64,000 bases of DNA from Solirubrobacterales bacterium (lineage in GTDB: Bacteria > Actinomycetota > Thermoleophilia > Solirubrobacterales > JACPNS01). Location: NCBI GenBank assembly GCA_016185345.1, contig JACPNS010000002.1:2149-66148 (forward strand), written 5' to 3'. The notes beneath the pieces are model-generated. The model ran no database searches, was not told where the DNA came from, and saw only the letters and a list, made by a program, of their open reading frames with translations. Both the position numbers and the translations under genes were made by a program. Within the stretch, counting starts at the first letter, position 1; every line of letters starts with the position of its first letter. Shown piece after piece: positions 1 to 64,000 of this stretch.

Positions 1-68
1 TCCCGGCGAATCGCTCCTGTTAGCGAAGCCTACGTGGCGCTGCCGGGACTGGATAACCTTCCGCCCCT

Positions 69-1847
69 ATGTTTACGAAAGTTCTTGTCGCCAACCGTGG
101 CGAAATCGCAATCCGCGTGTTCCGCGCTCTCAAGGAACTCGACGTTGAATCCGTAGCCGTTTACTCAGAGGCCGACAAAGACTCGCTCTTCGTCGGTTTC
201 GCCGACGAGGCCTACTCGCTTGGTGAGGGCGCCTCTGACGTGACCTACCTCTCGATCGACAAGATCATTGAGATCGCCAAGCGCTCAGGTGCCGAGGCGA
301 TTCACCCCGGTTACGGCTTCCTTGCAGAGAACGCAGAGTTCGCGCAGCGTTGCCAGGATGAGGCGATCGTCTGGATCGGCCCGCCGGCCAGCGCGATCGA
401 CTCGATGGGCTCAAAGACCAATGCTCGAGAACTGATGGAGAACGCAGGAGTGCCGATCGTTCCCGGAACGACCGAGCCGGTCGCAGACGTCGCGGCCGCA
501 CGCGTGATCATCGACGCCGACATCGGCTACCCCGTGGCGATCAAGGCTGCCAGCGGCGGCGGCGGAAAGGGCTTCCGCGTCGCGTTGACCGCTGACGAGC
601 TTGAAGAGGCATTCGAAGGCGCCGCGCGCGAAGGTCAGAAGTTCTTCAACGACGACACCGTCTACCTCGAGCGATACCTGCCCAACCCGCGCCACGTCGA
701 GGTCCAGGTCCTCGCTGACAACGAGGGCAACGTCATCCACCTCGGTGAGCGCGACTGCTCCGTGCAGCGCCGCCACCAGAAGCTGATCGAAGAGGCCCCG
801 GCTCCGGCGGTCGACGCCGCGATGCGCGCGAAGATCGGCGAGATCGGTGTCAACGCCGCAAAGGCCGTCAACTACCGCGGCGCCGGAACGATCGAGGGCA
901 TGCTGCAGGACGGCGAGTACTACTTCCTCGAGATGAACACCCGCGTGCAGGTCGAGCACTGCGTCACTGAAGAAGTGACCGGGGTTGACATCGTCAAAGA
1001 AGGCATCCGCGTAGCCGCTGGAGAGCCGCTCTCGATCAAGCAGGAAGACGTTGAACTCAAGGGCCACGCGATCGAGTGCCGCATCAACTTCGAGGACGCC
1101 GGCAAGAACTTCGCACCGGCTCCGGGCAAGATCGGCAACTTCGTCGGTGCCTATGTAGAGCCTTCCGGCCCTGGTATCCGCGTGGACTCAGGTGTCACTG
1201 CCGGCAGCGAGATCTCACCGCTCTACGACCCGATGGCAGCCAAGCTGATCGTCTGGGCGGAAGATCGCGAAGCGGCGACCAAGCGCATGCTGCGCGCGCT
1301 CGATGAGTACAAGATCGACGCTACAACGCTCATCCCGTTCCACAAGGGTCTGCTCGCAAGCGAAGAGTGGGCCAATGGCGAGACATGCAAGAACCTCACC
1401 GAGGACAAGACCTGGCTCAAGCAGTTCGCAAAGCCCAAGGCTCCCAAGCCAGCCGAGGGCGAAGAGCCCGTCGAGAAGGTCACCAAGACCTACACCGTTG
1501 AAGTTTCCGGCAAGCGCTACGACGTCAAGGTCGAGGGCGAAGCGGCTGGGTTCGGCGGCGGCGGCGCAGCTCCCGCTGGCAAGAAGGCTCCCAAGCGTGG
1601 TGAGCGTGCGGCTGGCGGCAGCAACGGCGCCTCAAGCGAGACTCTGACTTCCCCGCTCCAGGGAACGGTCTTCAAGGTCACCACCGAGGTCGGCGCAGAA
1701 GTCGCCGAAGGCGACGTTCTCTTCATCATCGAAGCGATGAAGATGGAGAACGAGATCACCGCCCATCGTTCGGGCAAGGTCGACTCGCTCGCCGCCGACG
1801 TCGGCGCCGCAGTCTCGGCCGGCGACACGCTCGCGATCATCAAGTAG
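69..1847 (+). CDS. accA: acetyl/propionyl-CoA carboxylase alpha subunit (biotin carboxylase fused to biotin carrier domain)
   Basis: 592-aa ORF. N-terminus MFTKVLVANRGEIAIRV, ATP-grasp loop KAASGGGGKGFRV, Gly/Ala-rich linker, C-terminal biotinylation motif EAMKMENEI. Confidence 0.9.
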   Translation: MFTKVLVANRGEIAIRVFRALKELDVESVAVYSEADKDSLFVGFADEAYSLGEGASDVTYLSIDKIIEIAKRSGAEAIHPGYGFLAENAEFAQRCQDEAIVWIGPPASAIDSMGSKTNARELMENAGVPIVPGTTEPVADVAAARVIIDADIGYPVAIKAASGGGGKGFRVALTADELEEAFEGAAREGQKFFNDDTVYLERYLPNPRHVEVQVLADNEGNVIHLGERDCSVQRRHQKLIEEAPAPAVDAAMRAKIGEIGVNAAKAVNYRGAGTIEGMLQDGEYYFLEMNTRVQVEHCVTEEVTGVDIVKEGIRVAAGEPLSIKQEDVELKGHAIECRINFEDAGKNFAPAPGKIGNFVGAYVEPSGPGIRVDSGVTAGSEISPLYDPMAAKLIVWAEDREAATKRMLRALDEYKIDATTLIPFHKGLLASEEWANGETCKNLTEDKTWLKQFAKPKAPKPAEGEEPVEKVTKTYTVEVSGKRYDVKVEGEAAGFGGGGAAPAGKKAPKRGERAAGGSNGASSETLTSPLQGTVFKVTTEVGAEVAEGDVLFIIEAMKMENEITAHRSGKVDSLAADVGAAVSAGDTLAIIK

Positions 1848-1854
1848 CTGGCTC

Positions 1855-2943
1855 GTGGGCGAGCTTCGACGCAAGGCCGGGGTCGCAAAGCGTCGGTTGA
1901 TCAACGCACAGGCCGAGCTCCTCCCGAAGCCTGCGGCAGATGCCAACAAGCCCTTCGCGCGCGAATACGGCCCCAAGGAATACGGCACCGAGGCCGCGCT
2001 CGCCACTGAGGCAATCCACGCGCGCCTGACCGATGAAGACCTTGCCGCAATCGCGGCCAAGGCCGAGTCCGACAAGACGCTCGTGGACTTCCCCGTCCCA
2101 CCCGGCGCCCCGCCCAAGCAGATTCCGCTCAACCAGCCCTGGAAGGAATCGAGCGGAGTTGACCGCAAGCGAAACGACCTGATGCTCGGCACGCACTTCG
2201 CTGAGCCTGAGTTTCTTGAGAAGACCGGCCTGACCACAGCGACTCCGCCGGAAGAGATCCACGCGATGACGCACAGCCCGTTCGCGGCTGGCGGCGGTTT
2301 TTACCAAGCTGATCTTGTCGCCGACGGCCTTGCCAGCGCAGGCGCTCCGATCGCTGACGGCGATCGCATTCTCGACTTCGGCTGCTCTTCTGGCCGCGTG
2401 GCGCGCGTGCTCCACGCGGCTTACCCGAACGCCCAGATTCTCGGTTGCGACCCGAACGGGCCGGCGGTTGAGTGGGCCGACAAGAATCTTGCGGGAATCG
2501 AGTTCACCAAGAGCGAGAACGAACCGCCGCTGCCGTATGAGTCTGGCTCGATCGCAGCCGCCTTCGGCATCTCGATCTGGTCGCACTACGCCGAGGCGCT
2601 CGCGCTGCGTTGGTACGACGAGATCCACCGCGTGCTGCGCCCCGGGGGCCATCTCGTCTCGACCACGCACGGCCCGCAATCGATCGACTTCTATGGCGAC
2701 ATCGGCCTGCGCTCAAACCAGCAGCTCGCAGACATCCGCGAGAGCCTCTACCTGCGCGGCTATTGGTACGCGCCCGAGTTCGGCGACAAGGGCGACTGGG
2801 GTGTCGTCAACAGCGAATGGGGCACCTCGTTCGTCTCGGCAGACTGGATGCTCGACAAGCTGACCCCGAAGTGGGAGATCGTTGAGTACGCGACGGCCCG
2901 CAACGAGGACAACCAGGACGTCTACGTCCTGCGCAAGCCCTGA
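1855..2943 (+). CDS. class I SAM-dependent methyltransferase with ~170-aa N-terminal extension
   Basis: GTG start. Motif I-like ILDFGCSSGRVARVL, later LRPGGHLV. N-terminal part unassigned. Confidence 0.65.
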   Translation: MGELRRKAGVAKRRLINAQAELLPKPAADANKPFAREYGPKEYGTEAALATEAIHARLTDEDLAAIAAKAESDKTLVDFPVPPGAPPKQIPLNQPWKESSGVDRKRNDLMLGTHFAEPEFLEKTGLTTATPPEEIHAMTHSPFAAGGGFYQADLVADGLASAGAPIADGDRILDFGCSSGRVARVLHAAYPNAQILGCDPNGPAVEWADKNLAGIEFTKSENEPPLPYESGSIAAAFGISIWSHYAEALALRWYDEIHRVLRPGGHLVSTTHGPQSIDFYGDIGLRSNQQLADIRESLYLRGYWYAPEFGDKGDWGVVNSEWGTSFVSADWMLDKLTPKWEIVEYATARNEDNQDVYVLRKP

Positions 2944-2944
2944 A

Positions 2945-3850
2945 TCAAGCCGTGGGCGGCTGCTGAGGCTGGGGCGGTTGCATCGCCGGTTGCATCGCAA
3001 ACGGATCGGGTGGCACGACCGGAGGAGGCGGAGGTTGGTACCTGTTGACCTCCGCCGCGTACGGCACGGGCGGTTCGACTTGCAAACCACTCACGATGCG
3101 TGCCTCTCGCCTGAATGCGGCGATCTGATCCCTTGAGACGAGCAGGTACATCAGCGCGACTCCGGCGGCAAATCCGCCGATGTGCGCCCAGTACGCAACC
3201 CCGCCCGACCCGCCTTCGCCAGCCGCGTAATAGGCGTAACTGAACTGAAGACCAATCCAGGTGCCGATCACCCAGAACGCACGTATGCGCATCGGAATGA
3301 TGATCAACAACGAGAGGATCTTGGCGCTCGGGAAGATCACCACGTAGCCAGCCAGCACAGCGGCAATCGCCCCCGACGCGCCGACCATCGGCATCATCCC
3401 ACCCGTTTCCCAGAGCGTCTGACCCAGCACCGCCGCCACTCCGCCGACCAGGTAGAAGAGTCCAAAGCTCAGTCGCCCCAGAGCGTTCTCGAGGGCGCCG
3501 CCGAAGACGAACAGAAAGAGCATGTTGCTGAGCAGGTGGAAGAGTCCGCCGTGCAGAAACATCGAGGTCGCGATCGTCAGCCATGTGGGAGGAAGGTCGA
3601 TGTTCGGGTAGATCGCCTGAATCTCGGACTCCATCCCGCAGATCATCCGCGACATGTCGTGCGCGGGCACGCACTGCGTGCCTGGATTCATCACTTCATA
3701 GGGGATCACGCCGTAGAAGATCGCCGCGTTCTGAGCCGCCAGGGGGTTGCTGGACGCCACGAAATAGACCGCCACGTTCAACGCGATCAGCGCGAAGGTC
3801 ACCATCGGGAACGCGACCTTGGGCATGTTGTCTTTCAGCGGGAAAAACAC
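2945..3850 (-). CDS. rhomboid family intramembrane serine protease (catalytically intact) with Pro-rich C-terminal tail
   Basis: Motifs FLHGGLFHLLSNMLFL, catalytic GASGAIAAV and AHIGGF. Multiple TM segments. Tail PPPPPVVPPDPF. Confidence 0.8.
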   Translation of the reverse strand: MFFPLKDNMPKVAFPMVTFALIALNVAVYFVASSNPLAAQNAAIFYGVIPYEVMNPGTQCVPAHDMSRMICGMESEIQAIYPNIDLPPTWLTIATSMFLHGGLFHLLSNMLFLFVFGGALENALGRLSFGLFYLVGGVAAVLGQTLWETGGMMPMVGASGAIAAVLAGYVVIFPSAKILSLLIIIPMRIRAFWVIGTWIGLQFSYAYYAAGEGGSGGVAYWAHIGGFAAGVALMYLLVSRDQIAAFRREARIVSGLQVEPPVPYAAEVNRYQPPPPPVVPPDPFAMQPAMQPPQPQQPPTA

Positions 3851-3937
3851 AACCTCACAAATGTCGGCATTTCGCCAATTTACTCAAGTGTGTAACCCAA
3901 AATACATTCGGAGTGGGACCGTGCGAGACTGCCCGGC

Positions 3938-5125
3938 GTGGCCCAGTCTCCCGATCGCGACATAAGACTGCTCTTCCCGCTGCCGCTCGCGACGATCGCC
4001 TCGCAGGCGAGCATGGCCAGCATCCCGCCGCTGTTTGTAGGGATGAGCCGGGACTTCGGCGTGACGATCGGTCAGGTCGGTCAGGTGCGGGCGGTCAGTG
4101 CGCTCACCGCGGTGCTCGCGACTCTCTTGGTCGGTGGATGGATCCATAAGCGCGGCGCGCGGCCCGTGATGTTGATCGGCGGTTTGCTCGGCGCGCTCGG
4201 TGCTCTGGTCTCGGCGCTCTCGCCTGACCTGTACACGTTCGGCGTGGGGCAGGCGGTGACCGGAATCGGAATCTGCTTCTTGCTCTCCAGCGGCTTCGCC
4301 GGCGCCGGTGAGTTCTTCGCTCCCGAGGCGCGCGACTGGGCGGTCGGCTGGGTCGTCGCGTTGCAGTCGCTGGCCTGGATCATCGGCGTGCCGATCGTCG
4401 GATTTCTGGCCGAGGCATTTGGTTGGCAGTACGGCTTTGCGGTGCCCGCGTTCTTTTGCCTGGTCGCGGCCTCCGCCGCGGTGCTGTTTGCGCCGAAGCT
4501 CGACCCGCACATCCGCGCGCAGGATGAGCGCACCGGGCTTCTTGCCGCGCTTGCCGATCGCGGCGGTCGGCGTTGGACGATTGGCGAGATGCTCGCGTTT
4601 GCCGTTTGGACCGCGGAGATCACCTACATTGCGGCGTTCTACAGCGAGGAGTTCGGGCTCAGCGAGGCGATGGTCGGTCTACTGCTTCCGCTTGGATCGA
4701 TCGCGTTCATGCTTGGTTCGGCAACTGCAGCTCGCGCGGGAGAGAAGTGGCCGCGCAGAGTCCTACTGATCGGCTCGACCCTGACAATGGGGTTTATCGC
4801 CGCAGCGCTTTTCAACTTCTACCCCCTGCTCGGCGTCACACTGCTCTTCGCAATCGCGATGGGAATTGCCGCGGGCCTGCGCGCGGCAGGCTCATCTACG
4901 CTCGCCCTCGATCAACTTCCGGACAAACCTGGAGCGATGATGGCGGCACGCACCGGTGCTGTGCAGCTCGGGTACCTGATCGGGGCCTCGGTCGGTGGTC
5001 TGATCGTGGACTTCTCGGGCTTCGGCGCATTGGGCGCATTCATGATCCTCGGCATGGCAGGCAGCGCGCTGGTGATGTCTGGGGTTCCGGCGCGCGATGA
5101 AGTCGAGTCGCGAGTCGCTTCCTGA
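3938..5125 (+). CDS. MFS transporter
   Basis: 395 aa, about 12 hydrophobic segments, MFS-like loop GGWIHKRGARP. GTG start. Confidence 0.7.
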   Translation: MAQSPDRDIRLLFPLPLATIASQASMASIPPLFVGMSRDFGVTIGQVGQVRAVSALTAVLATLLVGGWIHKRGARPVMLIGGLLGALGALVSALSPDLYTFGVGQAVTGIGICFLLSSGFAGAGEFFAPEARDWAVGWVVALQSLAWIIGVPIVGFLAEAFGWQYGFAVPAFFCLVAASAAVLFAPKLDPHIRAQDERTGLLAALADRGGRRWTIGEMLAFAVWTAEITYIAAFYSEEFGLSEAMVGLLLPLGSIAFMLGSATAARAGEKWPRRVLLIGSTLTMGFIAAALFNFYPLLGVTLLFAIAMGIAAGLRAAGSSTLALDQLPDKPGAMMAARTGAVQLGYLIGASVGGLIVDFSGFGALGAFMILGMAGSALVMSGVPARDEVESRVAS

Positions 5126-5212
5126 TTCTCGCCGCGGCCGCCACGCCCAGAGACTGGCCGGACGTCCGATCGGCGAACTTTCTGTTTCCGACCGGATACA
5201 TACGATCGCTCA

Positions 5213-6157
5213 ATGAAGCTTCAGCGCGCAGTCCTCATCTCGTTTCTATCCACCCTTGCCGCGTTCGCCGCGGTGACAGGCACCGCCACCGCGGCTACGC
5301 AGGTCGGCCAGAAGTGCGCGACCGCCACTGGCGGACCGCCGGTGATCTTCGCGAGAACCGTGGTGTCGGGAGAGAGCTACGTGTTCCCCGCTGACGGCGT
5401 GGTCACGAAGTGGGGCCTCAGTCGCGTGGGCAGCTCCGGCCAGTCGATGACGGCCGCTGCGATTGGCACGTGGTCGGGAACACAGTGGACGATCGTCGGC
5501 GCGCTCCCGCTCGTCGATTTTGCGCCGTCGGTGGCGTCCGAAGTAGCCGCCCGCTACTCCGTGAGTGCTGGCCAGTCGCTCGGCACTCTGACTTTCAACT
5601 CGGGCGCGATGATGTGTGGGTCTGCGAGTGCATCCGATTCGCTCGAATACTCCGGCAGCTACGTTCCCGTCGGCACGACCTTCACTCCGTCAGGAACCAT
5701 CCCGAGCAATCGCCCGAACGTGTGGGCGAACCTTGAGGCCGATATCGACAAGGACGGTTTCGGCGACGAGACCCAGGACCAGTGCCCGCAGTCGGCGCTC
5801 TACCAGAGCCCTTGTCCCGTTCTCGCGATAAGCCAGGAGCTTGCCGCTGCAAAGGGCGCGATCTTGATCACTGCGGCTGCCAGCGCTGACACCTCATTGA
5901 CGGCTACGGCATCGGTGAAGGTGCCCAAACTTGGATCGAAAAAGGCCTCCACGGTCACGTTCTCAAGCAAGCCCACAGCATTCTCCGGCGGTCAGCTGAA
6001 AAAGATCAAACTGAAGCTGCCGTCTCGTGCGAACAGCGCGTTGGCCACCACGAAGAAGTCGAAGAAGCTGAAGTTCACCGTGACGGTGACCGGAAACGGT
6101 CTGGCCAATACGGCGACGAGCATCAAGAGCATCTCGCTTCCGGGAACGAAGAAGTAG
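5213..6157 (+). CDS. secreted protein, TSP3-like Ca-binding motif plus Lys-rich C-terminal module (paralogue A)
   Basis: Signal peptide MKLQRAVLISFLSTLAAFAAVTGTATA. DIDKDGFGDETQDQCP matches the thrombospondin type-3 DxDxDGxxDxxDxC pattern. C-terminus KKSKKLKFTVTVTG...SLPGTKK. Confidence 0.6.
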   Translation: MKLQRAVLISFLSTLAAFAAVTGTATAATQVGQKCATATGGPPVIFARTVVSGESYVFPADGVVTKWGLSRVGSSGQSMTAAAIGTWSGTQWTIVGALPLVDFAPSVASEVAARYSVSAGQSLGTLTFNSGAMMCGSASASDSLEYSGSYVPVGTTFTPSGTIPSNRPNVWANLEADIDKDGFGDETQDQCPQSALYQSPCPVLAISQELAAAKGAILITAAASADTSLTATASVKVPKLGSKKASTVTFSSKPTAFSGGQLKKIKLKLPSRANSALATTKKSKKLKFTVTVTGNGLANTATSIKSISLPGTKK

Positions 6158-6217
6158 TTGGCGGGCTTCCCACGCGGCATCGGGGTGGCTCATGGGGTCA
6201 GACCTAGACTCGGGTCC

Positions 6218-7159
6218 ATGAAACTTCAACGCGCCCTCGTAGCCTCGCTACTCGCAAGCCTTGTCGCCTTCGCCGCAATCATCGGGTCAGCGTCCGCAGC
6301 AACTCAGGTCGGCCAGAAATGTCAGGTCGGCTACAGCGGTCAGCCGACGATGATTCAGGGCAGCATTACGTCAGGCCAGTCCTACACGGTCGCAAGCTCC
6401 GGGATTCTCACAAGCTGGGGCGTGGATACGACGACCTTTGGCAGCTCGTCGATGCTTGCCGCCGTCTTTGGCACCGAGTCCGGCGGAATCTGGACGGTCC
6501 AGCGCGCAACCCCCTTTCAGCTGGTGGTCGGCAACCGGGTCAACGAGTTTCCGACGCGGATGCCAGTCGTGGCAGGAGAGGTGCTCGGGATGGTCTCCTA
6601 CAACTCGAGCAACTTGATGTGTGGCGTGCTGCCAGCTGGTGACTCAATTGCCAGCTCGGGGTCATCCACGTATCCCGGGGATTCGTTCATGCCCAATGCG
6701 ACGCCGCAGTTCCGCGTCGGTGTCTGGGGAATCGTCGAGCCCGACGTTGACGGCGACGGCTTCGGAGATGACACGCAGGACAAGTGCCCGCAGTCCGCAG
6801 CGTTCCAGAACGCCTGTCCGGTCCTTGCGATCAGCCAGAGCCTTGCCGCGATCAAGGGTGCCATCTCGATCACCGGCACCGCGAGCATCGCTTCGTCGTT
6901 GACAGCAACCGCTGTGGTCAAAGTCCCCAAGCTCGGGAAGAAGAAGGCCGCCACCGTGACTTTCTCTTCACCTCCGACCGCCTTCGCCGCAGGTCAGCTC
7001 AAGAAGCTAAAACTGAAGCTTCCCTCACGCGTCAAGAACGCACTCGCGGGAACGAAGAAGTCGAAGAAGCTGAAAATCACGGTCACGTTGAGCGGCGCCG
7101 GGCTCGCCAACACGGCGACCAGCGTGAAATCGATCTCGCTCCCCGGGACGAAGAAGTAG
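6218..7159 (+). CDS. secreted protein, paralogue B of 5213-6157
   Basis: I place the start at ATG 6218 (MKLQRALVASLL signal peptide) rather than the track start 6158. DVDGDGFGDDTQDKCP. C-terminal half is colinear with paralogue A. Confidence 0.6.
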   Translation: MKLQRALVASLLASLVAFAAIIGSASAATQVGQKCQVGYSGQPTMIQGSITSGQSYTVASSGILTSWGVDTTTFGSSSMLAAVFGTESGGIWTVQRATPFQLVVGNRVNEFPTRMPVVAGEVLGMVSYNSSNLMCGVLPAGDSIASSGSSTYPGDSFMPNATPQFRVGVWGIVEPDVDGDGFGDDTQDKCPQSAAFQNACPVLAISQSLAAIKGAISITGTASIASSLTATAVVKVPKLGKKKAATVTFSSPPTAFAAGQLKKLKLKLPSRVKNALAGTKKSKKLKITVTLSGAGLANTATSVKSISLPGTKK

Positions 7160-7162
7160 GCA

Positions 7163-8880
7163 CTATCGCGAGAGCTTGATCGTTCGCAGGTTGCGCAGCG
7201 AACGCGTGAAACGTGCTTCAGGCGTGCCGCCGACCGGGACGGCGCGCGCGTAGATCGTGTACTTGCCAATGGGGAGTGATTTTCTCAGCTTGAGCGACCA
7301 CTTCGTCTTGCCGCTCGCCCTCAGCCAGACCTGACGCTTGCAGCCGGCTTTGGTTTTGCGAACGCTGCGGAACTTCGCCTTGTTGCTCTTGAGCCACAAA
7401 CAGCGTTTCGATTTGCGCGGCCCGGATTTGAAGATCGCCACCTCGACCTTGCTCACTGATCCATTGAGAGCGGAGGCGGTGCCGGTGACGCGCTTGAGCT
7501 TTGACCGCTTGAGCCTGGACTTGGTCGGCGACGTGATTTTCGCGCGGGCGGTCGGTACGCCAGGCAGCAGTGGAAGCGGGTCTGGCTGCAGCTTGACTGA
7601 CAGCACCTGGACGCCGTTCGCATTCTTGCCGACCAAGAACAAGCGTTGGTCGCCCGCAAGTGCGGAGGCCGAAGACCAGAGACCATCCACCGGATGATGG
7701 ACGAAACCGTTGTCCCCGAACGACGGATCGGGCGCGCCGCTGGACAGTCGCGCCCAGATCGCAGTGCCGTTCACACCATCGATGCGCCCGCGGCCGCTCG
7801 CGAGGATTCTCCCGTTCGACTGAACCTCAAGACCCGTCGGAATGCTCTGCTGGCTGCGGTCGTCGATGTACTGTCCGCCATTTGCGAAGCCTCCGTCGGG
7901 GTGCCATCGGCGTTGAGCCGCGACATCACCATCCAGTTGCTGCTGCTGCCGTCGGTGGAGAACGAGGCGTAGACGATCTTGCCGTCGCTCTGCAGCGCCA
8001 TCTCGCGGCATTGGTTGTTGGTCAGAGTGTCAGGCCTGATCTGGAATCCGTTCCCGTTGAACTGCCCGTCATATTCTCCGACCGACGAGAAGCCGACGAA
8101 GGCGTCGTTGACCTGGTCGCCGCTGTTGGTCGGTGCATACCCACAGGCGACCGAGCGGCCGTCCGGACGGGCAACGATGTCGAGCGGCTCCCCGTCGTAG
8201 CTGGGGAAGCTCGTCGAGTGCCAGCCCGAGCCGTTGAAGGTTGTGTCGAGCACGCCGGCTGAAGTGACGGACTGCGTGAACCAATAGCGTGGGGAGGCAT
8301 TAATGGTGCCGGTGCTGAGGTATGAGCCGTCGGGGCGAATCACCAACTCGTTGATCACAGCGGAGTTCACCGAAATGCCTGTGTTGGTGAACACGCCAGG
8401 CATTGCGCCAAGCGGGTTGAATGTCGGATCCAGGCCGCCGTCCTCGGTGAACCTGGCGACCGTTGGGTACTCGACGCCAGTGTTGCGCACGGCCCCGCCA
8501 ACAACGATGCGGTTGTTGGCCTGGACCACCACCGCGGAAAACTGCGCGAAGTCAGGCCCCAGACGGGTCAGCACCAGGCCGTCGATCCCAAAGCCAGGAT
8601 CGCGCGCGCCGCTGGGCAGCAGGCGTATGACGAACGCATATGCGTTGGTCGGCCCCGCGAGGCTGCCGACGATCACGATCTTCCCGTCGGGAGCAACGGC
8701 GATGTCGCGTGGCTCAGCGTCGTCGAAGTCGGGACCGGCGGCCACGGTTGCCACGCCGGCGGAGCCGAAAGCTGCGTCGAGGTCACCCGGCACTGCTCGA
8801 GCCACCGCTGCGGCGCTCAGCGTGACGACGCAGGCGAGCAGGCAGGTGAGAGATAACCGTGAGAGCGCCACGCTTTCCAC
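7163..8880 (-). pseudogene. secreted delta-60-repeat (beta-propeller) protein with C-terminal basic Ig-like domain, interrupted by a 1-nt frameshift
   Basis: Track ORFs 7771-9102 and 7163-8011 overlap in different frames. Together they carry seven D-x-x-F-G/N-x-x-G repeats (DLDAAFGSAG ... PDGGFANGG, PDPSFGDNG). The frames join at the G4 run 7898-7901 (+ strand): ...RLNADGT | PDGGFANGG... Likely start is GTG 8880 (VESVALSRLSLTCLLACVV signal peptide). Confidence 0.6.
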
Positions 8881-8974
8881 CCTACAGAGAATTCTTGATC
8901 GGTTCCGACGATCTGCAGCCCGACCGCACCTTGTTGACACCCACACGTGTTCATTGGATAGGAGGTAGTTCCCA

Positions 8975-9730
8975 ATGCTCACAAATTCGTCCAGATCACG
9001 CTCACTTCGGATCGCACTGCTCGCCATCGCCGCCCTGACCACGTTTCTCGTCTTGACCGGCGACGCAGTCGCCGCCGCCAAATCATGCCAGCCGAAAGGC
9101 ACAAAAGCGCTGTGGTCTCAAGGGTCGGCAACGGTGTACTACCGATCGGAGCCGAGCTCCGGACAGACTCTGCAAGAGGGAGCCGTTCCGTCGGTCTGTT
9201 CCTCAAAATTCACGCGTCGTTACAAGCTGCAGCCACGCTCCGACAAGGGCTCCTACTTCTTCGGCGACTACCACTGGAACGGTCGCTACCTCTACTTCAC
9301 CACTTCGGGCATCTATCCGCTCTACAGTGGTCCAGAGTCCCCGGCATTGATCGATCTCAAGACCGGGTTGACGACACTCAAGCTTCCGGAGGAGCAGCCG
9401 GTTACCCGCCCGGAGGGCGCGATCGAGACTCCAAAAACAGTTGTTTGTGGCGGCGGATATTACGGCTGCTGGAGCGGCGCGACTCGGGTCGCCCTCGGCT
9501 CCAACCGATCATTCGCAATTTCAAGCTCGTACTCGCCGAGTGGCCCCGGACCGGCCACCCCACCACGCGGCGAAATCACGCTTTACTGCGTGAATCAAAG
9601 CTTCACGAGGCTGACTGCGGGGGTCATCGACGACGAGCTGACTGTCGGCGAAAGCTACACGCTGAAGCGTGACGGCAATCGCGCAACATGGCTGTCGAAA
9701 GGCGTGAGGCGGTCCGTCAAGTTCTGCTGA
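8975..9730 (+). CDS. secreted hypothetical protein
   Basis: 251 aa. Signal peptide LRIALLAIAALTTFLVLTGDAVAAA. No motif recognised. Confidence 0.5.
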   Translation: MLTNSSRSRSLRIALLAIAALTTFLVLTGDAVAAAKSCQPKGTKALWSQGSATVYYRSEPSSGQTLQEGAVPSVCSSKFTRRYKLQPRSDKGSYFFGDYHWNGRYLYFTTSGIYPLYSGPESPALIDLKTGLTTLKLPEEQPVTRPEGAIETPKTVVCGGGYYGCWSGATRVALGSNRSFAISSSYSPSGPGPATPPRGEITLYCVNQSFTRLTAGVIDDELTVGESYTLKRDGNRATWLSKGVRRSVKFC

Positions 9731-9736
9731 GCGCAG

Positions 9737-10420
9737 CTAGCACTTCAGCTTGTCCGCAAGCTCGCGGAGGTTCTTCACCTCGAGCTCGGGCTTGCGCGTC
9801 TTGGGGTCGTCCGGCTTTTCCTTCTTGCGGTTGACCCAGACGACTGGCAGCTTGGACTTGATTGCCGGGCCGACGTCGTAGTAGTAGCTGGATCCAACGT
9901 GCATCCAGCCTTTCTTGCCGCCGATGCGGCGGGCGGTCTCGGTGAAGTGGGCGGCCTCTGGCTTGTAGCTGCGGACCTGCTGCGCGGTGACGACGATGTC
10001 GAAGTCGCTGCGGATGTGGCGGCGGCTGGCGACCAGGAGCTTGTCGTCGATGTTGACGACGAGGCCCACTTGGTATTTCTTGGCAATGCGGTCCAGCGCG
10101 GCGTTGGCCTCGCGGTAGGGCTTCCAGCGAACCACTGAATCGGGCAGGAAGTTGGTGCGTGAAGGCTCGAGGTCCCACTCGAGATCCTCGGAGATCTTCA
10201 GGGCGACGCGGCGCAGGACCTCGGCGTAGAGCTCATAGGAGCCGCTCATGATGTCCTGCTGGTGCTGATTGAAGAGGTCGATCAGCGTGCTCTTGTCAGG
10301 CAGGCTGAAGCCCGTTCGATCGGCCTCGATCTGGAAAGCTTCGTGGACACCGGACTCCCAGTCGATAAGGGTGCCGTACACGTCGAAAGTGATCCATTTG
10401 ATGTCTTTTGGAATTGCCAT
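9737..10420 (-). CDS. HAD-superfamily hydrolase (haloacid dehalogenase type II-like)
   Basis: Motif I ITFDVYGTLIDWE, 227 aa. Confidence 0.7.
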   Translation of the reverse strand: MAIPKDIKWITFDVYGTLIDWESGVHEAFQIEADRTGFSLPDKSTLIDLFNQHQQDIMSGSYELYAEVLRRVALKISEDLEWDLEPSRTNFLPDSVVRWKPYREANAALDRIAKKYQVGLVVNIDDKLLVASRRHIRSDFDIVVTAQQVRSYKPEAAHFTETARRIGGKKGWMHVGSSYYYDVGPAIKSKLPVVWVNRKKEKPDDPKTRKPELEVKNLRELADKLKC

Positions 10421-10569
10421 TGAATAATCCGCTCAGTGCTGCCAGAAACAGCTTTGTTATGGGCTATTTGCCCTGATACCGTTCCGCGCGCGCTGACGCA
10501 GAAAGACATACTACGAATCGCGTTTCGCATACCGCATTTGCGTATCACCCAATTGGAGCACTTCCCACG

Positions 10570-11718
10570 ATGGATCTTCTCGAGTATCAAGGCAAAATTC
10601 TCTTTGGCAGGCATGGCCTCGCGGTCTCTGACGGAAAGGCTGTGACGACCGTCGAAGACGCGCTCGCCGCAGCGGATGAAGTTGGTTACCCCGTGATGGT
10701 CAAGTCCCAGGTTCTTATGGGCGGCCGCGGCAAGGCCGGCGGCGTCAAGTTCGCTCCCGACCGCGAGGCCGCGACCGAGCACGCGAACAACATCCTCGGC
10801 CTCGACATCAAGGGCCACGTCACGCGCACGATCTGGATCGAGCACGCCTCAGACATCGAGACCGAGTACTACGCCTCGGTTCTGCTTGACCGTTCGGCGA
10901 AGAAGCCGCTCGTCATGTTCTCCACCGAAGGCGGCATGGACATCGAGGAAGTCGCAGAGAACACCCCGGAGAAGCTGATCAAGCACCACGTCGATCCGCT
11001 CGAGGGGCTCTCTAAAGAAGAGGCCGTGAAGATTGCGACCGATGGTGGCGCTGACGCTGACGTGATCGAAGGCGTCGCCGATGCTCTCGTCGCGCTTTAC
11101 AAAGTGTGGATCGAAGAAGACGCCACGCTCGCCGAGATCAACCCGCTGATCATCACGCCCAGTCGTGAGGTCAAGGCTCTGGACGCGAAGGTCACGCTCG
11201 ACGGCAACGCCGACTTCCGCCACCCCGACCGCGAAGGCCTCGGCGACACCGCCAACGCCGATCCGATCGAGGTCAAGGCGAAGGAGCAGGGCGTCGTGTA
11301 CATCAAGCTCGACGGCAACATCGGCATCCTCGGCAACGGCGCAGGGCTCGTCATGAGCACGCTCGACGTTGTCGCCCAGCACGGCGGCAAGCCTGCCAAC
11401 TTCCTCGACGCAGGCGGAGGATCCGACGCCGCCAAGGTCAAGCAGGCCGTTGAGCTGATCCTCAGCAACCCGGATGTAAAGGCAGTCCTGTTCAACATCT
11501 TCGGCGGCATCACACGCTGCGACGAAGTTGCCAACGGTCTGATCGCAGCGTTCGAAGACCTCAAGCCGTCCATTCCGTTCGTTGTGCGCCTCGACGGCAC
11601 CAACGACGTCAAGGGTCGCGAAATTCTCGAAGCCGCGGCGCTGCCCAACGTGCACCCCGCGAAGACGATGGACGAAGCTGCGGCCCTGGTCGCCGAGCTC
11701 GCCAACAAGGAGAGCTAG
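10570..11718 (+). CDS. sucC: succinyl-CoA synthetase beta subunit
   Basis: MDLLEYQGKILFGRHGL..., ATP-grasp region. Immediately followed by sucD. Confidence 0.95.
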   Translation: MDLLEYQGKILFGRHGLAVSDGKAVTTVEDALAAADEVGYPVMVKSQVLMGGRGKAGGVKFAPDREAATEHANNILGLDIKGHVTRTIWIEHASDIETEYYASVLLDRSAKKPLVMFSTEGGMDIEEVAENTPEKLIKHHVDPLEGLSKEEAVKIATDGGADADVIEGVADALVALYKVWIEEDATLAEINPLIITPSREVKALDAKVTLDGNADFRHPDREGLGDTANADPIEVKAKEQGVVYIKLDGNIGILGNGAGLVMSTLDVVAQHGGKPANFLDAGGGSDAAKVKQAVELILSNPDVKAVLFNIFGGITRCDEVANGLIAAFEDLKPSIPFVVRLDGTNDVKGREILEAAALPNVHPAKTMDEAAALVAELANKES

Positions 11719-11720
11719 AC

Positions 11721-12605
11721 ATGTCAATCCTCGTGAACAAGGACACGCGCCTCGCAGTCGCCGGAATCACCGGCCGCGAAGGTTCGTTCCACACCCTGAA
11801 CAACCGCGCATACGGCACCAACGTCGTCGGCGGAATCAACCCGAAGAAGGCCGGCGAGAACGTCGAAGGCATTCCCGTCTTCGCCAACTGGGCCGACACC
11901 GTCGCCGAGACCCAGGCCAACACGGCGATGATTTTTGTACCACCGCCGTTCGCCGCCGCCTCAGCGCTTGAAGCAGCCCAGGCTGGGGTCGAAGTTGTGG
12001 TCATCATCACGGAAGGAATTCCGGCACACGACGAGCTCAAGCTCTACAACCAGGTCAAGCGCGACCACCCGAAGACTCGTTTGATTGGACCCAATTGCCC
12101 AGGGATCCTCTCGCCGGGCGAGGCGAACGTAGGGATCATCCCGGCGTCGTTCTTCAAGCCGGGCAACGTCGGAGTTGTCTCGCGCTCAGGCACGCTGACT
12201 TACCAAATCGGAAACGAGCTGGCCCAGAAGGGCTTCGGCAACTCGTCGATCGTCGGCATTGGCGGCGACCCGGTTCCGGGAAGCTCATTCGTGGACATCA
12301 TCGAGCTCTTCGAGCAGGATGACCAGACCGAACTGATCGTGATGAGCGGTGAGATCGGTGGATCGGCCGAGGAAGAGGCCGCTGAGTACGTCAAGAACCA
12401 CGTGAGCAAGCCGGTCGTCGGCTACATCGCGGGGTTCACTGCGCCTGAGGGCAAGCAGATGGGCCACGCCGGTGCGATCGTTTCTGGCTCTGCCGGCACC
12501 GCCAAGGCCAAGGCCGAGGCGCTTGAGGCCGCGGGCATTCGTGTTGGTCGCACTCCGACTCAGACTGCTGAAATTGCGATGGAACTGATCGGCGCGCCTG
12601 CCTGA
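11721..12605 (+). CDS. sucD: succinyl-CoA synthetase alpha subunit
   Basis: GITGREGSFHT, SRSGTLTYQ, phosphohistidine region MGHAGAIVSG. Confidence 0.95.
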   Translation: MSILVNKDTRLAVAGITGREGSFHTLNNRAYGTNVVGGINPKKAGENVEGIPVFANWADTVAETQANTAMIFVPPPFAAASALEAAQAGVEVVVIITEGIPAHDELKLYNQVKRDHPKTRLIGPNCPGILSPGEANVGIIPASFFKPGNVGVVSRSGTLTYQIGNELAQKGFGNSSIVGIGGDPVPGSSFVDIIELFEQDDQTELIVMSGEIGGSAEEEAAEYVKNHVSKPVVGYIAGFTAPEGKQMGHAGAIVSGSAGTAKAKAEALEAAGIRVGRTPTQTAEIAMELIGAPA

Positions 12606-12631
12606 TCAGCATTATCGATCCTTCTCATCCA

Positions 12632-12667
12632 AGCCCCGGGCGCCAGCTGGCACCCGGGGCTTTTTTT
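12632..12667 (+). terminator. intrinsic terminator of sucCD
   Basis: AGCCCCGGG-N12-CCCGGGGCT stem followed by T7 (12661-12667), 27 nt after the sucD stop. Confidence 0.7.
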
Positions 12668-12670
12668 GGT

Positions 12671-12699
12671 TTGCTGCTTCTGGCTAAGTTGGCTAGAAT
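12671..12699 (+). promoter_or_regulatory. candidate promoter giving a leaderless antitoxin mRNA
   Basis: TTGCTG (12671-76), 17-nt spacer, TAGAAT (12694-99). The ATG at 12706 lies 7 nt after the -10, with no room for an SD. Confidence 0.4.
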
Positions 12700-12705
12700 A
12701 GGTGG

Positions 12706-12963
12706 ATGCAGTACAACGTTCTGGATGCACGCAACCAGTTTTCGAGGCTGATCGAAGCTGCCGAGGCAGGAGAAGAAGTCGTAATCGCGCGGCGCGGAAA
12801 GCCCGTGCTGAAATTCGTGCTCATCGATGATGAGGCACCACTCGGCTCCCCCGCCCGGGTTGCTCAGGCGCTCGCAAAGCTGTCGCCGACGACTCCAAGC
12901 ACCTTCAACGAAATTGAGGCCGAGATTCGCGACGCCAAGTCGGGATGGAGCGACGATCATTGA
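12706..12963 (+). CDS. type II antitoxin, Phd/YefM family
   Basis: MQYNVLDARNQFSRLIEAAEAGEEVVIARRGKPV is a typical Phd/YefM N-terminus. Overlaps the downstream PIN gene. Confidence 0.8.
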   Translation: MQYNVLDARNQFSRLIEAAEAGEEVVIARRGKPVLKFVLIDDEAPLGSPARVAQALAKLSPTTPSTFNEIEAEIRDAKSGWSDDH

Positions 12964-13358
12964 GCACGTACCTCGACAGCTCCGTCGTGATTCACGCTAC
13001 TGCCGAGTCAGACTTCGGAGCTCGACTTCGGGCCGCGATCGACTCCGCTGACCCGAGTGTGAACTTCTCGATCTCACCGTTGGTAAGGATGGAGTCGCTC
13101 GTCCGCCCGATTCGAGATCGAGACGAGAACTCGATCGCCAATCGCCTTCTCGTTCTCGAGAGCTGCACGTCGCTACCTATTCGCGAACACACCTACGAGT
13201 TGGCAACGCACATTCGGGCAATGCATGGGGTGGGAAGCGCCGACGCGATCCACCTTGCCACCGCGAGCCTGAGTGACTGCAGCGAACTCTGGACCAGTGA
13301 CAAGCAAATTGTCAACGCGGCGCCAAATTTCGCCGTGGATGTGACAGAGCGATTCTGA
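12945..13358 (+). CDS. vapC: type II toxin VapC (PIN-domain ribonuclease)
   Basis: PIN acidic residues in YLDSSV, RMES, SADAIHLA, WTSDK. Start is ATG 12945 or TTG 12960, which overlaps the antitoxin stop. Confidence 0.8.
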   Translation: MERRSLSTYLDSSVVIHATAESDFGARLRAAIDSADPSVNFSISPLVRMESLVRPIRDRDENSIANRLLVLESCTSLPIREHTYELATHIRAMHGVGSADAIHLATASLSDCSELWTSDKQIVNAAPNFAVDVTERF

Positions 13359-13900
13359 GACCACGCGCCCACTTCTACGGCGACAGCTTCGTCGCGGGCT
13401 ACCTCGACTCAACCGGACTTGGCTGGGTCGGGCGGCTTGCTGCTCGATGCCACGGAATTGATTTCGCGAACCACGGTGTACCGGGCGCCACCTCTGAAGC
13501 GTGTGTGCACCAGTGGGAGAAGTCCGGGATCGATCCACGACGGAACGAATCCGTCGTCTTCTCCTTTGGCACCAATGACCTGATCTACGGAGTGCCGATC
13601 GAGAACTCGCTCGCCGCGCTGACGCTCGCGCTCGATCGAGCAGAAGCACTCGCCGTTCCGGCTTGGGTGACCGGACCACCGGATGCGCCGCAGATTGCGG
13701 ATTCCTACGCCGGTATCTGCGCCGCGCGTGACGTCCCCTTCTTTGACACCGTCACGCCGCTGGGCCCCGGCTCAACCTGGCGCGCCGAAGCCGAGGCCGG
13801 CGACGGCTCTCACCCAGGCGCCGGAGGCTACGCCGAGCTGGCCGATCTGCTCGAAGAAGCCGGCTTGGTCGAGTGGCTGACGAAAATGTCATCTCGATAA
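13352..13900 (+). CDS. SGNH/GDSL hydrolase with no canonical start codon
   Basis: Frame is open from 13301. Block I FYGDSFVAGY at 13373-13402, block III FSFGTNDL, block V DGSHPG. There is no ATG/GTG/TTG between 13301 and 13505. The only candidates are ATT 13352 or CTG 13355, overlapping the vapC stop. Confidence 0.55.
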   Translation: MLRPRAHFYGDSFVAGYLDSTGLGWVGRLAARCHGIDFANHGVPGATSEACVHQWEKSGIDPRRNESVVFSFGTNDLIYGVPIENSLAALTLALDRAEALAVPAWVTGPPDAPQIADSYAGICAARDVPFFDTVTPLGPGSTWRAEAEAGDGSHPGAGGYAELADLLEEAGLVEWLTKMSSR

Positions 13901-13910
13901 CCTGACGCTC

Positions 13911-15002
13911 ATGACTGTTGACGTGAAAACCATCTCTTTTGCCCGCGGCGCGCCGTCCCTCGACCTGATCCCTGTGGACGGCCTCAAGGAATCTGCGCAG
14001 AACGCATTCACCAACGACCCGGCCGGAGCTTTCGGCTACGGAACCGCCGTCGGCTACCAGCCGCTGCGCGAATGGATCGCCGAGAAGGAGGGCGTTGAGG
14101 TTGACCGCGTGATCGTCACGAACGGCTCACTCCACGCCTGCGCGCTGATGTTCGATCAGCTTGTTGCGCCGAGCGACAAGGTCGCGATCGAGCAGCCGCT
14201 CTACGACCGTTCGCTCTTGATGCTGCGCCAGCGCGGCGCCGACCTCGTCGGCTACGCACTGCAGGAAGACGGCTTCGACCTCGACGCGCTTGAAACCGAC
14301 CTCGCCGCCGGAATGAACCTGCGCTTCGTCTACACGATCCCGCACTTCCACAATCCGGGCGGCTGCACGATGCCGCTCGAGAAGCGTCAGCGTCTCCTGG
14401 ACCTCGCAAACCAGTACGACTTCTTGATAGTCGAGGACGACCCGTACCGCGACATCGTTTTCAATGGCACATCGCTGCCGTCGATCCTCTCGCTCGATGA
14501 GTCGCAGGAGCGCGTCGCATTCATGAACTCCTTCACCAAGCAGGTCTGCCCCGGACTGCGTATCGGCTACGCGATCGGTCCGAAGTCACTGATCAAGGAC
14601 ATGGTCACGGCCGGTACCAACACCTACATTTCGCCCGGTCAGGCGTCTGAGGCGATCCTCAACGACTATGTCCGCGCGGGCAAGCTCGACAAATCGATCG
14701 AGGTTGTGCGCAGCGCTTTGAGCGAGCGTCGCACCGCGATGGTCGAGGCTATCCGCGAGTACCTTCCGCAGGCATCGGTCGTCGTTCCGCAGGGCGGCTA
14801 CTTCATGTGGGTAGACCTCGGCGAGGGCGTTGACACCGATGAGATCGCAGTCAAGGCCGCCGAGCTCGGCGTGCCGATCACAAAGGGCAGCGACTTCATG
14901 ATCGAGGGCGGTCAGAACGCCATGCGCCTGGCCTACAGCGCGGTGCACCCTGATGAGATTCGCGAGGGCGTTGAACGCCTCGCCGGAATCATCAAAGGCT
15001 GA
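13911..15002 (+). CDS. PLP-dependent aminotransferase (class I/II fold)
   Basis: 363 aa. PLP-lysine context NSFTKQVCPGLRIGY. YTIPHFHNPGG. Confidence 0.8.
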   Translation: MTVDVKTISFARGAPSLDLIPVDGLKESAQNAFTNDPAGAFGYGTAVGYQPLREWIAEKEGVEVDRVIVTNGSLHACALMFDQLVAPSDKVAIEQPLYDRSLLMLRQRGADLVGYALQEDGFDLDALETDLAAGMNLRFVYTIPHFHNPGGCTMPLEKRQRLLDLANQYDFLIVEDDPYRDIVFNGTSLPSILSLDESQERVAFMNSFTKQVCPGLRIGYAIGPKSLIKDMVTAGTNTYISPGQASEAILNDYVRAGKLDKSIEVVRSALSERRTAMVEAIREYLPQASVVVPQGGYFMWVDLGEGVDTDEIAVKAAELGVPITKGSDFMIEGGQNAMRLAYSAVHPDEIREGVERLAGIIKG

Positions 15003-15014
15003 CGGCGGGCCGCA

Positions 15015-16166
15015 TCAGTGGCGCTGCTTGGCCTCTGCTCGCGTGCCGAGTTCACGTGCGCGGTAGATCGAGACCGGCTGGGAGATCCCCTTGAAGCGGC
15101 GGCGGCCGACGTTGCTCCAGTCGTACTCGTCGGCGAGGTCGTCGTGGACTTCTGCGGTCGTGAGCACGGCGCCTGGCCTGGCTACATCGCTCAGGCGGCT
15201 GGCAAGGTTGACCGGCGGGCCATAGACGTCTCCTGATCGATCGAGGGCTTCGCCGAAGGCCAGCCCCACCGAGAGTTGCGGAAAGTCGTCGGCCTCCCGC
15301 TCGACAGCCGCCATCAGCGCAAGGGCGGTGTCCATCAGCACCCGCGGCTCAGGGGCGATCAGCATCACGGCGTCGCCGATCGACTTGATCAAACGCACCG
15401 GCGGCTCGACCAGCTCGGATGCCAGCCCGCTGAGGCGCTCTGCGATCGCGCCCAGCTCTTCGGCCGCGATCTGTTCACCGAGCGATGTGAAGCCGACGAG
15501 GTCTGCGAAGCAGACTGCAATCGGGCGAGTGTCCGAAAGAAAGTCGATCGCCGCTTCGTTGCCGAGGATGTCGGCGCGCATCTGGTCGCGCAGATGCAGG
15601 TTGAAGAGATGCTGGAGGACGAAGGCGAACTCGGGAGTGGTCGCCCGAGTGATCGCGGCGTAACGCTTGGCCATCTCGGCCTCGTCGAGATTCGGATCGA
15701 GATACGTGGCAAGGAACTGGCGCTCAACCACGGCAGCAAGCTGGGAGAGGGACGCGCCGAGCACGCGGTTGATGCCGCGGATGCTCTCAATCGAGAAGCC
15801 CATCTCGATATTGGCGCGGACCGACTTCATGGTCTTGACGTCGAGATCGCTGTAGGAGCGCTGCTCGACGTCCGGGTCCGCGAGACCGAGTGACTTGCGC
15901 AGCTCAAGGAAAAGCTGCAGGTCCACGCCAGCGAGCTCGGCGACTTCTGCGGCGTTGTACTTGGGCACGCCGCCGAGCGCGCGCTCGACAGGCAACAGGA
16001 ATAGGCGCTGTTCCTGGTGTGCGAGCAGGAGCTCGTCTGGCTCGACGTTCTCTTCGTCGATCAGATAATCGAGCAGGCGAACGCGGGCGTCGCGGCCCGA
16101 ATCGTCCGAGACGTCACCAAGCAGACCCGCCGCCTCGTAGTCGAAGTCGGGGTGACGCTTGCTCAA
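15015..16166 (-). CDS. class III adenylate/guanylate cyclase with N-terminal regulatory region
   Basis: Cyclase motifs IAVCFADLVGFTSLGE, IKSIGDAVMLI, GPPVNLASRL. Confidence 0.75.
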   Translation of the reverse strand: MSKRHPDFDYEAAGLLGDVSDDSGRDARVRLLDYLIDEENVEPDELLLAHQEQRLFLLPVERALGGVPKYNAAEVAELAGVDLQLFLELRKSLGLADPDVEQRSYSDLDVKTMKSVRANIEMGFSIESIRGINRVLGASLSQLAAVVERQFLATYLDPNLDEAEMAKRYAAITRATTPEFAFVLQHLFNLHLRDQMRADILGNEAAIDFLSDTRPIAVCFADLVGFTSLGEQIAAEELGAIAERLSGLASELVEPPVRLIKSIGDAVMLIAPEPRVLMDTALALMAAVEREADDFPQLSVGLAFGEALDRSGDVYGPPVNLASRLSDVARPGAVLTTAEVHDDLADEYDWSNVGRRRFKGISQPVSIYRARELGTRAEAKQRH

Positions 16167-16172
16167 GGGTGG

Positions 16173-16886
16173 CTAACGGCCGTAGCGTTCTTTGGCGAGC
16201 ACGAGCTGCTCGGGAAGGGCGGTGCGCGGTGGCGGCGAGGGCTCGGCGAGCACCGAAACGGTCTCGCCCGACGAGCGCGAGAGCGTGTGCTCGCCATCGT
16301 CTGACTTGTAGGTGACCTCTTCATCGTCGACCGAGACGATCTCGCCTGCCTGGCCGGGCTCGACGCCCGATGCCTTCAAGTAGTGCAGTAGATCCTCGGC
16401 CTCGTTCTCGAAGCGCAGGATCGTGATCTTTGCGCCAACTTCGCAGTCGGACAGCGGCACGCCCATGATGCGGTCGGCCGGGTCGATCGGGTGACCGTGC
16501 GGGCAGGTTTTGGCGTTACCGATCGCAGCGAGCATCTTTTCTTCCATCAGCGGAGACATCGCGTGCTCCATCAACTCGGCCTGCTCGTGCACGTCATCCC
16601 ATGGGATGTCGAGGACGTCCGTGAGGAAGCGCTCGATCAGGCGGTGGCGACGGACGATCTGCTCGGCCTGCTCGGCGCCGTGGTTGGTGAACTCCCACGA
16701 CTTGTCCGGGAGGCGGTGCACGTAGCCGTCGGCCTCCAGGCGAGAAACCATTTCGTGGACGGTCGGGGCAGACAGCTGCATCGCGCGGGCGATGTTCGCG
16801 CCGGTGATTGGGAGTTCTACCTCCTGAAGCCAGAAAATCGTCTGGAGATACTCCTCTTCGGCAACTGTGGCGTGGTCGTGCGACAT
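16173..16886 (-). CDS. DtxR/IdeR/MntR-family metal-dependent regulator with C-terminal FeoA/SH3-like domain
   Basis: I place the start at ATG 16886 (MSHDHATVAEEEYLQTIFWL). HTH ANIARAMQLSAPTVHEMVSRLE. Metal-site HAMSP, CPHGHP. The track ORF extends upstream into the neighbouring gene. Confidence 0.85.
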   Translation of the reverse strand: MSHDHATVAEEEYLQTIFWLQEVELPITGANIARAMQLSAPTVHEMVSRLEADGYVHRLPDKSWEFTNHGAEQAEQIVRRHRLIERFLTDVLDIPWDDVHEQAELMEHAMSPLMEEKMLAAIGNAKTCPHGHPIDPADRIMGVPLSDCEVGAKITILRFENEAEDLLHYLKASGVEPGQAGEIVSVDDEEVTYKSDDGEHTLSRSSGETVSVLAEPSPPPRTALPEQLVLAKERYGR

Positions 16887-16941
16887 CGGCCTGATCCTAC
16901 ACGTCCATTCCGAGCCGGGCGCGCGGTTACGCTGCCTGCCG

Positions 16942-17958
16942 ATGACGACGCAAAATCGACCTGTGCTGGTTGCGCCGGACAAGTTCAAGGGCACGCTCAC
17001 GGCCGCCGAGGTCGCCGCGGCAGTTGCGAGCGGGCTCGCGTCCCAAGGCATTGCTTCAGACGTTTGCCGCATCGCCGACGGCGGCGAAGGAACGATCGAC
17101 GCAATACTCGAGTCGCGCGGAGGCGAGGTCGTCAGGTGCACCGCATCGGACGCACTCGGGCGGTCGATCGACGCGCGCTTTGCGCTGCTCGACGAAAATA
17201 CTGCGCTGGTGCAGTCGTCTGACGCGATCGGGTTGGAAATGATCCGTCAGACTGAACGCAATGCACTCACTGCGAGCTCTCACGGCGTCGGCGAGCTGAT
17301 TGCCGCTGCGGCGGCGAGCGGTGTACGCGAGGTACTCGTGGGCGTGGGCGGGACTGCCTCGACCGATGGCGGTGCCGGCGCGATCGACGCGCTCCACGAG
17401 AGCGGGCTGCTCGGCAAATACGGCCGATTGAAGAAGTGTCCGCGGATCACGGTGCTCTGTGACGTTCGCGCCGCATGGGAACAGGCCCCGACCGTCTTCG
17501 CGCCGCAGAAGGGCGCAAACAGGGCCGACGTCAAAACCCTGGCCGCTCGGCTTGAGCTGATGGCCGGGGAACTTCCGCAGGATCCCCGCGGAAAGCTCAT
17601 GACCGGTGCCGGCGGCGGATTGGCCGGCGGGCTCTGGGCGGCCGGCGGGGCTGAACTCAAATCCGGAGCCGGTTTCGTTCTTGACGCAGTTGGCTTCACT
17701 CCGCGAATGCTCGCCTCGCGAGCGGTGATCACTGGTGAAGGCGCGCTCGACCGGCAGACGTTGCTCGGCAAGGCCGTTGGCGAGGTGGCAACGCGCGCGC
17801 GCCAGGCGGGACTGCCCTGCCACGCCATCGTCGGACGAATGGAAATGACCGAATTCGATGCGCGCGTTCTGGACTTTGAGAGCATCGTGACCGCCGGCAA
17901 CGCTGCAGAAATCGCCGGCGCCGGCGAGCTCATGGTCGCCCGACTGCCAAAATTTTGA
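16942..17958 (+). CDS. glxK: glycerate kinase
   Basis: Start ATG 16942. VLVAPDKFKGTLTAAEVAAAV is a typical glycerate kinase N-terminus. Confidence 0.75.
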   Translation: MTTQNRPVLVAPDKFKGTLTAAEVAAAVASGLASQGIASDVCRIADGGEGTIDAILESRGGEVVRCTASDALGRSIDARFALLDENTALVQSSDAIGLEMIRQTERNALTASSHGVGELIAAAAASGVREVLVGVGGTASTDGGAGAIDALHESGLLGKYGRLKKCPRITVLCDVRAAWEQAPTVFAPQKGANRADVKTLAARLELMAGELPQDPRGKLMTGAGGGLAGGLWAAGGAELKSGAGFVLDAVGFTPRMLASRAVITGEGALDRQTLLGKAVGEVATRARQAGLPCHAIVGRMEMTEFDARVLDFESIVTAGNAAEIAGAGELMVARLPKF

Positions 17959-18143
17959 CCTGAACGCTGGCGGCACCACTACAAAACTGGACAAACGGGG
18001 TTTCACTACTAGTCTGTACTCAGTTGCTTGGAGTGTCCAAAGGGCACACAAATCCCGGAGATTTTTGCCCAAGAAGGGTAAACACGGACAAGCTGGTGCG
18101 ATCGAGCTCCCGGGAGCATCTTGATCGCAATAAAGACTGAAAT

Positions 18144-19331
18144 ATGACGAGCCTTCGAACCGAACATCGCCTCTGCGGCGACACTTTGCGCAAGCTGCAC
18201 CGCGCGGCGCTTCTGCTCGTCCCCGTTGCTCTGACCGCTGTTTTTGCTGGCCCGACGGCAGCTGCCAATACGGCCAGCGTCGCGATCGCATCGCCGCGCG
18301 CCAATCAGTCGGTCAAAGGTATGCTTCAGATTATGCCGCGCGTGAAGTCGAAGCGCGGACCTTTCACCGTGACGGTGAGGGTCGACGGCAAGTTCTACGA
18401 CAAGCAGCGCTCATCGACCAGACGTGACGCTCAGCGGGGCATCCCGATCGACACGACCGAGCTCAAAAATGGGCGCCACCAGCTGACGGTCACGGTCTAC
18501 GGCAAGGCCAAGCCCCGCCGCGCGTCGCAGACGCTGAAGTTCGTAGTCAGGAATTCCAAGCGCCGTCCGGCCGGTTCGGGTGAACGCGCGCCGTCCGGCA
18601 ACCTCAAGGACTTTCGACTCATAGTGGCTGAAGGCTTCGACCGCGACGCCCCGCCCGGCTCGATCCCCGACAACATCGAAGACCCGGAAACCCCGGTCTA
18701 CACCGGCTCGACCGGCACGCCATGGATGACGTACCCGTCGACCTTCCTGGATACTTTCCTCCGGAACCCGTACCGCCCGAAGGAAGTGCTGAGCGTGCAC
18801 GACAGCGTGCTCGATTTCTACCTCCACCCGGTGAACGGCAAAAACGCGGGTGCCAGCGTCTCGCCGATTCTTCCGAACGGCACGCAGTACCAGACATACG
18901 GGCGCTACTCGGTGCGCATGCGCATCGGAAACTCCCCGCTGAGCCAATACCACGTGGCCTTCCTGCTCTGGCCCTATGACAACAAGGACTACGAGGTCTC
19001 AGAGAGCGATTTTCCCGAGAATCAACTCGTGCGTGGCCGCACGCCCGCGACCGGCTACGCCCATTACGGCAAAGACAGCACCCAGGAATACATTTTCAGC
19101 AAGCCGGTGGATTTCCGTGATTGGCACACCTACACCCAGGAGTGGAAACCCGGCGAACGCCGCTTCTACCTTGACGGGAAGCTGGTCTACGTGACCAAGG
19201 CTCCGGTCTGGGGCGGGCCGATGCGTTGGCAGCTGCAGGTCCAGAGCTTCAAGAACGGCAAGCAACGCGGCCGTTTGTACATCGATTGGGCCGCCGTGTG
19301 GTCCTACGCGCCGGGCACAAAAGCCGGCTGA
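18144..19331 (+). CDS. secreted GH16/concanavalin-like glycoside hydrolase with N-terminal Ig-like domain (paralogue 1)
   Basis: Signal peptide. YGRYSVRMRIG, LLWPYDNKDYEVSESDFPE (ExDxxE-like catalytic strip). 395 aa. Confidence 0.55.
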   Translation: MTSLRTEHRLCGDTLRKLHRAALLLVPVALTAVFAGPTAAANTASVAIASPRANQSVKGMLQIMPRVKSKRGPFTVTVRVDGKFYDKQRSSTRRDAQRGIPIDTTELKNGRHQLTVTVYGKAKPRRASQTLKFVVRNSKRRPAGSGERAPSGNLKDFRLIVAEGFDRDAPPGSIPDNIEDPETPVYTGSTGTPWMTYPSTFLDTFLRNPYRPKEVLSVHDSVLDFYLHPVNGKNAGASVSPILPNGTQYQTYGRYSVRMRIGNSPLSQYHVAFLLWPYDNKDYEVSESDFPENQLVRGRTPATGYAHYGKDSTQEYIFSKPVDFRDWHTYTQEWKPGERRFYLDGKLVYVTKAPVWGGPMRWQLQVQSFKNGKQRGRLYIDWAAVWSYAPGTKAG

Positions 19332-19467
19332 ACGTATTTTTTCGCTCTGGGCCTGGACGCTCGGACGAAACGATCGTCTGCACTACAACGGATGTCCAGA
19401 ACATTCGTTGAGAAACCGTTGAGTTTTTCATGTCCGCTCTCCGAGCTGGCGAGTCCACAGGTAGCTC

Positions 19468-20655
19468 ATGCTTCCGCTACCTGTCAAGACCGCCACGCTC
19501 GTGGCCATCACCACGTTCATGTTGATGGCTGCGTCCACCGCTTCGGCGGGCGATATCAGCGTAAAAATCACCTCCCCCAGGGCAAACGCGACGATTGGCA
19601 AGCAGGTGAACGTCCAGGCGCGCGTCCGCCCGGTTCGCAAGAACTACAAGATCACGTATTACTTCGACGGCAAGCCGCTCGCAGTCCAGCGCGGCGGAGC
19701 CTCTTCGAGCGTCGGTCGCAGCCAGAAATTGAACATCGCGAATGCGCGCCGGGGGCGCCACACACTTCGCATTGTCGTGCAAACCGGCAGCAAGAAGAAG
19801 TCGAGCAAGAGCGTCATTGTCAACGTCGTGAGGCCTGCTGATTCAGGTACTGCCAAAGGATCGCCCAAGGTAGAAACCGCGGGCGACCAGACAACCATTC
19901 CCGAAAGCGCAAGCTTTCCCACCGGGAACGCCCAGGACTTTAAACTGATATTCGCCGACGACTTCACCAAGGATGCAGCGCTGGGATCGATGGGCAGCGA
20001 CAGCGACCCCGACAAGATCGTCTACACCGGTGCGAACGGCACCAAGTGGCGTACCTATCCCAGGACGTATAAGGACACGTACCAGAAGCGTCCGTACCGC
20101 TCCGACCAGGTGCTCAGCGTGCAGAACGGCAATCTCGACTTCTGGCTTCGCAACGTTGACGGCCAGCCCGCCGGCGCCAACCCATCGCCGGTTCTGCCCA
20201 ACGGCTCGCAGTACCAGACCTACGGCCGCTACTCAGCGCGCGTCAAGGTCGACGCGACCGACCTATCCGAGTACTACATGGCATGGCTGCTCTGGCCGCA
20301 GAATGAATCCGACTGGGCGTCAGCCGAGAGCGACTACCCCGAAGGTTCGCTGCGGCCGGGCCGCAACGGCGTGACGGCCTTCAGCCACTACGGCCCCGGC
20401 CAACAGGAATGGGCCGAGGACAGCTCGGTCGACTTGCACGAGTGGCACACCTACACGCAGGACTGGACTCCCTTGGTCCGCCGCTACTACGTTGACGGAC
20501 GCCTGTTCAAGACGACGAGCAGCCCGGTGTACAGCGGACCTCAGCGTTGGCAGCTCCAGACCGAGACAAACGGCAACGGCAACGGCAACGGCCACCTCAA
20601 GGTCGACTGGGTTGCGGTCTACTCGTACGCACCGGGCACCACTCCCGCAAGCTGA
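19468..20655 (+). CDS. secreted GH16/concanavalin-like glycoside hydrolase (paralogue 2)
   Basis: Also 395 aa, colinear with 18144-19331. YGRYSARVKV, LLWPQNESDWASAESDYPE. Contains (AACGGC)x4 at 20569-20592 encoding (NG)4. Confidence 0.55.
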   Translation: MLPLPVKTATLVAITTFMLMAASTASAGDISVKITSPRANATIGKQVNVQARVRPVRKNYKITYYFDGKPLAVQRGGASSSVGRSQKLNIANARRGRHTLRIVVQTGSKKKSSKSVIVNVVRPADSGTAKGSPKVETAGDQTTIPESASFPTGNAQDFKLIFADDFTKDAALGSMGSDSDPDKIVYTGANGTKWRTYPRTYKDTYQKRPYRSDQVLSVQNGNLDFWLRNVDGQPAGANPSPVLPNGSQYQTYGRYSARVKVDATDLSEYYMAWLLWPQNESDWASAESDYPEGSLRPGRNGVTAFSHYGPGQQEWAEDSSVDLHEWHTYTQDWTPLVRRYYVDGRLFKTTSSPVYSGPQRWQLQTETNGNGNGNGHLKVDWVAVYSYAPGTTPAS

Positions 20656-20661
20656 TCCCTC

Positions 20662-21480
20662 TCAGCGGCGCTCGACGAGTCGACCGACGATGGCTTCGTA
20701 GACGCCGCTTCCGTGCGTGGCCTCTGTGACCCTCACGTTCGCAACGGCCTCAGCCACGGCCTGCAGGTCTGGGTTGAGATCGACTGCGTTGCGCATCAGA
20801 TAGAACTCCCCGACCGCCGACGCGACCTCGAGATCCTCGCGTGAATCCCCGCAGGCGATCACTTCGTCCCGCTCGTAGCCGCGGATCTGCATGTGGCGGG
20901 CGACTGCCTGCGCCTTGCCGGCGACGGTCGGAATCAAGTGGTAGGCGTTCATCTGGTCGAACTGGAGTTTCTCGGACCTTCGATGGATGCGGCCGTTGTC
21001 GATCAGGCGCAGGTGGCCGTGGCCGTTGTCAGCCAGGAATACGTCGATCTCATCTGTATCGACGACGCCGCGGAAGAGATGCGAGACGTCGCGGTTGGTG
21101 TGCCAGGGCGCGTGGTACTCGAGGCGGTCTTCGAAGTTCTCGAGCAGCAGCGTCGGTACACCGGCAGCCTCGATCTGCTGAAAGATGTTGCCAGTCTCGT
21201 TCGGCTCCAACCCGCCGGTGAGCCACTCGATCTCGCCGTCGATCATCAGGCCGCTGCCGACCTCGAAGATGTAACTGGTCTGCCCCATCAGGCGGGCGTC
21301 CTCGAGCACCTGTCCCTGACGCCGTCCGCTGAAGATGCAGATCTCCACGTCGGCGCGCAGGCAGGCCTCGACGGCCTTGACGCCGTCGGTCGTGATGTTG
21401 CCCTCACCGTCGTGAAACAGCGATGCGCCGTAGCCGAGCAGCGTGCCGTCGAGGTCGACGTAGACGCACCTAAGCGCCAC
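20662..21480 (-). CDS. HAD-IIB family phosphatase, possible glucosyl-3-phosphoglycerate phosphatase
   Basis: Motif I VYVDLDGTLLG. Overlaps gpgS by 11 nt (operon). The phosphatase substrate is inferred from context only. Confidence 0.5.
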   Translation of the reverse strand: MALRCVYVDLDGTLLGYGASLFHDGEGNITTDGVKAVEACLRADVEICIFSGRRQGQVLEDARLMGQTSYIFEVGSGLMIDGEIEWLTGGLEPNETGNIFQQIEAAGVPTLLLENFEDRLEYHAPWHTNRDVSHLFRGVVDTDEIDVFLADNGHGHLRLIDNGRIHRRSEKLQFDQMNAYHLIPTVAGKAQAVARHMQIRGYERDEVIACGDSREDLEVASAVGEFYLMRNAVDLNPDLQAVAEAVANVRVTEATHGSGVYEAIVGRLVERR

Positions 21481-22444
21481 TGCCAGCTCCGAGCGATGAG
21501 AGTGGCGGACGAAGCCGCGGCGTGACGTCGCGGTAGCTGACCTCGCCGTCGAAGTAGCCGAGGAACTCGCCGGACTCGGCCAGCTCTGGCGGCGGCTGTT
21601 CGGTCCGGCCGAGCAGCGCCGAAAGCACGGCGTAGGCCATCGGCGCGAGCTCTTCGAGTTGCTGGTGCTTGTTCAACCGCTCGCCGATGTCCGACTGCGC
21701 GATCGCGTCGAGGCCAAAGCGCTTGTAGAAATCAATCAGAAGTTGGATCTCGACTCCGTATCCAGTGCTGAAAGGCAGATCAACCAGCGCCGAGCGACGC
21801 GCGGCGATCTCGCCGGCGAGTGGCTGGCGCATTGCGGCAAGCTCAGGGAAATACATATTCAGCAGCGGCCTGCCGACGAGCTCGTTGACGCGGCCGCCGC
21901 CGCCCTCGATGCGCACGCCAGAAGAGGTGAAAGGCCGATCGAACGCGCCCTTCACGAGCTGCAGCGAGTCCTCGACCAGCAACGGACCAACGAGGCCGGT
22001 CACGAAGGAACCATCGAACGCCTCGGAATCGGAATCGACGAACACGATGATGTCGCCACTCGCAATGCTCAGCCCGCGCCAAAGCGCGTCACCCTTGCCC
22101 GCGGGCGGGCCGAAGTCAGGGAGCAGCTTGCCCTCTTGGTAGACATCTGCGCCGACGGCGCTGGCCGCTTGTGCGCTGCCATCGGCCGAGTCAGCGTCGA
22201 TCACGATGACTTCGTCAATCGCTCCAGCGTCGCGCAGGCGAAGGCAACTGGCTGCGACCCGCCCGACTGTCATCGCGGCTTCCTTCGCCGGAATGACGAC
22301 ACTGATCGTGGTCGCGCCTCTCAATTCGGCGACGCGGGCGGCGCTGAACTCAGCGCCGGCAAAGGTGTTCGATTTGGCCCACAGCTCGGACCGCGCAAGT
22401 TGCGCGCGGCCGACCGACTGTGTTGATGACGAACCCTCGCTCAC
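21470..22444 (-). CDS. gpgS: glucosyl-3-phosphoglycerate synthase (GT81)
   Basis: Colinear with the mycobacterial GpgS sequence as I remember it: ISVVIPA, GKGDALWRGL, VFVDSD, GGGRVNELVGRPLL, GYGVEIQLLID, FGLDAIAQ. Confidence 0.8.
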   Translation of the reverse strand: MSEGSSSTQSVGRAQLARSELWAKSNTFAGAEFSAARVAELRGATTISVVIPAKEAAMTVGRVAASCLRLRDAGAIDEVIVIDADSADGSAQAASAVGADVYQEGKLLPDFGPPAGKGDALWRGLSIASGDIIVFVDSDSEAFDGSFVTGLVGPLLVEDSLQLVKGAFDRPFTSSGVRIEGGGGRVNELVGRPLLNMYFPELAAMRQPLAGEIAARRSALVDLPFSTGYGVEIQLLIDFYKRFGLDAIAQSDIGERLNKHQQLEELAPMAYAVLSALLGRTEQPPPELAESGEFLGYFDGEVSYRDVTPRLRPPLSSLGAGSGA

Positions 22445-22459
22445 ACGAGCGAGCCTAGA

Positions 22460-24007
22460 TCAGACAGCGACTGCCTCGGCCTGCCCGGACGCCGCAGATT
22501 CCCGCGGGGCACGATCAAAGTGCAGATTGCCGTCCTCGATCTCGGCGCGGTTGAAATCGAGATAGTCCTGGTGGTAGGTCATGCGCAACTTCCAGGGCGC
22601 CTTCGAACCGGCCTTCGGGAACTTCTCGATCGCGCGCAAGACGTATCCGGCCGGGAAGTCAAGGAGCGGCTCGAGCTTCATGCTCGGATCGGTGTTGTGC
22701 GGGGTGACCATGTCTGCGCCCGTCTCGTCCATGTGCTTGAGGACGCGGCAGGTGTATTCGGCCACGAGGTCGGCCTTCAGCGTCCACGACGCATTCGTGT
22801 ATCCAACCGTGAAGGCGAAGTTCGGCACATCAGAGAGCATGCAGCCGCGGTAGACGACCGTGTCCTTGGCGTCGCCGAGCACTCCGTCGATCGAGATCTG
22901 GATGTCTCCGAGCGGGACCAGGTCGAGCCCAGTTGCCGTGATCACGATGTCTGCCGGGAGCTCTTTGCCCGACTTCAGCTTGATGCCGTTCTCGGTGAAG
23001 GCCTCGATGTGATCGGTCACGATCTCGGCCTTGCCGCGACGCAGCGCCTTGAAGAGGTCTCCGCTGGGGACGACGCAGAGGCGCTGGTCCCACGGGTCGT
23101 ACGGCGGGTTGAAGTCCTTGCCGACGTCAACCGATGAGCCCTTCACCTGTCGGGCGATTCCGCACATCAGGAGCTTGCGGGCGAGCTTCGGGAAGCGCTG
23201 ACAGAAGTGGTAAAAAGCGAGCGTCTGCGTGGCGTTCTTCCAACGCGTGACTGCGTAGCCGCGCTTGTCGCCGAGCACCTTGAAGAGGAAGCCGGCGATC
23301 GGGTCCTTCTCGGGAAGGGTCATCAGGTAGCTCGGAGTGCGCTGGAGCATCGTGACCATCTCGGCCTTGTCGGTCATCGCCGGGAGGATCGTCACGGCGG
23401 TCGCGCCGCTTCCGATGATCACGACGCGCTTGCCCGAGTAGTCGAGGTCCTCGGGCCAGAACTGCGGACGAATGACTTCGCCGCCGAAGTTCTCGATGCC
23501 GGGGAACTCAGGGTTGAAGCCGTGGTCGTAGCGGTAGTAGCCGGTGTTTCCGTAGAGGAAGTCACAGGTGACCTCGCTCTGCTCGCCGCTCTTGGCGTCC
23601 TCGAGCGTGACGGTCCAGCGCGCGTCCGGGGTGGAGAAATTCGCGGCGACGACTTTCTTGCCGAAACGAATGTGCTGATCAACGCCGGTCTCTGACGCAG
23701 CTTCCGTCACATAGGCAAGGATCGAAGGTCCGTCGGCGATCGACTTGGCGTTCACCCAGGGCTTGAACTTGTATCCGAGCGTGTACATGTCCGAGTCCGA
23801 GCGGATGCCGGGATAGCGGAAGAGGTCCCAGGTGCCGCCGATGCGCTCGCGCATTTCGACGATCAGAAACGACTTGTCCGGGAGCTTCTGCTGCAGGTGG
23901 CGTGCGGCTCCGATTCCAGACAGGCCGGCCCCGACGATCAGGACATCAACGTGATTGACGGCTTCGGCGGTCTCGTTCGATTCAGCTGCGACTGGCGTGG
24001 CGGACAT
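22460..24007 (-). CDS. FAD-dependent Baeyer-Villiger-type monooxygenase, EthA-like
   Basis: Start ATG 24007. VLIVGAGLSGIGAA, GGTWDLFRYPGIRSDSDMYTLGYKFKPW, RPQFWPEDLDYSGKRVVIIGSGATA, TVGYTNASWTLKADLV. Close to M. tuberculosis EthA as remembered. Confidence 0.85.
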   Translation of the reverse strand: MSATPVAAESNETAEAVNHVDVLIVGAGLSGIGAARHLQQKLPDKSFLIVEMRERIGGTWDLFRYPGIRSDSDMYTLGYKFKPWVNAKSIADGPSILAYVTEAASETGVDQHIRFGKKVVAANFSTPDARWTVTLEDAKSGEQSEVTCDFLYGNTGYYRYDHGFNPEFPGIENFGGEVIRPQFWPEDLDYSGKRVVIIGSGATAVTILPAMTDKAEMVTMLQRTPSYLMTLPEKDPIAGFLFKVLGDKRGYAVTRWKNATQTLAFYHFCQRFPKLARKLLMCGIARQVKGSSVDVGKDFNPPYDPWDQRLCVVPSGDLFKALRRGKAEIVTDHIEAFTENGIKLKSGKELPADIVITATGLDLVPLGDIQISIDGVLGDAKDTVVYRGCMLSDVPNFAFTVGYTNASWTLKADLVAEYTCRVLKHMDETGADMVTPHNTDPSMKLEPLLDFPAGYVLRAIEKFPKAGSKAPWKLRMTYHQDYLDFNRAEIEDGNLHFDRAPRESAASGQAEAVAV

Positions 24008-24079
24008 CTGGGAACTCCTAGGGGAAGGATGGACTGGCTCGGCCAGCATACCAACACAGTGTCGAGTTTGTCAACTACT

Positions 24080-24097
24080 TGTCGAAATTATTCGACA
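24080..24097. promoter_or_regulatory. candidate TetR operator in the divergent promoter region
   Basis: Inverted repeat TGTCGAA-ATTA-TTCGACA within the 108-bp gap between the monooxygenase and TetR starts. Confidence 0.4.
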
Positions 24098-24115
24098 GGG
24101 TGTATATTGAGTGGG

Positions 24116-24772
24116 ATGGCTTCCCCCACCAAGTCCCCCGAGCGCGGCCGTCGCGCCAAGCGACCGACCGGCGACGAGCGCGAACAATTGATTCGCGAGA
24201 CGCTCGAGTCGTTGCTCGCGTCAAAGAACTTCCACGAGATCTCGATCGACGACCTGGCCAAGGGCGCCGGGATCTCGCGACCGACCTTCTACTTCTACTT
24301 CGAGTCCAAAGAGGCCGTTCTGCTTTCTTTGCTCGACGCGATCGTCAGCCAGGCCGACGCGGCAAGCGACGCGGCCCAGGCTGCGCTTGATCGCGACCCC
24401 GCACGCTTCCTGCGCGATTCGCTCTCGGCCTACTTCCACTACTTCGGCGAGCACCGGAACGTTTCGGTCGCAGGCAGCGAGGCAAGCGCGGCCAACCCCC
24501 AGGTGCGCTCGTTGTGGAACGAAGTGCGTGAGCGCTGGGTCAGCGCGGCGGTCTCGGCGATTGAAGCCGAACGCGCACGCGGCGCGGCTCCCGAGGGCCT
24601 GCCGGCTCGCGATCTGGCGATCGCACTCTTGAACATGAACGAGGGTGTGTTGTTCTCTTCCTTCGCCGGCGAGCAGCCTGCGGTGGACGAGGACCACGTC
24701 GTGGACGTCCTCACTGACGTCTGGCTGAAGGCGATCTACGGCGGTCAACCGCCCGAGCCGGCACAGACCTAG
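24116..24772 (+). CDS. TetR-family repressor (EthR-like arrangement)
   Basis: Start ATG 24116. HTH ISIDDLAKGAGISRPTFYFYFESKEAVL. Divergent from the monooxygenase. Confidence 0.8.
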   Translation: MASPTKSPERGRRAKRPTGDEREQLIRETLESLLASKNFHEISIDDLAKGAGISRPTFYFYFESKEAVLLSLLDAIVSQADAASDAAQAALDRDPARFLRDSLSAYFHYFGEHRNVSVAGSEASAANPQVRSLWNEVRERWVSAAVSAIEAERARGAAPEGLPARDLAIALLNMNEGVLFSSFAGEQPAVDEDHVVDVLTDVWLKAIYGGQPPEPAQT

Positions 24773-24782
24773 GATTGAGCGG

Positions 24783-27086
24783 GTGCCAAGCACCCGCTGG
24801 GAAAACCTCTTCGAAGTAGACAACGCGCCGAGCGAACAACTCGTCGAGCTCGCGCACGAGTCTGGCCAAGCGCCCTTCCTCGTTGATCTGCCCGACGAGT
24901 TGAACCCGCGCGTCGCGGCAGCTCTCGCTGCAACCGGAATCGAAAAGCTCTACGGCCACCAGCTCCAGTGCTTTGACGAGGCGATGGGAGTCGGCGACTC
25001 GCGCGGCGGCAACGTGATCGTCACGACCGGAACCGCCAGCGGCAAGTCGCTCTGCTTCAACCTGCCGGTGCTGCACACGCTCGCTTCAGACACCAAGGCT
25101 CGCGCGCTCTACCTCTACCCGACCAAAGCGCTCGCGCAGGATCAGGCCAGAAAGCTCGGACAACTCGGCACAGCGATCGAGAAGCACGGCCGCGGCCGCT
25201 CCGCCACGCTGCGCCACGCGATCTACGACGGCGACACGCCCAGCGGCGAGCGCAGGCAGATCCGCGAACGCAGCAACCTCGTGCTCAGCAACCCCGACAT
25301 GCTCAACCAAGGCGTGCTGCCGAACCACCGTCAGTGGGCCGACTTCTTCGCCAACCTCGCGTGGATCGTCGTTGACGAGGCGCATGTGTATCGCGGCGTC
25401 TTCGGCTCGCATGTCGCCAACGTACTGCGCCGCCTTCGCCGGATCGCCGCTGCCTACGGGACGGATCCGCGCATCATCATGACCAGCGCAACGATCGCCA
25501 ATCCTTTGCAGCTGGCCGAGCGACTCTCGGGCGAGAAGTTCCAACTCGTGGACCGCGACAGCGGCCCCCATCCCGATCGCCAGATCGCAATGTGGAACAC
25601 GCCGCTGCTCGACGAGAAGGCGGGCACGCGTGGAAGCGCGCTGGGCGAGGCGTCCTCGATGTTGGTGAAGCTCGTGCGCGCGGACATCCGCACGATCGTC
25701 TTCATGAAGTCGCGGCGAGGGGTCGAGCTGATCCATCGCTTCGCGACCGATGCGCTGGCCGATCGCCCTGATCTCGCTGAGGCAGTGATGCCTTACCGCG
25801 CCGGCTACACCGCAGCGCAGCGCCGCGAGATCGAGCAAAAGCTCGCTAGCGGCCAACTCAAAGCGGTAATTGCAACGAGTGCGCTCGAACTCGGGATCGA
25901 CATCGGCGCGCTCGATGCCGCGATCGTCACCACGTTTCCCGGGACCGTCGCGTCGCTGCGCCAGATGTGGGGCCGCGCCGGCCGCGACCACGAGGGCCTT
26001 GCGGTCTACATCGCTGGGGAGGACGCGCTCGACCAGTTCTTCTGCCGCCATCCCGATGAGTTTCTCGAGCGCCCGGTCGAGGCGGCGATCCTTGATCCCT
26101 GGAACGAGTCGGTCCACCTGCGCCACCTCCACGCCGCCGTCTATGAGCTTCCGCTCCGTCCCGCCGACTCGGAGTTTTTCGGCGAATCCGTCACGGAGTT
26201 TGCAACGCAGCTCGTCGCGGCCGGCGCCGTGCGCGAAGACGGCGGTCGCTGGCTGCCACGCGGCGAGGACTTCCCGGCGGCGCGGATCGCCCTGCGCTCG
26301 GCGAGCGCCGACAACTTCCACATCGTTGACTCCGATAGCGGTGAAGTGATGGGCACCGTCGAGGCCGAGCGGGCATTCACCACTACTCACCCCGGCGCCG
26401 TTTATCTGCACATCGGTCGTCAGTACGAGATCGACGAACTCGATCCCAACTCGCGGACCGTCGTCGCGCGCCCGTTCACGGGCGATTGGTACACGCAGCC
26501 AAAGTTCGAGACCGACACGTTCATAGAGAAGGTCGAGGAGTCCCGCCCGATCGCCGCCGGCACGCTGAACTTCGGCCACGTCGCCGTGACCGAGCAGGTG
26601 ATCGCCTACCAGCGCAAGTCGATCAGCGACCACGAGACGCTTTCATTGGAGTCGCTCGACCTGCCGCCCCAGCACTTCATGACGCAAGCGCTCTGGTACA
26701 CGCTTGACGACGTTGAGCCCGGTGGCGAGCTACCGCTCGACGTGCTCCAGGGCTCGCTGCACGCCGCCGAGCACTCCCAGATCGCTGTGCTGCCGTTGAT
26801 CGCAATGTGCGACCGCTGGGACATCGGTGGGCTTTCGACGGCCTTCCACCCCCAGACGGGCAAGCCGACGATTTTCATCTACGACGGGCACCCCGGCGGC
26901 GTCGGAATCACGCGGAGGGGCTTCGAGCAGTTCGAGCGCCTGACCACCGATGCGATGCGCCTGATCGCCGAGTGCAAGTGCGAGACCGGTTGCCCGAGCT
27001 GCATCCAGAGCCCCAAGTGCGGGAATCTCAACGAGCCGCTGCACAAGGCAGGCGCGCACAAACTTCTGGGCTCGTTGATCGGCTGA
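24783..27086 (+). CDS. DEXH-box helicase with C-terminal DUF1998 zinc domain (MrfA/YprA/SftH-like)
   Basis: Motif I TGTASGKS, motif II VVDEAH, SATIAN, C-terminal CKCETGCPSCIQSPKCGN. GTG start. Confidence 0.85.
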   Translation: MPSTRWENLFEVDNAPSEQLVELAHESGQAPFLVDLPDELNPRVAAALAATGIEKLYGHQLQCFDEAMGVGDSRGGNVIVTTGTASGKSLCFNLPVLHTLASDTKARALYLYPTKALAQDQARKLGQLGTAIEKHGRGRSATLRHAIYDGDTPSGERRQIRERSNLVLSNPDMLNQGVLPNHRQWADFFANLAWIVVDEAHVYRGVFGSHVANVLRRLRRIAAAYGTDPRIIMTSATIANPLQLAERLSGEKFQLVDRDSGPHPDRQIAMWNTPLLDEKAGTRGSALGEASSMLVKLVRADIRTIVFMKSRRGVELIHRFATDALADRPDLAEAVMPYRAGYTAAQRREIEQKLASGQLKAVIATSALELGIDIGALDAAIVTTFPGTVASLRQMWGRAGRDHEGLAVYIAGEDALDQFFCRHPDEFLERPVEAAILDPWNESVHLRHLHAAVYELPLRPADSEFFGESVTEFATQLVAAGAVREDGGRWLPRGEDFPAARIALRSASADNFHIVDSDSGEVMGTVEAERAFTTTHPGAVYLHIGRQYEIDELDPNSRTVVARPFTGDWYTQPKFETDTFIEKVEESRPIAAGTLNFGHVAVTEQVIAYQRKSISDHETLSLESLDLPPQHFMTQALWYTLDDVEPGGELPLDVLQGSLHAAEHSQIAVLPLIAMCDRWDIGGLSTAFHPQTGKPTIFIYDGHPGGVGITRRGFEQFERLTTDAMRLIAECKCETGCPSCIQSPKCGNLNEPLHKAGAHKLLGSLIG

Positions 27087-27162
27087 CGGCTGCAAGCCCG
27101 CTGGCATGAAACGCCGGACCGCTACCCGGCGCCGAATTAACGGTTAGAGGTCAGGGAGGATC

Positions 27163-28143
27163 ATGATGTTTTTCAGCTCGCAGTTCTACAAAACGCTCGC
27201 ACTCTTGACCGTGCTGACCGCGCTACTTGCGCCGCAGGCCTTCGCAGCTGACGGCGGCACGTCGCCGAGCACCGACAACGAGAAGCCTACCGGCGGGGCT
27301 TCGGTCGGCGGGTCCACCGAGGCCAGGCGCGCGCCCGTTCTGACGATCTACAAACTCAGCGACACGGCTCTCGCCGACGGCAGCGCGATGAATCTGCAAT
27401 ATCGCTTCAACGCTCCGGCCAAGCGAGTCCGCGTGCGCGCGATCGTGCGCACCGGCAGGGGCACTTACATCAAGACTCTTGAGCTGGGCGTGCGCAGCAC
27501 GAACGTCACGCAGAAGACTTCACTCACGGCCAACGAACTCGGCGTGCGACGCGCCGGCAGCTTCAAGCTTCGCCTCACCGCGAAGGACGAAAAGAAGCGC
27601 GCGGCAAAGCGTGCCAAGAAGATCCCTGCCTGGCGCAACTTCACGTTCACAAACCGTCGCTTTCCGCTCACTGGTCCGTTCAGCTTTGGCAGCGACGAGG
27701 CGCGCTTTGGCGCTGGTCGCTCCGGACGTTCGCACCAGGGGCAGGATGTGACCGCCGATCCCGGCACGCGAATTGTTGCGCCCTACGGCGGAGTCGTCAG
27801 TTATGCCACGTTCCAGGCAGACGCGGCGGGCTATTACGTAGTCCTGCGCGGAGATGACGGCCGCGACTACGTCTTCATGCACATGCTCGAAGGCTCGACT
27901 GCAGTGAAAGCCGGCCAGCGGGTCACAACCGGTCAAACAATCGGAAAGGTGGGCTCGTCTGGCCGTTCGAGCGGGCCACACCTGCACTTTGAGATCTGGA
28001 TCGACGGCCCCTGGCAGCTCGGCGGAAAGCCGATCGATCCGCTGCCCTTGCTGAAGTCGTGGCTCGCGAGCGGACCCGGCGGTGCGATTCGTACGAGCAT
28101 CGCTGGCAGCACGGCTCACGCGACCGAAGGACCGCTCGACTGA
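27163..28143 (+). CDS. secreted M23 family metallopeptidase
   Basis: Signal peptide. HQGQDV...GPHLHFEIW. Basic Ig-like N-terminal module. Confidence 0.8.
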   Translation: MMFFSSQFYKTLALLTVLTALLAPQAFAADGGTSPSTDNEKPTGGASVGGSTEARRAPVLTIYKLSDTALADGSAMNLQYRFNAPAKRVRVRAIVRTGRGTYIKTLELGVRSTNVTQKTSLTANELGVRRAGSFKLRLTAKDEKKRAAKRAKKIPAWRNFTFTNRRFPLTGPFSFGSDEARFGAGRSGRSHQGQDVTADPGTRIVAPYGGVVSYATFQADAAGYYVVLRGDDGRDYVFMHMLEGSTAVKAGQRVTTGQTIGKVGSSGRSSGPHLHFEIWIDGPWQLGGKPIDPLPLLKSWLASGPGGAIRTSIAGSTAHATEGPLD

Positions 28144-28172
28144 CATCGCTCCCCTCGTAGGATTGCCCCTGA

Positions 28173-28667
28173 ATGGCAATCCTGAGACCAGAGCAACCCG
28201 GCGACGCAGCTGAGATCGCCGCGATTCATGTGGCGGCGTTCGAGGATGCATCTGAAGCCGAGTTGATCGCGCGTCTGAGGGTCAGCGAGGTCTGGGTCCC
28301 CGAGCTGAGCCTTCTGGTTCAGCAGGAAGAACAGCTCGTCGCCCACGCACTGCTCAGCCAAGTTGTCGCGGGCGAGTCGGAGGCCCTTGTGCTCGGGCCG
28401 ATTGCGATCCTTCCAGACCACCAACGTGGCGGCCTTGGGACCGCACTGGTGCGAATGGGTCTTGAGCGCGCCCGCGCCCTGAAGTACGAATGCGTCGTCG
28501 CTATCGGCCCCGGTGATTTTCTCGCCAACTGCGGATTCCGACCCGCCCGTGGCCGCGGGCTTACCATTGAGATGGACGTACCCGACGAGAACTTTTGCGT
28601 CGCTGAACTGGCACCGATGGGCGTGACCCCTGGACCAGTACTTTTTCCTGAAGAATGGACTGCATGA
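28173..28667 (+). CDS. GNAT family N-acetyltransferase
   Basis: 164 aa. HQRGGLGTALV acetyl-CoA binding motif. Confidence 0.7.
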   Translation: MAILRPEQPGDAAEIAAIHVAAFEDASEAELIARLRVSEVWVPELSLLVQQEEQLVAHALLSQVVAGESEALVLGPIAILPDHQRGGLGTALVRMGLERARALKYECVVAIGPGDFLANCGFRPARGRGLTIEMDVPDENFCVAELAPMGVTPGPVLFPEEWTA

Positions 28668-29413
28668 GAACTCACCGATCGTTCATCCCACTCGTCGCGC
28701 TCACCTGCGTACTCCTGTTGACGACTGCCACCGCCCAGGCGAAGAGCGGCTCGTTCAAGGTCAGCGTGAGTGGCACCCAGAACTACAGCTGGTCACTCGA
28801 CGGAACCCGCGGTTCCTGCGAAATCCAACGCGGAGCTGGCTCGGGCACGAACAAGTTCACCTTCAAGTCTCCCAAGTCCGCCCCCTTCTTCGTCAGCACC
28901 TCGAGCGGGATCATGGGCAGCCTGAACGCCACCGCGAAGGGCAACCGCACCGGCTCCTTCAGCGTGACCACGGCAACCCCATGCCCGGGATATGAACCGG
29001 GCCTTCCGATGGTCGGCGACGCCTCTGGCTGCGGCGAGTACAAGTACAACCTGCGCATGGACTTCAAGCAGAAGGGAGCTTCCCAGTACGTGACAGGGCC
29101 CAGCCAGACCTACCCGCCCGGAGCCTGCCCCTCGCCGATCGACAGCGATATCTTGCTTTCGACGGATCTGGCGGCGTGCGGCGACATCCTCGGGATTTTG
29201 TACAGGCGAAGTTGGGGAGTCTCTGGCGCTGCGGGCCTGCTGGCCTCAAAGATTTCTCCTTCGATCAAGACTTTGCTCAAGACCCAGAAGGGCAGGTCAA
29301 AATCGATCACTGGCAAGGCGGCGGTTGAGTGCAAGCCAGCCTCCACGTTCTCAAGCCCGGTCACAATTCGCGCCGACCTCAAGTACACACTGACCTTCAA
29401 ACGAACCAGCTGA
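28655..29413 (+). CDS. secreted Cys-rich hypothetical protein
   Basis: Signal peptide IPLVALTCVLLLTTATAQA. Eight Cys. No motif recognised. Confidence 0.5.
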   Translation: MDCMRTHRSFIPLVALTCVLLLTTATAQAKSGSFKVSVSGTQNYSWSLDGTRGSCEIQRGAGSGTNKFTFKSPKSAPFFVSTSSGIMGSLNATAKGNRTGSFSVTTATPCPGYEPGLPMVGDASGCGEYKYNLRMDFKQKGASQYVTGPSQTYPPGACPSPIDSDILLSTDLAACGDILGILYRRSWGVSGAAGLLASKISPSIKTLLKTQKGRSKSITGKAAVECKPASTFSSPVTIRADLKYTLTFKRTS

Positions 29414-29417
29414 GCCA

Positions 29418-30158
29418 ATGAAGCGCATCGGACACAAGGGCGCCCACACAGTTGAACACGGCAATACGGCAGCGAGCTTTCACGCCGCGCGCGGACTCGC
29501 CGTGGACATGATCGAGTTCGACATCATGCGTTATCCCTACGAGGACCGCCATGACGGCAAGCTTGTTCTCGCGCACGACCCGAGTGACGCCGCAGAACGT
29601 GAGGGCAGGACGCTGCTGACCATGGAGCAGGGCCTCGACGTGCTCGCCTCGCCCGAGTTCGCAGACATCGGCCTCGACGTAGACATGAAGCACCGCGGCT
29701 TCGAGATGCAAGTGATCGACGCACTGCGCGAGCGCAATCTGCTCAGCCGCACGATGATCACAACGATGCACGCGGAGAGCCTCAAGCTGATCAACGAGCA
29801 CATGCAGCTCGGCGAGGTCAAGCTCGGCCTGACGATCCCAAAGGTCACGAAGGACTGGCTGAACATGCCCTCTGTCGTCAGGCCGATCATCGTTGCCGGC
29901 GTGATCGAACACCGACTGCGCCAACCCACGCGGGTCGCCAAGTTGATCGAGGCCGGCGACATCCAGGCCGTCATGGCGTTCTACTCCTTGATCTCGCCGC
30001 GCCTCGTCAAAGCGGTGCACGACGCAGGCGGCGAGCTTTACGCATGGACTGTCGACGACGCGGCAACGATCGAGCGATTGTTCGCGATGGGCGTCGACGG
30101 GATAGTCAGCAATGATCCGCGACTGTTTGATGAAGCGGCGGGTCGCGCCGCGGCATAG
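29418..30158 (+). CDS. glycerophosphodiester phosphodiesterase family protein
   Basis: IGHKGA...GNTAASF...MIEFDI. Confidence 0.7.
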   Translation: MKRIGHKGAHTVEHGNTAASFHAARGLAVDMIEFDIMRYPYEDRHDGKLVLAHDPSDAAEREGRTLLTMEQGLDVLASPEFADIGLDVDMKHRGFEMQVIDALRERNLLSRTMITTMHAESLKLINEHMQLGEVKLGLTIPKVTKDWLNMPSVVRPIIVAGVIEHRLRQPTRVAKLIEAGDIQAVMAFYSLISPRLVKAVHDAGGELYAWTVDDAATIERLFAMGVDGIVSNDPRLFDEAAGRAAA

Positions 30159-30167
30159 GATCGCGGG

Positions 30168-31292
30168 ATGCCCAAACACATTGACGTCCCGTCCGAAAAC
30201 GACATAAGGAAACTGATGTCGGTACGCGCAGATGCATGCGCGTCGATCTACATGCCGACCTCGCCGCTGCCGACTGAATCAGATGCAGCGCGGATCGAAT
30301 TCAAGACCCTCGCTTCGACTGCGGTGGAACGGTTGCGAGCTTCGGGCACGGATAAGCACGACGTCAACGCAATCCACGACGCGCTCCAGGAGCTCGACGA
30401 GGACGAGGGTTTCTGGCTGCACCAGGCGCACAGTCTTGCGGTGTTCGCGACGCCCGACTCACTGCGCACCTTCCGTTTGCCGAACAACCTGACCGAGCTC
30501 GTCGAAGTATCGGACCGTCTGCTGGTCAAGCCGCTGCTCAGGACGATCACATTCCCGCAGGCCGCATACGTACTGGCCCTTTCAGTCAACTCGACCCGTC
30601 TACTTGCGATTTCGCCCGATCGAGATCCAGCGGAGATCGACGTCCCGAACATGCCACGTGACGCCACGAGCGCTGTCGGCCTCGACTCACTGAAGGACAA
30701 CAACCCGACCTCGCGCACGCAGGGCAGCGCCGGTCGCAAACTGCGCCTGCGTCAGTACGCCCACCAGGTCGACCGCGCTTTGCGCCCGGTGATTGGTGCC
30801 AGCGACCTGCCGCTGATAATTGCGTCGACGGAACCACTCGAGTCGATCTTTCGCGCCACGACGCACTACCAACGCCTCGCGCCGATCAACATCGAAGGCA
30901 ACCCCGACGAGCGCACCGACGCGCAGCTCGCAGAAGCAGCGCGCAAGGTGCTGGACGTCGTCTACGCAGAGAAGATCGAGCAACTCAAGCAGACCTACGA
31001 GCTCCGTGCCAGCAAGGATCGCGCCACGACCGATCTTGCGCGGATCGCCAAAGCCGCGACGTTCGGCGCCGTCGACACACTGCTCGTGGACATCGACGTT
31101 TCGATCGACGGCCTTGTCGACGAAGAAACTGGCGACCTGCAGATCGACGAGAGCGACACGGTCAGCAACTACGGCATCGTCGACGAGATCGCCAAGCGCG
31201 TGATCGACTCGGGTGGCCGCGTGCTTGCTGTGCGCAAGGAGCAGGTGCCCGCAGGCGCCGATGCCGCGGCGATCCTGCGATTCGCCGTATGA
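30168..31292 (+). CDS. eRF1/Pelota-like protein (bacterial baeRF-type family), function unknown
   Basis: 374 aa. N-terminal ACASIYMPTSP and C-terminal GGRVLAVRKEQVPAGADAAAILRFAV resemble my memory of baeRF families. No search was run. Confidence 0.4.
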   Translation: MPKHIDVPSENDIRKLMSVRADACASIYMPTSPLPTESDAARIEFKTLASTAVERLRASGTDKHDVNAIHDALQELDEDEGFWLHQAHSLAVFATPDSLRTFRLPNNLTELVEVSDRLLVKPLLRTITFPQAAYVLALSVNSTRLLAISPDRDPAEIDVPNMPRDATSAVGLDSLKDNNPTSRTQGSAGRKLRLRQYAHQVDRALRPVIGASDLPLIIASTEPLESIFRATTHYQRLAPINIEGNPDERTDAQLAEAARKVLDVVYAEKIEQLKQTYELRASKDRATTDLARIAKAATFGAVDTLLVDIDVSIDGLVDEETGDLQIDESDTVSNYGIVDEIAKRVIDSGGRVLAVRKEQVPAGADAAAILRFAV

Positions 31293-31335
31293 GCTTGTCC
31301 GGACAGCTGATGACCTGTACCATCACCTGCTGCGC

Positions 31336-31408
31336 GGCGAGATAGCTCAGCTGGTAGAGCACACGACTGAAAATCGTGGTGTCCCCGGTTCGAATCCGGG
31401 TCTCGCCA
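31336..31408 (+). tRNA. tRNA-Phe (GAA)
   Basis: 73-nt cloverleaf: GGCGAGA/TCTCGCC acceptor stem, GCTCAGCTGGTAGAGC D-arm, anticodon loop CTGAAAA, GGTTCGAATCC T-arm. CCA not encoded. Confidence 0.9.
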
Positions 31409-31412
31409 TCCT

Positions 31413-32474
31413 TTATTTTTGGATCAGCCTCAGGTACTCCGCGCGGGCCGCAAACGTCTTGCGCATCTCGCCGGTCACTTCCCCGAGAAACTCCTCGCGG
31501 TACGTGCCGTCCGTGAAGACAGCGATTGCGTAGTAGAGACCGCTGAGAACCCCCACTGCCCCCGCGACCACGATCAGCTCGTCGCTGAGAGTGAAAGTCA
31601 CGCCGACCAGCCGCCACTCGGCGATCACGTCGATCCCGGCGCCAGTCCAGTTCTGCATCAGCTCGGCGCTGAGCGCGATCATTCCGAACAGCGCGAAGAA
31701 GACGCCGACCGCGACGGTCACGAGCAGTACCTGCAAGGACTGGGAGACGAACAACACGAGCCCGACGTTGATCCTCTGCGCTCGCCCGAGCGACGGCGCG
31801 TCGGCGTCGACTGAGTCGGCAATCCGATCGACTTCGCGCGGAAGTCGCACAAACAGGAACAGTGCGCCGACGAGCACGAACAGGATCCCGACTGCGATGA
31901 GGTTCCCGCGTCCCATGTCGGCGAAGACCTGCCAGACCTCGACGGTCATGAAGAGCACCACCGAGAAAAGCATCAAGAGCGGAAGGGCTCGCGCGATCAG
32001 TGCGAGCGAGCCAGCCAGCTGACCGAACAGCCGCCGTCCGGCCCAATGCAATATCCAAAGCAGGCCGAAGGCAGTGACGGCGTAGATCACGGCCAGGACA
32101 AGAAGGTTCCCGGCCAACGTGACCAACGCGCTCACCCACTGCTGATTGAAAATCAACGGAATAAGCGCGGGAATCACTACGAAGCCCGCGAGTTCGGATT
32201 TGCCGATGTCGGTCGGTCGCTCAAACGCAGATCGGCCACGGACGCGATTGGCGATCATCCAGGTGATCGCAAGCAGGCTCAGACCGCCGATCAGCGCAAG
32301 TAGATTCGCCCACCAGGCCCACGTCAGATCGATCGCGCCGAGAAACTCAACCCAGAAAATCAGCGCGAGCAGACCGGCGGCGCGAGTCCAGATGTCCTTC
32401 GAGGCGTCGCGCTCGGCAATCAGCAACGGCAGCCCCGCGCGTCGGAACTGATCCTCGTATTTCTTGCGCTCCAC
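31413..32474 (-). CDS. polytopic membrane protein, unknown function
   Basis: About 8 hydrophobic segments. I prefer the GTG 32474 start (VERKKYEDQFRRAGLPLL). The track ORF extends to 32615. Confidence 0.5.
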   Translation of the reverse strand: MERKKYEDQFRRAGLPLLIAERDASKDIWTRAAGLLALIFWVEFLGAIDLTWAWWANLLALIGGLSLLAITWMIANRVRGRSAFERPTDIGKSELAGFVVIPALIPLIFNQQWVSALVTLAGNLLVLAVIYAVTAFGLLWILHWAGRRLFGQLAGSLALIARALPLLMLFSVVLFMTVEVWQVFADMGRGNLIAVGILFVLVGALFLFVRLPREVDRIADSVDADAPSLGRAQRINVGLVLFVSQSLQVLLVTVAVGVFFALFGMIALSAELMQNWTGAGIDVIAEWRLVGVTFTLSDELIVVAGAVGVLSGLYYAIAVFTDGTYREEFLGEVTGEMRKTFAARAEYLRLIQK

Positions 32475-32545
32475 CCTCGCAGCGTCGCGTGCGAGTGGGA
32501 CGGAAAACGGCGATCGTCTGGCGAGAAATCTAAAGCAGATCGCAA

Positions 32546-32557
32546 ATTCGGCCGAAT
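32546..32557. promoter_or_regulatory. perfect 12-bp palindrome in a divergent promoter region
   Basis: ATTCGGCCGAAT, between the membrane-protein start and gene A (32627). Confidence 0.3.
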
Positions 32558-32626
32558 ACCTCTGCAAGGCGTGCCTGAGCAGACACTCGCGCGTCTTTTT
32601 CAAACAATCCCTCAAGGAGATTCATA

Positions 32627-33091
32627 ATGAACAAGAAGTCAAAGCGCGTGAGCGTTGGTCTTGGCCTGTTCCTCGTATTCGCCCTCGCAGCTGGTGGAGC
32701 GTACGCATACTGGACGAACAACGGCACCGGCACCGGCACCGCGAGTACTGCCACCCCCGCAGCCGGTCAGCTCAGCGCCAGCGGTAACGCAATCAGCGGT
32801 CTCGCACCGGGCGTTGCGGCACAGACCCTCACTGGCACGATCACGAACAACGGCACGAACAGCTACACAGTGACCGGTCTCAGTGCCGCAATCACCGGTG
32901 TCGCCGGTGGCGCAGGGCCCGGATGCGACGCAACGGATTACATACTGGTCCAGCCGTCAGGCGTGGGCGGAGCACTCGCCGCAGCCGCAAGCATGCCGTT
33001 CAGCAGTGGTTCGATCGCCTTCAACAACAAGGCGACCAACCAGGACGACTGCAAGGGCGCGACCGTCACGATCACCTACACGGTCTCCTAG
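32627..33091 (+). CDS. small secreted protein with TasA/SipW-type 'alternate' signal peptide (putative fibre subunit, gene A)
   Basis: SD AGGAGA 6 nt upstream. MNKKSKRVSVGLGLFLVFALAAGGAYAYWTNNG. The mature part is T/G/A/N-rich with almost no charged residues. Two Cys (GPGCDATDY, NQDDCKGATVTITY). Confidence 0.6.
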   Translation: MNKKSKRVSVGLGLFLVFALAAGGAYAYWTNNGTGTGTASTATPAAGQLSASGNAISGLAPGVAAQTLTGTITNNGTNSYTVTGLSAAITGVAGGAGPGCDATDYILVQPSGVGGALAAAASMPFSSGSIAFNNKATNQDDCKGATVTITYTVS

Positions 33092-33112
33092 GGGAGCTCG
33101 CGAAGGGAAATA

Positions 33113-33180
33113 GAGGGATTGTGTTGGCAATGAGCAGCCGGACCAGCGTGTCTGGCTGTTCGTTGCCGTTTCTCTCCCTC
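33113..33180 (+). promoter_or_regulatory. long intercistronic RNA hairpin (possible attenuator or mRNA stabiliser)
   Basis: GGCAATGAGCAGCC (33126-39) pairs with GGCTGTTCGTTGCC (33154-67): 14 bp including two G-U pairs that work only on the + strand. Outer GAGGGA/TCCCTC. No U-tract. Confidence 0.5.
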
Positions 33181-33201
33181 GTGACGCACTGAGCTGAAAC
33201 C

Positions 33202-33789
33202 ATGTCCGCAGACGGCAACCGGTTGGCCTCCCGCACAGCGATTCTGCTGGTGTGTGGACTTGTCGCATTCGCGACGGGTGCCATCGTCGTGCATGCTGCG
33301 ACTTCGGCTCAGGTGGCCGCGAAAAAAAAGCGGAAGGGGCCGGCCTGGCCCTCTTTCATGATTCGCGCAGAGGTGGCTCAGGGTCTCGCCCCGGGCAAGA
33401 ACGTCCCGATCAAGATCTCAATCGCCAACAACCGGCTCAAACCAATCTGGATCAGGCGGCTGTCCGTACGGTTGGCGATCGATGACAAGCATGCCCGCGC
33501 CGGATGCGACGTCGATCGCGACTACCACGTCGTGCAAATGCCGAGGGCCGTGTTCCCATTCAAGGTCGCAAGTTACTACCGGGCGACCAAGACGAGCCCA
33601 GCGCGGCTGCGCTGGCTGAAGCTGCGCGACCGCCGCACCCGCGGGAGGCCGATTCTGATGATGCGCAACCTGCCGTCGGTCAATCAGAACGCCTGCAAGG
33701 GCGCGACGCTGAAACTGACTTTCATGACCAATTCAACGTTGAAGAAGCCCGTGCGCAAGAAGGCCTGGAAGGCGTCGGTGCTGCCGTGA
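33202..33789 (+). CDS. basic membrane-anchored protein sharing the two-Cys module of gene A (gene B)
   Basis: N-terminal TM ILLVCGLVAFATGAIVV. RAGCDVDRDY...NQNACKGATLKLTF parallels gene A. Lys/Arg-rich. Confidence 0.55.
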   Translation: MSADGNRLASRTAILLVCGLVAFATGAIVVHAATSAQVAAKKKRKGPAWPSFMIRAEVAQGLAPGKNVPIKISIANNRLKPIWIRRLSVRLAIDDKHARAGCDVDRDYHVVQMPRAVFPFKVASYYRATKTSPARLRWLKLRDRRTRGRPILMMRNLPSVNQNACKGATLKLTFMTNSTLKKPVRKKAWKASVLP

Positions 33790-36446
33790 GGGCGGCTCGG
33801 CGCACAAACTTGATCGCTGCCCTGGCGCTGGCGTGCACGCTGGTGGCAACTTCAGTGGCATCCGCCTACTGGACCAGCAGCGGCTTTGGCACAGCCAGCG
33901 CCGTGACCGCGACGATGCCCGGCGGCGTCACGCCAACGGTCTCGGTCGTGGGTACGACCGTGACCGTGAGCATTTCACAGGTCAGCGTGAGCGGCCAGCT
34001 CGTGGGAGCACTCGGAGGTGGCTACATCGTCAAGCGCTATCCCGCATCTGGCGGCGCGGCAGTGACACCCGGCGGAACCTGCGGCGCAACAGTGACAGGG
34101 CCGTCCGCGAGTCTCAGTTGCACAGAGACAAGCACTCCTCGCGGGGACTGGCGATACACGGTCTCGCCCATGCTTTACCAGTGGACGAGCGCCGAAAGCG
34201 CCGCCAGCGCGATGGTGGTGCTCCCGCCAGACGCCGCGTCGGGCCTTGGCGCGACGCGCGCACCGGCTGCAGATATGGACCTCTCTTGGACGGCAGGCGC
34301 CGGCGCAACCGGCTACAACGTCTACCGCCGCGCCACTGCCGGTGCCTATAACTTCGCCACGCCGCTCAACGGTGCGACCCCCGTCAGCGGCACCACCTAC
34401 ACCGACACCACATCGGTCAGTGGAACCTCATACAACTACGTCGTCCGCAGCGTCGTGATCGGTAGTGGCGGACAACAGATCGCCAGCGGGAACAGCAACG
34501 AAACTGCTGCGCTCGTCGCCGATGGCACCAACCCGACCGGAGTGACGCTTGCCGCGATACCCACAAACCTCAGCGCCGACGAAACCTTCACTGGAAACGC
34601 CAACGACACCGTCTCGGGTGTGGCAACCGTGTACTTCGAGTATCGGACCAGCCCAGCCGGAGCGTGGACCGAGGCATGCGCCGAAACCGTGTCGCCCTAC
34701 ACCTGCGACTTCGACACCACAGCTGTCGCTGACGGCCTGTACGACTTCCGTACCCGCGCAGTCGATGGCGCCGGCAATACCACCAGCTCGACCGTCCAGA
34801 CGAACCGTCGGATCGACAACACCGATCCGACGACGACTGTCAATGCGGTCGCGGCATACGTGCGTGGCACGATCGCGCTTGGCGGAACCGCGGCAGACCC
34901 GGGTTCGGGCCTCGCATCGATCTCGCTGCAGTATCGATTGGTCGGCGCGCCGACCTGGACGACGCTCTGCACTCCCGCAGCAAGCCCCGTTTCGTGCAAT
35001 CTCAACACGGCGACCCGCCCCGACGGCCTCTACGAGATGCAGCTGGTCGCCACCGACAACGCTGGGAATGTCGGCATCGACACCGGCAACGTCTCGTTCA
35101 CTATCGACAACACCGCGCCGACGATCGCGATGACCAACCCCGGCGCGAACCTCGCCGGAATCGAACTGCTCGAAAGCGCGGTCAGCGATGCCGGATCCGG
35201 CGTCGCCGCCGTCCAGTACCAGTACAAGCTTTCTTCGGGCGCAACCTGGATCAACGCCTGCAGCAGCGCGGTGACTCCGTACTCATGCAACTTCAACACC
35301 GCCACCGTGGCCGACGGCATATACGACTTCCGCGCAATCGCAACCGACGCGCTCGGCACCCAGGCGACATCGGCGACGATCGCCACCCGCGTGATCGACA
35401 ACACGAGTCCGGCGACGGTGGCGGTCACAAATCCCGGCACCCCGCTGCGCGCAACCATCACGCTGAACGCCACGGCTACTGACACCGGAGGCGGAATCGC
35501 CAACGTCGCAATTCAGCGCTCACCCGCGGGTCTGAACACCTGGACGACAATCTGTACGAACACGACGAGCCCGTACGCCTGCAGCTTCGACACGACAACC
35601 GTTTCCGACGGGCTCTACGACCTCCGCGCTATCGCAACCGACAACTCGAGCAACTCCGCGACCTCGGCTGTCATCGCGGGCCGCCGGATCGACAACACCG
35701 CCCCCGCGGTAGCCCTCACCGATCCGGGAACCCCGCGCCGCGGCACCGTGGCGCTGGCCGCAACCGCGACCGACTGCGGTTCGGGAATGGCGTCAGTCGC
35801 CTTCGAGTACACGCTCACCGGCGGCGCTACCTGGACAACGATCTCAACCGACGCCGCGACCCCATTCGCCGCTTCGTTTGCCACTGCAGCGCTGAACGGC
35901 ACCTATGACATCCGCGCGATGGCGACTGACCTCGCGGGCAATCAGTCGACCTCTGTGGTTACGGGCATCGTTCTTGACAACACTGCGCCGACTGCGGTTG
36001 ACATCCAGACCGCGAACGGTGGCGGCACGCTGGGCCGACCGGACGCCGGCGACACGATCACGTTCACTTTCTCCGAGCCGATGGCCCCAGCAACATTCCT
36101 CGCCGGCTGGACCGGAGTGAGCACAGCGGTGCGCGTGCGACTCAGCAACGCCGGCACGGACCGCTTGCGCATTCGCAATGCCGCCGGCAACGTCATTCTG
36201 CCCTTTGGCAGTGTGAGAATCGGCGGTGCCTGGGTGACGGCAACAGCGAACTTCAACGCAACAATGGTGATGGTTGGAAGCACCGTGGTCGTAACGATGG
36301 GAACGCAGATCAACGGGACCGTCGGAACAAGCGCGACGACGTACACGATGAACTGGACCCCGTCGGCCACCGCCACCGATGCGGCCGGCAACCCGATGAG
36401 CACGACGTCTCGAAACGAGACCGGCGCGGCCGACCGCGAGTTCTAA
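33786..36446 (+). CDS. large surface protein: TasA/SipW-type signal, FN3-like module, five Ig-like repeats, SbsA-Ig-like end domain (gene C)
   Basis: GTG 33786 overlaps the gene B stop (ccGTGAgg). VRAARRTNLIAALALACTLVATSVASAYWTSSG. The track ORF (33504) overlaps gene B upstream, so I exclude that part. Confidence 0.7.
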   Translation: MRAARRTNLIAALALACTLVATSVASAYWTSSGFGTASAVTATMPGGVTPTVSVVGTTVTVSISQVSVSGQLVGALGGGYIVKRYPASGGAAVTPGGTCGATVTGPSASLSCTETSTPRGDWRYTVSPMLYQWTSAESAASAMVVLPPDAASGLGATRAPAADMDLSWTAGAGATGYNVYRRATAGAYNFATPLNGATPVSGTTYTDTTSVSGTSYNYVVRSVVIGSGGQQIASGNSNETAALVADGTNPTGVTLAAIPTNLSADETFTGNANDTVSGVATVYFEYRTSPAGAWTEACAETVSPYTCDFDTTAVADGLYDFRTRAVDGAGNTTSSTVQTNRRIDNTDPTTTVNAVAAYVRGTIALGGTAADPGSGLASISLQYRLVGAPTWTTLCTPAASPVSCNLNTATRPDGLYEMQLVATDNAGNVGIDTGNVSFTIDNTAPTIAMTNPGANLAGIELLESAVSDAGSGVAAVQYQYKLSSGATWINACSSAVTPYSCNFNTATVADGIYDFRAIATDALGTQATSATIATRVIDNTSPATVAVTNPGTPLRATITLNATATDTGGGIANVAIQRSPAGLNTWTTICTNTTSPYACSFDTTTVSDGLYDLRAIATDNSSNSATSAVIAGRRIDNTAPAVALTDPGTPRRGTVALAATATDCGSGMASVAFEYTLTGGATWTTISTDAATPFAASFATAALNGTYDIRAMATDLAGNQSTSVVTGIVLDNTAPTAVDIQTANGGGTLGRPDAGDTITFTFSEPMAPATFLAGWTGVSTAVRVRLSNAGTDRLRIRNAAGNVILPFGSVRIGGAWVTATANFNATMVMVGSTVVVTMGTQINGTVGTSATTYTMNWTPSATATDAAGNPMSTTSRNETGAADREF
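34521..35972 (+). repeat. five in-frame tandem ~291-bp repeats (Ig-like domains) inside gene C
   Basis: Repeat boundary motifs DGTNPT, IDNTDPT, IDNTAPT, IDNTSPA, IDNTAPA, LDNTAPT spaced 95-98 aa apart. Four of the five repeats keep a Cys pair (e.g. ACAETVSPYTCDFDT). Confidence 0.7.
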
Positions 36447-37822
36447 CGCCGCGGCGTGAAGGTGCCGACGCCGCCGTTGCCCGGCGCGAACGTGACGCTT
36501 CGAAAGCCCCACGGTTCAAACTTCTCGTCGGTCGGCGCAAGGTCAAAGCGATCGAGCATGCGCTCCATCACTGCGTTGAACTCCATGCGCGCGAATGCCG
36601 CTCCAATGCAGCGACGTACACCACCACCGAACGGGATGTACGCGTAGTTCGACGGGCGTTCCTCGAGGAAGCGCTCGGGCCGGAACTCAAGCGGATCCTT
36701 GAAGAGGTTCGGGTCAAAGTGAGTGAGCGCCGGGTTGCAACCGATCCGCGTGTCCACCGGGAGGCGGTAGCCGTTCAAAACGTAGGGCTGCTTCTGCACG
36801 CTGCGCACGGCGAGTGAAACTGTCGGTCGGATGCGCAGCGTCTCATCAAAGACAACGTTCAGGTAATCGGCCTCGCCCGCGCGTACGGACTCGGTCAGTT
36901 TTCCGAGCACCTCGGGGCTACGCGAGAGGCGCTCAACTGCCCACGAAAGGGTGCTGGCCGTTGTCTCGTGACCGGCGATCATCATTGTCATCAGCTGATC
37001 GCGGACCTCCTCGTCGCTCATCGGCGTGCCGTCTTCGTGCGTTGCCTGAACGAGCAAGGACATGACGTCTGTGCGCTCGGCGAGCTTCGGGTCGTGGCGG
37101 GCCTCTTCCATCAAGCCATACAGAACTTCGTCTACCGCGTCGCGCAGGCGCAGGAATTTGCCCCACGGACTTCGCGGACCGAGGTCCTTCTGTGCAAAGC
37201 GCAACAGCACGACCTTCGTCGCAACGTCGACGGTCTGGGGCACGAGGTCTTCGAGCTGGGTGAGCGACTCGTCGTGCGCGCCGAAGATCGTCTTCAAGAT
37301 CGCGCGCAGCGTGATGCGCTGCATCGGCTCGATCGTGCGCATCGGCTCACCGGTCTTCCAGGTGTCCATCTCCTCGTCGGCGATCTCGGCGAACGCGCCG
37401 GCGTAGGACTGCATGCGCTCCCCGTGGAACGGCGGCAGAAGGATGCGGCGCTGACGCAGATGAATGTCTTCGTCGATCGCAAGCAGCGAGTTCGCGCCCA
37501 GGACAGCGCCCAGCGGGCTGCCGGTCCCGGCATGAAGAAGCTTCGCATCGGCGGTGAGAGTCTGCTTGATCAGGTCCGGGTCGGAGATGATCACGAAGTC
37601 CGGAAAACCCAGCAGCTTGATTGAGAACATCTCCCCGTACTTGCGGTGAGCACGACGCATCATCGGGATGTTGCGCACGAGGAAGCCGAGCGACTGAATC
37701 GACTGCGGCATTCGAACGCCCGGCGGCAGACCATCGATCACGGGAGCACTTGGCGCCGCCTCGGGCTGTGGCTTGGTCGGAGATTCAACGGCCATCGTTC
37801 TGCTCGACTTTCGTACTTGCAC
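36443..37822 (-). CDS. cytochrome P450
   Basis: I-helix AGHETT, ETLRIRP, heme loop FGGGVRRCIGAAFA. Confidence 0.85.
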   Translation of the reverse strand: MQVRKSSRTMAVESPTKPQPEAAPSAPVIDGLPPGVRMPQSIQSLGFLVRNIPMMRRAHRKYGEMFSIKLLGFPDFVIISDPDLIKQTLTADAKLLHAGTGSPLGAVLGANSLLAIDEDIHLRQRRILLPPFHGERMQSYAGAFAEIADEEMDTWKTGEPMRTIEPMQRITLRAILKTIFGAHDESLTQLEDLVPQTVDVATKVVLLRFAQKDLGPRSPWGKFLRLRDAVDEVLYGLMEEARHDPKLAERTDVMSLLVQATHEDGTPMSDEEVRDQLMTMMIAGHETTASTLSWAVERLSRSPEVLGKLTESVRAGEADYLNVVFDETLRIRPTVSLAVRSVQKQPYVLNGYRLPVDTRIGCNPALTHFDPNLFKDPLEFRPERFLEERPSNYAYIPFGGGVRRCIGAAFARMEFNAVMERMLDRFDLAPTDEKFEPWGFRSVTFAPGNGGVGTFTPRR

Positions 37823-37876
37823 TTATTGAAGGTGGCGCGGATTCCTCATTTGGGGGGGTATGAGGAACCCGCCGCT

Positions 37877-37892
37877 GGTACACGCGTGTACC
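37877..37892. promoter_or_regulatory. candidate TetR operator 1
   Basis: Perfect 16-bp palindrome GGTACACGCGTGTACC. Confidence 0.5.
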
Positions 37893-37905
37893 GCTTGACG
37901 TTGAT

Positions 37906-37921
37906 GGTACACCGATGTACC
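37906..37921. promoter_or_regulatory. candidate TetR operator 2
   Basis: GGTACACCGATGTACC, with the same GGTACA-N4-TGTACC half-sites, 29 bp from operator 1. TTGACG lies between them. Confidence 0.5.
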
Positions 37922-37955
37922 ATGAATTTCAAGACCCAGTTTGAAATTTCTTCAG

Positions 37956-38588
37956 ATGGCCACTTCGATCCCCGAAACCACCACACACCCAGCGCTGGCG
38001 GCGCTCTTCGACGAAGACGTCACACGCGACCGCCTGATGGCGGCGATGGGCGAGTCACTGATGGAGAAGGGCTTCGCCGGCACCGTCGTCGCCGACATCG
38101 TCAAGCGCGCGCGCGTTTCACGTCGCACTTTCTATGAAGAGTTCGCCGACCGCGGTGAGTGCTTCATCGCTTTGTGCGATCGCGCAACCGAGGTTGCCCG
38201 CACCGTGATCAACCAGGCCGCGGACGTCAACCTCGCCTGGGAGGAACAGTCAAAGCAGGCCGTCGACGCATACTTCGCCTTCATGTCGGTCGAACCGTTG
38301 CTCACGCGCGCGATGCTCTTCGAGGTGTATGCGCTGGGCGACCGTGGGATCGCCAGCCACCGCGAGACCCACCACAGGTTCACCGAACAGTTGATCGAGC
38401 TCGCCGCACGAGCCCGCGAAACCGACGACACGATCCGCGACATCGCTTATGCGAGCGCGGCGGCCGTGGTCGGCGCGATTTATCAGCTGATCCAGATGGC
38501 GACCGAAGAGAAGCCTCGCGTAAGCATCGATGAGGCGCGTGTCGCGGCGACCGAATTGGTCCTGGCGATGGCCTCTGCCCGTCGTTGA
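37956..38588 (+). CDS. TetR-family regulator
   Basis: Start ATG 37956. HTH GTVVADIVKRARVSRRTFYEEFADRGECF. Divergent from the P450. Confidence 0.8.
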   Translation: MATSIPETTTHPALAALFDEDVTRDRLMAAMGESLMEKGFAGTVVADIVKRARVSRRTFYEEFADRGECFIALCDRATEVARTVINQAADVNLAWEEQSKQAVDAYFAFMSVEPLLTRAMLFEVYALGDRGIASHRETHHRFTEQLIELAARARETDDTIRDIAYASAAAVVGAIYQLIQMATEEKPRVSIDEARVAATELVLAMASARR

Positions 38589-38809
38589 GCGGTTCTTGAC
38601 GCCTTACCGAGGCGTTTCAAACGCTGGACCAATCGTGGAGGTTGCGGGATTTCTTTGCGTAGTCGTCTCAAGTTGACGTGATTCCGTGTATATTGGCTGA
38701 ACAGCCAGCCAATGCCCGCTGGTCCCTGCAGATCACGTTTCCTCCTAGAACACGATCTGTTCCAAACACCCCGACTCATTCATCTCCGCACAGAGAGTGA
38801 GTCGACCCA

Positions 38810-38854
38810 GCCAGGTGGCCGCAGCTCAGTCGGCCATCTGGCTATTTTTCTTTT
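38810..38854 (+). terminator. intrinsic terminator-like hairpin with no annotated gene directly upstream
   Basis: GCCAGGTGGCCG-N9-CGGCCATCTGGC (one G-U pair) followed by TATTTTTCTTTT. It lies 222 nt after the TetR stop. Confidence 0.55.
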
Positions 38855-38877
38855 GAATCGCGCGGCTATTTCATTTG

Positions 38878-38890
38878 TCGCAATTTGCGA
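38878..38890. promoter_or_regulatory. perfect palindrome upstream of pafBC
   Basis: TCGCAA-T-TTGCGA, with a further TCGCAA half-site at 38915-38920. Confidence 0.3.
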
Positions 38891-38946
38891 AAGCCCGTCC
38901 AAATCGGGGGCGAATCGCAAAGGCCGCTCAACTAAGGTGCAAGTGA

Positions 38947-41079
38947 GTGGCCAAGGACACGGAAAAACTCATTCGGCAGCTGTCGTTGATTTCGTTCTTG
39001 ATGGCAAAGCGCCGTCCGGTCACCGCACTCGAAATCAAACGCGACGTCGAGGGTTACAGCGAAATGAACGACGACGCATTCGCACGTCGTTTCTACGCCG
39101 ACCGCGCTGAGCTCGAAGCGCTCGGCATCGAACTTCGAGTCGACCGTGCAGTCGACGGCTTCTACGAGGCCGAGAACTACTCGCTCCCGCCGGAGAACTT
39201 CTATCTCCCCAGCGTGCAGTTCACAGACCGCGAACTCGCATCGCTCACCACGGCCTTGAAGATGCTTGACGGTCGGTTCGCCTACGCCGAGCCTTTGCGC
39301 CTTGCTCTGCAGCAACTGACGTGGGGTCGCCCATCGCCGCTTTCGGCGCCGGATGACACATCGATTCACATCGCCGTAGGTCCGGATGTCGAGGGCCGCG
39401 AGCTCTCACAGCGCCTCTCCAAGATCGAGAACGCAATCTTTCGTCGCAAGACAATCCTTTTCGAGTACAAGACGATCACCACCGGCGCCAAAGAGAAGCG
39501 CAAGGTCGATCCGTACCACCTGCTCTACCGCGGCGGCCAGTTCTACATGATCGGCCACAGCCACGAACGCGGCGAGCAGCGCATGTTCAAGCTCTCGCGC
39601 ATCGAGGGCAAGATCAGTTACGCATCCAAGGCCGAGCACGACTTCCCGCCGCCAGAAGACTTCGACCCGCGCAAGTACGCGACGATGGCCGAGTGGCAGT
39701 TCGGCCAGGCCTCACAGAGCGCCTCGATCTGGATCAGCGAGCGCATCGCCTGGCTCGTCGAGCGCCACTTCTCACGCGCGGGCACGATCCGCGCCCCGCG
39801 CCGCGGCGAAGCAGTGCCCGGCAAGGGAGTGATTTTTGAGACCGAGTTCACCGAGTCGGCACCGCTGATCTCCTGGGTACTTGGCCTTGGACCGCGTGCC
39901 CGTGTGCTCGAGCCCGCTGAACTTGCAAATGACGTGCAAGAGCGCGTCGCCCGGATCGCCAGCGAGCACGACGGCGAGTTCGCTCTCGCCCCGAAGATCG
40001 CCCGCAGGCGCGGACCGGCAGCCGGCAGCGGCGCGGCAGCCGACCCTGAGAACTCGATCCGCCCTGAACGCTTTGCACGACTGATCACACTTGCCGGAAT
40101 CCTGATCGGCGCAACCCACACCGGCTCGACCGTTTCGATGAGTCAGCTCGTCGTGGATCTCAACGTGCCGCGTGAAGAGATCGAAGAAGACATCGAGGTC
40201 CTCAACGTCGTCAACTTCGGCGGCGGCAGCTACGTGCTCTTCGCGCAGATCGAGGACGACGAGATCTCCGTTGACAGCGAGCCCTACTCAGACAACTTCG
40301 CCCGCCCGGCACGTTTACTACCGCTTGAGGCGAAGGCCTTGATCGCAGCGATCGACCTGCTCGGCGAATACTTCCCGAACGACTCTCTGCTCACCGCGCG
40401 CAAGAAGGTCGTCACGGCGCTTGGCGAAGACCCGGCCACCAGCGGTCTGCAGATCGCAGCCACGCAGGCCGACGATTCAGAGATCGCCACGCTCATCTCG
40501 CAGGCCATTCAAGGCCACCTGCTTGTGGAGATCGAGCACTACAAGGAAGACCAGGACACCTTCACCATGCGCACGATCGAGCCGTATTCACTGATGAACG
40601 GTCGTGAGGGCTGGTACGTGCACACCTGGGACCGCGAGCGCGAAGCGCCCCGCGACTTCCGCCTTGACCGCATCAAGACTGCGGACGTCAGCAACGACAC
40701 TTTCGTGGTGCGCGACGGCATGATGCCCGACCTCGACGGCTGGGCCCGCTCGGGAACGCTCTCAACTGGAACGAGCGCAAAGATCTGGATCAGCCCAGAC
40801 CGCGCGCCGCGTGCCCGCGAGGAGTACGAGCCTTCGCTCGAGCTGAAAGACGGCGCAATTCTTATTGACCTCCCGTACGGCGGAGTCAACTGGCTCGTCT
40901 CAGAGATCTTCAAGTTCGGCGCCGACGCAGTGGTGCTGGAACCCGCCGATGCACGCGAAGCAGTTCGCGACGCGGCCAAGGCACTGAGCACCGAGATCGA
41001 CGGCGGCGGAGTCAAGGCCGCCGCGGCCAGGCCTCGGCCTTCGGGCGACGCGCGCAAGAAGCCCGTCGCTGCGGCGTAG
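38947..41079 (+). CDS. pafBC: single-chain PafB-PafC-like WYL-domain transcriptional regulator
   Basis: 710 aa with two HTH+WYL units: LSLISFLMAKRRPVTALEI...VDPYHLLYRGGQFYMIGH, and ITLAGILIGATH...IEPYSLMNGREGWYVHTWD. GTG start. Confidence 0.7.
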   Translation: MAKDTEKLIRQLSLISFLMAKRRPVTALEIKRDVEGYSEMNDDAFARRFYADRAELEALGIELRVDRAVDGFYEAENYSLPPENFYLPSVQFTDRELASLTTALKMLDGRFAYAEPLRLALQQLTWGRPSPLSAPDDTSIHIAVGPDVEGRELSQRLSKIENAIFRRKTILFEYKTITTGAKEKRKVDPYHLLYRGGQFYMIGHSHERGEQRMFKLSRIEGKISYASKAEHDFPPPEDFDPRKYATMAEWQFGQASQSASIWISERIAWLVERHFSRAGTIRAPRRGEAVPGKGVIFETEFTESAPLISWVLGLGPRARVLEPAELANDVQERVARIASEHDGEFALAPKIARRRGPAAGSGAAADPENSIRPERFARLITLAGILIGATHTGSTVSMSQLVVDLNVPREEIEEDIEVLNVVNFGGGSYVLFAQIEDDEISVDSEPYSDNFARPARLLPLEAKALIAAIDLLGEYFPNDSLLTARKKVVTALGEDPATSGLQIAATQADDSEIATLISQAIQGHLLVEIEHYKEDQDTFTMRTIEPYSLMNGREGWYVHTWDREREAPRDFRLDRIKTADVSNDTFVVRDGMMPDLDGWARSGTLSTGTSAKIWISPDRAPRAREEYEPSLELKDGAILIDLPYGGVNWLVSEIFKFGADAVVLEPADAREAVRDAAKALSTEIDGGGVKAAAARPRPSGDARKKPVAAA

Positions 41080-41100
41080 CCCCAAGTAGGCTGGCCACCG

Positions 41101-41568
41101 ATGGCCGGCAGACGCGATCAGATCGTTCTTTCGGACTCGGAGATCTCCGAGTTTCTCGAAGCGCATCGCACGGTCGTGGTTGGAACGAACGGCCCACGCG
41201 GCGTGCCGCACCTGATGCCGCTCTGGTACGTCGTTCGCGGCGAGGAGATCTGGGGCTGGACCTTCACCAAGTCGCAGAAGATCAAGAACCTCCAGCGCGA
41301 CCCGCGCGCGACGTTGCTTTTTGAGGACGGCGTCTCATACGACAAGCTGCGCGGAGTGTCGTATGAGTGCAAGGTTGAACTGGACGACAACTTCGAGGTC
41401 GTGAAGGCCGTCGGCCTCGATCTGTTCACGCGTTACGGCGATGGAACTCCTCCGGTCGAGGCGGTCGTGCGGATGATCGAGTCGCAGGCGCCAAAGCGCA
41501 CCGCGCTGAAGTTCATCCCCTCGCGCACGATGAGCTGGGATCACCGAAAGCTCGGCGGCACGTATTGA
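41101..41568 (+). CDS. pyridoxamine 5'-phosphate oxidase-family (possibly F420-dependent) protein
   Basis: TVVVGTNGPRGVPHLMPLWYVV split-barrel motif, 155 aa. Confidence 0.65.
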   Translation: MAGRRDQIVLSDSEISEFLEAHRTVVVGTNGPRGVPHLMPLWYVVRGEEIWGWTFTKSQKIKNLQRDPRATLLFEDGVSYDKLRGVSYECKVELDDNFEVVKAVGLDLFTRYGDGTPPVEAVVRMIESQAPKRTALKFIPSRTMSWDHRKLGGTY

Positions 41569-42131
41569 AGCTCCGAGATGCGACGTCAGACGATGCGGCG
41601 CAGCTCGAGGACATCAGAGTCCGGTCATGGTTTCACGCCTACGCCGGCAAGGCCGAGCAGGACATCTTCGACGCGTTGAGTCTTGGTCAGTTCAGCGGTA
41701 TCGACTCGTGGAAAGAGATGATCGAGGGCGAAGGTCCGATCACCTCGGTCCGAGTGGTCGAGGACGACGGGGTGCTAACCGGTTTCTGCGCCGTAGCCGC
41801 GCCTTCTCGCGATGAGGATGAGCCCGAAGGTGTCGCTGAAATCGTCGCGCTTTACGTGGACCCCGAAGCTCACCGCCGCGGCTACGGCCGTGCACTCCTC
41901 GACGACGCCCTTGCGAGCCTGGAAGCCGACGGCTGGAAAGAGGCAACCGTCTGGACCCTCGAGGACAACTTCCGCTCGCTCCCGCTCTACGAGTCTCGGG
42001 GTTTCAAACACGACGGTTCGGTGCGCACCGAACGCGGCTGGTTCGTGGCCGACGTGCGGCTACGTAAACGATTAATCCCCGCCGCCCCCTCCGCCGCCAA
42101 CGTCGCTCCGATCGTCCCCAACACGACCTGA
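41565..42131 (+). CDS. GNAT family N-acetyltransferase
   Basis: IVALYVDPEAHRRGYGRALL. Start overlaps the upstream stop. Confidence 0.7.
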   Translation: MKLRDATSDDAAQLEDIRVRSWFHAYAGKAEQDIFDALSLGQFSGIDSWKEMIEGEGPITSVRVVEDDGVLTGFCAVAAPSRDEDEPEGVAEIVALYVDPEAHRRGYGRALLDDALASLEADGWKEATVWTLEDNFRSLPLYESRGFKHDGSVRTERGWFVADVRLRKRLIPAAPSAANVAPIVPNTT

Positions 42132-42581
42132 CGAAAAGCTGTCTGCGAGCAAACCGCGATCGGACTCGCGCCAACCGGTGAGCACTATCGCCGCGAGAAA
42201 TGTGGTTTCTTCGTCCGTCGTTCGGAGCTCCCCCTCGCTGCGGAACGAACGGATCGGAAATCTGGTTCCCGCAAACTGACCGATTGACTCGCCGTCCTCT
42301 TTCACGTAGGTGTGCGCGACTGCCGGTTTCGGTTGTTCGAGGTCGAGGATGCGCTCGTCGAAGATCACCCGCCATTGATCCTGACTTCCCTTCGCGTAGC
42401 CGACCTCGCGATCGCCTTCAATCAGCCAGATCTCGTCGCCGTCCATCCGAATCTCGTAGTCGCGTCCGCGCGCGCTGATTCGGAGACCCTTTCGCGTTAT
42501 TGAAGGTCCGGTGGGACGCCGTATCGAGAACTCTCCTCCGGCTGAGGAGAAGCTGCGCGTGCCACGTCGCTTGAACTCCAC
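42072..42581 (-). CDS. hypothetical protein with C-terminal poly-Gly
   Basis: GTG 42581 lies 5 nt after the ABC1-kinase stop. Codon third positions look GC-rich. No motif recognised. Overlaps the GNAT 3' end by 60 nt. Confidence 0.3.
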   Translation of the reverse strand: MEFKRRGTRSFSSAGGEFSIRRPTGPSITRKGLRISARGRDYEIRMDGDEIWLIEGDREVGYAKGSQDQWRVIFDERILDLEQPKPAVAHTYVKEDGESIGQFAGTRFPIRSFRSEGELRTTDEETTFLAAIVLTGWRESDRGLLADSFSSGRVGDDRSDVGGGGGGGD

Positions 42582-42585
42582 GACG

Positions 42586-44004
42586 TCAGTCGGGCTGGTA
42601 CATCGCCGAACGCGAGTGCCCGCGCTCCTCGAAGTACGCCCACTCCTCTTCGCCGAGCGGCGTCGAAGGCTTTTCGGCGAACCACCACTCGCGGCCGATC
42701 CTCGTCCAGTTGGCGCTGGCGCCAAGGCGACCGAGCACGGCAAGCACGCCTGTCTCCATGCGACGCCCCATCAACTCATCCGCAGGCAGCGATGCCGTAC
42801 GCACGAGTTCGAAGTACTGGCCGCGCGGATCGCTCAGCGCACTGATTGCCTTCATCACGTACTTGCGAGTGATCTTCTGTTTCTTGCCCGAGAGGTACCA
42901 ACCCCCCACGAGTTTCATGTGGTCCATCAGCAGTTCGACGTTGAAGTTGTTGCGGTCCTTGATGAAGCCGAGTTCTTCCATGTTCTCGGCGAAGGCGATT
43001 GGGTCGTCATCGAACACGGCGGAGATCACGGCAACCTGCAGCGCCATCTGGCGCTCGCCAAGCCGTTTGGTCATCCCGAAGTCGATGAACGCGACGCGCC
43101 CATCGTCCATCCACAAGTAGTTCCCCGGGTGCGCGTCGGCGTTGAGTTGATTCAGGTGGTAGATCGATCCAAAGGCAAAGCGATAGATGATCTCGCCGAA
43201 GCGATCCCGCTTGGCCTGACTCAGCTCCAGCACGTCATCGAACACGATGCCGTCGACCCACTCAGTCACAAGCACGCGCTCGCGCGAAAGTTCAGTGACA
43301 ACCTCGGGCACCTTGATGAACGGGTGGTCGCGGTAGGCGCGAGCAAACCGGCGCTGATTCTGCGCCTCAAGTTCATAGTCAAGTTCCTCGAGCACGCGAG
43401 CCTTGAGCTCCTTGGCCACGGCGCGAGCATCAAGTCCCGGAGCAACCATCCTCCCAAAGCGCAAGAACAGCGCAGCGTTTTCGACATCCGCACGCAGCGC
43501 ATCAGCCACATCGGGGTACTGGATCTTCACAGCGACTTCGCGCCCATCCTTCAGCGTCGCCCGATGCACCTGTCCAATAGAGGCCGCCGCAGTCGCCTCC
43601 TCATCAAACTCCTGAAACAACCGATTGACCGGCAAGTCCCACTGATCATCCAAAACGCTCTTGACCTTCTTCCAGCTCATAGCCGGAGCGTTCTGACGCA
43701 GCGTGCCGAGCTCACGCTGATAGATCTCCCGATACTCCTCCGGAAGCATGTCCACATCAATAATCGAAGCCATCTGCGCCACTTTGACGGCAGCACCCTT
43801 AAGAGACCCGAGCGTCTTCACCATCTCTTCAGCAGACTGGGTGTGGCGCTTCTCCAAAGCAGCCTGCCCACCCTCGCTTCCACGCAGCACATTCGCCGAG
43901 GCGGTGCCAGCGAGCTTGATGCCCTGACCACCTAACGCCTTACCTACGCGAGCTGCCCGCCCAAACCGGCTCTTGGAGATCGCACGATCTTCTTTATCGG
44001 CCAC
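42586..44004 (-). CDS. ABC1/UbiB-family atypical kinase
   Basis: AASIGQVHRATLKDGREVAVKIQYPDV. I move the start to GTG 44004 because the first 39 codons of the track ORF are encoded by the hairpin repeat at 44044-44098. Confidence 0.8.
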   Translation of the reverse strand: MADKEDRAISKSRFGRAARVGKALGGQGIKLAGTASANVLRGSEGGQAALEKRHTQSAEEMVKTLGSLKGAAVKVAQMASIIDVDMLPEEYREIYQRELGTLRQNAPAMSWKKVKSVLDDQWDLPVNRLFQEFDEEATAAASIGQVHRATLKDGREVAVKIQYPDVADALRADVENAALFLRFGRMVAPGLDARAVAKELKARVLEELDYELEAQNQRRFARAYRDHPFIKVPEVVTELSRERVLVTEWVDGIVFDDVLELSQAKRDRFGEIIYRFAFGSIYHLNQLNADAHPGNYLWMDDGRVAFIDFGMTKRLGERQMALQVAVISAVFDDDPIAFAENMEELGFIKDRNNFNVELLMDHMKLVGGWYLSGKKQKITRKYVMKAISALSDPRGQYFELVRTASLPADELMGRRMETGVLAVLGRLGASANWTRIGREWWFAEKPSTPLGEEEWAYFEERGHSRSAMYQPD

Positions 44005-44043
44005 AAGTCGAGCGTAGACGCCAAACGCTGTAGCGCGCTCGGG

Positions 44044-44098
44044 GTTATTGGTATCCCCCCGCAGGCGGGCTCTGCCGCCGAGGAGGGATGCCAATAAC
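44044..44098. repeat. hairpin element, copy C
   Basis: Outer stem GTTATTGGTATCCC / GGGATGCCAATAAC. Core CCCCGCAG-N14-CGAGGAG. Confidence 0.6.
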
Positions 44099-44139
44099 GC
44101 CGAAGAGACGCCACCCCACACGCTAGAATCGCGCGCCTT

Positions 44140-44805
44140 ATGTCATCAGACCGCCAGACCATCGAACTTTCCGCGCGCGCCTCATTCGGCAGCCGCGAAG
44201 GCCGCCGCCTCCGTAAGACCGGGAACGTCCCCGGAATCCTCTACGGCCGCGGCCGCGACCCGCAAGCCTTTTCCGTCAACGAGCACGACCTTCGCGCAAC
44301 CCTCAAGGCCGGCCACGCTCTGTTTGACGCCAAGCTTGAAGGCGACTCAGTCCCAGTGATCGTCAAGGACCAGCAGCACCACCCGGTCCGCGGAGACTTC
44401 ACGCACATCGACCTCCTCGAAGTGGACCTCAAGCAGGCCATCGAGTCGCAGGTCGCCGTTGAACTGACCGGTGTCGAAGAGGCACCCGGCGTTGTTCAGG
44501 GCGGTGTGCTCGACCAGGTCACGCGCGAACTCAACGTTGAAGCGCTGCCGACAGACATTCCGGACTCGATCATCATCGACGTCGCCCACCTTGAGCTGAA
44601 CCAGACGTTCATGCTCGCCGAAGTGACGACGATCCCGTCAGAGCTGACCGTGCTCGACGACCCCGAGGAGACCGTCATCGCGACAGTCACCCCGCCGTCC
44701 AAGGCCGAGGCACCCGAGACTGTCGAAGAAGAGACCGAACTGGTCGGCGAAGGCGAAGAAACCGCAGAGGGCGAAGGCGACGACGCCGACTCCTCGGACG
44801 AGTAA
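44140..44805 (+). CDS. rplY: 50S ribosomal protein L25 / general stress protein Ctc
   Basis: GSREGRRLRKTGNVPGILYG. Acidic C-terminal tail. Upstream of pth. Confidence 0.9.
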   Translation: MSSDRQTIELSARASFGSREGRRLRKTGNVPGILYGRGRDPQAFSVNEHDLRATLKAGHALFDAKLEGDSVPVIVKDQQHHPVRGDFTHIDLLEVDLKQAIESQVAVELTGVEEAPGVVQGGVLDQVTRELNVEALPTDIPDSIIIDVAHLELNQTFMLAEVTTIPSELTVLDDPEETVIATVTPPSKAEAPETVEEETELVGEGEETAEGEGDDADSSDE

Positions 44806-44839
44806 TCGTCCACCCGCCTTACTTCTTAGCCTTTTCCAC

Positions 44840-45415
44840 ATGAGCATCTTCAAGCGCGGCGGCAAGCCCGTCCCGGTCGACTGGCTGATCGTCGGCTTGG
44901 GCAACCCCGGCAAGCGCTACGCGAACACGCGCCACAACGTCGGCGAGATAACGGCAGAGCGCCTGATCTCGCAATTCGACCTGGGCAAGCCCAAGTCGCG
45001 CTACCGCGGCGCATTCGTTGACGGGCGGCTCGGACCGGGCGGCCCCCGCGTTGCCGTGCTGGTCCCCGAGACGTACATGAATGAGAGCGGCCAGTCGGTT
45101 GGTCCGGCACGCGGAGAGCTGCGCGTCGAGCCCGAGAACGTGCTCGTGATCCATGACGAGATCGATTTCCCGTTCGGCCGCATCGAAAGCAAGCTCGGCG
45201 GGGGCCACGGGGGCCACAACGGGCTGAAGTCGATCAAAGCCAACCTCGGCACCGCCGAGTTTCAGCGTGTGCGCGTAGGGGTTGGACGGCCTGACTCGAC
45301 CGATCCCGAGATCGTGTCGGCCTGGGTGCTCGGTCGATTCAGTGAGCCCCAGAGCGAGGTGGACGCGTTGGTCGACGACGCCGTCCGCGAGACGCTCTCC
45401 GTTATCGGCGTCTAG
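44840..45415 (+). CDS. pth: peptidyl-tRNA hydrolase
   Basis: WLIVGLGNPGKRYANTRHNVG, GGHGGHNGLKS. Confidence 0.9.
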   Translation: MSIFKRGGKPVPVDWLIVGLGNPGKRYANTRHNVGEITAERLISQFDLGKPKSRYRGAFVDGRLGPGGPRVAVLVPETYMNESGQSVGPARGELRVEPENVLVIHDEIDFPFGRIESKLGGGHGGHNGLKSIKANLGTAEFQRVRVGVGRPDSTDPEIVSAWVLGRFSEPQSEVDALVDDAVRETLSVIGV

Positions 45416-45762
45416 AACAGAGTCTCAGTCTGCTCCGGTTGCTCAGGGCGCGATGGCCTTGACCGCGTGGGCCTGCCAGGAACCGCGGACTTCGCGATGC
45501 TGCGACGCGGAACTGACATACCGCCATACGGGCGCTTGTTTGTAAGCGAGAGCTGCTTCTCTGCGGGAGCAAGCATCACGCGCTGCTTTCTTGCCTCAGT
45601 GCGTACCGCTGCTTCGGTGCGACGCAGCTTCTGAGCGATCCGTTCTGCCGGGATCTGGTGCTCGGCCATCCGCCGCAAACGCATGCGATCTGCGCCTGTC
45701 CAAGGCCGTCCAGCTCTTTTTACACTGGCACCGCGGGCCTGCTGTCTGGTGACTTTTCTCAT
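45412..45762 (-). CDS. small basic protein with Myb/SANT-like HTH, preceded by an SOS box
   Basis: ATG 45762 (MRKVTRQQ...). RPWTGADRMRLRRMAEHQIPAERIAQKLRRTEAAVRTEARKQRV resembles a SANT/Myb repeat. AT-richer region. Confidence 0.35.
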   Translation of the reverse strand: MRKVTRQQARGASVKRAGRPWTGADRMRLRRMAEHQIPAERIAQKLRRTEAAVRTEARKQRVMLAPAEKQLSLTNKRPYGGMSVPRRSIAKSAVPGRPTRSRPSRPEQPEQTETLF

Positions 45763-45788
45763 ACTCACCAACCTATGGAATGGGCCGG

Positions 45789-45804
45789 ACGAACATATGT
45801 TCGT
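45789..45804. promoter_or_regulatory. LexA (SOS/Cheo) box
   Basis: Perfect 16-bp palindrome ACGAACATATGTTCGT, containing CGAAC-N4-GTTCG. It lies 27 nt upstream of ATG 45762 (- strand) and 122 nt upstream of the mfd start. Confidence 0.6.
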
Positions 45805-45925
45805 ATTCGGCCTTCGTCGGTCATAGTGGTTTTCCTGCCCGACGGTCTACTTATGTAAACACCAAACAGGGCTTTCAGTTGCTGCAATTCTGTGAACGCT
45901 TCACCACCTAGAGTCTCGGTCAGAA

Positions 45926-48900
45926 GTGAGCGACCTAGCTCTCCCAGTACGCCAAGTCGAAGACGACGAGCTGTTCAACGCGCTCGGCGGCGATTCGGCA
46001 CGCGTTTTTGTCTCTCAGGCCTTCACGCCGTTCGCTCTGGCCGTTGCCGCTCAGCGCTTCGCTGCGGGCCGCACAGCGCTGATCGTCGTCTCCGACGACA
46101 CCGCCGCTCGCGACCTCGCCGCTGACCTTTCGGTCTACATGCCCGGCCGATCCGTGCGCGCCTACCCCGCGCGCGGAGTGCTCTACGAGTCGCACCTGGC
46201 CCCGCCGCCGCACCTCGTGGGTCTGCGCATCGCTGCGCTCGATTCGATCACGGCCGACGGCTCAGACGCGATCATCGTGGTCAGCGCCGGCGCCCTGGCC
46301 GAACGCGTTCCCGATCCAGAACTGCGGCCCCACGGCTTCAAGCTCGCGCAAGGCGACGTCGCCGAACTCGACGAACTCGCCCGCGATCTAGTGAAGAGCG
46401 GATACGAGCGGGTCGATCGCGTCGAGGACCGTGGCCAGTTCGCAACGCGCGGCGACATTCTCGACGTCTTCCCCGCGACCGGCGACAACGCCGTGCGAGT
46501 TGAGTTCTTCGACATAGAGATCGAGTCGCTCCGGCGCTTCTCGACCTTCACTCAACGATCGCTCGAGAGCGTCGTGCACGTCGAGATCGAACCCGCGACC
46601 GAACTCGCCGCCGAGTACCGCGAGGACGCAGCTCAAGCGCTTGCCGAGCAGGACGAGGAGGACGAGTCGCACCCCGCGGACATCGCCGAACTGCTCCCGA
46701 TCGACCGCTTCCATGCGTTGCTCGACCTTGCACCCGACAACGCGTGGCTCGCCGTCGCCGGACGCGAAGACGTCGAGTCGGCGCTGAACGAACTTTGGTC
46801 TGATGTTGAGGCGACCTACCACGACGCCTCGGGACACGGCCTCTATGTGCCCCCCGAAGAGCTGCTCGCCCAGGTCGCAGAAGAGGCCGACCTCTCGATC
46901 AGCAATCTCACCGCCGAGCCCGGCTCACCCGAACTCCGCGCAGAACGCCCGGCCAGCATGGCAAGGAGCTTTGAGGCAGCCGAAGTAGAGATCGAGAGCC
47001 TCCAACGCAGCGGCTACCGCACGGTGATCGCCTGGAGCCGCAAGTCAGAGCGCGAACGCGCGCAGTACAACCTTGCTCGTGTCAAGCCGCGCGGGCTCGA
47101 GGAGTCCGATCAGATCGGTGAATGGACCGGGGTCTTCTTCACTCAGCAGACGCTGCGCGAGGGGTTCGTATCGCCCGCACTCAAGCTCGCGATCGTCCCC
47201 GATCGACTGCTGCTTCGAACTGCCGGCGGCAAGGCGGCGCAGACCAGCACGCGCGGCCGGATCGCCAGCTTCGCCGACCTCGCCGTGAACGACATCATCG
47301 TCCACGAGGACCACGGGATCGCGCGCTTTGACGGCTTTGACACCAAGACCGTCGGCGGTGTCACTCGTGACTACCTGACCCTCGCCTACCGCGGCGATGA
47401 CAAGGTCTTCCTTCCGGCCGATCAGCTGCACAAGATCAGTCGCTACTTCGGCGCCGCTGGCCCCGATGGAGTGAACCTCAGCAAGCTCGGCGGCAAGGCC
47501 TGGGAGAATCTCAAGTCTCGAGCACGCAAGGCAGCGCATGAGCTCGCAGGCGAACTGATCAACCTCTACGCCGCACGCCGCCGCGCGATCGGCTTCAGCT
47601 TCAGCCCCGACAACGAGATGCAGCTCGAGTTCGAGGGCGCGTTCCCGTACCAGGAGACACGCGATCAGCTCGACGCGATCGAGCGGGTGAAGGAGGGCAT
47701 GGAGTCGCGGCAACCGATGGACATGCTCGTCTGCGGTGACGTCGGTTTCGGCAAGACTGAGGTAGCGCTGCGCGCCGCTTTCAAGGCCGTGCAGGACAGC
47801 AAGCAGGTGATGGTCCTCGCCCCGACCACGATCCTCACGCAGCAGCACTTCGGCACCTTCAGCGAGCGGATGCGCGACTTCCCGATCACCGTTGACTTCG
47901 TCAGCCGCTTTCGCAGCAAGGCCGAGCAGAAGGAGACGCTGAAGAAGTTCGAGGAAGGCGCAGTTGACGTATTGATCGGCACGCACCGCTTGCTTTCTGC
48001 CGACGTCCGCCCGAAGGACCTCGGCCTGATCGTCGTGGACGAGGAACAGCGCTTCGGCGTCAAGCAGAAGGAGCTGCTGCGTCAGCTGCGATTGCAGACC
48101 GACGTGATCAGCCTCTCGGCAACCCCGATCCCGCGAACGCTGCAGATGTCGATGGCCGGCATGCGCGAAATCGCTGTGATCGCCACGCCGCCCGAAGGCC
48201 GTCGCCCGGTGCGCACGCACGTCGGCGAGTGGGATGAAGAGGTCGTAAAACAGGCCTTGCAGCGCGAACACGATCGCGGCGGACAGTCGCTCTACATGCA
48301 CGACCTCGTCGGGACGATCGATGAGACGGCCGATCGAATCCGCGCGCTGATGCCCGACCTACGCGTCGACGTCGTGCACGGCCAGCTCGACGAGCACACG
48401 CTCGAAGAGCGGATGATGGGATTCATCCGCGGCGAATACGAGTGCCTCGTCTGCACGACGATCGTCGAGTCGGGCCTTGACATCCCATCCGCAAACACCT
48501 TGATCGTCGAGCGAGCCGACAAGCTCGGGCTCTCGCAGGCCTACCAAATCCGCGGCCGCGTCGGTCGTGGACGCGAGCGCGCGTTTGCCTATTTCCTCTA
48601 TCCCGGCGCAGCGGCGCTGACCCAGATCGCCGGCAGCAGGCTCGCAACGCTCGCCGACCACACCGAACTCGGCAGCGGATTCAAGGTGGCCATGCGCGAC
48701 CTTGAGATCCGCGGCGCCGGCAACCTGCTCGGCGACGAGCAGTCCGGCCACATCGCCGCCGTCGGATTCGACCTCTACGTCTCGATGATCGACGCAGCCG
48801 TCGCGGAGCTCGAGGGACGCGACGACTCCGAGGTCACGCAGCCCGTGCGACTTGATGTATCGGTCGATGCATACGTGCCGAGCGAGTACGTCATGTACGA

Positions 48901-49291
48901 GCAGGCCAAGATCGAACTGCATCGCCGCATTGCGGGCGCGCGTGAGCTTGCGGACATCGGATCGCTGCGCGCGGAACTGAAGGATCGCTTCGGTCCCGTG
49001 CCTGAGCCGCTCGAGCGACTACTCCAATTGCAGGAGGCGCGGCTCAAGTTTGGCCGCTGCGGCGCGCGCACGGTGGGCTTCACTCAGGGCAGATTGGTGG
49101 TCGCCCCGATCGAACTCAACGCAGACCAGGTTGCAGAAATTCGTGAAGATCTGCCCACAGCCATCTACGATCGAGGCCAGCGCACGATTGCGATGCGCGT
49201 AGATGGGGAGCCGGAAGAGCAGTTCGCTGTTCTGTCGGGGCTCGCGGACGCTCTGGTCGGCGCCACGGGATCTGTACCCGAACCGGTCTGA
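45926..49291 (+). CDS. mfd: transcription-repair coupling factor
   Basis: 1121 aa. GDVGFGKTEVALRAA, VVDEEQRFGV, TRG-motif region. Confidence 0.95.
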   Translation: MSDLALPVRQVEDDELFNALGGDSARVFVSQAFTPFALAVAAQRFAAGRTALIVVSDDTAARDLAADLSVYMPGRSVRAYPARGVLYESHLAPPPHLVGLRIAALDSITADGSDAIIVVSAGALAERVPDPELRPHGFKLAQGDVAELDELARDLVKSGYERVDRVEDRGQFATRGDILDVFPATGDNAVRVEFFDIEIESLRRFSTFTQRSLESVVHVEIEPATELAAEYREDAAQALAEQDEEDESHPADIAELLPIDRFHALLDLAPDNAWLAVAGREDVESALNELWSDVEATYHDASGHGLYVPPEELLAQVAEEADLSISNLTAEPGSPELRAERPASMARSFEAAEVEIESLQRSGYRTVIAWSRKSERERAQYNLARVKPRGLEESDQIGEWTGVFFTQQTLREGFVSPALKLAIVPDRLLLRTAGGKAAQTSTRGRIASFADLAVNDIIVHEDHGIARFDGFDTKTVGGVTRDYLTLAYRGDDKVFLPADQLHKISRYFGAAGPDGVNLSKLGGKAWENLKSRARKAAHELAGELINLYAARRRAIGFSFSPDNEMQLEFEGAFPYQETRDQLDAIERVKEGMESRQPMDMLVCGDVGFGKTEVALRAAFKAVQDSKQVMVLAPTTILTQQHFGTFSERMRDFPITVDFVSRFRSKAEQKETLKKFEEGAVDVLIGTHRLLSADVRPKDLGLIVVDEEQRFGVKQKELLRQLRLQTDVISLSATPIPRTLQMSMAGMREIAVIATPPEGRRPVRTHVGEWDEEVVKQALQREHDRGGQSLYMHDLVGTIDETADRIRALMPDLRVDVVHGQLDEHTLEERMMGFIRGEYECLVCTTIVESGLDIPSANTLIVERADKLGLSQAYQIRGRVGRGRERAFAYFLYPGAAALTQIAGSRLATLADHTELGSGFKVAMRDLEIRGAGNLLGDEQSGHIAAVGFDLYVSMIDAAVAELEGRDDSEVTQPVRLDVSVDAYVPSEYVMYEQAKIELHRRIAGARELADIGSLRAELKDRFGPVPEPLERLLQLQEARLKFGRCGARTVGFTQGRLVVAPIELNADQVAEIREDLPTAIYDRGQRTIAMRVDGEPEEQFAVLSGLADALVGATGSVPEPV

Positions 49292-49419
49292 AACCTCTTA
49301 TCGGGGACCGTTAAGTGTTTCTTATGCGCCGCGACATGCGAGTTTGCGGGCGGTTCCACTTGATATGTTCCGAGCGCTTTTGAGCGCGTAGTGTCCATCC
49401 AACGAACGAGCAACGAGCC

Positions 49420-50541
49420 TTGAAAAACATCACTTCGAACAAATACTTTATTCCGGGCTTTGCGGCCGTCGTATTCATCCTGGTCGCACTTGTCCTAGTG
49501 GTCTTCCGTGGCGGTGTCCCCAGTGACGCAGTCGCGGCGGTCGATGGCAACGCCATCCCTATAACCGAGTTCAACAAAACCCTCAAGGTCAACGCGGCCC
49601 AGACCGGCGGCGTAGTCCCAGACCCGCCGAGCTACACCAAGTGCATCGCGGGCAAGAAGAAGACGTCTCCGAAGCTGAGCCAGCAGGCCCTGAAGAAGCA
49701 GTGCGAGAAGGACTGGACAACAGCCAAGGACACGATCATGACTTCGCTGATCCAGCAGCAGTGGTTCCAGCTTGAAGCCGAGGAGCGCGGTCTCACGGTC
49801 ACCGACGCCGAGGTCAAGGCGCGTTTCACGCAGCTCAAGCAGCAGTCGTTCCCCAAAGATGCTGATTACCAGAAGTTCTTGAAGCAGTACAACCAGACCG
49901 AGGCCGACCTGCTCAAGCTGGTCAAGGCCAGCATGGTCCAGGAAAAGGTCCAGCAGAAAGTCACCGAGACCCCGACTCCGAGCACCGGTCAGGTCAAGGA
50001 CGAGTACGAGAAGAACAAGTCGAAGTACGCGACGCCCGCAACGCGTGACATCACCCTCGTCTTCAGCGCCAAGAAGGCCAAGGCCGACGCAGCCAAGTCA
50101 GCGATCGAGGGTGGCGACTCCTGGGCAGCAGTGTCCAAGAAGTACTCAGAGGACAGCGTCAGCAAGGGCAACGGCGGCAAGTTCCCCGGCGTGACCAAGG
50201 GTCAGTTCCCGGCGGCGCTCGACAAGGCCGTCTTCGGAGCCAAGAAGGGCGATCTCGTCGGTCCGATCAAGACGCAGTACGGCTACTACCTCTTCGAGGT
50301 CACGAAGATCACCGCAGGATCGCAGCAGACGCTTGCCAAGGCCTCGCCGCAGATCAAGTCGGCGCTTCAGCAGGAGGCGCAACAGAAGGCGCAGACCGAC
50401 TTCCAGAAAGAGTTCTCCGACAAGTGGCGCAAGAAGACAAAGTGCGCCGAGGACTTCAAGGTCAACGCTGTCTGTGGCAACACTGAGAAGCCCAAGCAAG
50501 GCGCAACCCCCGAGGCAGGAGCAGCTGGGCAGGGTCAGTAG
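49420..50541 (+). CDS. membrane-anchored parvulin-type peptidyl-prolyl isomerase (PrsA/SurA-like)
   Basis: N-terminal TM. GDLVGPIKTQYGYYLFEVTKI. TTG start. Confidence 0.7.
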   Translation: MKNITSNKYFIPGFAAVVFILVALVLVVFRGGVPSDAVAAVDGNAIPITEFNKTLKVNAAQTGGVVPDPPSYTKCIAGKKKTSPKLSQQALKKQCEKDWTTAKDTIMTSLIQQQWFQLEAEERGLTVTDAEVKARFTQLKQQSFPKDADYQKFLKQYNQTEADLLKLVKASMVQEKVQQKVTETPTPSTGQVKDEYEKNKSKYATPATRDITLVFSAKKAKADAAKSAIEGGDSWAAVSKKYSEDSVSKGNGGKFPGVTKGQFPAALDKAVFGAKKGDLVGPIKTQYGYYLFEVTKITAGSQQTLAKASPQIKSALQQEAQQKAQTDFQKEFSDKWRKKTKCAEDFKVNAVCGNTEKPKQGATPEAGAAGQGQ

Positions 50542-50575
50542 CCAGCAGCTGTACAAGCAACACGTTTTCGAACTT

Positions 50576-50603
50576 CGCCCGGCCTTCGCGCCGGGCGTTT
50601 TTC
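50576..50603 (+). terminator. intrinsic terminator
   Basis: CGCCCGGC-N6-GCCGGGCG followed by TTTTT. Confidence 0.6.
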
Positions 50604-50630
50604 GTTCCGGGGGCGTTTTTGACGCACTAG

Positions 50631-51962
<1,332 letters not shown>

Positions 51963-52009
51963 CCGCATAGACAGAAGGTGACGCGCCTCTCCGCGCGAAT
52001 GCCTTCCCT

Positions 52010-52342
52010 ATGCCTTCACGCCCAACCCAACGAGTACGAGTAGCCCACAAGTCAAAGGGCCGCCCAGTCTCAAAAGGCATCCGCTGGGGCCGCATGCCAG
52101 GCAACTGGCTGATCGTCATCCTCCTCGTAATGGGAGTCCTCTACATCCCACCCCTCAAGGGCTACTACGAGCAACGCAAAGCAACCACCGCCGCCAAAGC
52201 AAACCTTCAACGGCTCGGTAAAGAAAACCGCGCCCTAAAAGCAAGAGCCCGCTCGCTCAAAAAAGAATCAACGATCGAGCTAGAAGCACGCAAGCTCGGC
52301 ATGGTCGCTCCCGACGAACGACCTTTTGTCATCATTCGCTAA
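52010..52342 (+). CDS. ftsB: septum formation initiator (FtsB/DivIC family)
   Basis: One TM followed by a coiled coil, LGMVAPDERPFVI. Located directly after eno as in other actinobacteria. Start uncertain. Confidence 0.7.
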   Translation: MPSRPTQRVRVAHKSKGRPVSKGIRWGRMPGNWLIVILLVMGVLYIPPLKGYYEQRKATTAAKANLQRLGKENRALKARARSLKKESTIELEARKLGMVAPDERPFVIIR

Positions 52343-52365
52343 CAAACCCGGTGGGGCACGGACGG

Positions 52366-52417
52366 GGAAGGACCTTCTCCCCGCAGACATACCCTGTCGA
52401 GGAGAGAAGGTCCTTCC
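52366..52417. repeat. hairpin element, copy A
   Basis: Outer stem GGAAGGACCTTCTC / GAGAAGGTCCTTCC (14 bp). Core CCCCGCAG-N11-CGAGGAG. Confidence 0.6.
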
Positions 52418-52426
52418 GCGGCCAAG

Positions 52427-52999
52427 TCATGCAGCGTTAGAAGCTGCCTCTTCTGACGTCTCGTCAGCGGATTCCTCAGAGAATCGATTGATCACGATCT
52501 GGTCCGAGGTGATCGTCACGGAAATCGGACGATGACCCGCCCAGTGTTCTGCGTAGACCGGATCTTCAACGATTGCCGGATCCAGCCAAAGCCCATATCC
52601 CTCTTCACCATGGTCAAAGGTCGCTTCAAATGCCGGCCTGCGACGGCCTCGGCCGCCACGACGTCCACGACGACGACGGCGTCCGGGGGCAGCGCCCTCG
52701 TCGTCTTCGTCGGCCCTGGCCGCCTCTGCTTCGCGCTTCGCGAGAGCTGCTTCCAGCTCTGATGCGATCAACGCGTCGTCTTCGGCTCGCAAGTCAAGTT
52801 CTTCTTCGGCCCCGGGTGATGATGATGCGGGGTTTTCGGCTGCAGCGGCACCGTCAGCATCGAGCGACTGCTCGCGCTTGAACGCGGCGATGTCTTCCGC
52901 CGATGCGTCAAGCTGATGCGCGATCCAGGCGTCTGTGCGGCCCTGTCGGACCCATACGCGAATCTGGTTCAGGTGTGGTCGTAGCTGTCTAGTTGCCAT
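52427..52999 (-). CDS. hypothetical protein with acidic region and Arg-rich RGG-like tract
   Basis: Start ATG 52999 (MATRQLRPHLNQIRVW). GRRRRRGRRGGRGRRRP tract. Divergent from csrA. Confidence 0.4.
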   Translation of the reverse strand: MATRQLRPHLNQIRVWVRQGRTDAWIAHQLDASAEDIAAFKREQSLDADGAAAAENPASSSPGAEEELDLRAEDDALIASELEAALAKREAEAARADEDDEGAAPGRRRRRGRRGGRGRRRPAFEATFDHGEEGYGLWLDPAIVEDPVYAEHWAGHRPISVTITSDQIVINRFSEESADETSEEAASNAA

Positions 53000-53059
53000 G
53001 CAACGGACACTATCAGCGGCTTTCGGGCGCAAATCGTCGCATTTCTCGGCCCGCAGGTA

Positions 53060-53213
53060 TAGACAAACTGGCCAAGTATCCAGTATGGTGGATGCATTGC
53101 GGGGAGAGGACACCCCGCGCGTAGCGGTTTTTAGGTAGCATGCCGACTCAGCCCCGAGCGGATGGATCTGACGATGGACCGCTCGAACGACGCAAAGTGC
53201 TTGGAGGCGCTGC
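53060..53213 (+). promoter_or_regulatory. candidate csrA promoter and GGA-rich structured leader
   Basis: TAGACA-N18-TATGGT (53060-53089). Hairpin GCGGGG-AGAGGACA-CCCCGC (53099-53118). Hairpin GAGCGG-N17-CCGCTC (53156-53184) with two GGA in the loop. SD TTGGAGG with GGA at 53203-05. Confidence 0.4.
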
Positions 53214-53459
53214 ATGCTCGTACTCACCCGGAAATCGAATCAGAGCATCATGATCGCGGACGACGTTGAGATCTCCGTGCTCTCAATCGTGGGTGACAAG
53301 GTGCGCATCGGCATCGAGGCTCCGAAGAACATCCCGATCTTCCGCAAAGAGGTCTACCTCCAGATCCAGCGCGAACAGGCCGAAGAGTCAGCAGACTCCC
53401 CTGACGCCACTCCGGAAGCAGTCGACGCCGCTCTAGGCGAAATCGCCAACGGCGCGTAA
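53214..53459 (+). CDS. csrA: carbon storage regulator CsrA (RNA-binding translational regulator)
   Basis: [52 protein letters not shown] is colinear with E. coli and B. subtilis CsrA. Acidic C-terminal extension. Confidence 0.9.
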
Positions 53460-53474
53460 CTCCACTTTGTCGCA

Positions 53475-53497
53475 TTCAGCCCCTCCCTCGGGCTGAA
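53475..53497 (+). terminator. hairpin 16 nt after the csrA stop (possible U-tail-less terminator)
   Basis: TTCAGCCC-CTCCCTC-GGGCTGAA. Confidence 0.3.
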
Positions 53498-53639
53498 ACC
53501 CGCCCAGAGTCAGTCGGCGCCCCGCCAGCGCTGCATACCTAAGCGCCATATCTTCCAAGGTCGATCCCCGCGGGATCGAGTGTGGATGAAATAGGGCTTT
53601 GCAAGCTGATGTACGAAGCACGCCGAATCAGCGAGGACG

Positions 53640-53693
53640 TGGGGGAAGGTTCGCCCCCGCAGGCGTATCCAGCCGAGGAGGTGAACCTTCCCC
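53640..53693. repeat. hairpin element, copy B
   Basis: Outer stem GGGGGAAGGTTC / GAACCTTCCCCC. Core CCCCGCAG-N11-CGAGGAG. Confidence 0.6.
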
Positions 53694-53723
53694 CGCGGCA
53701 TCGCGTACTTCAGGCCGAAGTAC

Positions 53724-53975
53724 CTAGCTCATGATCGAGCTCAGGACCTGAAACATTCCCCAGCTCGTGAGAACAACAGTCGCGACGAGCGTGACCATGA
53801 GCGTGACGAAGCGCCGGAACTGGTGCTGTTCGTGCTGCTCGACGTAACGCTTCTGAGTGCGCTTGATCGCTTCGTGACGCACTTCATGGCGTCGCTTGCG
53901 GTCGGTGTGAGTGTGCTCGTGGAAAGCACGCTCGAACTCGGCCACTGATTGCCGCATCTTCATAACGTCTTTCAC
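53724..53975 (-). CDS. small tail-anchored membrane protein, His/Arg-rich N-terminal part
   Basis: 83 aa. C-terminal TM FVTLMVTLVATVVLTSWGMF. Followed by hairpin GTACTTC-N5-GAAGTAC (53705-53723). Confidence 0.35.
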   Translation of the reverse strand: MKDVMKMRQSVAEFERAFHEHTHTDRKRRHEVRHEAIKRTQKRYVEQHEQHQFRRFVTLMVTLVATVVLTSWGMFQVLSSIMS

Positions 53976-53976
53976 T

Positions 53977-54507
53977 CTAGCGATCGCAGGCCCGCCAAAG
54001 TCCTTTTCTTGTGCGGATTGCTACACGCTCCAGGTCGGCAAGGTACCCGGCCTTTGAAGTGTTGGGCTCAATCTCGATCGTCCGGGCGTAGCCGCCGCGG
54101 ATCAGCTGCGCGTTCACGAACGTGTCGCCGACGTACACGAATGCGAGTGATCGGCCGTACTTGTCTTCGGGCTCAGCATCAGGCACCAGCCGCACCTTGC
54201 GGCCCTGGACGAGCTGCTTGTTGAAGTCGCTGGCCTCACGCCCGAAGCATTCGACGGGGCTGTCGGGCTTGACCGACTCCGGCGTGTCGACGCCGATGTA
54301 GCGAACGCGTTCGCTGCGGCCGTTTGCGCCGCGCACGAGGATCGTGTCGCCGTCCACGACGCGAAGCACGGTGACCGTGCGCTCGGCCCCAGAGGCAGAG
54401 GAGGATTTGCTCGACGGTGCCGACGAATCTCCCTCGATGAGGAAGTTCGCCGACACCACCAGAGCGGCGAACGCGGCAACCCAGCCCGCCGCACTCAGGC
54501 GAGTCAT
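53977..54507 (-). CDS. secreted thermonuclease (staphylococcal nuclease fold)
   Basis: VVDGDTILV...RYIGVDTPE...GREASDF...DKYGRSLAFVY. Confidence 0.8.
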   Translation of the reverse strand: MTRLSAAGWVAAFAALVVSANFLIEGDSSAPSSKSSSASGAERTVTVLRVVDGDTILVRGANGRSERVRYIGVDTPESVKPDSPVECFGREASDFNKQLVQGRKVRLVPDAEPEDKYGRSLAFVYVGDTFVNAQLIRGGYARTIEIEPNTSKAGYLADLERVAIRTRKGLWRACDR

Positions 54508-54511
54508 CGAG

Positions 54512-55429
54512 CTACGGCGTGCGGATGACGTTCTTGACGAGCACGTCGCCGATTGCGCTGACGATCTTTTTTGCCGGCGCAGGTTTGCGCTGCCAGATGT
54601 TGCGGCCGTAGATAACCCCCGAGCCGCCGGCCTTCATGACCATCTTCGTCATCTCAAGGACTTCGGCGTCAGAGGCCTTGTTGCCACCCGAGAGCACGAC
54701 CAGCGAACGGCCGGCGCTCTCGACGCACTGGCGGATCGCTTCTTGCTGGTCGACCTTCATGGTGTTGTAGGGAGCCGGCGCGTCCTTGTCGGACTCGAGG
54801 CCGACCTTCGGCATGTTGATCTTGACGATGTCTGCGCCCATCTCCATGCCCATGCGCGCGGCGTAGTCGATCGCGTAGAAGCTGTCCTGTCCGCCCTTGG
54901 CGGCGACGGCGCTTCCGCGCGGGTATGCCCAGATGACCAGCGGCAGGCCGTACTTCTCGCAGTCGGCGCGAACTTCGCCGAGCTGCTTGAGGTCGCGGTC
55001 CTGGCTCGGTGATCCAACGTACAGCGTGTAGCCAATGGCCGTGGCGCCGAGGCGCACGCCGTCTTCGACGCTGGCGTTGACCGGCGAGAAGGCTTCGGCG
55101 CTGGAGGGAAGCTCAGTCTTGCCGTTGACCTTCAGGAGCAGCGGCACCTGACCGGCCCAGTCGGGCCAATACTTCGTGGCGAAGCCGATCTGACAGGCGA
55201 TGCCTGAGTAGTTTGAGGCTGCAGCGAGGGCGAACTCGTAGTCCGGGTCCTTTGAAGCGGGGTTCGGGAAGAAGTCGCGAGGGCCGTGCTCGATGCCCTG
55301 GTCGATCGGGAGAAACATCAGGGTTCCGTTTCCGGGACCGTGGTTGTAGAGCATGTCGTAGAGGCGCGCCTTCTTGCCGGGCGAGACTACGTCGAGCAAA
55401 GATTTCTGGGGAGACTGCTGCTTGGCCAT
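54512..55429 (-). CDS. class I fructose-bisphosphate aldolase (FbaB/DhnA family)
   Basis: FLPIDQGIEHGP, LLKVNGKTE, GADIVKINMP are colinear with E. coli FbaB as remembered. Confidence 0.75.
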   Translation of the reverse strand: MAKQQSPQKSLLDVVSPGKKARLYDMLYNHGPGNGTLMFLPIDQGIEHGPRDFFPNPASKDPDYEFALAAASNYSGIACQIGFATKYWPDWAGQVPLLLKVNGKTELPSSAEAFSPVNASVEDGVRLGATAIGYTLYVGSPSQDRDLKQLGEVRADCEKYGLPLVIWAYPRGSAVAAKGGQDSFYAIDYAARMGMEMGADIVKINMPKVGLESDKDAPAPYNTMKVDQQEAIRQCVESAGRSLVVLSGGNKASDAEVLEMTKMVMKAGGSGVIYGRNIWQRKPAPAKKIVSAIGDVLVKNVIRTP

Positions 55430-55543
55430 GGTGGGGTTGACTCCTGATCCGTTTCTACCGCTTGGAATATGGGAAACTTGTGGGCCAGAGCATAATCGAG
55501 GCGATTGGGCCGGGCGGGGCGATCGGTACGCTGCGGATCAGCC

Positions 55544-56329
55544 ATGGCCGAACGAGAGCTCTTTGTCATCTGCAGCAACTGCAGCAGTGAGGTAAGTCCA
55601 TACGTGACCGAGTGTCCGTATTGCGGCACCCGGCTGCGCAAACGCGCGCCGGATCTCAAGAAGCAGAAGAGGGCCGATGAGAAGATCGCGCGCAGGAACG
55701 AGAAGCGCCGCGAGAAGCTTAAAGCTCAGTACGAAGGCGGTTCATCGTCATCGACGGCCTGGCTCGAGCCGGCGTCTGGGCGTCGCCCGGTCGCGACGAT
55801 GACGTTGATCGCGATTGCGGTCATCGCCTCGGTGATCGCCAAGAGCGGTCTTCCAGATATATCGCGCTGGATGTCTGAGCAGCTCGTCTTCACCGGATCG
55901 CTCGCCGAGAATCCGTGGACTCTGGTCACATCGCCGTTTCTCCAGTACTCGGCCGGCTACGGATTTGTCTCTCTCTTGACGGTCGCGGTGTTCGGGATTG
56001 GGCTGGAACGCAGGTATGGGTCCGGCTGGCTCGTTGCGGTCTGGCTCCTTTGCGGGGCCTTGGGTATCGGATTCGAAGCCTTGCTCGCCCCCACCGCGAT
56101 CAGCTTCGGGGCCTACGCAATTGCGGTCGGGTCGCTGCTGGCCTGGACCCTTGTGGTCGTCAAGCGCGAGGATCTGCGGGACTTCGACTCACTGGGACTT
56201 GCGGCCTTTGGGTTCGTTCTCTGCGCACTTCCGCTCGCAACTGACGTCGCGAGGATCTGGACCCTCGTGGGCGGGATCGTCGGTGGGCTGATCTGCGGCG
56301 CCGTGCTGATGCGGCTTCAGCAGCGCTAA
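55544..56329 (+). CDS. zinc-ribbon + rhomboid-like membrane protein lacking the catalytic dyad
   Basis: Start ATG 55544. CSNCSSEVSPYVTECPYCGTRL. Rhomboid-like WTLVTSPFLQ...VFGIGLERRYG, but GASG is replaced by FGAY and AHIGG by TLVGG. Confidence 0.6.
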   Translation: MAERELFVICSNCSSEVSPYVTECPYCGTRLRKRAPDLKKQKRADEKIARRNEKRREKLKAQYEGGSSSSTAWLEPASGRRPVATMTLIAIAVIASVIAKSGLPDISRWMSEQLVFTGSLAENPWTLVTSPFLQYSAGYGFVSLLTVAVFGIGLERRYGSGWLVAVWLLCGALGIGFEALLAPTAISFGAYAIAVGSLLAWTLVVVKREDLRDFDSLGLAAFGFVLCALPLATDVARIWTLVGGIVGGLICGAVLMRLQQR

Positions 56330-56341
56330 CAGCCGGAAAAG

Positions 56342-56848
56342 CTAGAAATCGAACTTGCGCGGCGGCGCTTCGTCGAACCAGAGCTTGTCGTGCTCGGGGG
56401 TTTCTTCGAAGAAGTCGGGCGTGGCTTCGAGCAGGTCGCCTTCGGAGCTGGCCTCGTCGAGCTGAGGTTCGGGCTCTTTTTCTTCTTCGCCGAACTCGAA
56501 TTCGATCGTGCCGGTGATCTCGCCGGGCTTGGGCGCTTCGACGCTTGATGCGACGGCCTCCTCGGTGATTGATTCCGGGGCGGGTTCAGGCTCGGGCTCG
56601 GGTTCTGGCTCTGGCTCTGCAGCCTTTACGGGAGTTGGCGAGGGCGCAGGCGCAGGCTCGGGTGCCGGCGCCGCTGCGTCTTCACCGCGGCGCGGCGGGC
56701 TCAGGGCGTCCTCGAGCTCGTGCTCGACCTCGTCCGGATCGGCGCCATGTTCCTTTTTCAGGGCAAGGTGCGCCGCGATGGCGTCGGCCAGCGATCCGCT
56801 CGCGTCGACACTTTCTGCATTGTCAAATTCATCTGCCATGCGCGCCAT
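56342..56848 (-). CDS. acidic low-complexity protein with (EP)n tract
   Basis: Start ATG 56848 or 56839. AEPEPEPEPEPEPAP. C-terminal DKLWFDEAPPRKFDF. Confidence 0.45.
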   Translation of the reverse strand: MARMADEFDNAESVDASGSLADAIAAHLALKKEHGADPDEVEHELEDALSPPRRGEDAAAPAPEPAPAPSPTPVKAAEPEPEPEPEPEPAPESITEEAVASSVEAPKPGEITGTIEFEFGEEEKEPEPQLDEASSEGDLLEATPDFFEETPEHDKLWFDEAPPRKFDF

Positions 56849-56956
56849 CTTACGGCGACTGCCGGAAGCAGTCGTCAGCGGCCCCCAAATCTTCGCCCCT
56901 ATGAGCCGCGAAATCGTTTGCGCGGCAGCTGGTCGCCGATACCATTCGTCGTTCAC

Positions 56957-57029
56957 GGGGCTATAGCTCAGTTGGTAGAGCGTTCGGTTCGCAATCGAAA
57001 GGCCGCCGGTTCGAATCCGGCTAGCTCCA
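56957..57029 (+). tRNA. tRNA-Ala (CGC)
   Basis: 73-nt cloverleaf. Anticodon loop TTCGCAA gives anticodon CGC. G3-U70 wobble in the acceptor stem (alanine identity element). Confidence 0.85.
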
Positions 57030-57053
57030 TGACGCCAGTCGAGTGCTAATTAC

Positions 57054-58247
57054 TTGATGATGTTCCGCGACGCGGCACAACGGGTCGTGGCGCTGCGATG
57101 GCGAATCTTCGCGTTGGCGATCGGCGGGTTTGGCATCGGTACGGGCGAGTTCGTCCCAATGGGACTGCTGCCAGAGATCGCCGAAGACCTTGGCGTCTCG
57201 ATTCCTGAGGCCGGGCATCTGATCAGCTCGTACGCGCTCGGCGTTGTCGTGGGCGCGCCGCTGATCGCTGCGCTCGTCTCACGGATGCCGCGGCGGCGCG
57301 TACTGATCGGTCTCGGACTGCTGCTCACATTGGGCAACGTGCTGAGCGCGATCGCGCCGGACTACTGGAGCCTGATGGGCGCGCGCTTCCTTGCTGGGAT
57401 GCCCCACGGCGCGTACTTCGGCGTTGCTTCGCTCGTAGGCGCTGCAATCGCCGGCGAGGGCCGTCGCGCCTGGGCGGTCACGCGGATGATGCTCGGGCTC
57501 TCAGTGGCCAACGTGATCGGTGTTCCGTTTGCCGCCTGGCTCGGTCAGCAATACGGCTGGCGCGTTGCCTTCCTCTCGATCGTCGTCGTCGGCGTGATCA
57601 ACGTGATCGCCCTGATCATGCTGCTCGGGCCCGTTCCGGACCAGAAGGATGCGAGCGTGCGCGGTGAGCTCTCTGCGCTGAAGTCGGCGCAGGTGTGGCT
57701 GACGCTTGGTGTTGGTGCGATCGGCTTTGGCGGCGTGTTCGCGCTCTACAGCTACGTCTCGCCGGTCTTCACGCGCGAGGCCGGTCTTGACATTTCCCTG
57801 ATCCCGATCGTGCTCGTGGTCTTCGGCTCGGGGATGGTCGCCGGCAACATCTTCTGGGGAAAGTGGATCGACCGGTCGGTCGTGGGCTCGATGGCGATCC
57901 TGCTCGTGTTGATGGCGGTCTTCCTGACGCTGTTCGCGCTTGCTGCCGGCAATCCGTATCTCGCGATGCCGGCGCTGTTCCTTGTGGGAAGCGCGACGGC
58001 CCTGGCTTCGGCGACGCAGACAAGATTGATGGACGTTGCCGGAAAGGCTCAGACGATGGCCGCTGCGCTGAACCACTCGGCGTTCAACATGGGCAACGCG
58101 CTGGGCGCCTTCCTTGGCGGGCTGGTGATCGCTGCCGGGTGGGGATGGCGAGCGCCGAGTTGGGTCGGCGTGGGCCTGGCGATAGCCGGCCTTGGGATCC
58201 TCGGACTTTCGGTCGCGCTCGAGAAGCGCGAGGCGGCGCGGGCTTAG
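57054..58247 (+). CDS. MFS transporter
   Basis: 397 aa, 12 TM segments, loop motif RMPRRRVLIGL. Confidence 0.8.
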   Translation: MMMFRDAAQRVVALRWRIFALAIGGFGIGTGEFVPMGLLPEIAEDLGVSIPEAGHLISSYALGVVVGAPLIAALVSRMPRRRVLIGLGLLLTLGNVLSAIAPDYWSLMGARFLAGMPHGAYFGVASLVGAAIAGEGRRAWAVTRMMLGLSVANVIGVPFAAWLGQQYGWRVAFLSIVVVGVINVIALIMLLGPVPDQKDASVRGELSALKSAQVWLTLGVGAIGFGGVFALYSYVSPVFTREAGLDISLIPIVLVVFGSGMVAGNIFWGKWIDRSVVGSMAILLVLMAVFLTLFALAAGNPYLAMPALFLVGSATALASATQTRLMDVAGKAQTMAAALNHSAFNMGNALGAFLGGLVIAAGWGWRAPSWVGVGLAIAGLGILGLSVALEKREAARA

Positions 58248-58771
58248 AGCGTTTCGCGATCGCCGTGGCGTAGCTGTTTGGGCCTCGTGAAGCGCGTGAG
58301 GTCAGCGCTGTTCTCGCCGAGTTCGGCCCACTCGCCATCAATCTCAAACTCCGCCAGCGCCGCAGTTGGAAACTTCGCCGCCAGTCGTACAAGCTCATCG
58401 CTCTCGCGTGCGATCTCGACGGACAGGTCATGGATCGAAGGGTTGTGGCCAACAAGGAGCACCGACTCGTATTTCGCGGGCACGCCTTGCAGCACCAGGA
58501 GGAGGTCTCTCGTTGACGCTTGGTAGATCGCGTCCGTGTACTCGACCTGCACGTCGCTCGGCAACGCCTTCGCCACGCCCTTGAGCGTGTCGCGCGCGCG
58601 GCGCGCACCCGAGCAGAAGATGAAGCCAGGGACGATCTCGTGCTCGCCGATCAATTCGGAGATCAGCGCGAGGTCGTCCTCGCCGCGCTCGGTGAGGCCG
58701 CGCTCGTAGTCGAGTTGGCCGGCCAGCATCCAGCTGGACTTGGCATGCCGAAGCAGGTACAGGCGCCTCAT
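58244..58771 (-). CDS. histidine phosphatase family protein (SixA-like)
   Basis: Start ATG 58771. LYLLRHAKSSW (RHG-type motif), LVGHNPS. Confidence 0.65.
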   Translation of the reverse strand: MRRLYLLRHAKSSWMLAGQLDYERGLTERGEDDLALISELIGEHEIVPGFIFCSGARRARDTLKGVAKALPSDVQVEYTDAIYQASTRDLLLVLQGVPAKYESVLLVGHNPSIHDLSVEIARESDELVRLAAKFPTAALAEFEIDGEWAELGENSADLTRFTRPKQLRHGDRETL

Positions 58772-58778
58772 GGAGCGA

Positions 58779-59669
58779 TTATCCCTCGGAGTCGCCCTGC
58801 GTGCCGACGTACTCGTAGATCGCGGCGATGTCCTCTTTGCCGCGGCCGGCTTCGAGCGCAGCGATGAAGTACTCGTTGAAGCTCTCGGCGATCGGAAGAT
58901 CCAAGCCCGCCTCACGCGCGGCGGCGACGATCAGCCGCGAGTCCTTGGTGCCGTGCTCGAGCGGGAAGTTGGCCGGGAACTCGCCGCTGAGCATCATGTG
59001 CCCCTTGATCTGGGCGTACGCCGAGCCGACGGGCGCGCCGTCGATCGCGTCAAGAAATGCCGACGGCTCAAGCTCGAGCGCGGCGCAGAGGCGCATCGCC
59101 TCCGCGACGAGCGCCGTCTGACCAAGGACCCAGTCGTTAGTGACGAGCTTCATGCGCGAACCGTTTCCGGCCTCGCCGAGCCACACGGTCTTGGCACCTA
59201 CGGCGTCGAGCACCGGCGCGGCGAAATCGGCGCCTGCCTTGTCGCCGGAGGCGAGCATCACGAGTTCGCCGGCTTCGGCGGGAGCCTTCGTGCCGGAGAC
59301 AGGCACGTCAACAAATGCGACGTTGGCTTCGGCCGCGAGCCATTCGAGCTGCTCGGTCCCGTCAACGCCGATCGTCGCGCACTGCAACCAAACTGCGCCC
59401 TCGGCCAGCTCGGGGAGGAGCGGCGCCATAACGTTGTGCGTGACTGCCGCATCCGAGAGGACGCTGATCACGACGTCGCGGCCGCGCACTGCTTCCGCGG
59501 CGTCCTCGAACACTTCGGCCCCGTCGTCCGCAAGCGCTCTTGCCTTCTCGGGTGATCGATTCCAGATGGCGGTACTGATCCCCGCCTTGACCGTGTTGCG
59601 CGCCATCGCGGCGCCGATGATTCCGGCGCCAAGGATCGCGACTGATGTTGCTCGCGGTTTTTCGCTCAT
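58779..59669 (-). CDS. NAD(P)-dependent oxidoreductase (3-hydroxyisobutyrate/6-phosphogluconate dehydrogenase-like)
   Basis: VAILGAGIIGAAMARN Rossmann motif, 296 aa. Confidence 0.8.
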   Translation of the reverse strand: MSEKPRATSVAILGAGIIGAAMARNTVKAGISTAIWNRSPEKARALADDGAEVFEDAAEAVRGRDVVISVLSDAAVTHNVMAPLLPELAEGAVWLQCATIGVDGTEQLEWLAAEANVAFVDVPVSGTKAPAEAGELVMLASGDKAGADFAAPVLDAVGAKTVWLGEAGNGSRMKLVTNDWVLGQTALVAEAMRLCAALELEPSAFLDAIDGAPVGSAYAQIKGHMMLSGEFPANFPLEHGTKDSRLIVAAAREAGLDLPIAESFNEYFIAALEAGRGKEDIAAIYEYVGTQGDSEG

Positions 59670-59703
59670 GGCGCCGACGATATCGACGCCATGGCGAAAC
59701 CGG

Positions 59704-60183
59704 TCAGATCGTTTGGACGAGTTCCTCGAGACGGTCGTAGCTCTCGGTGAGTCCGCCTTCCATCCCGGAGTTGACCATGCCGTCGCGATCCTCGGCTGAG
59801 CTGAAAGCCGAGACGGTCGTGACGCGCGTTCCGTCGCCTTCGGGCGCGAGTTTCAACTGCTCAAGCACGACGTGGCCGGGCATTCCCTCGAACTCGAAGG
59901 TCTGGGTGATGCGCTCGTTGAGCAGCAGTTCGTGGATCACGCCACGGAATCCGTACTCGTTCCCATCTTCACCCTTGTGGATGAAGCGCCAACAGCCGCC
60001 GCGGCGCGGCTCGTACTCGTCGATGATCGTCTCGTACTGGCGCGGTCCCCACCATTGAGCGATCAATGCCGGATCGGTGAAGGCCTGGAAAACCTTTTCT
60101 GGTGTGGCTGGCAGGTGACGAGAGGTGATCACCTGGCTCCCACCCGGCTGGGCGATGAAGGTCTGAGTTTCAATTGAGTGCAT
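59704..60183 (-). CDS. SRPBCC/Aha1-domain protein
   Basis: PEKVFQAFTDPALIAQWWGP. Overlaps the upstream ArsR gene, a typical operon pairing. Confidence 0.7.
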   Translation of the reverse strand: MHSIETQTFIAQPGGSQVITSRHLPATPEKVFQAFTDPALIAQWWGPRQYETIIDEYEPRRGGCWRFIHKGEDGNEYGFRGVIHELLLNERITQTFEFEGMPGHVVLEQLKLAPEGDGTRVTTVSAFSSAEDRDGMVNSGMEGGLTESYDRLEELVQTI

Positions 60184-60511
60184 CGTCTTGCTCCTTTTTC
60201 AGGAAGTGCTCGAGCGAGTTCATGTTCTCCACCGCGAACGTTTTGTAGAAATCGAGGAAGTCAGATGCGTCGGTGAAGGCATCGGGCGCGAGCCCGACCA
60301 TCAACTGCTTGCCCTGCCGACGCTTGACCACCAGCTTTGCGCGCTCAAGCACCTTGAGGTGCTTGGACACCGCGGCCAGTGACATCGAGTACGGCTCGGC
60401 GACTTCGCTCACCGACAGTTCTTTGCCCGCAACGCGTCGCACGATGTCACGGCGCACCGGATCTGAGAGCGATCCGAAGACGAGGTCAAGTGTCGGCATT
60501 GATTCAATCAT
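60170..60511 (-). CDS. ArsR/SmtB-family transcriptional regulator
   Basis: LSDPVRRDIVRRVAGKELSVSEVAEPYSMSLAAVSKHLKVLERAKLV. Confidence 0.8.
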   Translation of the reverse strand: MIESMPTLDLVFGSLSDPVRRDIVRRVAGKELSVSEVAEPYSMSLAAVSKHLKVLERAKLVVKRRQGKQLMVGLAPDAFTDASDFLDFYKTFAVENMNSLEHFLKKEQDDALN

Positions 60512-60564
60512 TTGGTTGAATGATAGCGGATCGATCAGCTCATAGCCTGGCTTGCGGTGGCCTT

Positions 60565-60840
60565 CTAAGCCGCCTTCTTCACGTACTGCGCGAGCGCCTC
60601 GCGCGCGACGGCACTCAGGGTGGTGCCTCGTTCGTTGGCGATGAGCTGGAGATCGAGCTGGAGTTGCTCATCTACGCGGACTTGTAACCGTTTCGACGGA
60701 CCGGTTTCAGAGATCGGCGGGCGCCCCGTTCGCACGACCTTCACTTGGAAACCCTCATAGCCCGCTTCCGCCTCGGCGACAAGCTCCTCCAAATACTCCG
60801 GCGTGAGTTCTTCACCTGCAGCTGTCTTCAGATACTTCAT
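60565..60840 (-). CDS. ribbon-helix-helix antitoxin-like protein (BrnA-like position)
   Basis: C-terminal RHH RLQVRVDEQLQLDLQLIANERGTTLSAVAREALAQYV. Start overlaps the upstream gene stop by 4 nt. Confidence 0.5.
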   Translation of the reverse strand: MKYLKTAAGEELTPEYLEELVAEAEAGYEGFQVKVVRTGRPPISETGPSKRLQVRVDEQLQLDLQLIANERGTTLSAVAREALAQYVKKAA

Positions 60841-61112
60841 TCTTCATTCCTCTCGAAGAGCTTCAGAGTCTTCGCTCTAAGCGGCATCGCGTGGATAACA
60901 AGCAGTTCTTCATTCTCCAGCATTACCGCGATGACCTCAATCCATTCTCCTCGGCTGTGCACTCCGATGTAGGCCCACCGCGCAGAGTCCCAATCCGATT
61001 CCGTAGGGGACAAAAGCTGCGCTCGGCGATCCGCGGCCTCGATCACCGCCACTGAGTCGCGTCTCGAAACCCGATGTTTCGTGGCTGAGCGTGCAACACG
61101 AATCCGCATCAC
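60837..61112 (-). CDS. putative toxin (BrnT-like layout)
   Basis: 91 aa. ...RWAYIGVHSRGEWIEVIAVMLENEELLVIHAMPLRAKTLKLFE resembles the BrnT/DUF497 C-terminal pattern. Toxin-first gene order. AT-richer by eye. Confidence 0.4.
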   Translation of the reverse strand: MMRIRVARSATKHRVSRRDSVAVIEAADRRAQLLSPTESDWDSARWAYIGVHSRGEWIEVIAVMLENEELLVIHAMPLRAKTLKLFERNEE

Positions 61113-61126
61113 TCAACCGTACGGAC

Positions 61127-61141
61127 TTTTGTATTACAAAA
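61127..61141. promoter_or_regulatory. perfect palindrome upstream of the toxin gene
   Basis: TTTTGTA-T-TACAAAA, 15 nt upstream of the toxin start and 33 nt upstream of the glycosylase start. Confidence 0.35.
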
Positions 61142-61173
61142 CAATACAGGAATGCACCAACTCGCGCGTTGTA

Positions 61174-61755
61174 ATGTCGCGATTCTTTGACTTCTTGCGA
61201 ATCACTATTCCTGGCGCCGTTCCCGATCGCGGTCGCCATGCTTTGACCATCGCCACCTCCACACACCTGATCCCCGATGTGCTCGAACCCGGGCTTGACG
61301 TCGTGTTCTGCGGGACGGCGCTGAGTGCAGTCTCCTACGAGCGCCGCGCCTACTACGCGAAGCCTGGCAACCGCTTCTGGCCGACGCTTCACGCGGTCGG
61401 CCTGACGCCGCGGCAGCTCACCCCGATCGAGTTCTCGACGGTGGTTGACTACGGGATCGGGCTCACCGACGTCTGCAAGACAGCGTGGGGACAAGACGCA
61501 GATCTGCTGGACACCGACTTTGAGCCGGACGCGCTGCGAGAGAAGATCGAACGATTCGCGCCGAGCTACCTCGCCTTCACGAGCAAGCGCGCCGCGCGCG
61601 AGTTCCTCGGCCGCAATCCCGAGTACGGGATCCAGCCGGAGACGATCGGACCTACGAAGATCTTCGTTCTGCCCTCCACCTCAGGTCTCGCGACTCGCTT
61701 CTGGGACGAATCGTTCTGGCAGGACCTGGCACTACGGTTGCGCGATGGCATCTGA
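61174..61755 (+). CDS. UDG-superfamily glycosylase, Mug/TDG-like, with atypical motif A
   Basis: Start ATG 61174. VVFCGTALS (Mug has GINPG), PGNRFWPTL, GIGLTDVCK, VLPSTSGLA (Mug has LPNPSGLS). Confidence 0.65.
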   Translation: MSRFFDFLRITIPGAVPDRGRHALTIATSTHLIPDVLEPGLDVVFCGTALSAVSYERRAYYAKPGNRFWPTLHAVGLTPRQLTPIEFSTVVDYGIGLTDVCKTAWGQDADLLDTDFEPDALREKIERFAPSYLAFTSKRAAREFLGRNPEYGIQPETIGPTKIFVLPSTSGLATRFWDESFWQDLALRLRDGI

Positions 61756-62179
61756 GTTCGATCCAATCGAGCGGTGGCGCAAGATCGATGCGATCGGGCG
61801 CACTTTGACGACCTCCGAGCCGCTTGCTATCGGCAGCGGGCTTGCCTCGGTCAAGGGCGGCGCGCTTCGGGGCTACGGCCCTTCAGAGATGGCGGTCTAT
61901 TCGCTGGCGCCGCCAACGCTCTACGTCCAGAAGGTCGACCAGGAATCCATGTCAGTAGTCGGTCCCCCGCTCACATTCACGGGTGAAGAGATCTCGAAGG
62001 TCAGCTTCTCTGACTTGAATTTTGCCGCCGAGGCCAAAGTGAAGCTGAGCGACGGGCGACAGCTGAAGCTCGGCGTCGTGAATGGCTCGCTCTATGGAGA
62101 CGACGGTCCGGCCGAGTTGATGGCTCGGATCGACGAGTCGTGCGACGCGATCGTCGGCTGGCTGAGGGACCCGACCTAG
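61745..62179 (+). CDS. hypothetical protein
   Basis: 144 aa from ATG 61745, overlapping the glycosylase stop by 11 nt. No motif recognised. Confidence 0.4.
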   Translation: MASEFDPIERWRKIDAIGRTLTTSEPLAIGSGLASVKGGALRGYGPSEMAVYSLAPPTLYVQKVDQESMSVVGPPLTFTGEEISKVSFSDLNFAAEAKVKLSDGRQLKLGVVNGSLYGDDGPAELMARIDESCDAIVGWLRDPT

Positions 62180-63591
62180 CGCTTGTCGCGAATGATCACG
62201 CTGGCCCCGCGCTTGGGGATCATCGTGACGTTGCGGTGCTGGACGTGCTCGGCTTCTGGACGGTCCGGCTCAATCTCAAGACGAGCTGCCATGCGCTCAA
62301 GCACGACGCGCATCTCGGCCATCGCGAGTGAGGCGCCAAGGCAACGGCGCGTGCCGCCGCCGAAGGGGATCCACTCGTAGGTGCCCGGCTTGTGGCCGAC
62401 CCAGCGCTGGGGCTTGAACTCCCAGGGCTCCGGGTAGAGATCTTCGCGGTGGTGGACAAGCAGAATGCTGATCGAGATCGGGGTGTTGGCCTCGACTCCG
62501 TATTCGCCGAGCTGCCAGGGCGCCATCACGCGGCGGCCGACCACTGGGATCACCGGGCGCGAACGCATCGTTTCCTGGATCACGTATTCGATCTGATCAG
62601 CCTTGTCGGCGCGGTCAGTTCGCACGGCGTCGTAGAGCTCGTTGTAGGCGTCGGGGGTACGCACGAGGCGCTCCCAGGCCCAGGCCAAAGAGTTGGCGGT
62701 CGTCTCGTGGCCGGCGAGCAGCAGCGTGATCAGTTCGTCGCGCAGTTCGCGGTCGGTCATCGCTTCGCCGTCCTCGTCGCGGGCGCGCATCAGCATCGAC
62801 ATGATGTCCTTGCGGTCCTCGAGGTTCGGGTCCTTGCGGCGCTGGGCGATCACTTCGTAGACCGGCTTGTCGAGCTGCGCGAGCGCGTACTTCTGGATGC
62901 CCACCGCCTCTTCGCGGCCGACGTTGATGTACTCGCTCACCTTGGCGATCGGAGTGGTTGAAAGCTCGGTGAGTTTGCGCGTGACGGCCGCGAGGCGGTA
63001 CTCGGAGGTGCCCTTCTCTGGGCGACCCACGACGCCGAAGATGCCAGACATGATCACGTCGAGCGTGACATCCTGCATGCGCGGGGCAAGCTCCATGACT
63101 TCGCCGACCGGCCAGCGGTCGATCGACTGGTCGATCGCGTCCTCGATCATCGATACGTACTGCGCGATCGAGTCTCCGTGGAATGCCGGGAGCAAGAGCT
63201 TGCGTTGGCGCAGGTGGCGCTCGCCGCGGGCCGTGAGCACTGAGTCCTTGCCGACGATCGGGCGCAGCGGCGACTCTGTGGTGAGCGTCGGGGCGACGTC
63301 GGGGGATGCGGTGAAAAGTGACTTGGCGTGGTCCGGGTGACCGGTGATCACCGGATGCCCCGGAATGATTCCATGGAAGCGGAAGACCTCGCCGAACTCC
63401 TTGCGGCCCTTCAGAACGAACTCTGCCTGACGTTGCCCGAAGCGCAGAACCTGGCGCCACTGCGCCATGTCGAACTGCGGCACTTCCTTGAGCCCAGCCA
63501 GTTCGGCTTCAGTGATTTGACCCGCTGGTGACGCCGGGTAGCTGCCAATCAGTGGCTGCTCGGTCTTGGTGATTGTTTCCGGGGGAACCAT
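62176..63591 (-). CDS. cytochrome P450
   Basis: LLLAGHETTANS, ETMRSRP, FGGGTRRCLGASLA. I prefer the ATG 63591 start. Confidence 0.85.
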   Translation of the reverse strand: MVPPETITKTEQPLIGSYPASPAGQITEAELAGLKEVPQFDMAQWRQVLRFGQRQAEFVLKGRKEFGEVFRFHGIIPGHPVITGHPDHAKSLFTASPDVAPTLTTESPLRPIVGKDSVLTARGERHLRQRKLLLPAFHGDSIAQYVSMIEDAIDQSIDRWPVGEVMELAPRMQDVTLDVIMSGIFGVVGRPEKGTSEYRLAAVTRKLTELSTTPIAKVSEYINVGREEAVGIQKYALAQLDKPVYEVIAQRRKDPNLEDRKDIMSMLMRARDEDGEAMTDRELRDELITLLLAGHETTANSLAWAWERLVRTPDAYNELYDAVRTDRADKADQIEYVIQETMRSRPVIPVVGRRVMAPWQLGEYGVEANTPISISILLVHHREDLYPEPWEFKPQRWVGHKPGTYEWIPFGGGTRRCLGASLAMAEMRVVLERMAARLEIEPDRPEAEHVQHRNVTMIPKRGASVIIRDKR

Positions 63592-63632
63592 GACACCAAA
63601 TAGTGTAACGGTTAAATTCAACACCGAGCCAG

Positions 63633-63821
63633 CTACCTGTCGCCGGTTACGGGGTCAATGAAGTCGTTGGAGGTCTCGAGCTGAGCGACCTTGGTGCCAG
63701 ATCTGGCCAGATCGATGACCTGGCGGCGAACTTCGTCTGGGAACTTCCTGGGCATTGCAATCTCCTTGTTGAATACCGCAGGATTCTTGCAACGCGAGTC
63801 TGTTTTGTCCGGGGCAGATCA
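63633..63821 (-). mobile_element. IS3-family fragment: left inverted repeat plus truncated orfA
   Basis: On the - strand, TGATCTGCCCCGGACAAAAC (outer end at 63821) resembles IS3-family terminal repeats. A 40-codon ORF (63755 to 63633), MPRKFPDEVRRQVIDLARSGTKVAQL..., matches the OrfA HTH N-terminus and then diverges and stops. Confidence 0.5.
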
Positions 63822-64000
63822 CTCTCCACCCAGGGGATTGTCTCTCGGAGATCGCATCGCGGACTGAACTAGCGTCAGATCATCCAATCAAGTAGCTCAG
63901 AGGCTCACACACTTGATCGAACAGTCTCGCCCGCCAAGCTGTATGTCGTTGCGTGTGCTGTCGAGCTCCGCTGCGACACGACTCGAACGCCTTTGTTTTT

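Follow-up and report, generated by a model that had tools for sequence, protein, structure and literature searches.

A dispersed hairpin repeat with a conserved tip beside csrA in a Solirubrobacterales bacterium and in distant genomes

Introduction

What are the two similar hairpins that stand in the same orientation on either side of csrA in this Solirubrobacterales genome, and do they have anything to do with the gene that they enclose? A reading of the sequence alone described them as a structured element, selected as such and bracketing the csrA locus, and counted three copies. We analyzed the whole 64-kb stretch of DNA (the window) together with orthologous sites in relatives and matches in other genomes. 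The explanation that we favor, with moderate confidence, is that the three hairpins belong to a dispersed family of intergenic palindromic repeats of the REP/MITE kind, with a tip that is recognized on a folded single strand. Their position next to csrA appears to be incidental. In Proteobacteria, where such dispersed palindromic repeats have been studied in depth, a transposase for REPs is known and their sequences are lineage-specific.

Results

Three hairpins in the window

Copies A and B are the two longest inverted repeats of the window (Table 1). The arms measure 28 nt in B (82% complementarity) and 23 nt in A (87%), with 18 nt between the arms in each. The fold z-scores are -5.6 (A) and -7.1 (B) as RNA, and about -6.4 as DNA. 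The centroid or MFE folds reproduce the architecture that had been read from the sequence: the outer stem is followed by a C.A mismatch, a CC/GG step, a 3x2 internal loop (GCA/GA) and a 3-bp inner stem, which covaries between the copies (GAC/GUC versus GGC/GCC) and is closed by a 7-nt loop. As had been stated, the motif CCCCGCAG-N11-CGAGGAG is identical in A and B; it matches the window exactly twice, in the same orientation, and none of 100 dinucleotide-preserving shuffles contains any match. The outer stems, which had been described as different, do differ, but not wholly, as GGGGAAGG...CCTTCC at the base and a trailing GCGGC are common to both copies.

The third copy (C) is real and carries the same core, but it departs from the other two: 14 nt separate the half-sites, the inner stem has 5 bp, and the outer stem is unrelated to those of A and B. 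The covariance-model check that had been proposed gives a clear result for the window: a scan of its full length without filters recovers exactly these three copies, all on the forward strand, and the next match scores 12.8 bits.

Table 1. Coordinates of the hairpins and their cores in the window.
Feature	Positions	Strand	Evidence or remark
Copy A hairpin (imperfect)	52360..52423	+	inverted repeat I2, fold z, model R1
Copy A core, CCCCGCAG-N11-CGAGGAG	52379-52404	+	exact motif match
Copy A model R1 match	52365-52418	+	49.4 bits
Copy B hairpin (imperfect)	53631..53704	+	inverted repeat I1, fold z, model R1
Copy B core, CCCCGCAG-N11-CGAGGAG	53655-53680	+	exact motif match
Copy B model R1 match	53641-53694	+	58.5 bits
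Extended copy-B unit, 109 nt	53613..53721	+	BLAST of relatives' loci, sequence reading, DNA fold
Copy C hairpin	44043..44099	+	model R1 match 46.4 bits, fold
Copy C core, CCCCGCAG-N14-CGAGGAG	44057-44085	+	14 nt, versus 11 in A and B

Both A and B lie between convergent gene ends, a few to about 20 nt from stop codons. Copy A is placed between the stop codons of a DivIC/FtsB-like gene (ends at 52342) and an Arg-rich gene (ends at 52427), and copy B between the ends of csrA (stop at 53459) and a 79-aa gene on the reverse strand. The two enclosed genes are csrA (PF02599) and the conserved Arg-rich protein, which has no Pfam match. Copy C is found about 8 kb upstream of the csrA-side hairpins, in the divergent intergenic region between an ABC1/UbiB-like gene (reverse strand) and rplY/L25 (forward strand, start at 44140). 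In copy B the hairpin is part of a 109-nt unit, with a 5' flank, ACGAAGCACGCCGAATCAG, and a 3' flank that contains a small hairpin, ACTTCAGGCCGAAGT.

The window copies have neither terminal inverted repeats nor a clear target duplication, the ends of the 109-nt unit sharing only GTAC, and no transposase or other cognate protein is encoded near them in the window. A terminator scan of positions 51900-54100 returned no site at A or B, and no U-tract follows either hairpin (the flanks are GCGGCCAAGTC and GCGGCATCGCG). We rejected an intrinsic terminator, in which a U-run would follow a GC-rich hairpin; termination without a U-tail may nevertheless take place at A and B. The GC skew of the window is too weak for orienting replication.

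In agreement with the view that the element is no named RNA family, Rfam 15 yields only two tRNAs over the whole window at the gathering threshold, and positions 52200-53900 at E<=10 give only chance-level miRNA and snoRNA matches of 15-20 bits. Rfam searches with one Bacillaceae copy and one high-GC copy found nothing relevant, nor did a full-text literature search on the core sequence, Bacillaceae repeats or MITEs and the B. subtilis 190-bp repeat. The REP papers that we consulted describe no family of this kind.

Orthologous sites in relatives

Orthologues at 87-97% identity, fetched via their proteins and not via the motif, have no change in the 15 core bases (0/105), versus 27 changes among 214 stem positions (Fisher p = 1.7e-5). 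Most stem changes come in compensating pairs, and in the loops the sequence has been rewritten. For copy A, a changed loop and compensatory stem changes are seen in L001-L004, L006, L008 and L158; the pair GGAAGG/CCTTCC becomes GGTAGG/CCTACC in L008 and GGTAAG/CTTACC in L158. The copy C orthologue in L001 has 11 stem changes with pairing kept, and its core and loop are unchanged. These comparisons bear out the proposal of a selected, non-chance hairpin with an invariant asymmetric core, in that the stems change by compensation and the core stays fixed.

The sites themselves are far less stable. The B unit is reversed in three independent assemblies (L002, L003 and L005), and in BLAST of L002 and L003, 109 nt match the reverse strand of the window at 94.5% identity between collinear flanking genes. 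Downstream of csrA, relatives at 90-98% identity show four different arrangements. In L158 (87% protein identity) B and C are absent and A is kept with compensating changes, which suggests that copy A may be useful where it sits. All three copies are absent in L159-L161, which are more distant Solirubrobacterales with conserved gene order. The copy C site is empty in L158 and L160, and L159 has no model match. Three 20-kb loci from more distantly related genomes contained no copy.

The order L25-pth-mfd-surA-eno-DivIC-ArgRich-csrA-79aa-SNase is kept in the Solirubrobacterales relatives that lack the hairpins, with gaps of only 4-53 nt at the A and B sites; the pair of csrA and the Arg-rich gene is present in L159 and L160. 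Since these relatives keep the same order, csrA is not a bracketed cassette. With B inverted, C at an unrelated locus and the order independent of the hairpins, the latter are no constant part of the csrA locus, and the idea that the bracketing is meaningful is not supported. Copies are gained, lost and flipped between close relatives, which is the behavior of a mobile repeat and not of a csrA-specific regulator. For this window, the hairpins should not be taken as part of csrA regulation without evidence.

Distribution across genomes

The findings that had been named as refuting the proposal did not turn up: there are further copies, and related as well as very distant genomes contain the core. 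In species-representative genomes, about 100 of 125 matches are hairpin copies; they come from about 20 Bacillaceae-type genera, three Solirubrobacterales MAGs and Gemmatimonadota. Metagenomes gave 53 model matches in 100 loci, with high-GC contigs among the carriers. What Solirubrobacterales, Bacillaceae and Gemmatimonadota (Actinomycetota, Bacillota and Gemmatimonadota) have in common is a tip of about 30 nt, which caps lineage-specific long hairpins in at least three phyla and is the only part shared across them; no such constraint holds for the outer stem and apical loop. The search pattern itself accounts for part of the constancy of the core across genomes, and copies found independently of this pattern show core variants such as CCCCACAG, CCCCGGAG and GAGGAAG. 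A scan of viral contigs produced 28 matches, none in a convincing hairpin context and most of them apparently coding, so the element is not phage-borne.

Across the family the outer stems covary, with 92.7% of cells paired versus 72.5% in shuffles and 34-44% for slid partners, and with 95 double-change cells versus 25 in shuffles. At position 2b, 36 of 40 sequences have G, and the pair formed with its partner is GC (35), AU (4) or GU (1). This Watson-Crick or wobble covariation contradicts the register of a kink-turn (a 3-nt bulge followed by tandem G.A/A.G), which was dismissed. A hammerhead-like CUGANGA was likewise set aside, as inspection revealed no three-way junction. The half-site spacing ranges from 7 to 16 nt. 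Because of this variability a duplex-DNA operator was dropped on inspection, as was a coding peptide, since loop lengths are not multiples of three.

The copies are predominantly intergenic, with 87 of 92 outside ORFs of at least 120 aa and 5 of 92 inside. Relative to the neighboring genes, 24 are sense, 15 antisense, 19 convergent and 9 divergent. Highly expressed genes such as eno, gap-pgk-tpi, rpsA, rplY and fabH-plsX adjoin copies. Some copies form mosaic clusters with nested insertions, tandem modules and a neighboring group II intron, and copies are often located at contig ends.

The Bacillaceae form

In many Bacillaceae the tip caps hairpin repeats of about 135 nt. Some of these copies carry hallmarks of DNA transposition, namely terminal inverted repeats and 8-bp target duplications. 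Both ends, GGCTGTGTTAAA...TTTAACACAGCC, are present in 13 of 107 Bacillaceae copies as 12-bp terminal inverted repeats; the span is 164-187 nt in 11 of these 13, and 238 and 303 nt in the other two. The two-ended copies that were read have AT-rich 8-bp direct duplications, e.g., TTTATTTT (L050) and ATTTTTTA (L032). The ends presumably resemble those of ISL3-type elements.

The Bacillaceae stems form subfamilies that recur across genera, which indicates that stem and tip travel together. Damaged copies break exactly at the core borders, at GAGA^CCCC in L107 and at GAGGAG^G in L108, L114 and L278. The element explains contig breaks in many draft Bacillaceae assemblies, and it is available in cultivable, genetically tractable bacteria (among them Priestia megaterium, Lysinibacillus sphaericus, Neobacillus and Sutcliffiella).

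Discussion

A repeat probably recognized at its tip

The constant module at the tip consists of a base pair, the C.A mismatch, CC/GG, the GCA/GA internal loop, G-C, R-Y and C-G pairs, and a variable loop. This module is selected, probably through recognition of the folded single strand by a trans-acting factor. The likeliest candidate would be a protein by which the element is spread or maintained on single-stranded DNA, comparable to RAYT in REPs. That a repeat of Gram-positive and other phyla retains one 15-nt bipartite tip in Actinomycetota, Bacillota and Gemmatimonadota, with the rest of the hairpin changing, implies a conserved, so far unnamed partner. Locally, a copy would act at the 3' ends of transcripts as a strong hairpin without a U-tail that terminates transcription or blocks exonucleases. 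Against the mobile-repeat reading stand the low density (three copies in 64 kb), window copies without transposition ends, the retention of copy A down to a relative at 87% protein identity and the failure to find a cognate protein; a tblastn search of the fetched loci with IS200, IS608 and RAYT queries, a weak test, had no match below E = 0.17.

Alternative explanations

A core common to several phyla would be unusual for a REP family and would fit an RNA motif with a host function equally well. A cis-acting structured RNA is the foremost alternative, a possible one that we nonetheless doubt. The hairpin would be transcribed with its neighbors and the tip would bind a widely conserved RNA-binding factor (the ribosome via the SD-like GAGGAGG, an RNase, or CsrA via GGA), affecting termination, mRNA 3'-end stability or translation, with copies spreading secondarily. 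That the core is asymmetric, with a conserved C.A mismatch and a GCA/GA loop, suggests that it is read as a folded single strand and not as duplex DNA, as does a half-site spacing of 7-16 nt, which a dimer on duplex DNA could not tolerate. The core, which is conserved across phyla as those of REPs usually are not, contains AGGAGG; copies lie beside highly expressed genes, and copy A is kept with compensatory changes. Moreover, the Bacillaceae-1 RNA motif lies inside one expanded copy, and its reverse complement is a proposed CsrA binder (PMC4333381). However, the Bacillaceae copies show hardly any preferred orientation with respect to the genes beside them (24 sense versus 15 antisense), one and the same site carries B in either orientation, outside close relatives the sites are not kept, and no U-tract follows the hairpins. 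The GGA of CGAGGAG is predicted by both the RNA and the DNA folds to lie in the CC/GG step and the C.A mismatch, outside the apical loop, which speaks against the arrangement of a CsrA site, where the apical loop of a short hairpin presents A(N)GGA, usually at two or more sites. Comparing the strands gives no clear answer, since the forward strand folds more stably by 3.5 kcal/mol (an average over non-independent copies), but the G.U counts favor the other strand.

More speculative, and in our judgment unlikely, is that the tip is the recognition module of a still unnamed system that crosses phyla, either a new single-strand hairpin enzyme unrelated to RAYT or a universal cellular partner (such as the ribosomal anti-SD or CsrA) exploited by repeats. 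If true, this would make a new class of REP-like system, set by a conserved tip and not by a conserved foot.

It is quite improbable that only the apical hairpin is mobile (the core, or the core with about 12 bp of its own stem), entering the centers of pre-existing palindromes or terminator hairpins. Such an event would explain the differing outer stems and the terminator-like positions. At the B site, L158 has a plain perfect palindrome, GCGATCCCGC|GCGGGATCGC, and the window and L002 share its 3' arm (GCGCGGGATCGCG in L002) with a hairpin of about 54 nt at the center. Breakpoints at the core borders and a tip that alone is common across phyla agree with this. Yet the palindrome of L158 could just as well have arisen from a longer one by loss of its center, site C shows no clean insertion at a hairpin center, the whole 109-nt unit including its flanks is inverted in L002, and the Bacillaceae subfamilies travel with their tip across genera.

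The two direct hairpins are very unlikely to be the ends of a mobile cassette of csrA and the Arg-rich gene (attC-like or IS200/IS605-like) or a regulatory pair for csrA. Their common orientation and the enclosure of only two genes invite this reading, and IS200/IS605 ends are likewise direct subterminal hairpins (PMC6006769), but the same pair stands in conserved order where hairpins are absent, B is inverted in some strains, copy C is elsewhere, and neither a transposase or integrase between or beside the copies nor GTTRRRY/RYYYAAC sites were found. That ordinary terminators or chance palindromes look alike by accident can practically be dismissed: A and B do lie between convergent genes, but no T-run pattern accompanies them, no shuffle reproduces the motif, the model scores of 46-58 versus 12.8 bits leave a wide gap, and hundreds of copies elsewhere carry this 15-nt bipartite core within an identical structural frame.

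Comparison with known systems

Integron attC sites are, like these elements, imperfect hairpins recognized by structure, with extrahelical or mismatched bases, a variable terminal loop and direct copies flanking genes. Here the window copies lack the RYYYAAC...GTTRRRY core sites (R'/R''), there is no integrase or cassette array, the enclosed genes are conserved chromosomal ones, and the neighbors are housekeeping genes in a conserved order; attC was rejected. IS200/IS605 elements share the direct, not inverted, imperfect hairpins recognized as single-stranded DNA. Their identity with the present locus was also rejected, as no tnpA or tnpB lies between A and B, where csrA and the Arg-rich gene are kept even without hairpins; the hairpins are much longer, and the copies are single.

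The Bacillaceae form resembles MITEs (e.g., Correia/NEMIS, RUP and bcr1) in a length that is mostly 164-187 nt for the full form, 12-bp terminal repeats (GGCTGTGTTAAA), 8-bp AT-rich duplications and long hairpin. The window copies lack such ends, most Bacillaceae copies do not have both, and the conserved internal tip module is without counterpart in described MITEs. The Bacillaceae-1 RNA motif (RF01690) is found in L016 (6961-7028), where an expanded Bacillaceae copy contains it within the 5' arm, on the same strand; the equivalent place in ordinary copies has a single RUCCU-type segment (GACUCCUGC). RF01690 does not cover the core. Of 34 mostly Bacillaceae-type loci searched with Rfam it matched only one, and it matched nothing in the window. 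The family gives context to an orphan Rfam motif. The B. subtilis genome report of Kunst et al. from 1997 is said to mention an intergenic repeat of about 190 bp, in about ten copies and suspected to fold. Its size is like that of the full Bacillaceae form, a likeness of size and description only that we take as a lead.

REP families are normally species-specific. As with REPs and REPINs, the elements described here are short imperfect palindromes in many copies, strictly intergenic and in both orientations. Many lie within operons or where these end, and some form tandem or mosaic clusters. Their bulges or mismatches are conserved, which implies that the folded single strand is recognized, and other mobile elements target them. 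The sequences of REPs are specific to their lineage and come mostly from Proteobacteria (PMC6006769, PMC3733652), whereas the core found here is common to several phyla. REPs usually flank the gene of their cognate HUH-Y1 transposase in the same genome; here no RAYT was found. Nor does a GTAG/GTGG (or CGTC) tag stand 0-2 nt 5' of the hairpin foot: the feet of the window copies, GGACGGGGAAGG (A), GACGTGGGGGAAGG (B) and CTCGGGGTTATT (C), show no consistent tag, with GTGG in copy B only. The conserved part of the present family is the tip and not the foot.

Hairpins of the csrA region

Hairpins A and B, which lie beside csrA, are the top two inverted repeats by length in all 64 kb; a third copy, C, sits about 8 kb upstream. 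Folding yields z-scores against shuffled sequences of -5.6 (A) and -7.1 (B) as RNA and about -6.4 as DNA. The fold proposed in the sequence-only reading is borne out, with an outer stem, a C.A mismatch, a CC/GG step, a 3x2 internal loop (GCA/GA), a 3-bp inner stem and a 7-nt loop. The inner stem has A-U as its middle pair in hairpin A and G-C in hairpin B. Both hairpins contain CCCCGCAG-N11-CGAGGAG, which appeared in 0 of 100 shuffles. Beyond this common core they also share GGGGAAGG...CCTTCC and the following GCGGC, and are thus closer paralogues than was assumed when their outer stems were taken to be different. Hairpin C has a core identical to that of A and B, with its halves 14 nt apart, an inner stem of 5 bp and a wholly different outer stem.

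Hairpin copies and neighboring genes in the window
Feature	Position	Strand	Remarks
Hairpin C	44043-44099	+	Between ABC1/UbiB-like gene and rplY
DivIC/FtsB-like gene	ends 52342	+	
Hairpin A	52360-52423		Occupies whole convergent gap between DivIC/FtsB-like and Arg-rich genes
Arg-rich gene	52427-52999	-	No Pfam hit; convergent with DivIC/FtsB-like gene
csrA	53214-53459	+	
Hairpin B	53631-53704		In convergent gap between csrA and 79-aa gene
79-aa gene		-	Convergent with csrA

An unfiltered scan of the window with R1, a covariance model of the repeat, returns only B, A, and C (58.5, 49.4, and 46.4 bits, respectively; next match 12.8). A search of the window against Rfam 15 finds no family for the hairpins. 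The ~135 nt between the csrA stop codon and B (53463-53597) hold two small GC hairpins, TTCAGCCCCTCCCTCGGGCTGAA and GATCCCCGCGGGATC.

Constraint and turnover in close relatives

A CsrA protein with identical residues throughout is encoded on nine metagenomic contigs, and homologues of the Arg-rich protein carry the name Solirubrobacterales or Thermoleophilaceae in their source records. At the DNA level, the related contigs match the window with 90-98% identity. Relative to the window copies, the core bases (15 per copy) are changed at 0 of 105 positions and the stems at 27 of 214 (p = 1.7e-5). Because these relatives were obtained through their proteins, without a motif search, the contrast is not a search artefact. 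Stems carry paired changes, from GGAAGG/CCTTCC to GGTAGG/CCTACC (L008) or GGTAAG/CTTACC (L158), and copy C of L001 has 11 stem substitutions with pairing kept. The loop of A, ATACCCT in the window, is a GAA triloop in L001-L004 (GGCGAAGCC) and GTTGCT in L006; L008 has GTATCCA, which is also the loop of B. The apical loop GCGAAGC, an exceptionally stable DNA mini-hairpin, is very frequent (copy A of L001-L004, L011, L018, L022, L025, L044, L111, and others), and several lineages have a recurring GCGAAG/CCGAAG motif 10-25 nt beyond the hairpin on its 3' side.

The sites themselves are variable. A 109-nt unit (53613-53721), comprising hairpin B and about 18 nt on each side, is reversed in three independent assemblies (L002, L003, L005), with collinear flanking genes. 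An extra stretch of about 135 nt, which the window and L009 have between the end of csrA and B, is missing from L001 and L004 and represents a further indel of this variable intergenic region; in L007, the DNA downstream of csrA is entirely different. The Thermoleophilaceae MAG L158 (87% protein identity) has only A. Its B site has a plain perfect palindrome, GCGATCCCGC/GCGGGATCGC, whose 3' arm and flanks are common with B, and its C site has nothing but a small unrelated hairpin. Three more distant loci, L159, L160, and L161 (80%, 76%, and 61% identity; 20 kb each), give no significant model match; the best matches, in L159 and L161, score 16-17 bits (E = 0.03-0.07), where genuine copies score 46-58 bits. 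At the sites of A and B, L159 has gaps of 53 and 13 nt, and L160 has gaps of 4 and 24 nt.

The order L25-pth-mfd-surA-eno-DivIC-ArgRich-csrA-79aa-SNase-DeoC-rhomboid is retained in L158-L160 and partly in L161. Since gene order is kept where hairpins are missing, csrA and its Arg-rich partner are old residents and the hairpins recent, movable additions, which contradicts a reading of the bracketed genes as a cassette. The csrA/~190-aa Arg-rich pair is always divergent in Solirubrobacterales and is conserved to 61% identity (window 52427-53459; L158-L161). The Arg-rich protein has thousands of homologues, yet no Pfam hit; one source labels a homologue 'McrA', probably wrongly. Placed much like FliW, the Arg-rich protein could be a partner or an antagonist of CsrA.

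The tip module across phyla

The sequence-only reading would have been refuted by a lack of further copies and of conservation in related genomes; the genome and metagenome scans place the tip in other Solirubrobacterales and in distant phyla. Scanning one genome per species with CCCCGCAGRC-N3-12-GYCGAGGAGR returned at least 120 loci. Among the matches listed, about 100 of 125 are hairpins, the remainder being coding-like chance matches in GC-rich genomes. The majority of those listed belong to Bacillaceae-type genera: Neobacillus, Peribacillus, Cytobacillus, Sutcliffiella, Rossellomorea, Niallia, and Metabacillus, with Priestia megaterium, Lysinibacillus sphaericus, Sporosarcina, Sporolactobacillus, and others as further carriers. 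The same list includes three Solirubrobacterales MAGs (L011, L044, L111) and several Gemmatimonadota (L022, L077 twice, L101, L124). From metagenomes, 100 loci yielded 53 matches to the model, including new high-GC types. One 73% GC contig (L269, minus strand, ~10184) carries three tip modules in tandem, repeating every ~44 nt (GGAGACCCCGCAGGCGAAGCCGAGGAGGCTCGACGCCGGCGGAC), a BIME-like cluster. L272 has a near-perfect hairpin of ~150 nt. The viral contigs scanned gave chance matches only.

The part common across phyla is the tip alone, usually GAGA-CCCCGCAG...CGAGGAGG-CTC with an additional A.G mismatch, and the long stems differ by lineage. In a 40-sequence alignment, the outer stem pairs at 92.7%, where shuffles reach 72.5% and slid partners 34-44%, and double-change cells number 95 versus 25 in shuffles. 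Core invariance in these cross-genome sets is imposed by the search pattern; copies that the model found and the pattern missed comprise 12 core variants (CCCCACAG four times, also CCCCGCAAG, CCCCGGAG, and GAGGAAG) versus 5 further exact cores.

The Bacillaceae form

In Bacillaceae, the tip caps an imperfect ~135-nt hairpin, TTGATTGGAGCGGAAGG...GGAGCGGAAATCAA, with GGA/GGA internal loops near its base. Most checked copies (87/92) lie outside called ORFs of at least 120 aa, and copies are frequent at contig ends. Settings include the inside of operons (gap-pgk-tpi), upstream of eno, beside rpsA, and after 5S rRNA. Orientation relative to neighbors is near random (24 sense, 15 antisense, 19 in convergent and 9 in divergent gaps). 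Both outer ends, GGCTGTGTTAAA...TTTAACACAGCC, are present in 13 of 107 copies, spanning 164-187 nt in 11 of them and 238 and 303 nt in the other two. GGCTGTGTTAAA forms 12-bp terminal inverted repeats (L056 ~6890-7075, L050, L032, L083, and others), and the both-ended copies that were read have 8-bp AT-rich direct (target) duplications. Both ends with 8-bp duplications constitute a MITE signature, and the Bacillaceae form is a MITE. In size it recalls a '190-bp repeat' reported in the paper on the B. subtilis genome.

Copies are mosaic. The repeat can itself harbor a second hairpin element, ~125 nt long (GAAAAGCGGAAGCG...CTCGAGGGGCTAGGCGCTGCAGCTAGAC; L108 1535-1660, L278, L114, L039). Two independent host copies (one in L114, the other in L108 and L278) carry this insert precisely behind CGAGGAG, and their own 3' arm continues beyond it; in L039 the insertion point is different. 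In Sutcliffiella halmapala (L034), a group II intron (953-2844; Rfam D1-D4 and domain V-VI matches) ends 24 nt upstream of the core (2868-2890), within the would-be 5' arm of the ~135-nt form, and the hairpin appears to be an intron target. In L016, an expanded copy (core 7055-7085) contains the Rfam motif Bacillaceae-1 (RF01690, 43 bits, 6961-7028, plus strand) within its 5' arm, which suggests that this orphan motif is a module the family can take up or do without. RF01690 was matched in only 1 of 34 loci scanned against Rfam.

Interpretation

The hairpin structure is selected, the tip is under more constraint than the rest of the hairpin, close relatives show turnover of copies, and the family is spread over several phyla, with transposon hallmarks in one. 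The tip would be recognized on a folded single strand, as suggested by its conserved asymmetry and by the spacing of its halves, which varies between 7 and 16 nt and so excludes a dimer bound to duplex DNA. The putative recognizer would most likely be the factor spreading the element.

It is less likely that a host factor (the ribosome via AGGAGG, an RNase or CsrA) instead binds the tip in transcripts: conservation across phyla and the long retention of A would suit such binding, but orientation is random and sites turn over. Insertion of just the tip into existing palindromes is still harder to credit, as it agrees with the B site of L158 but is at odds with the whole-unit inversion in L002. 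Chance is contradicted by the shuffles (0/100) and by scores of 46.4-58.5 bits against 12.8 for the next match.

Comparison with known systems

No description of the hairpin repeat was found in the searchable literature. It differs from REP in missing the defining GTAG/GTGG tag, and the loci searched yielded no RAYT. Copies in the window differ from MITEs in having neither terminal repeats nor duplications. In behavior, the repeat is nonetheless most like REP/REPIN elements and MITEs, with a tip conserved across phyla and cultivable carriers that make it testable.
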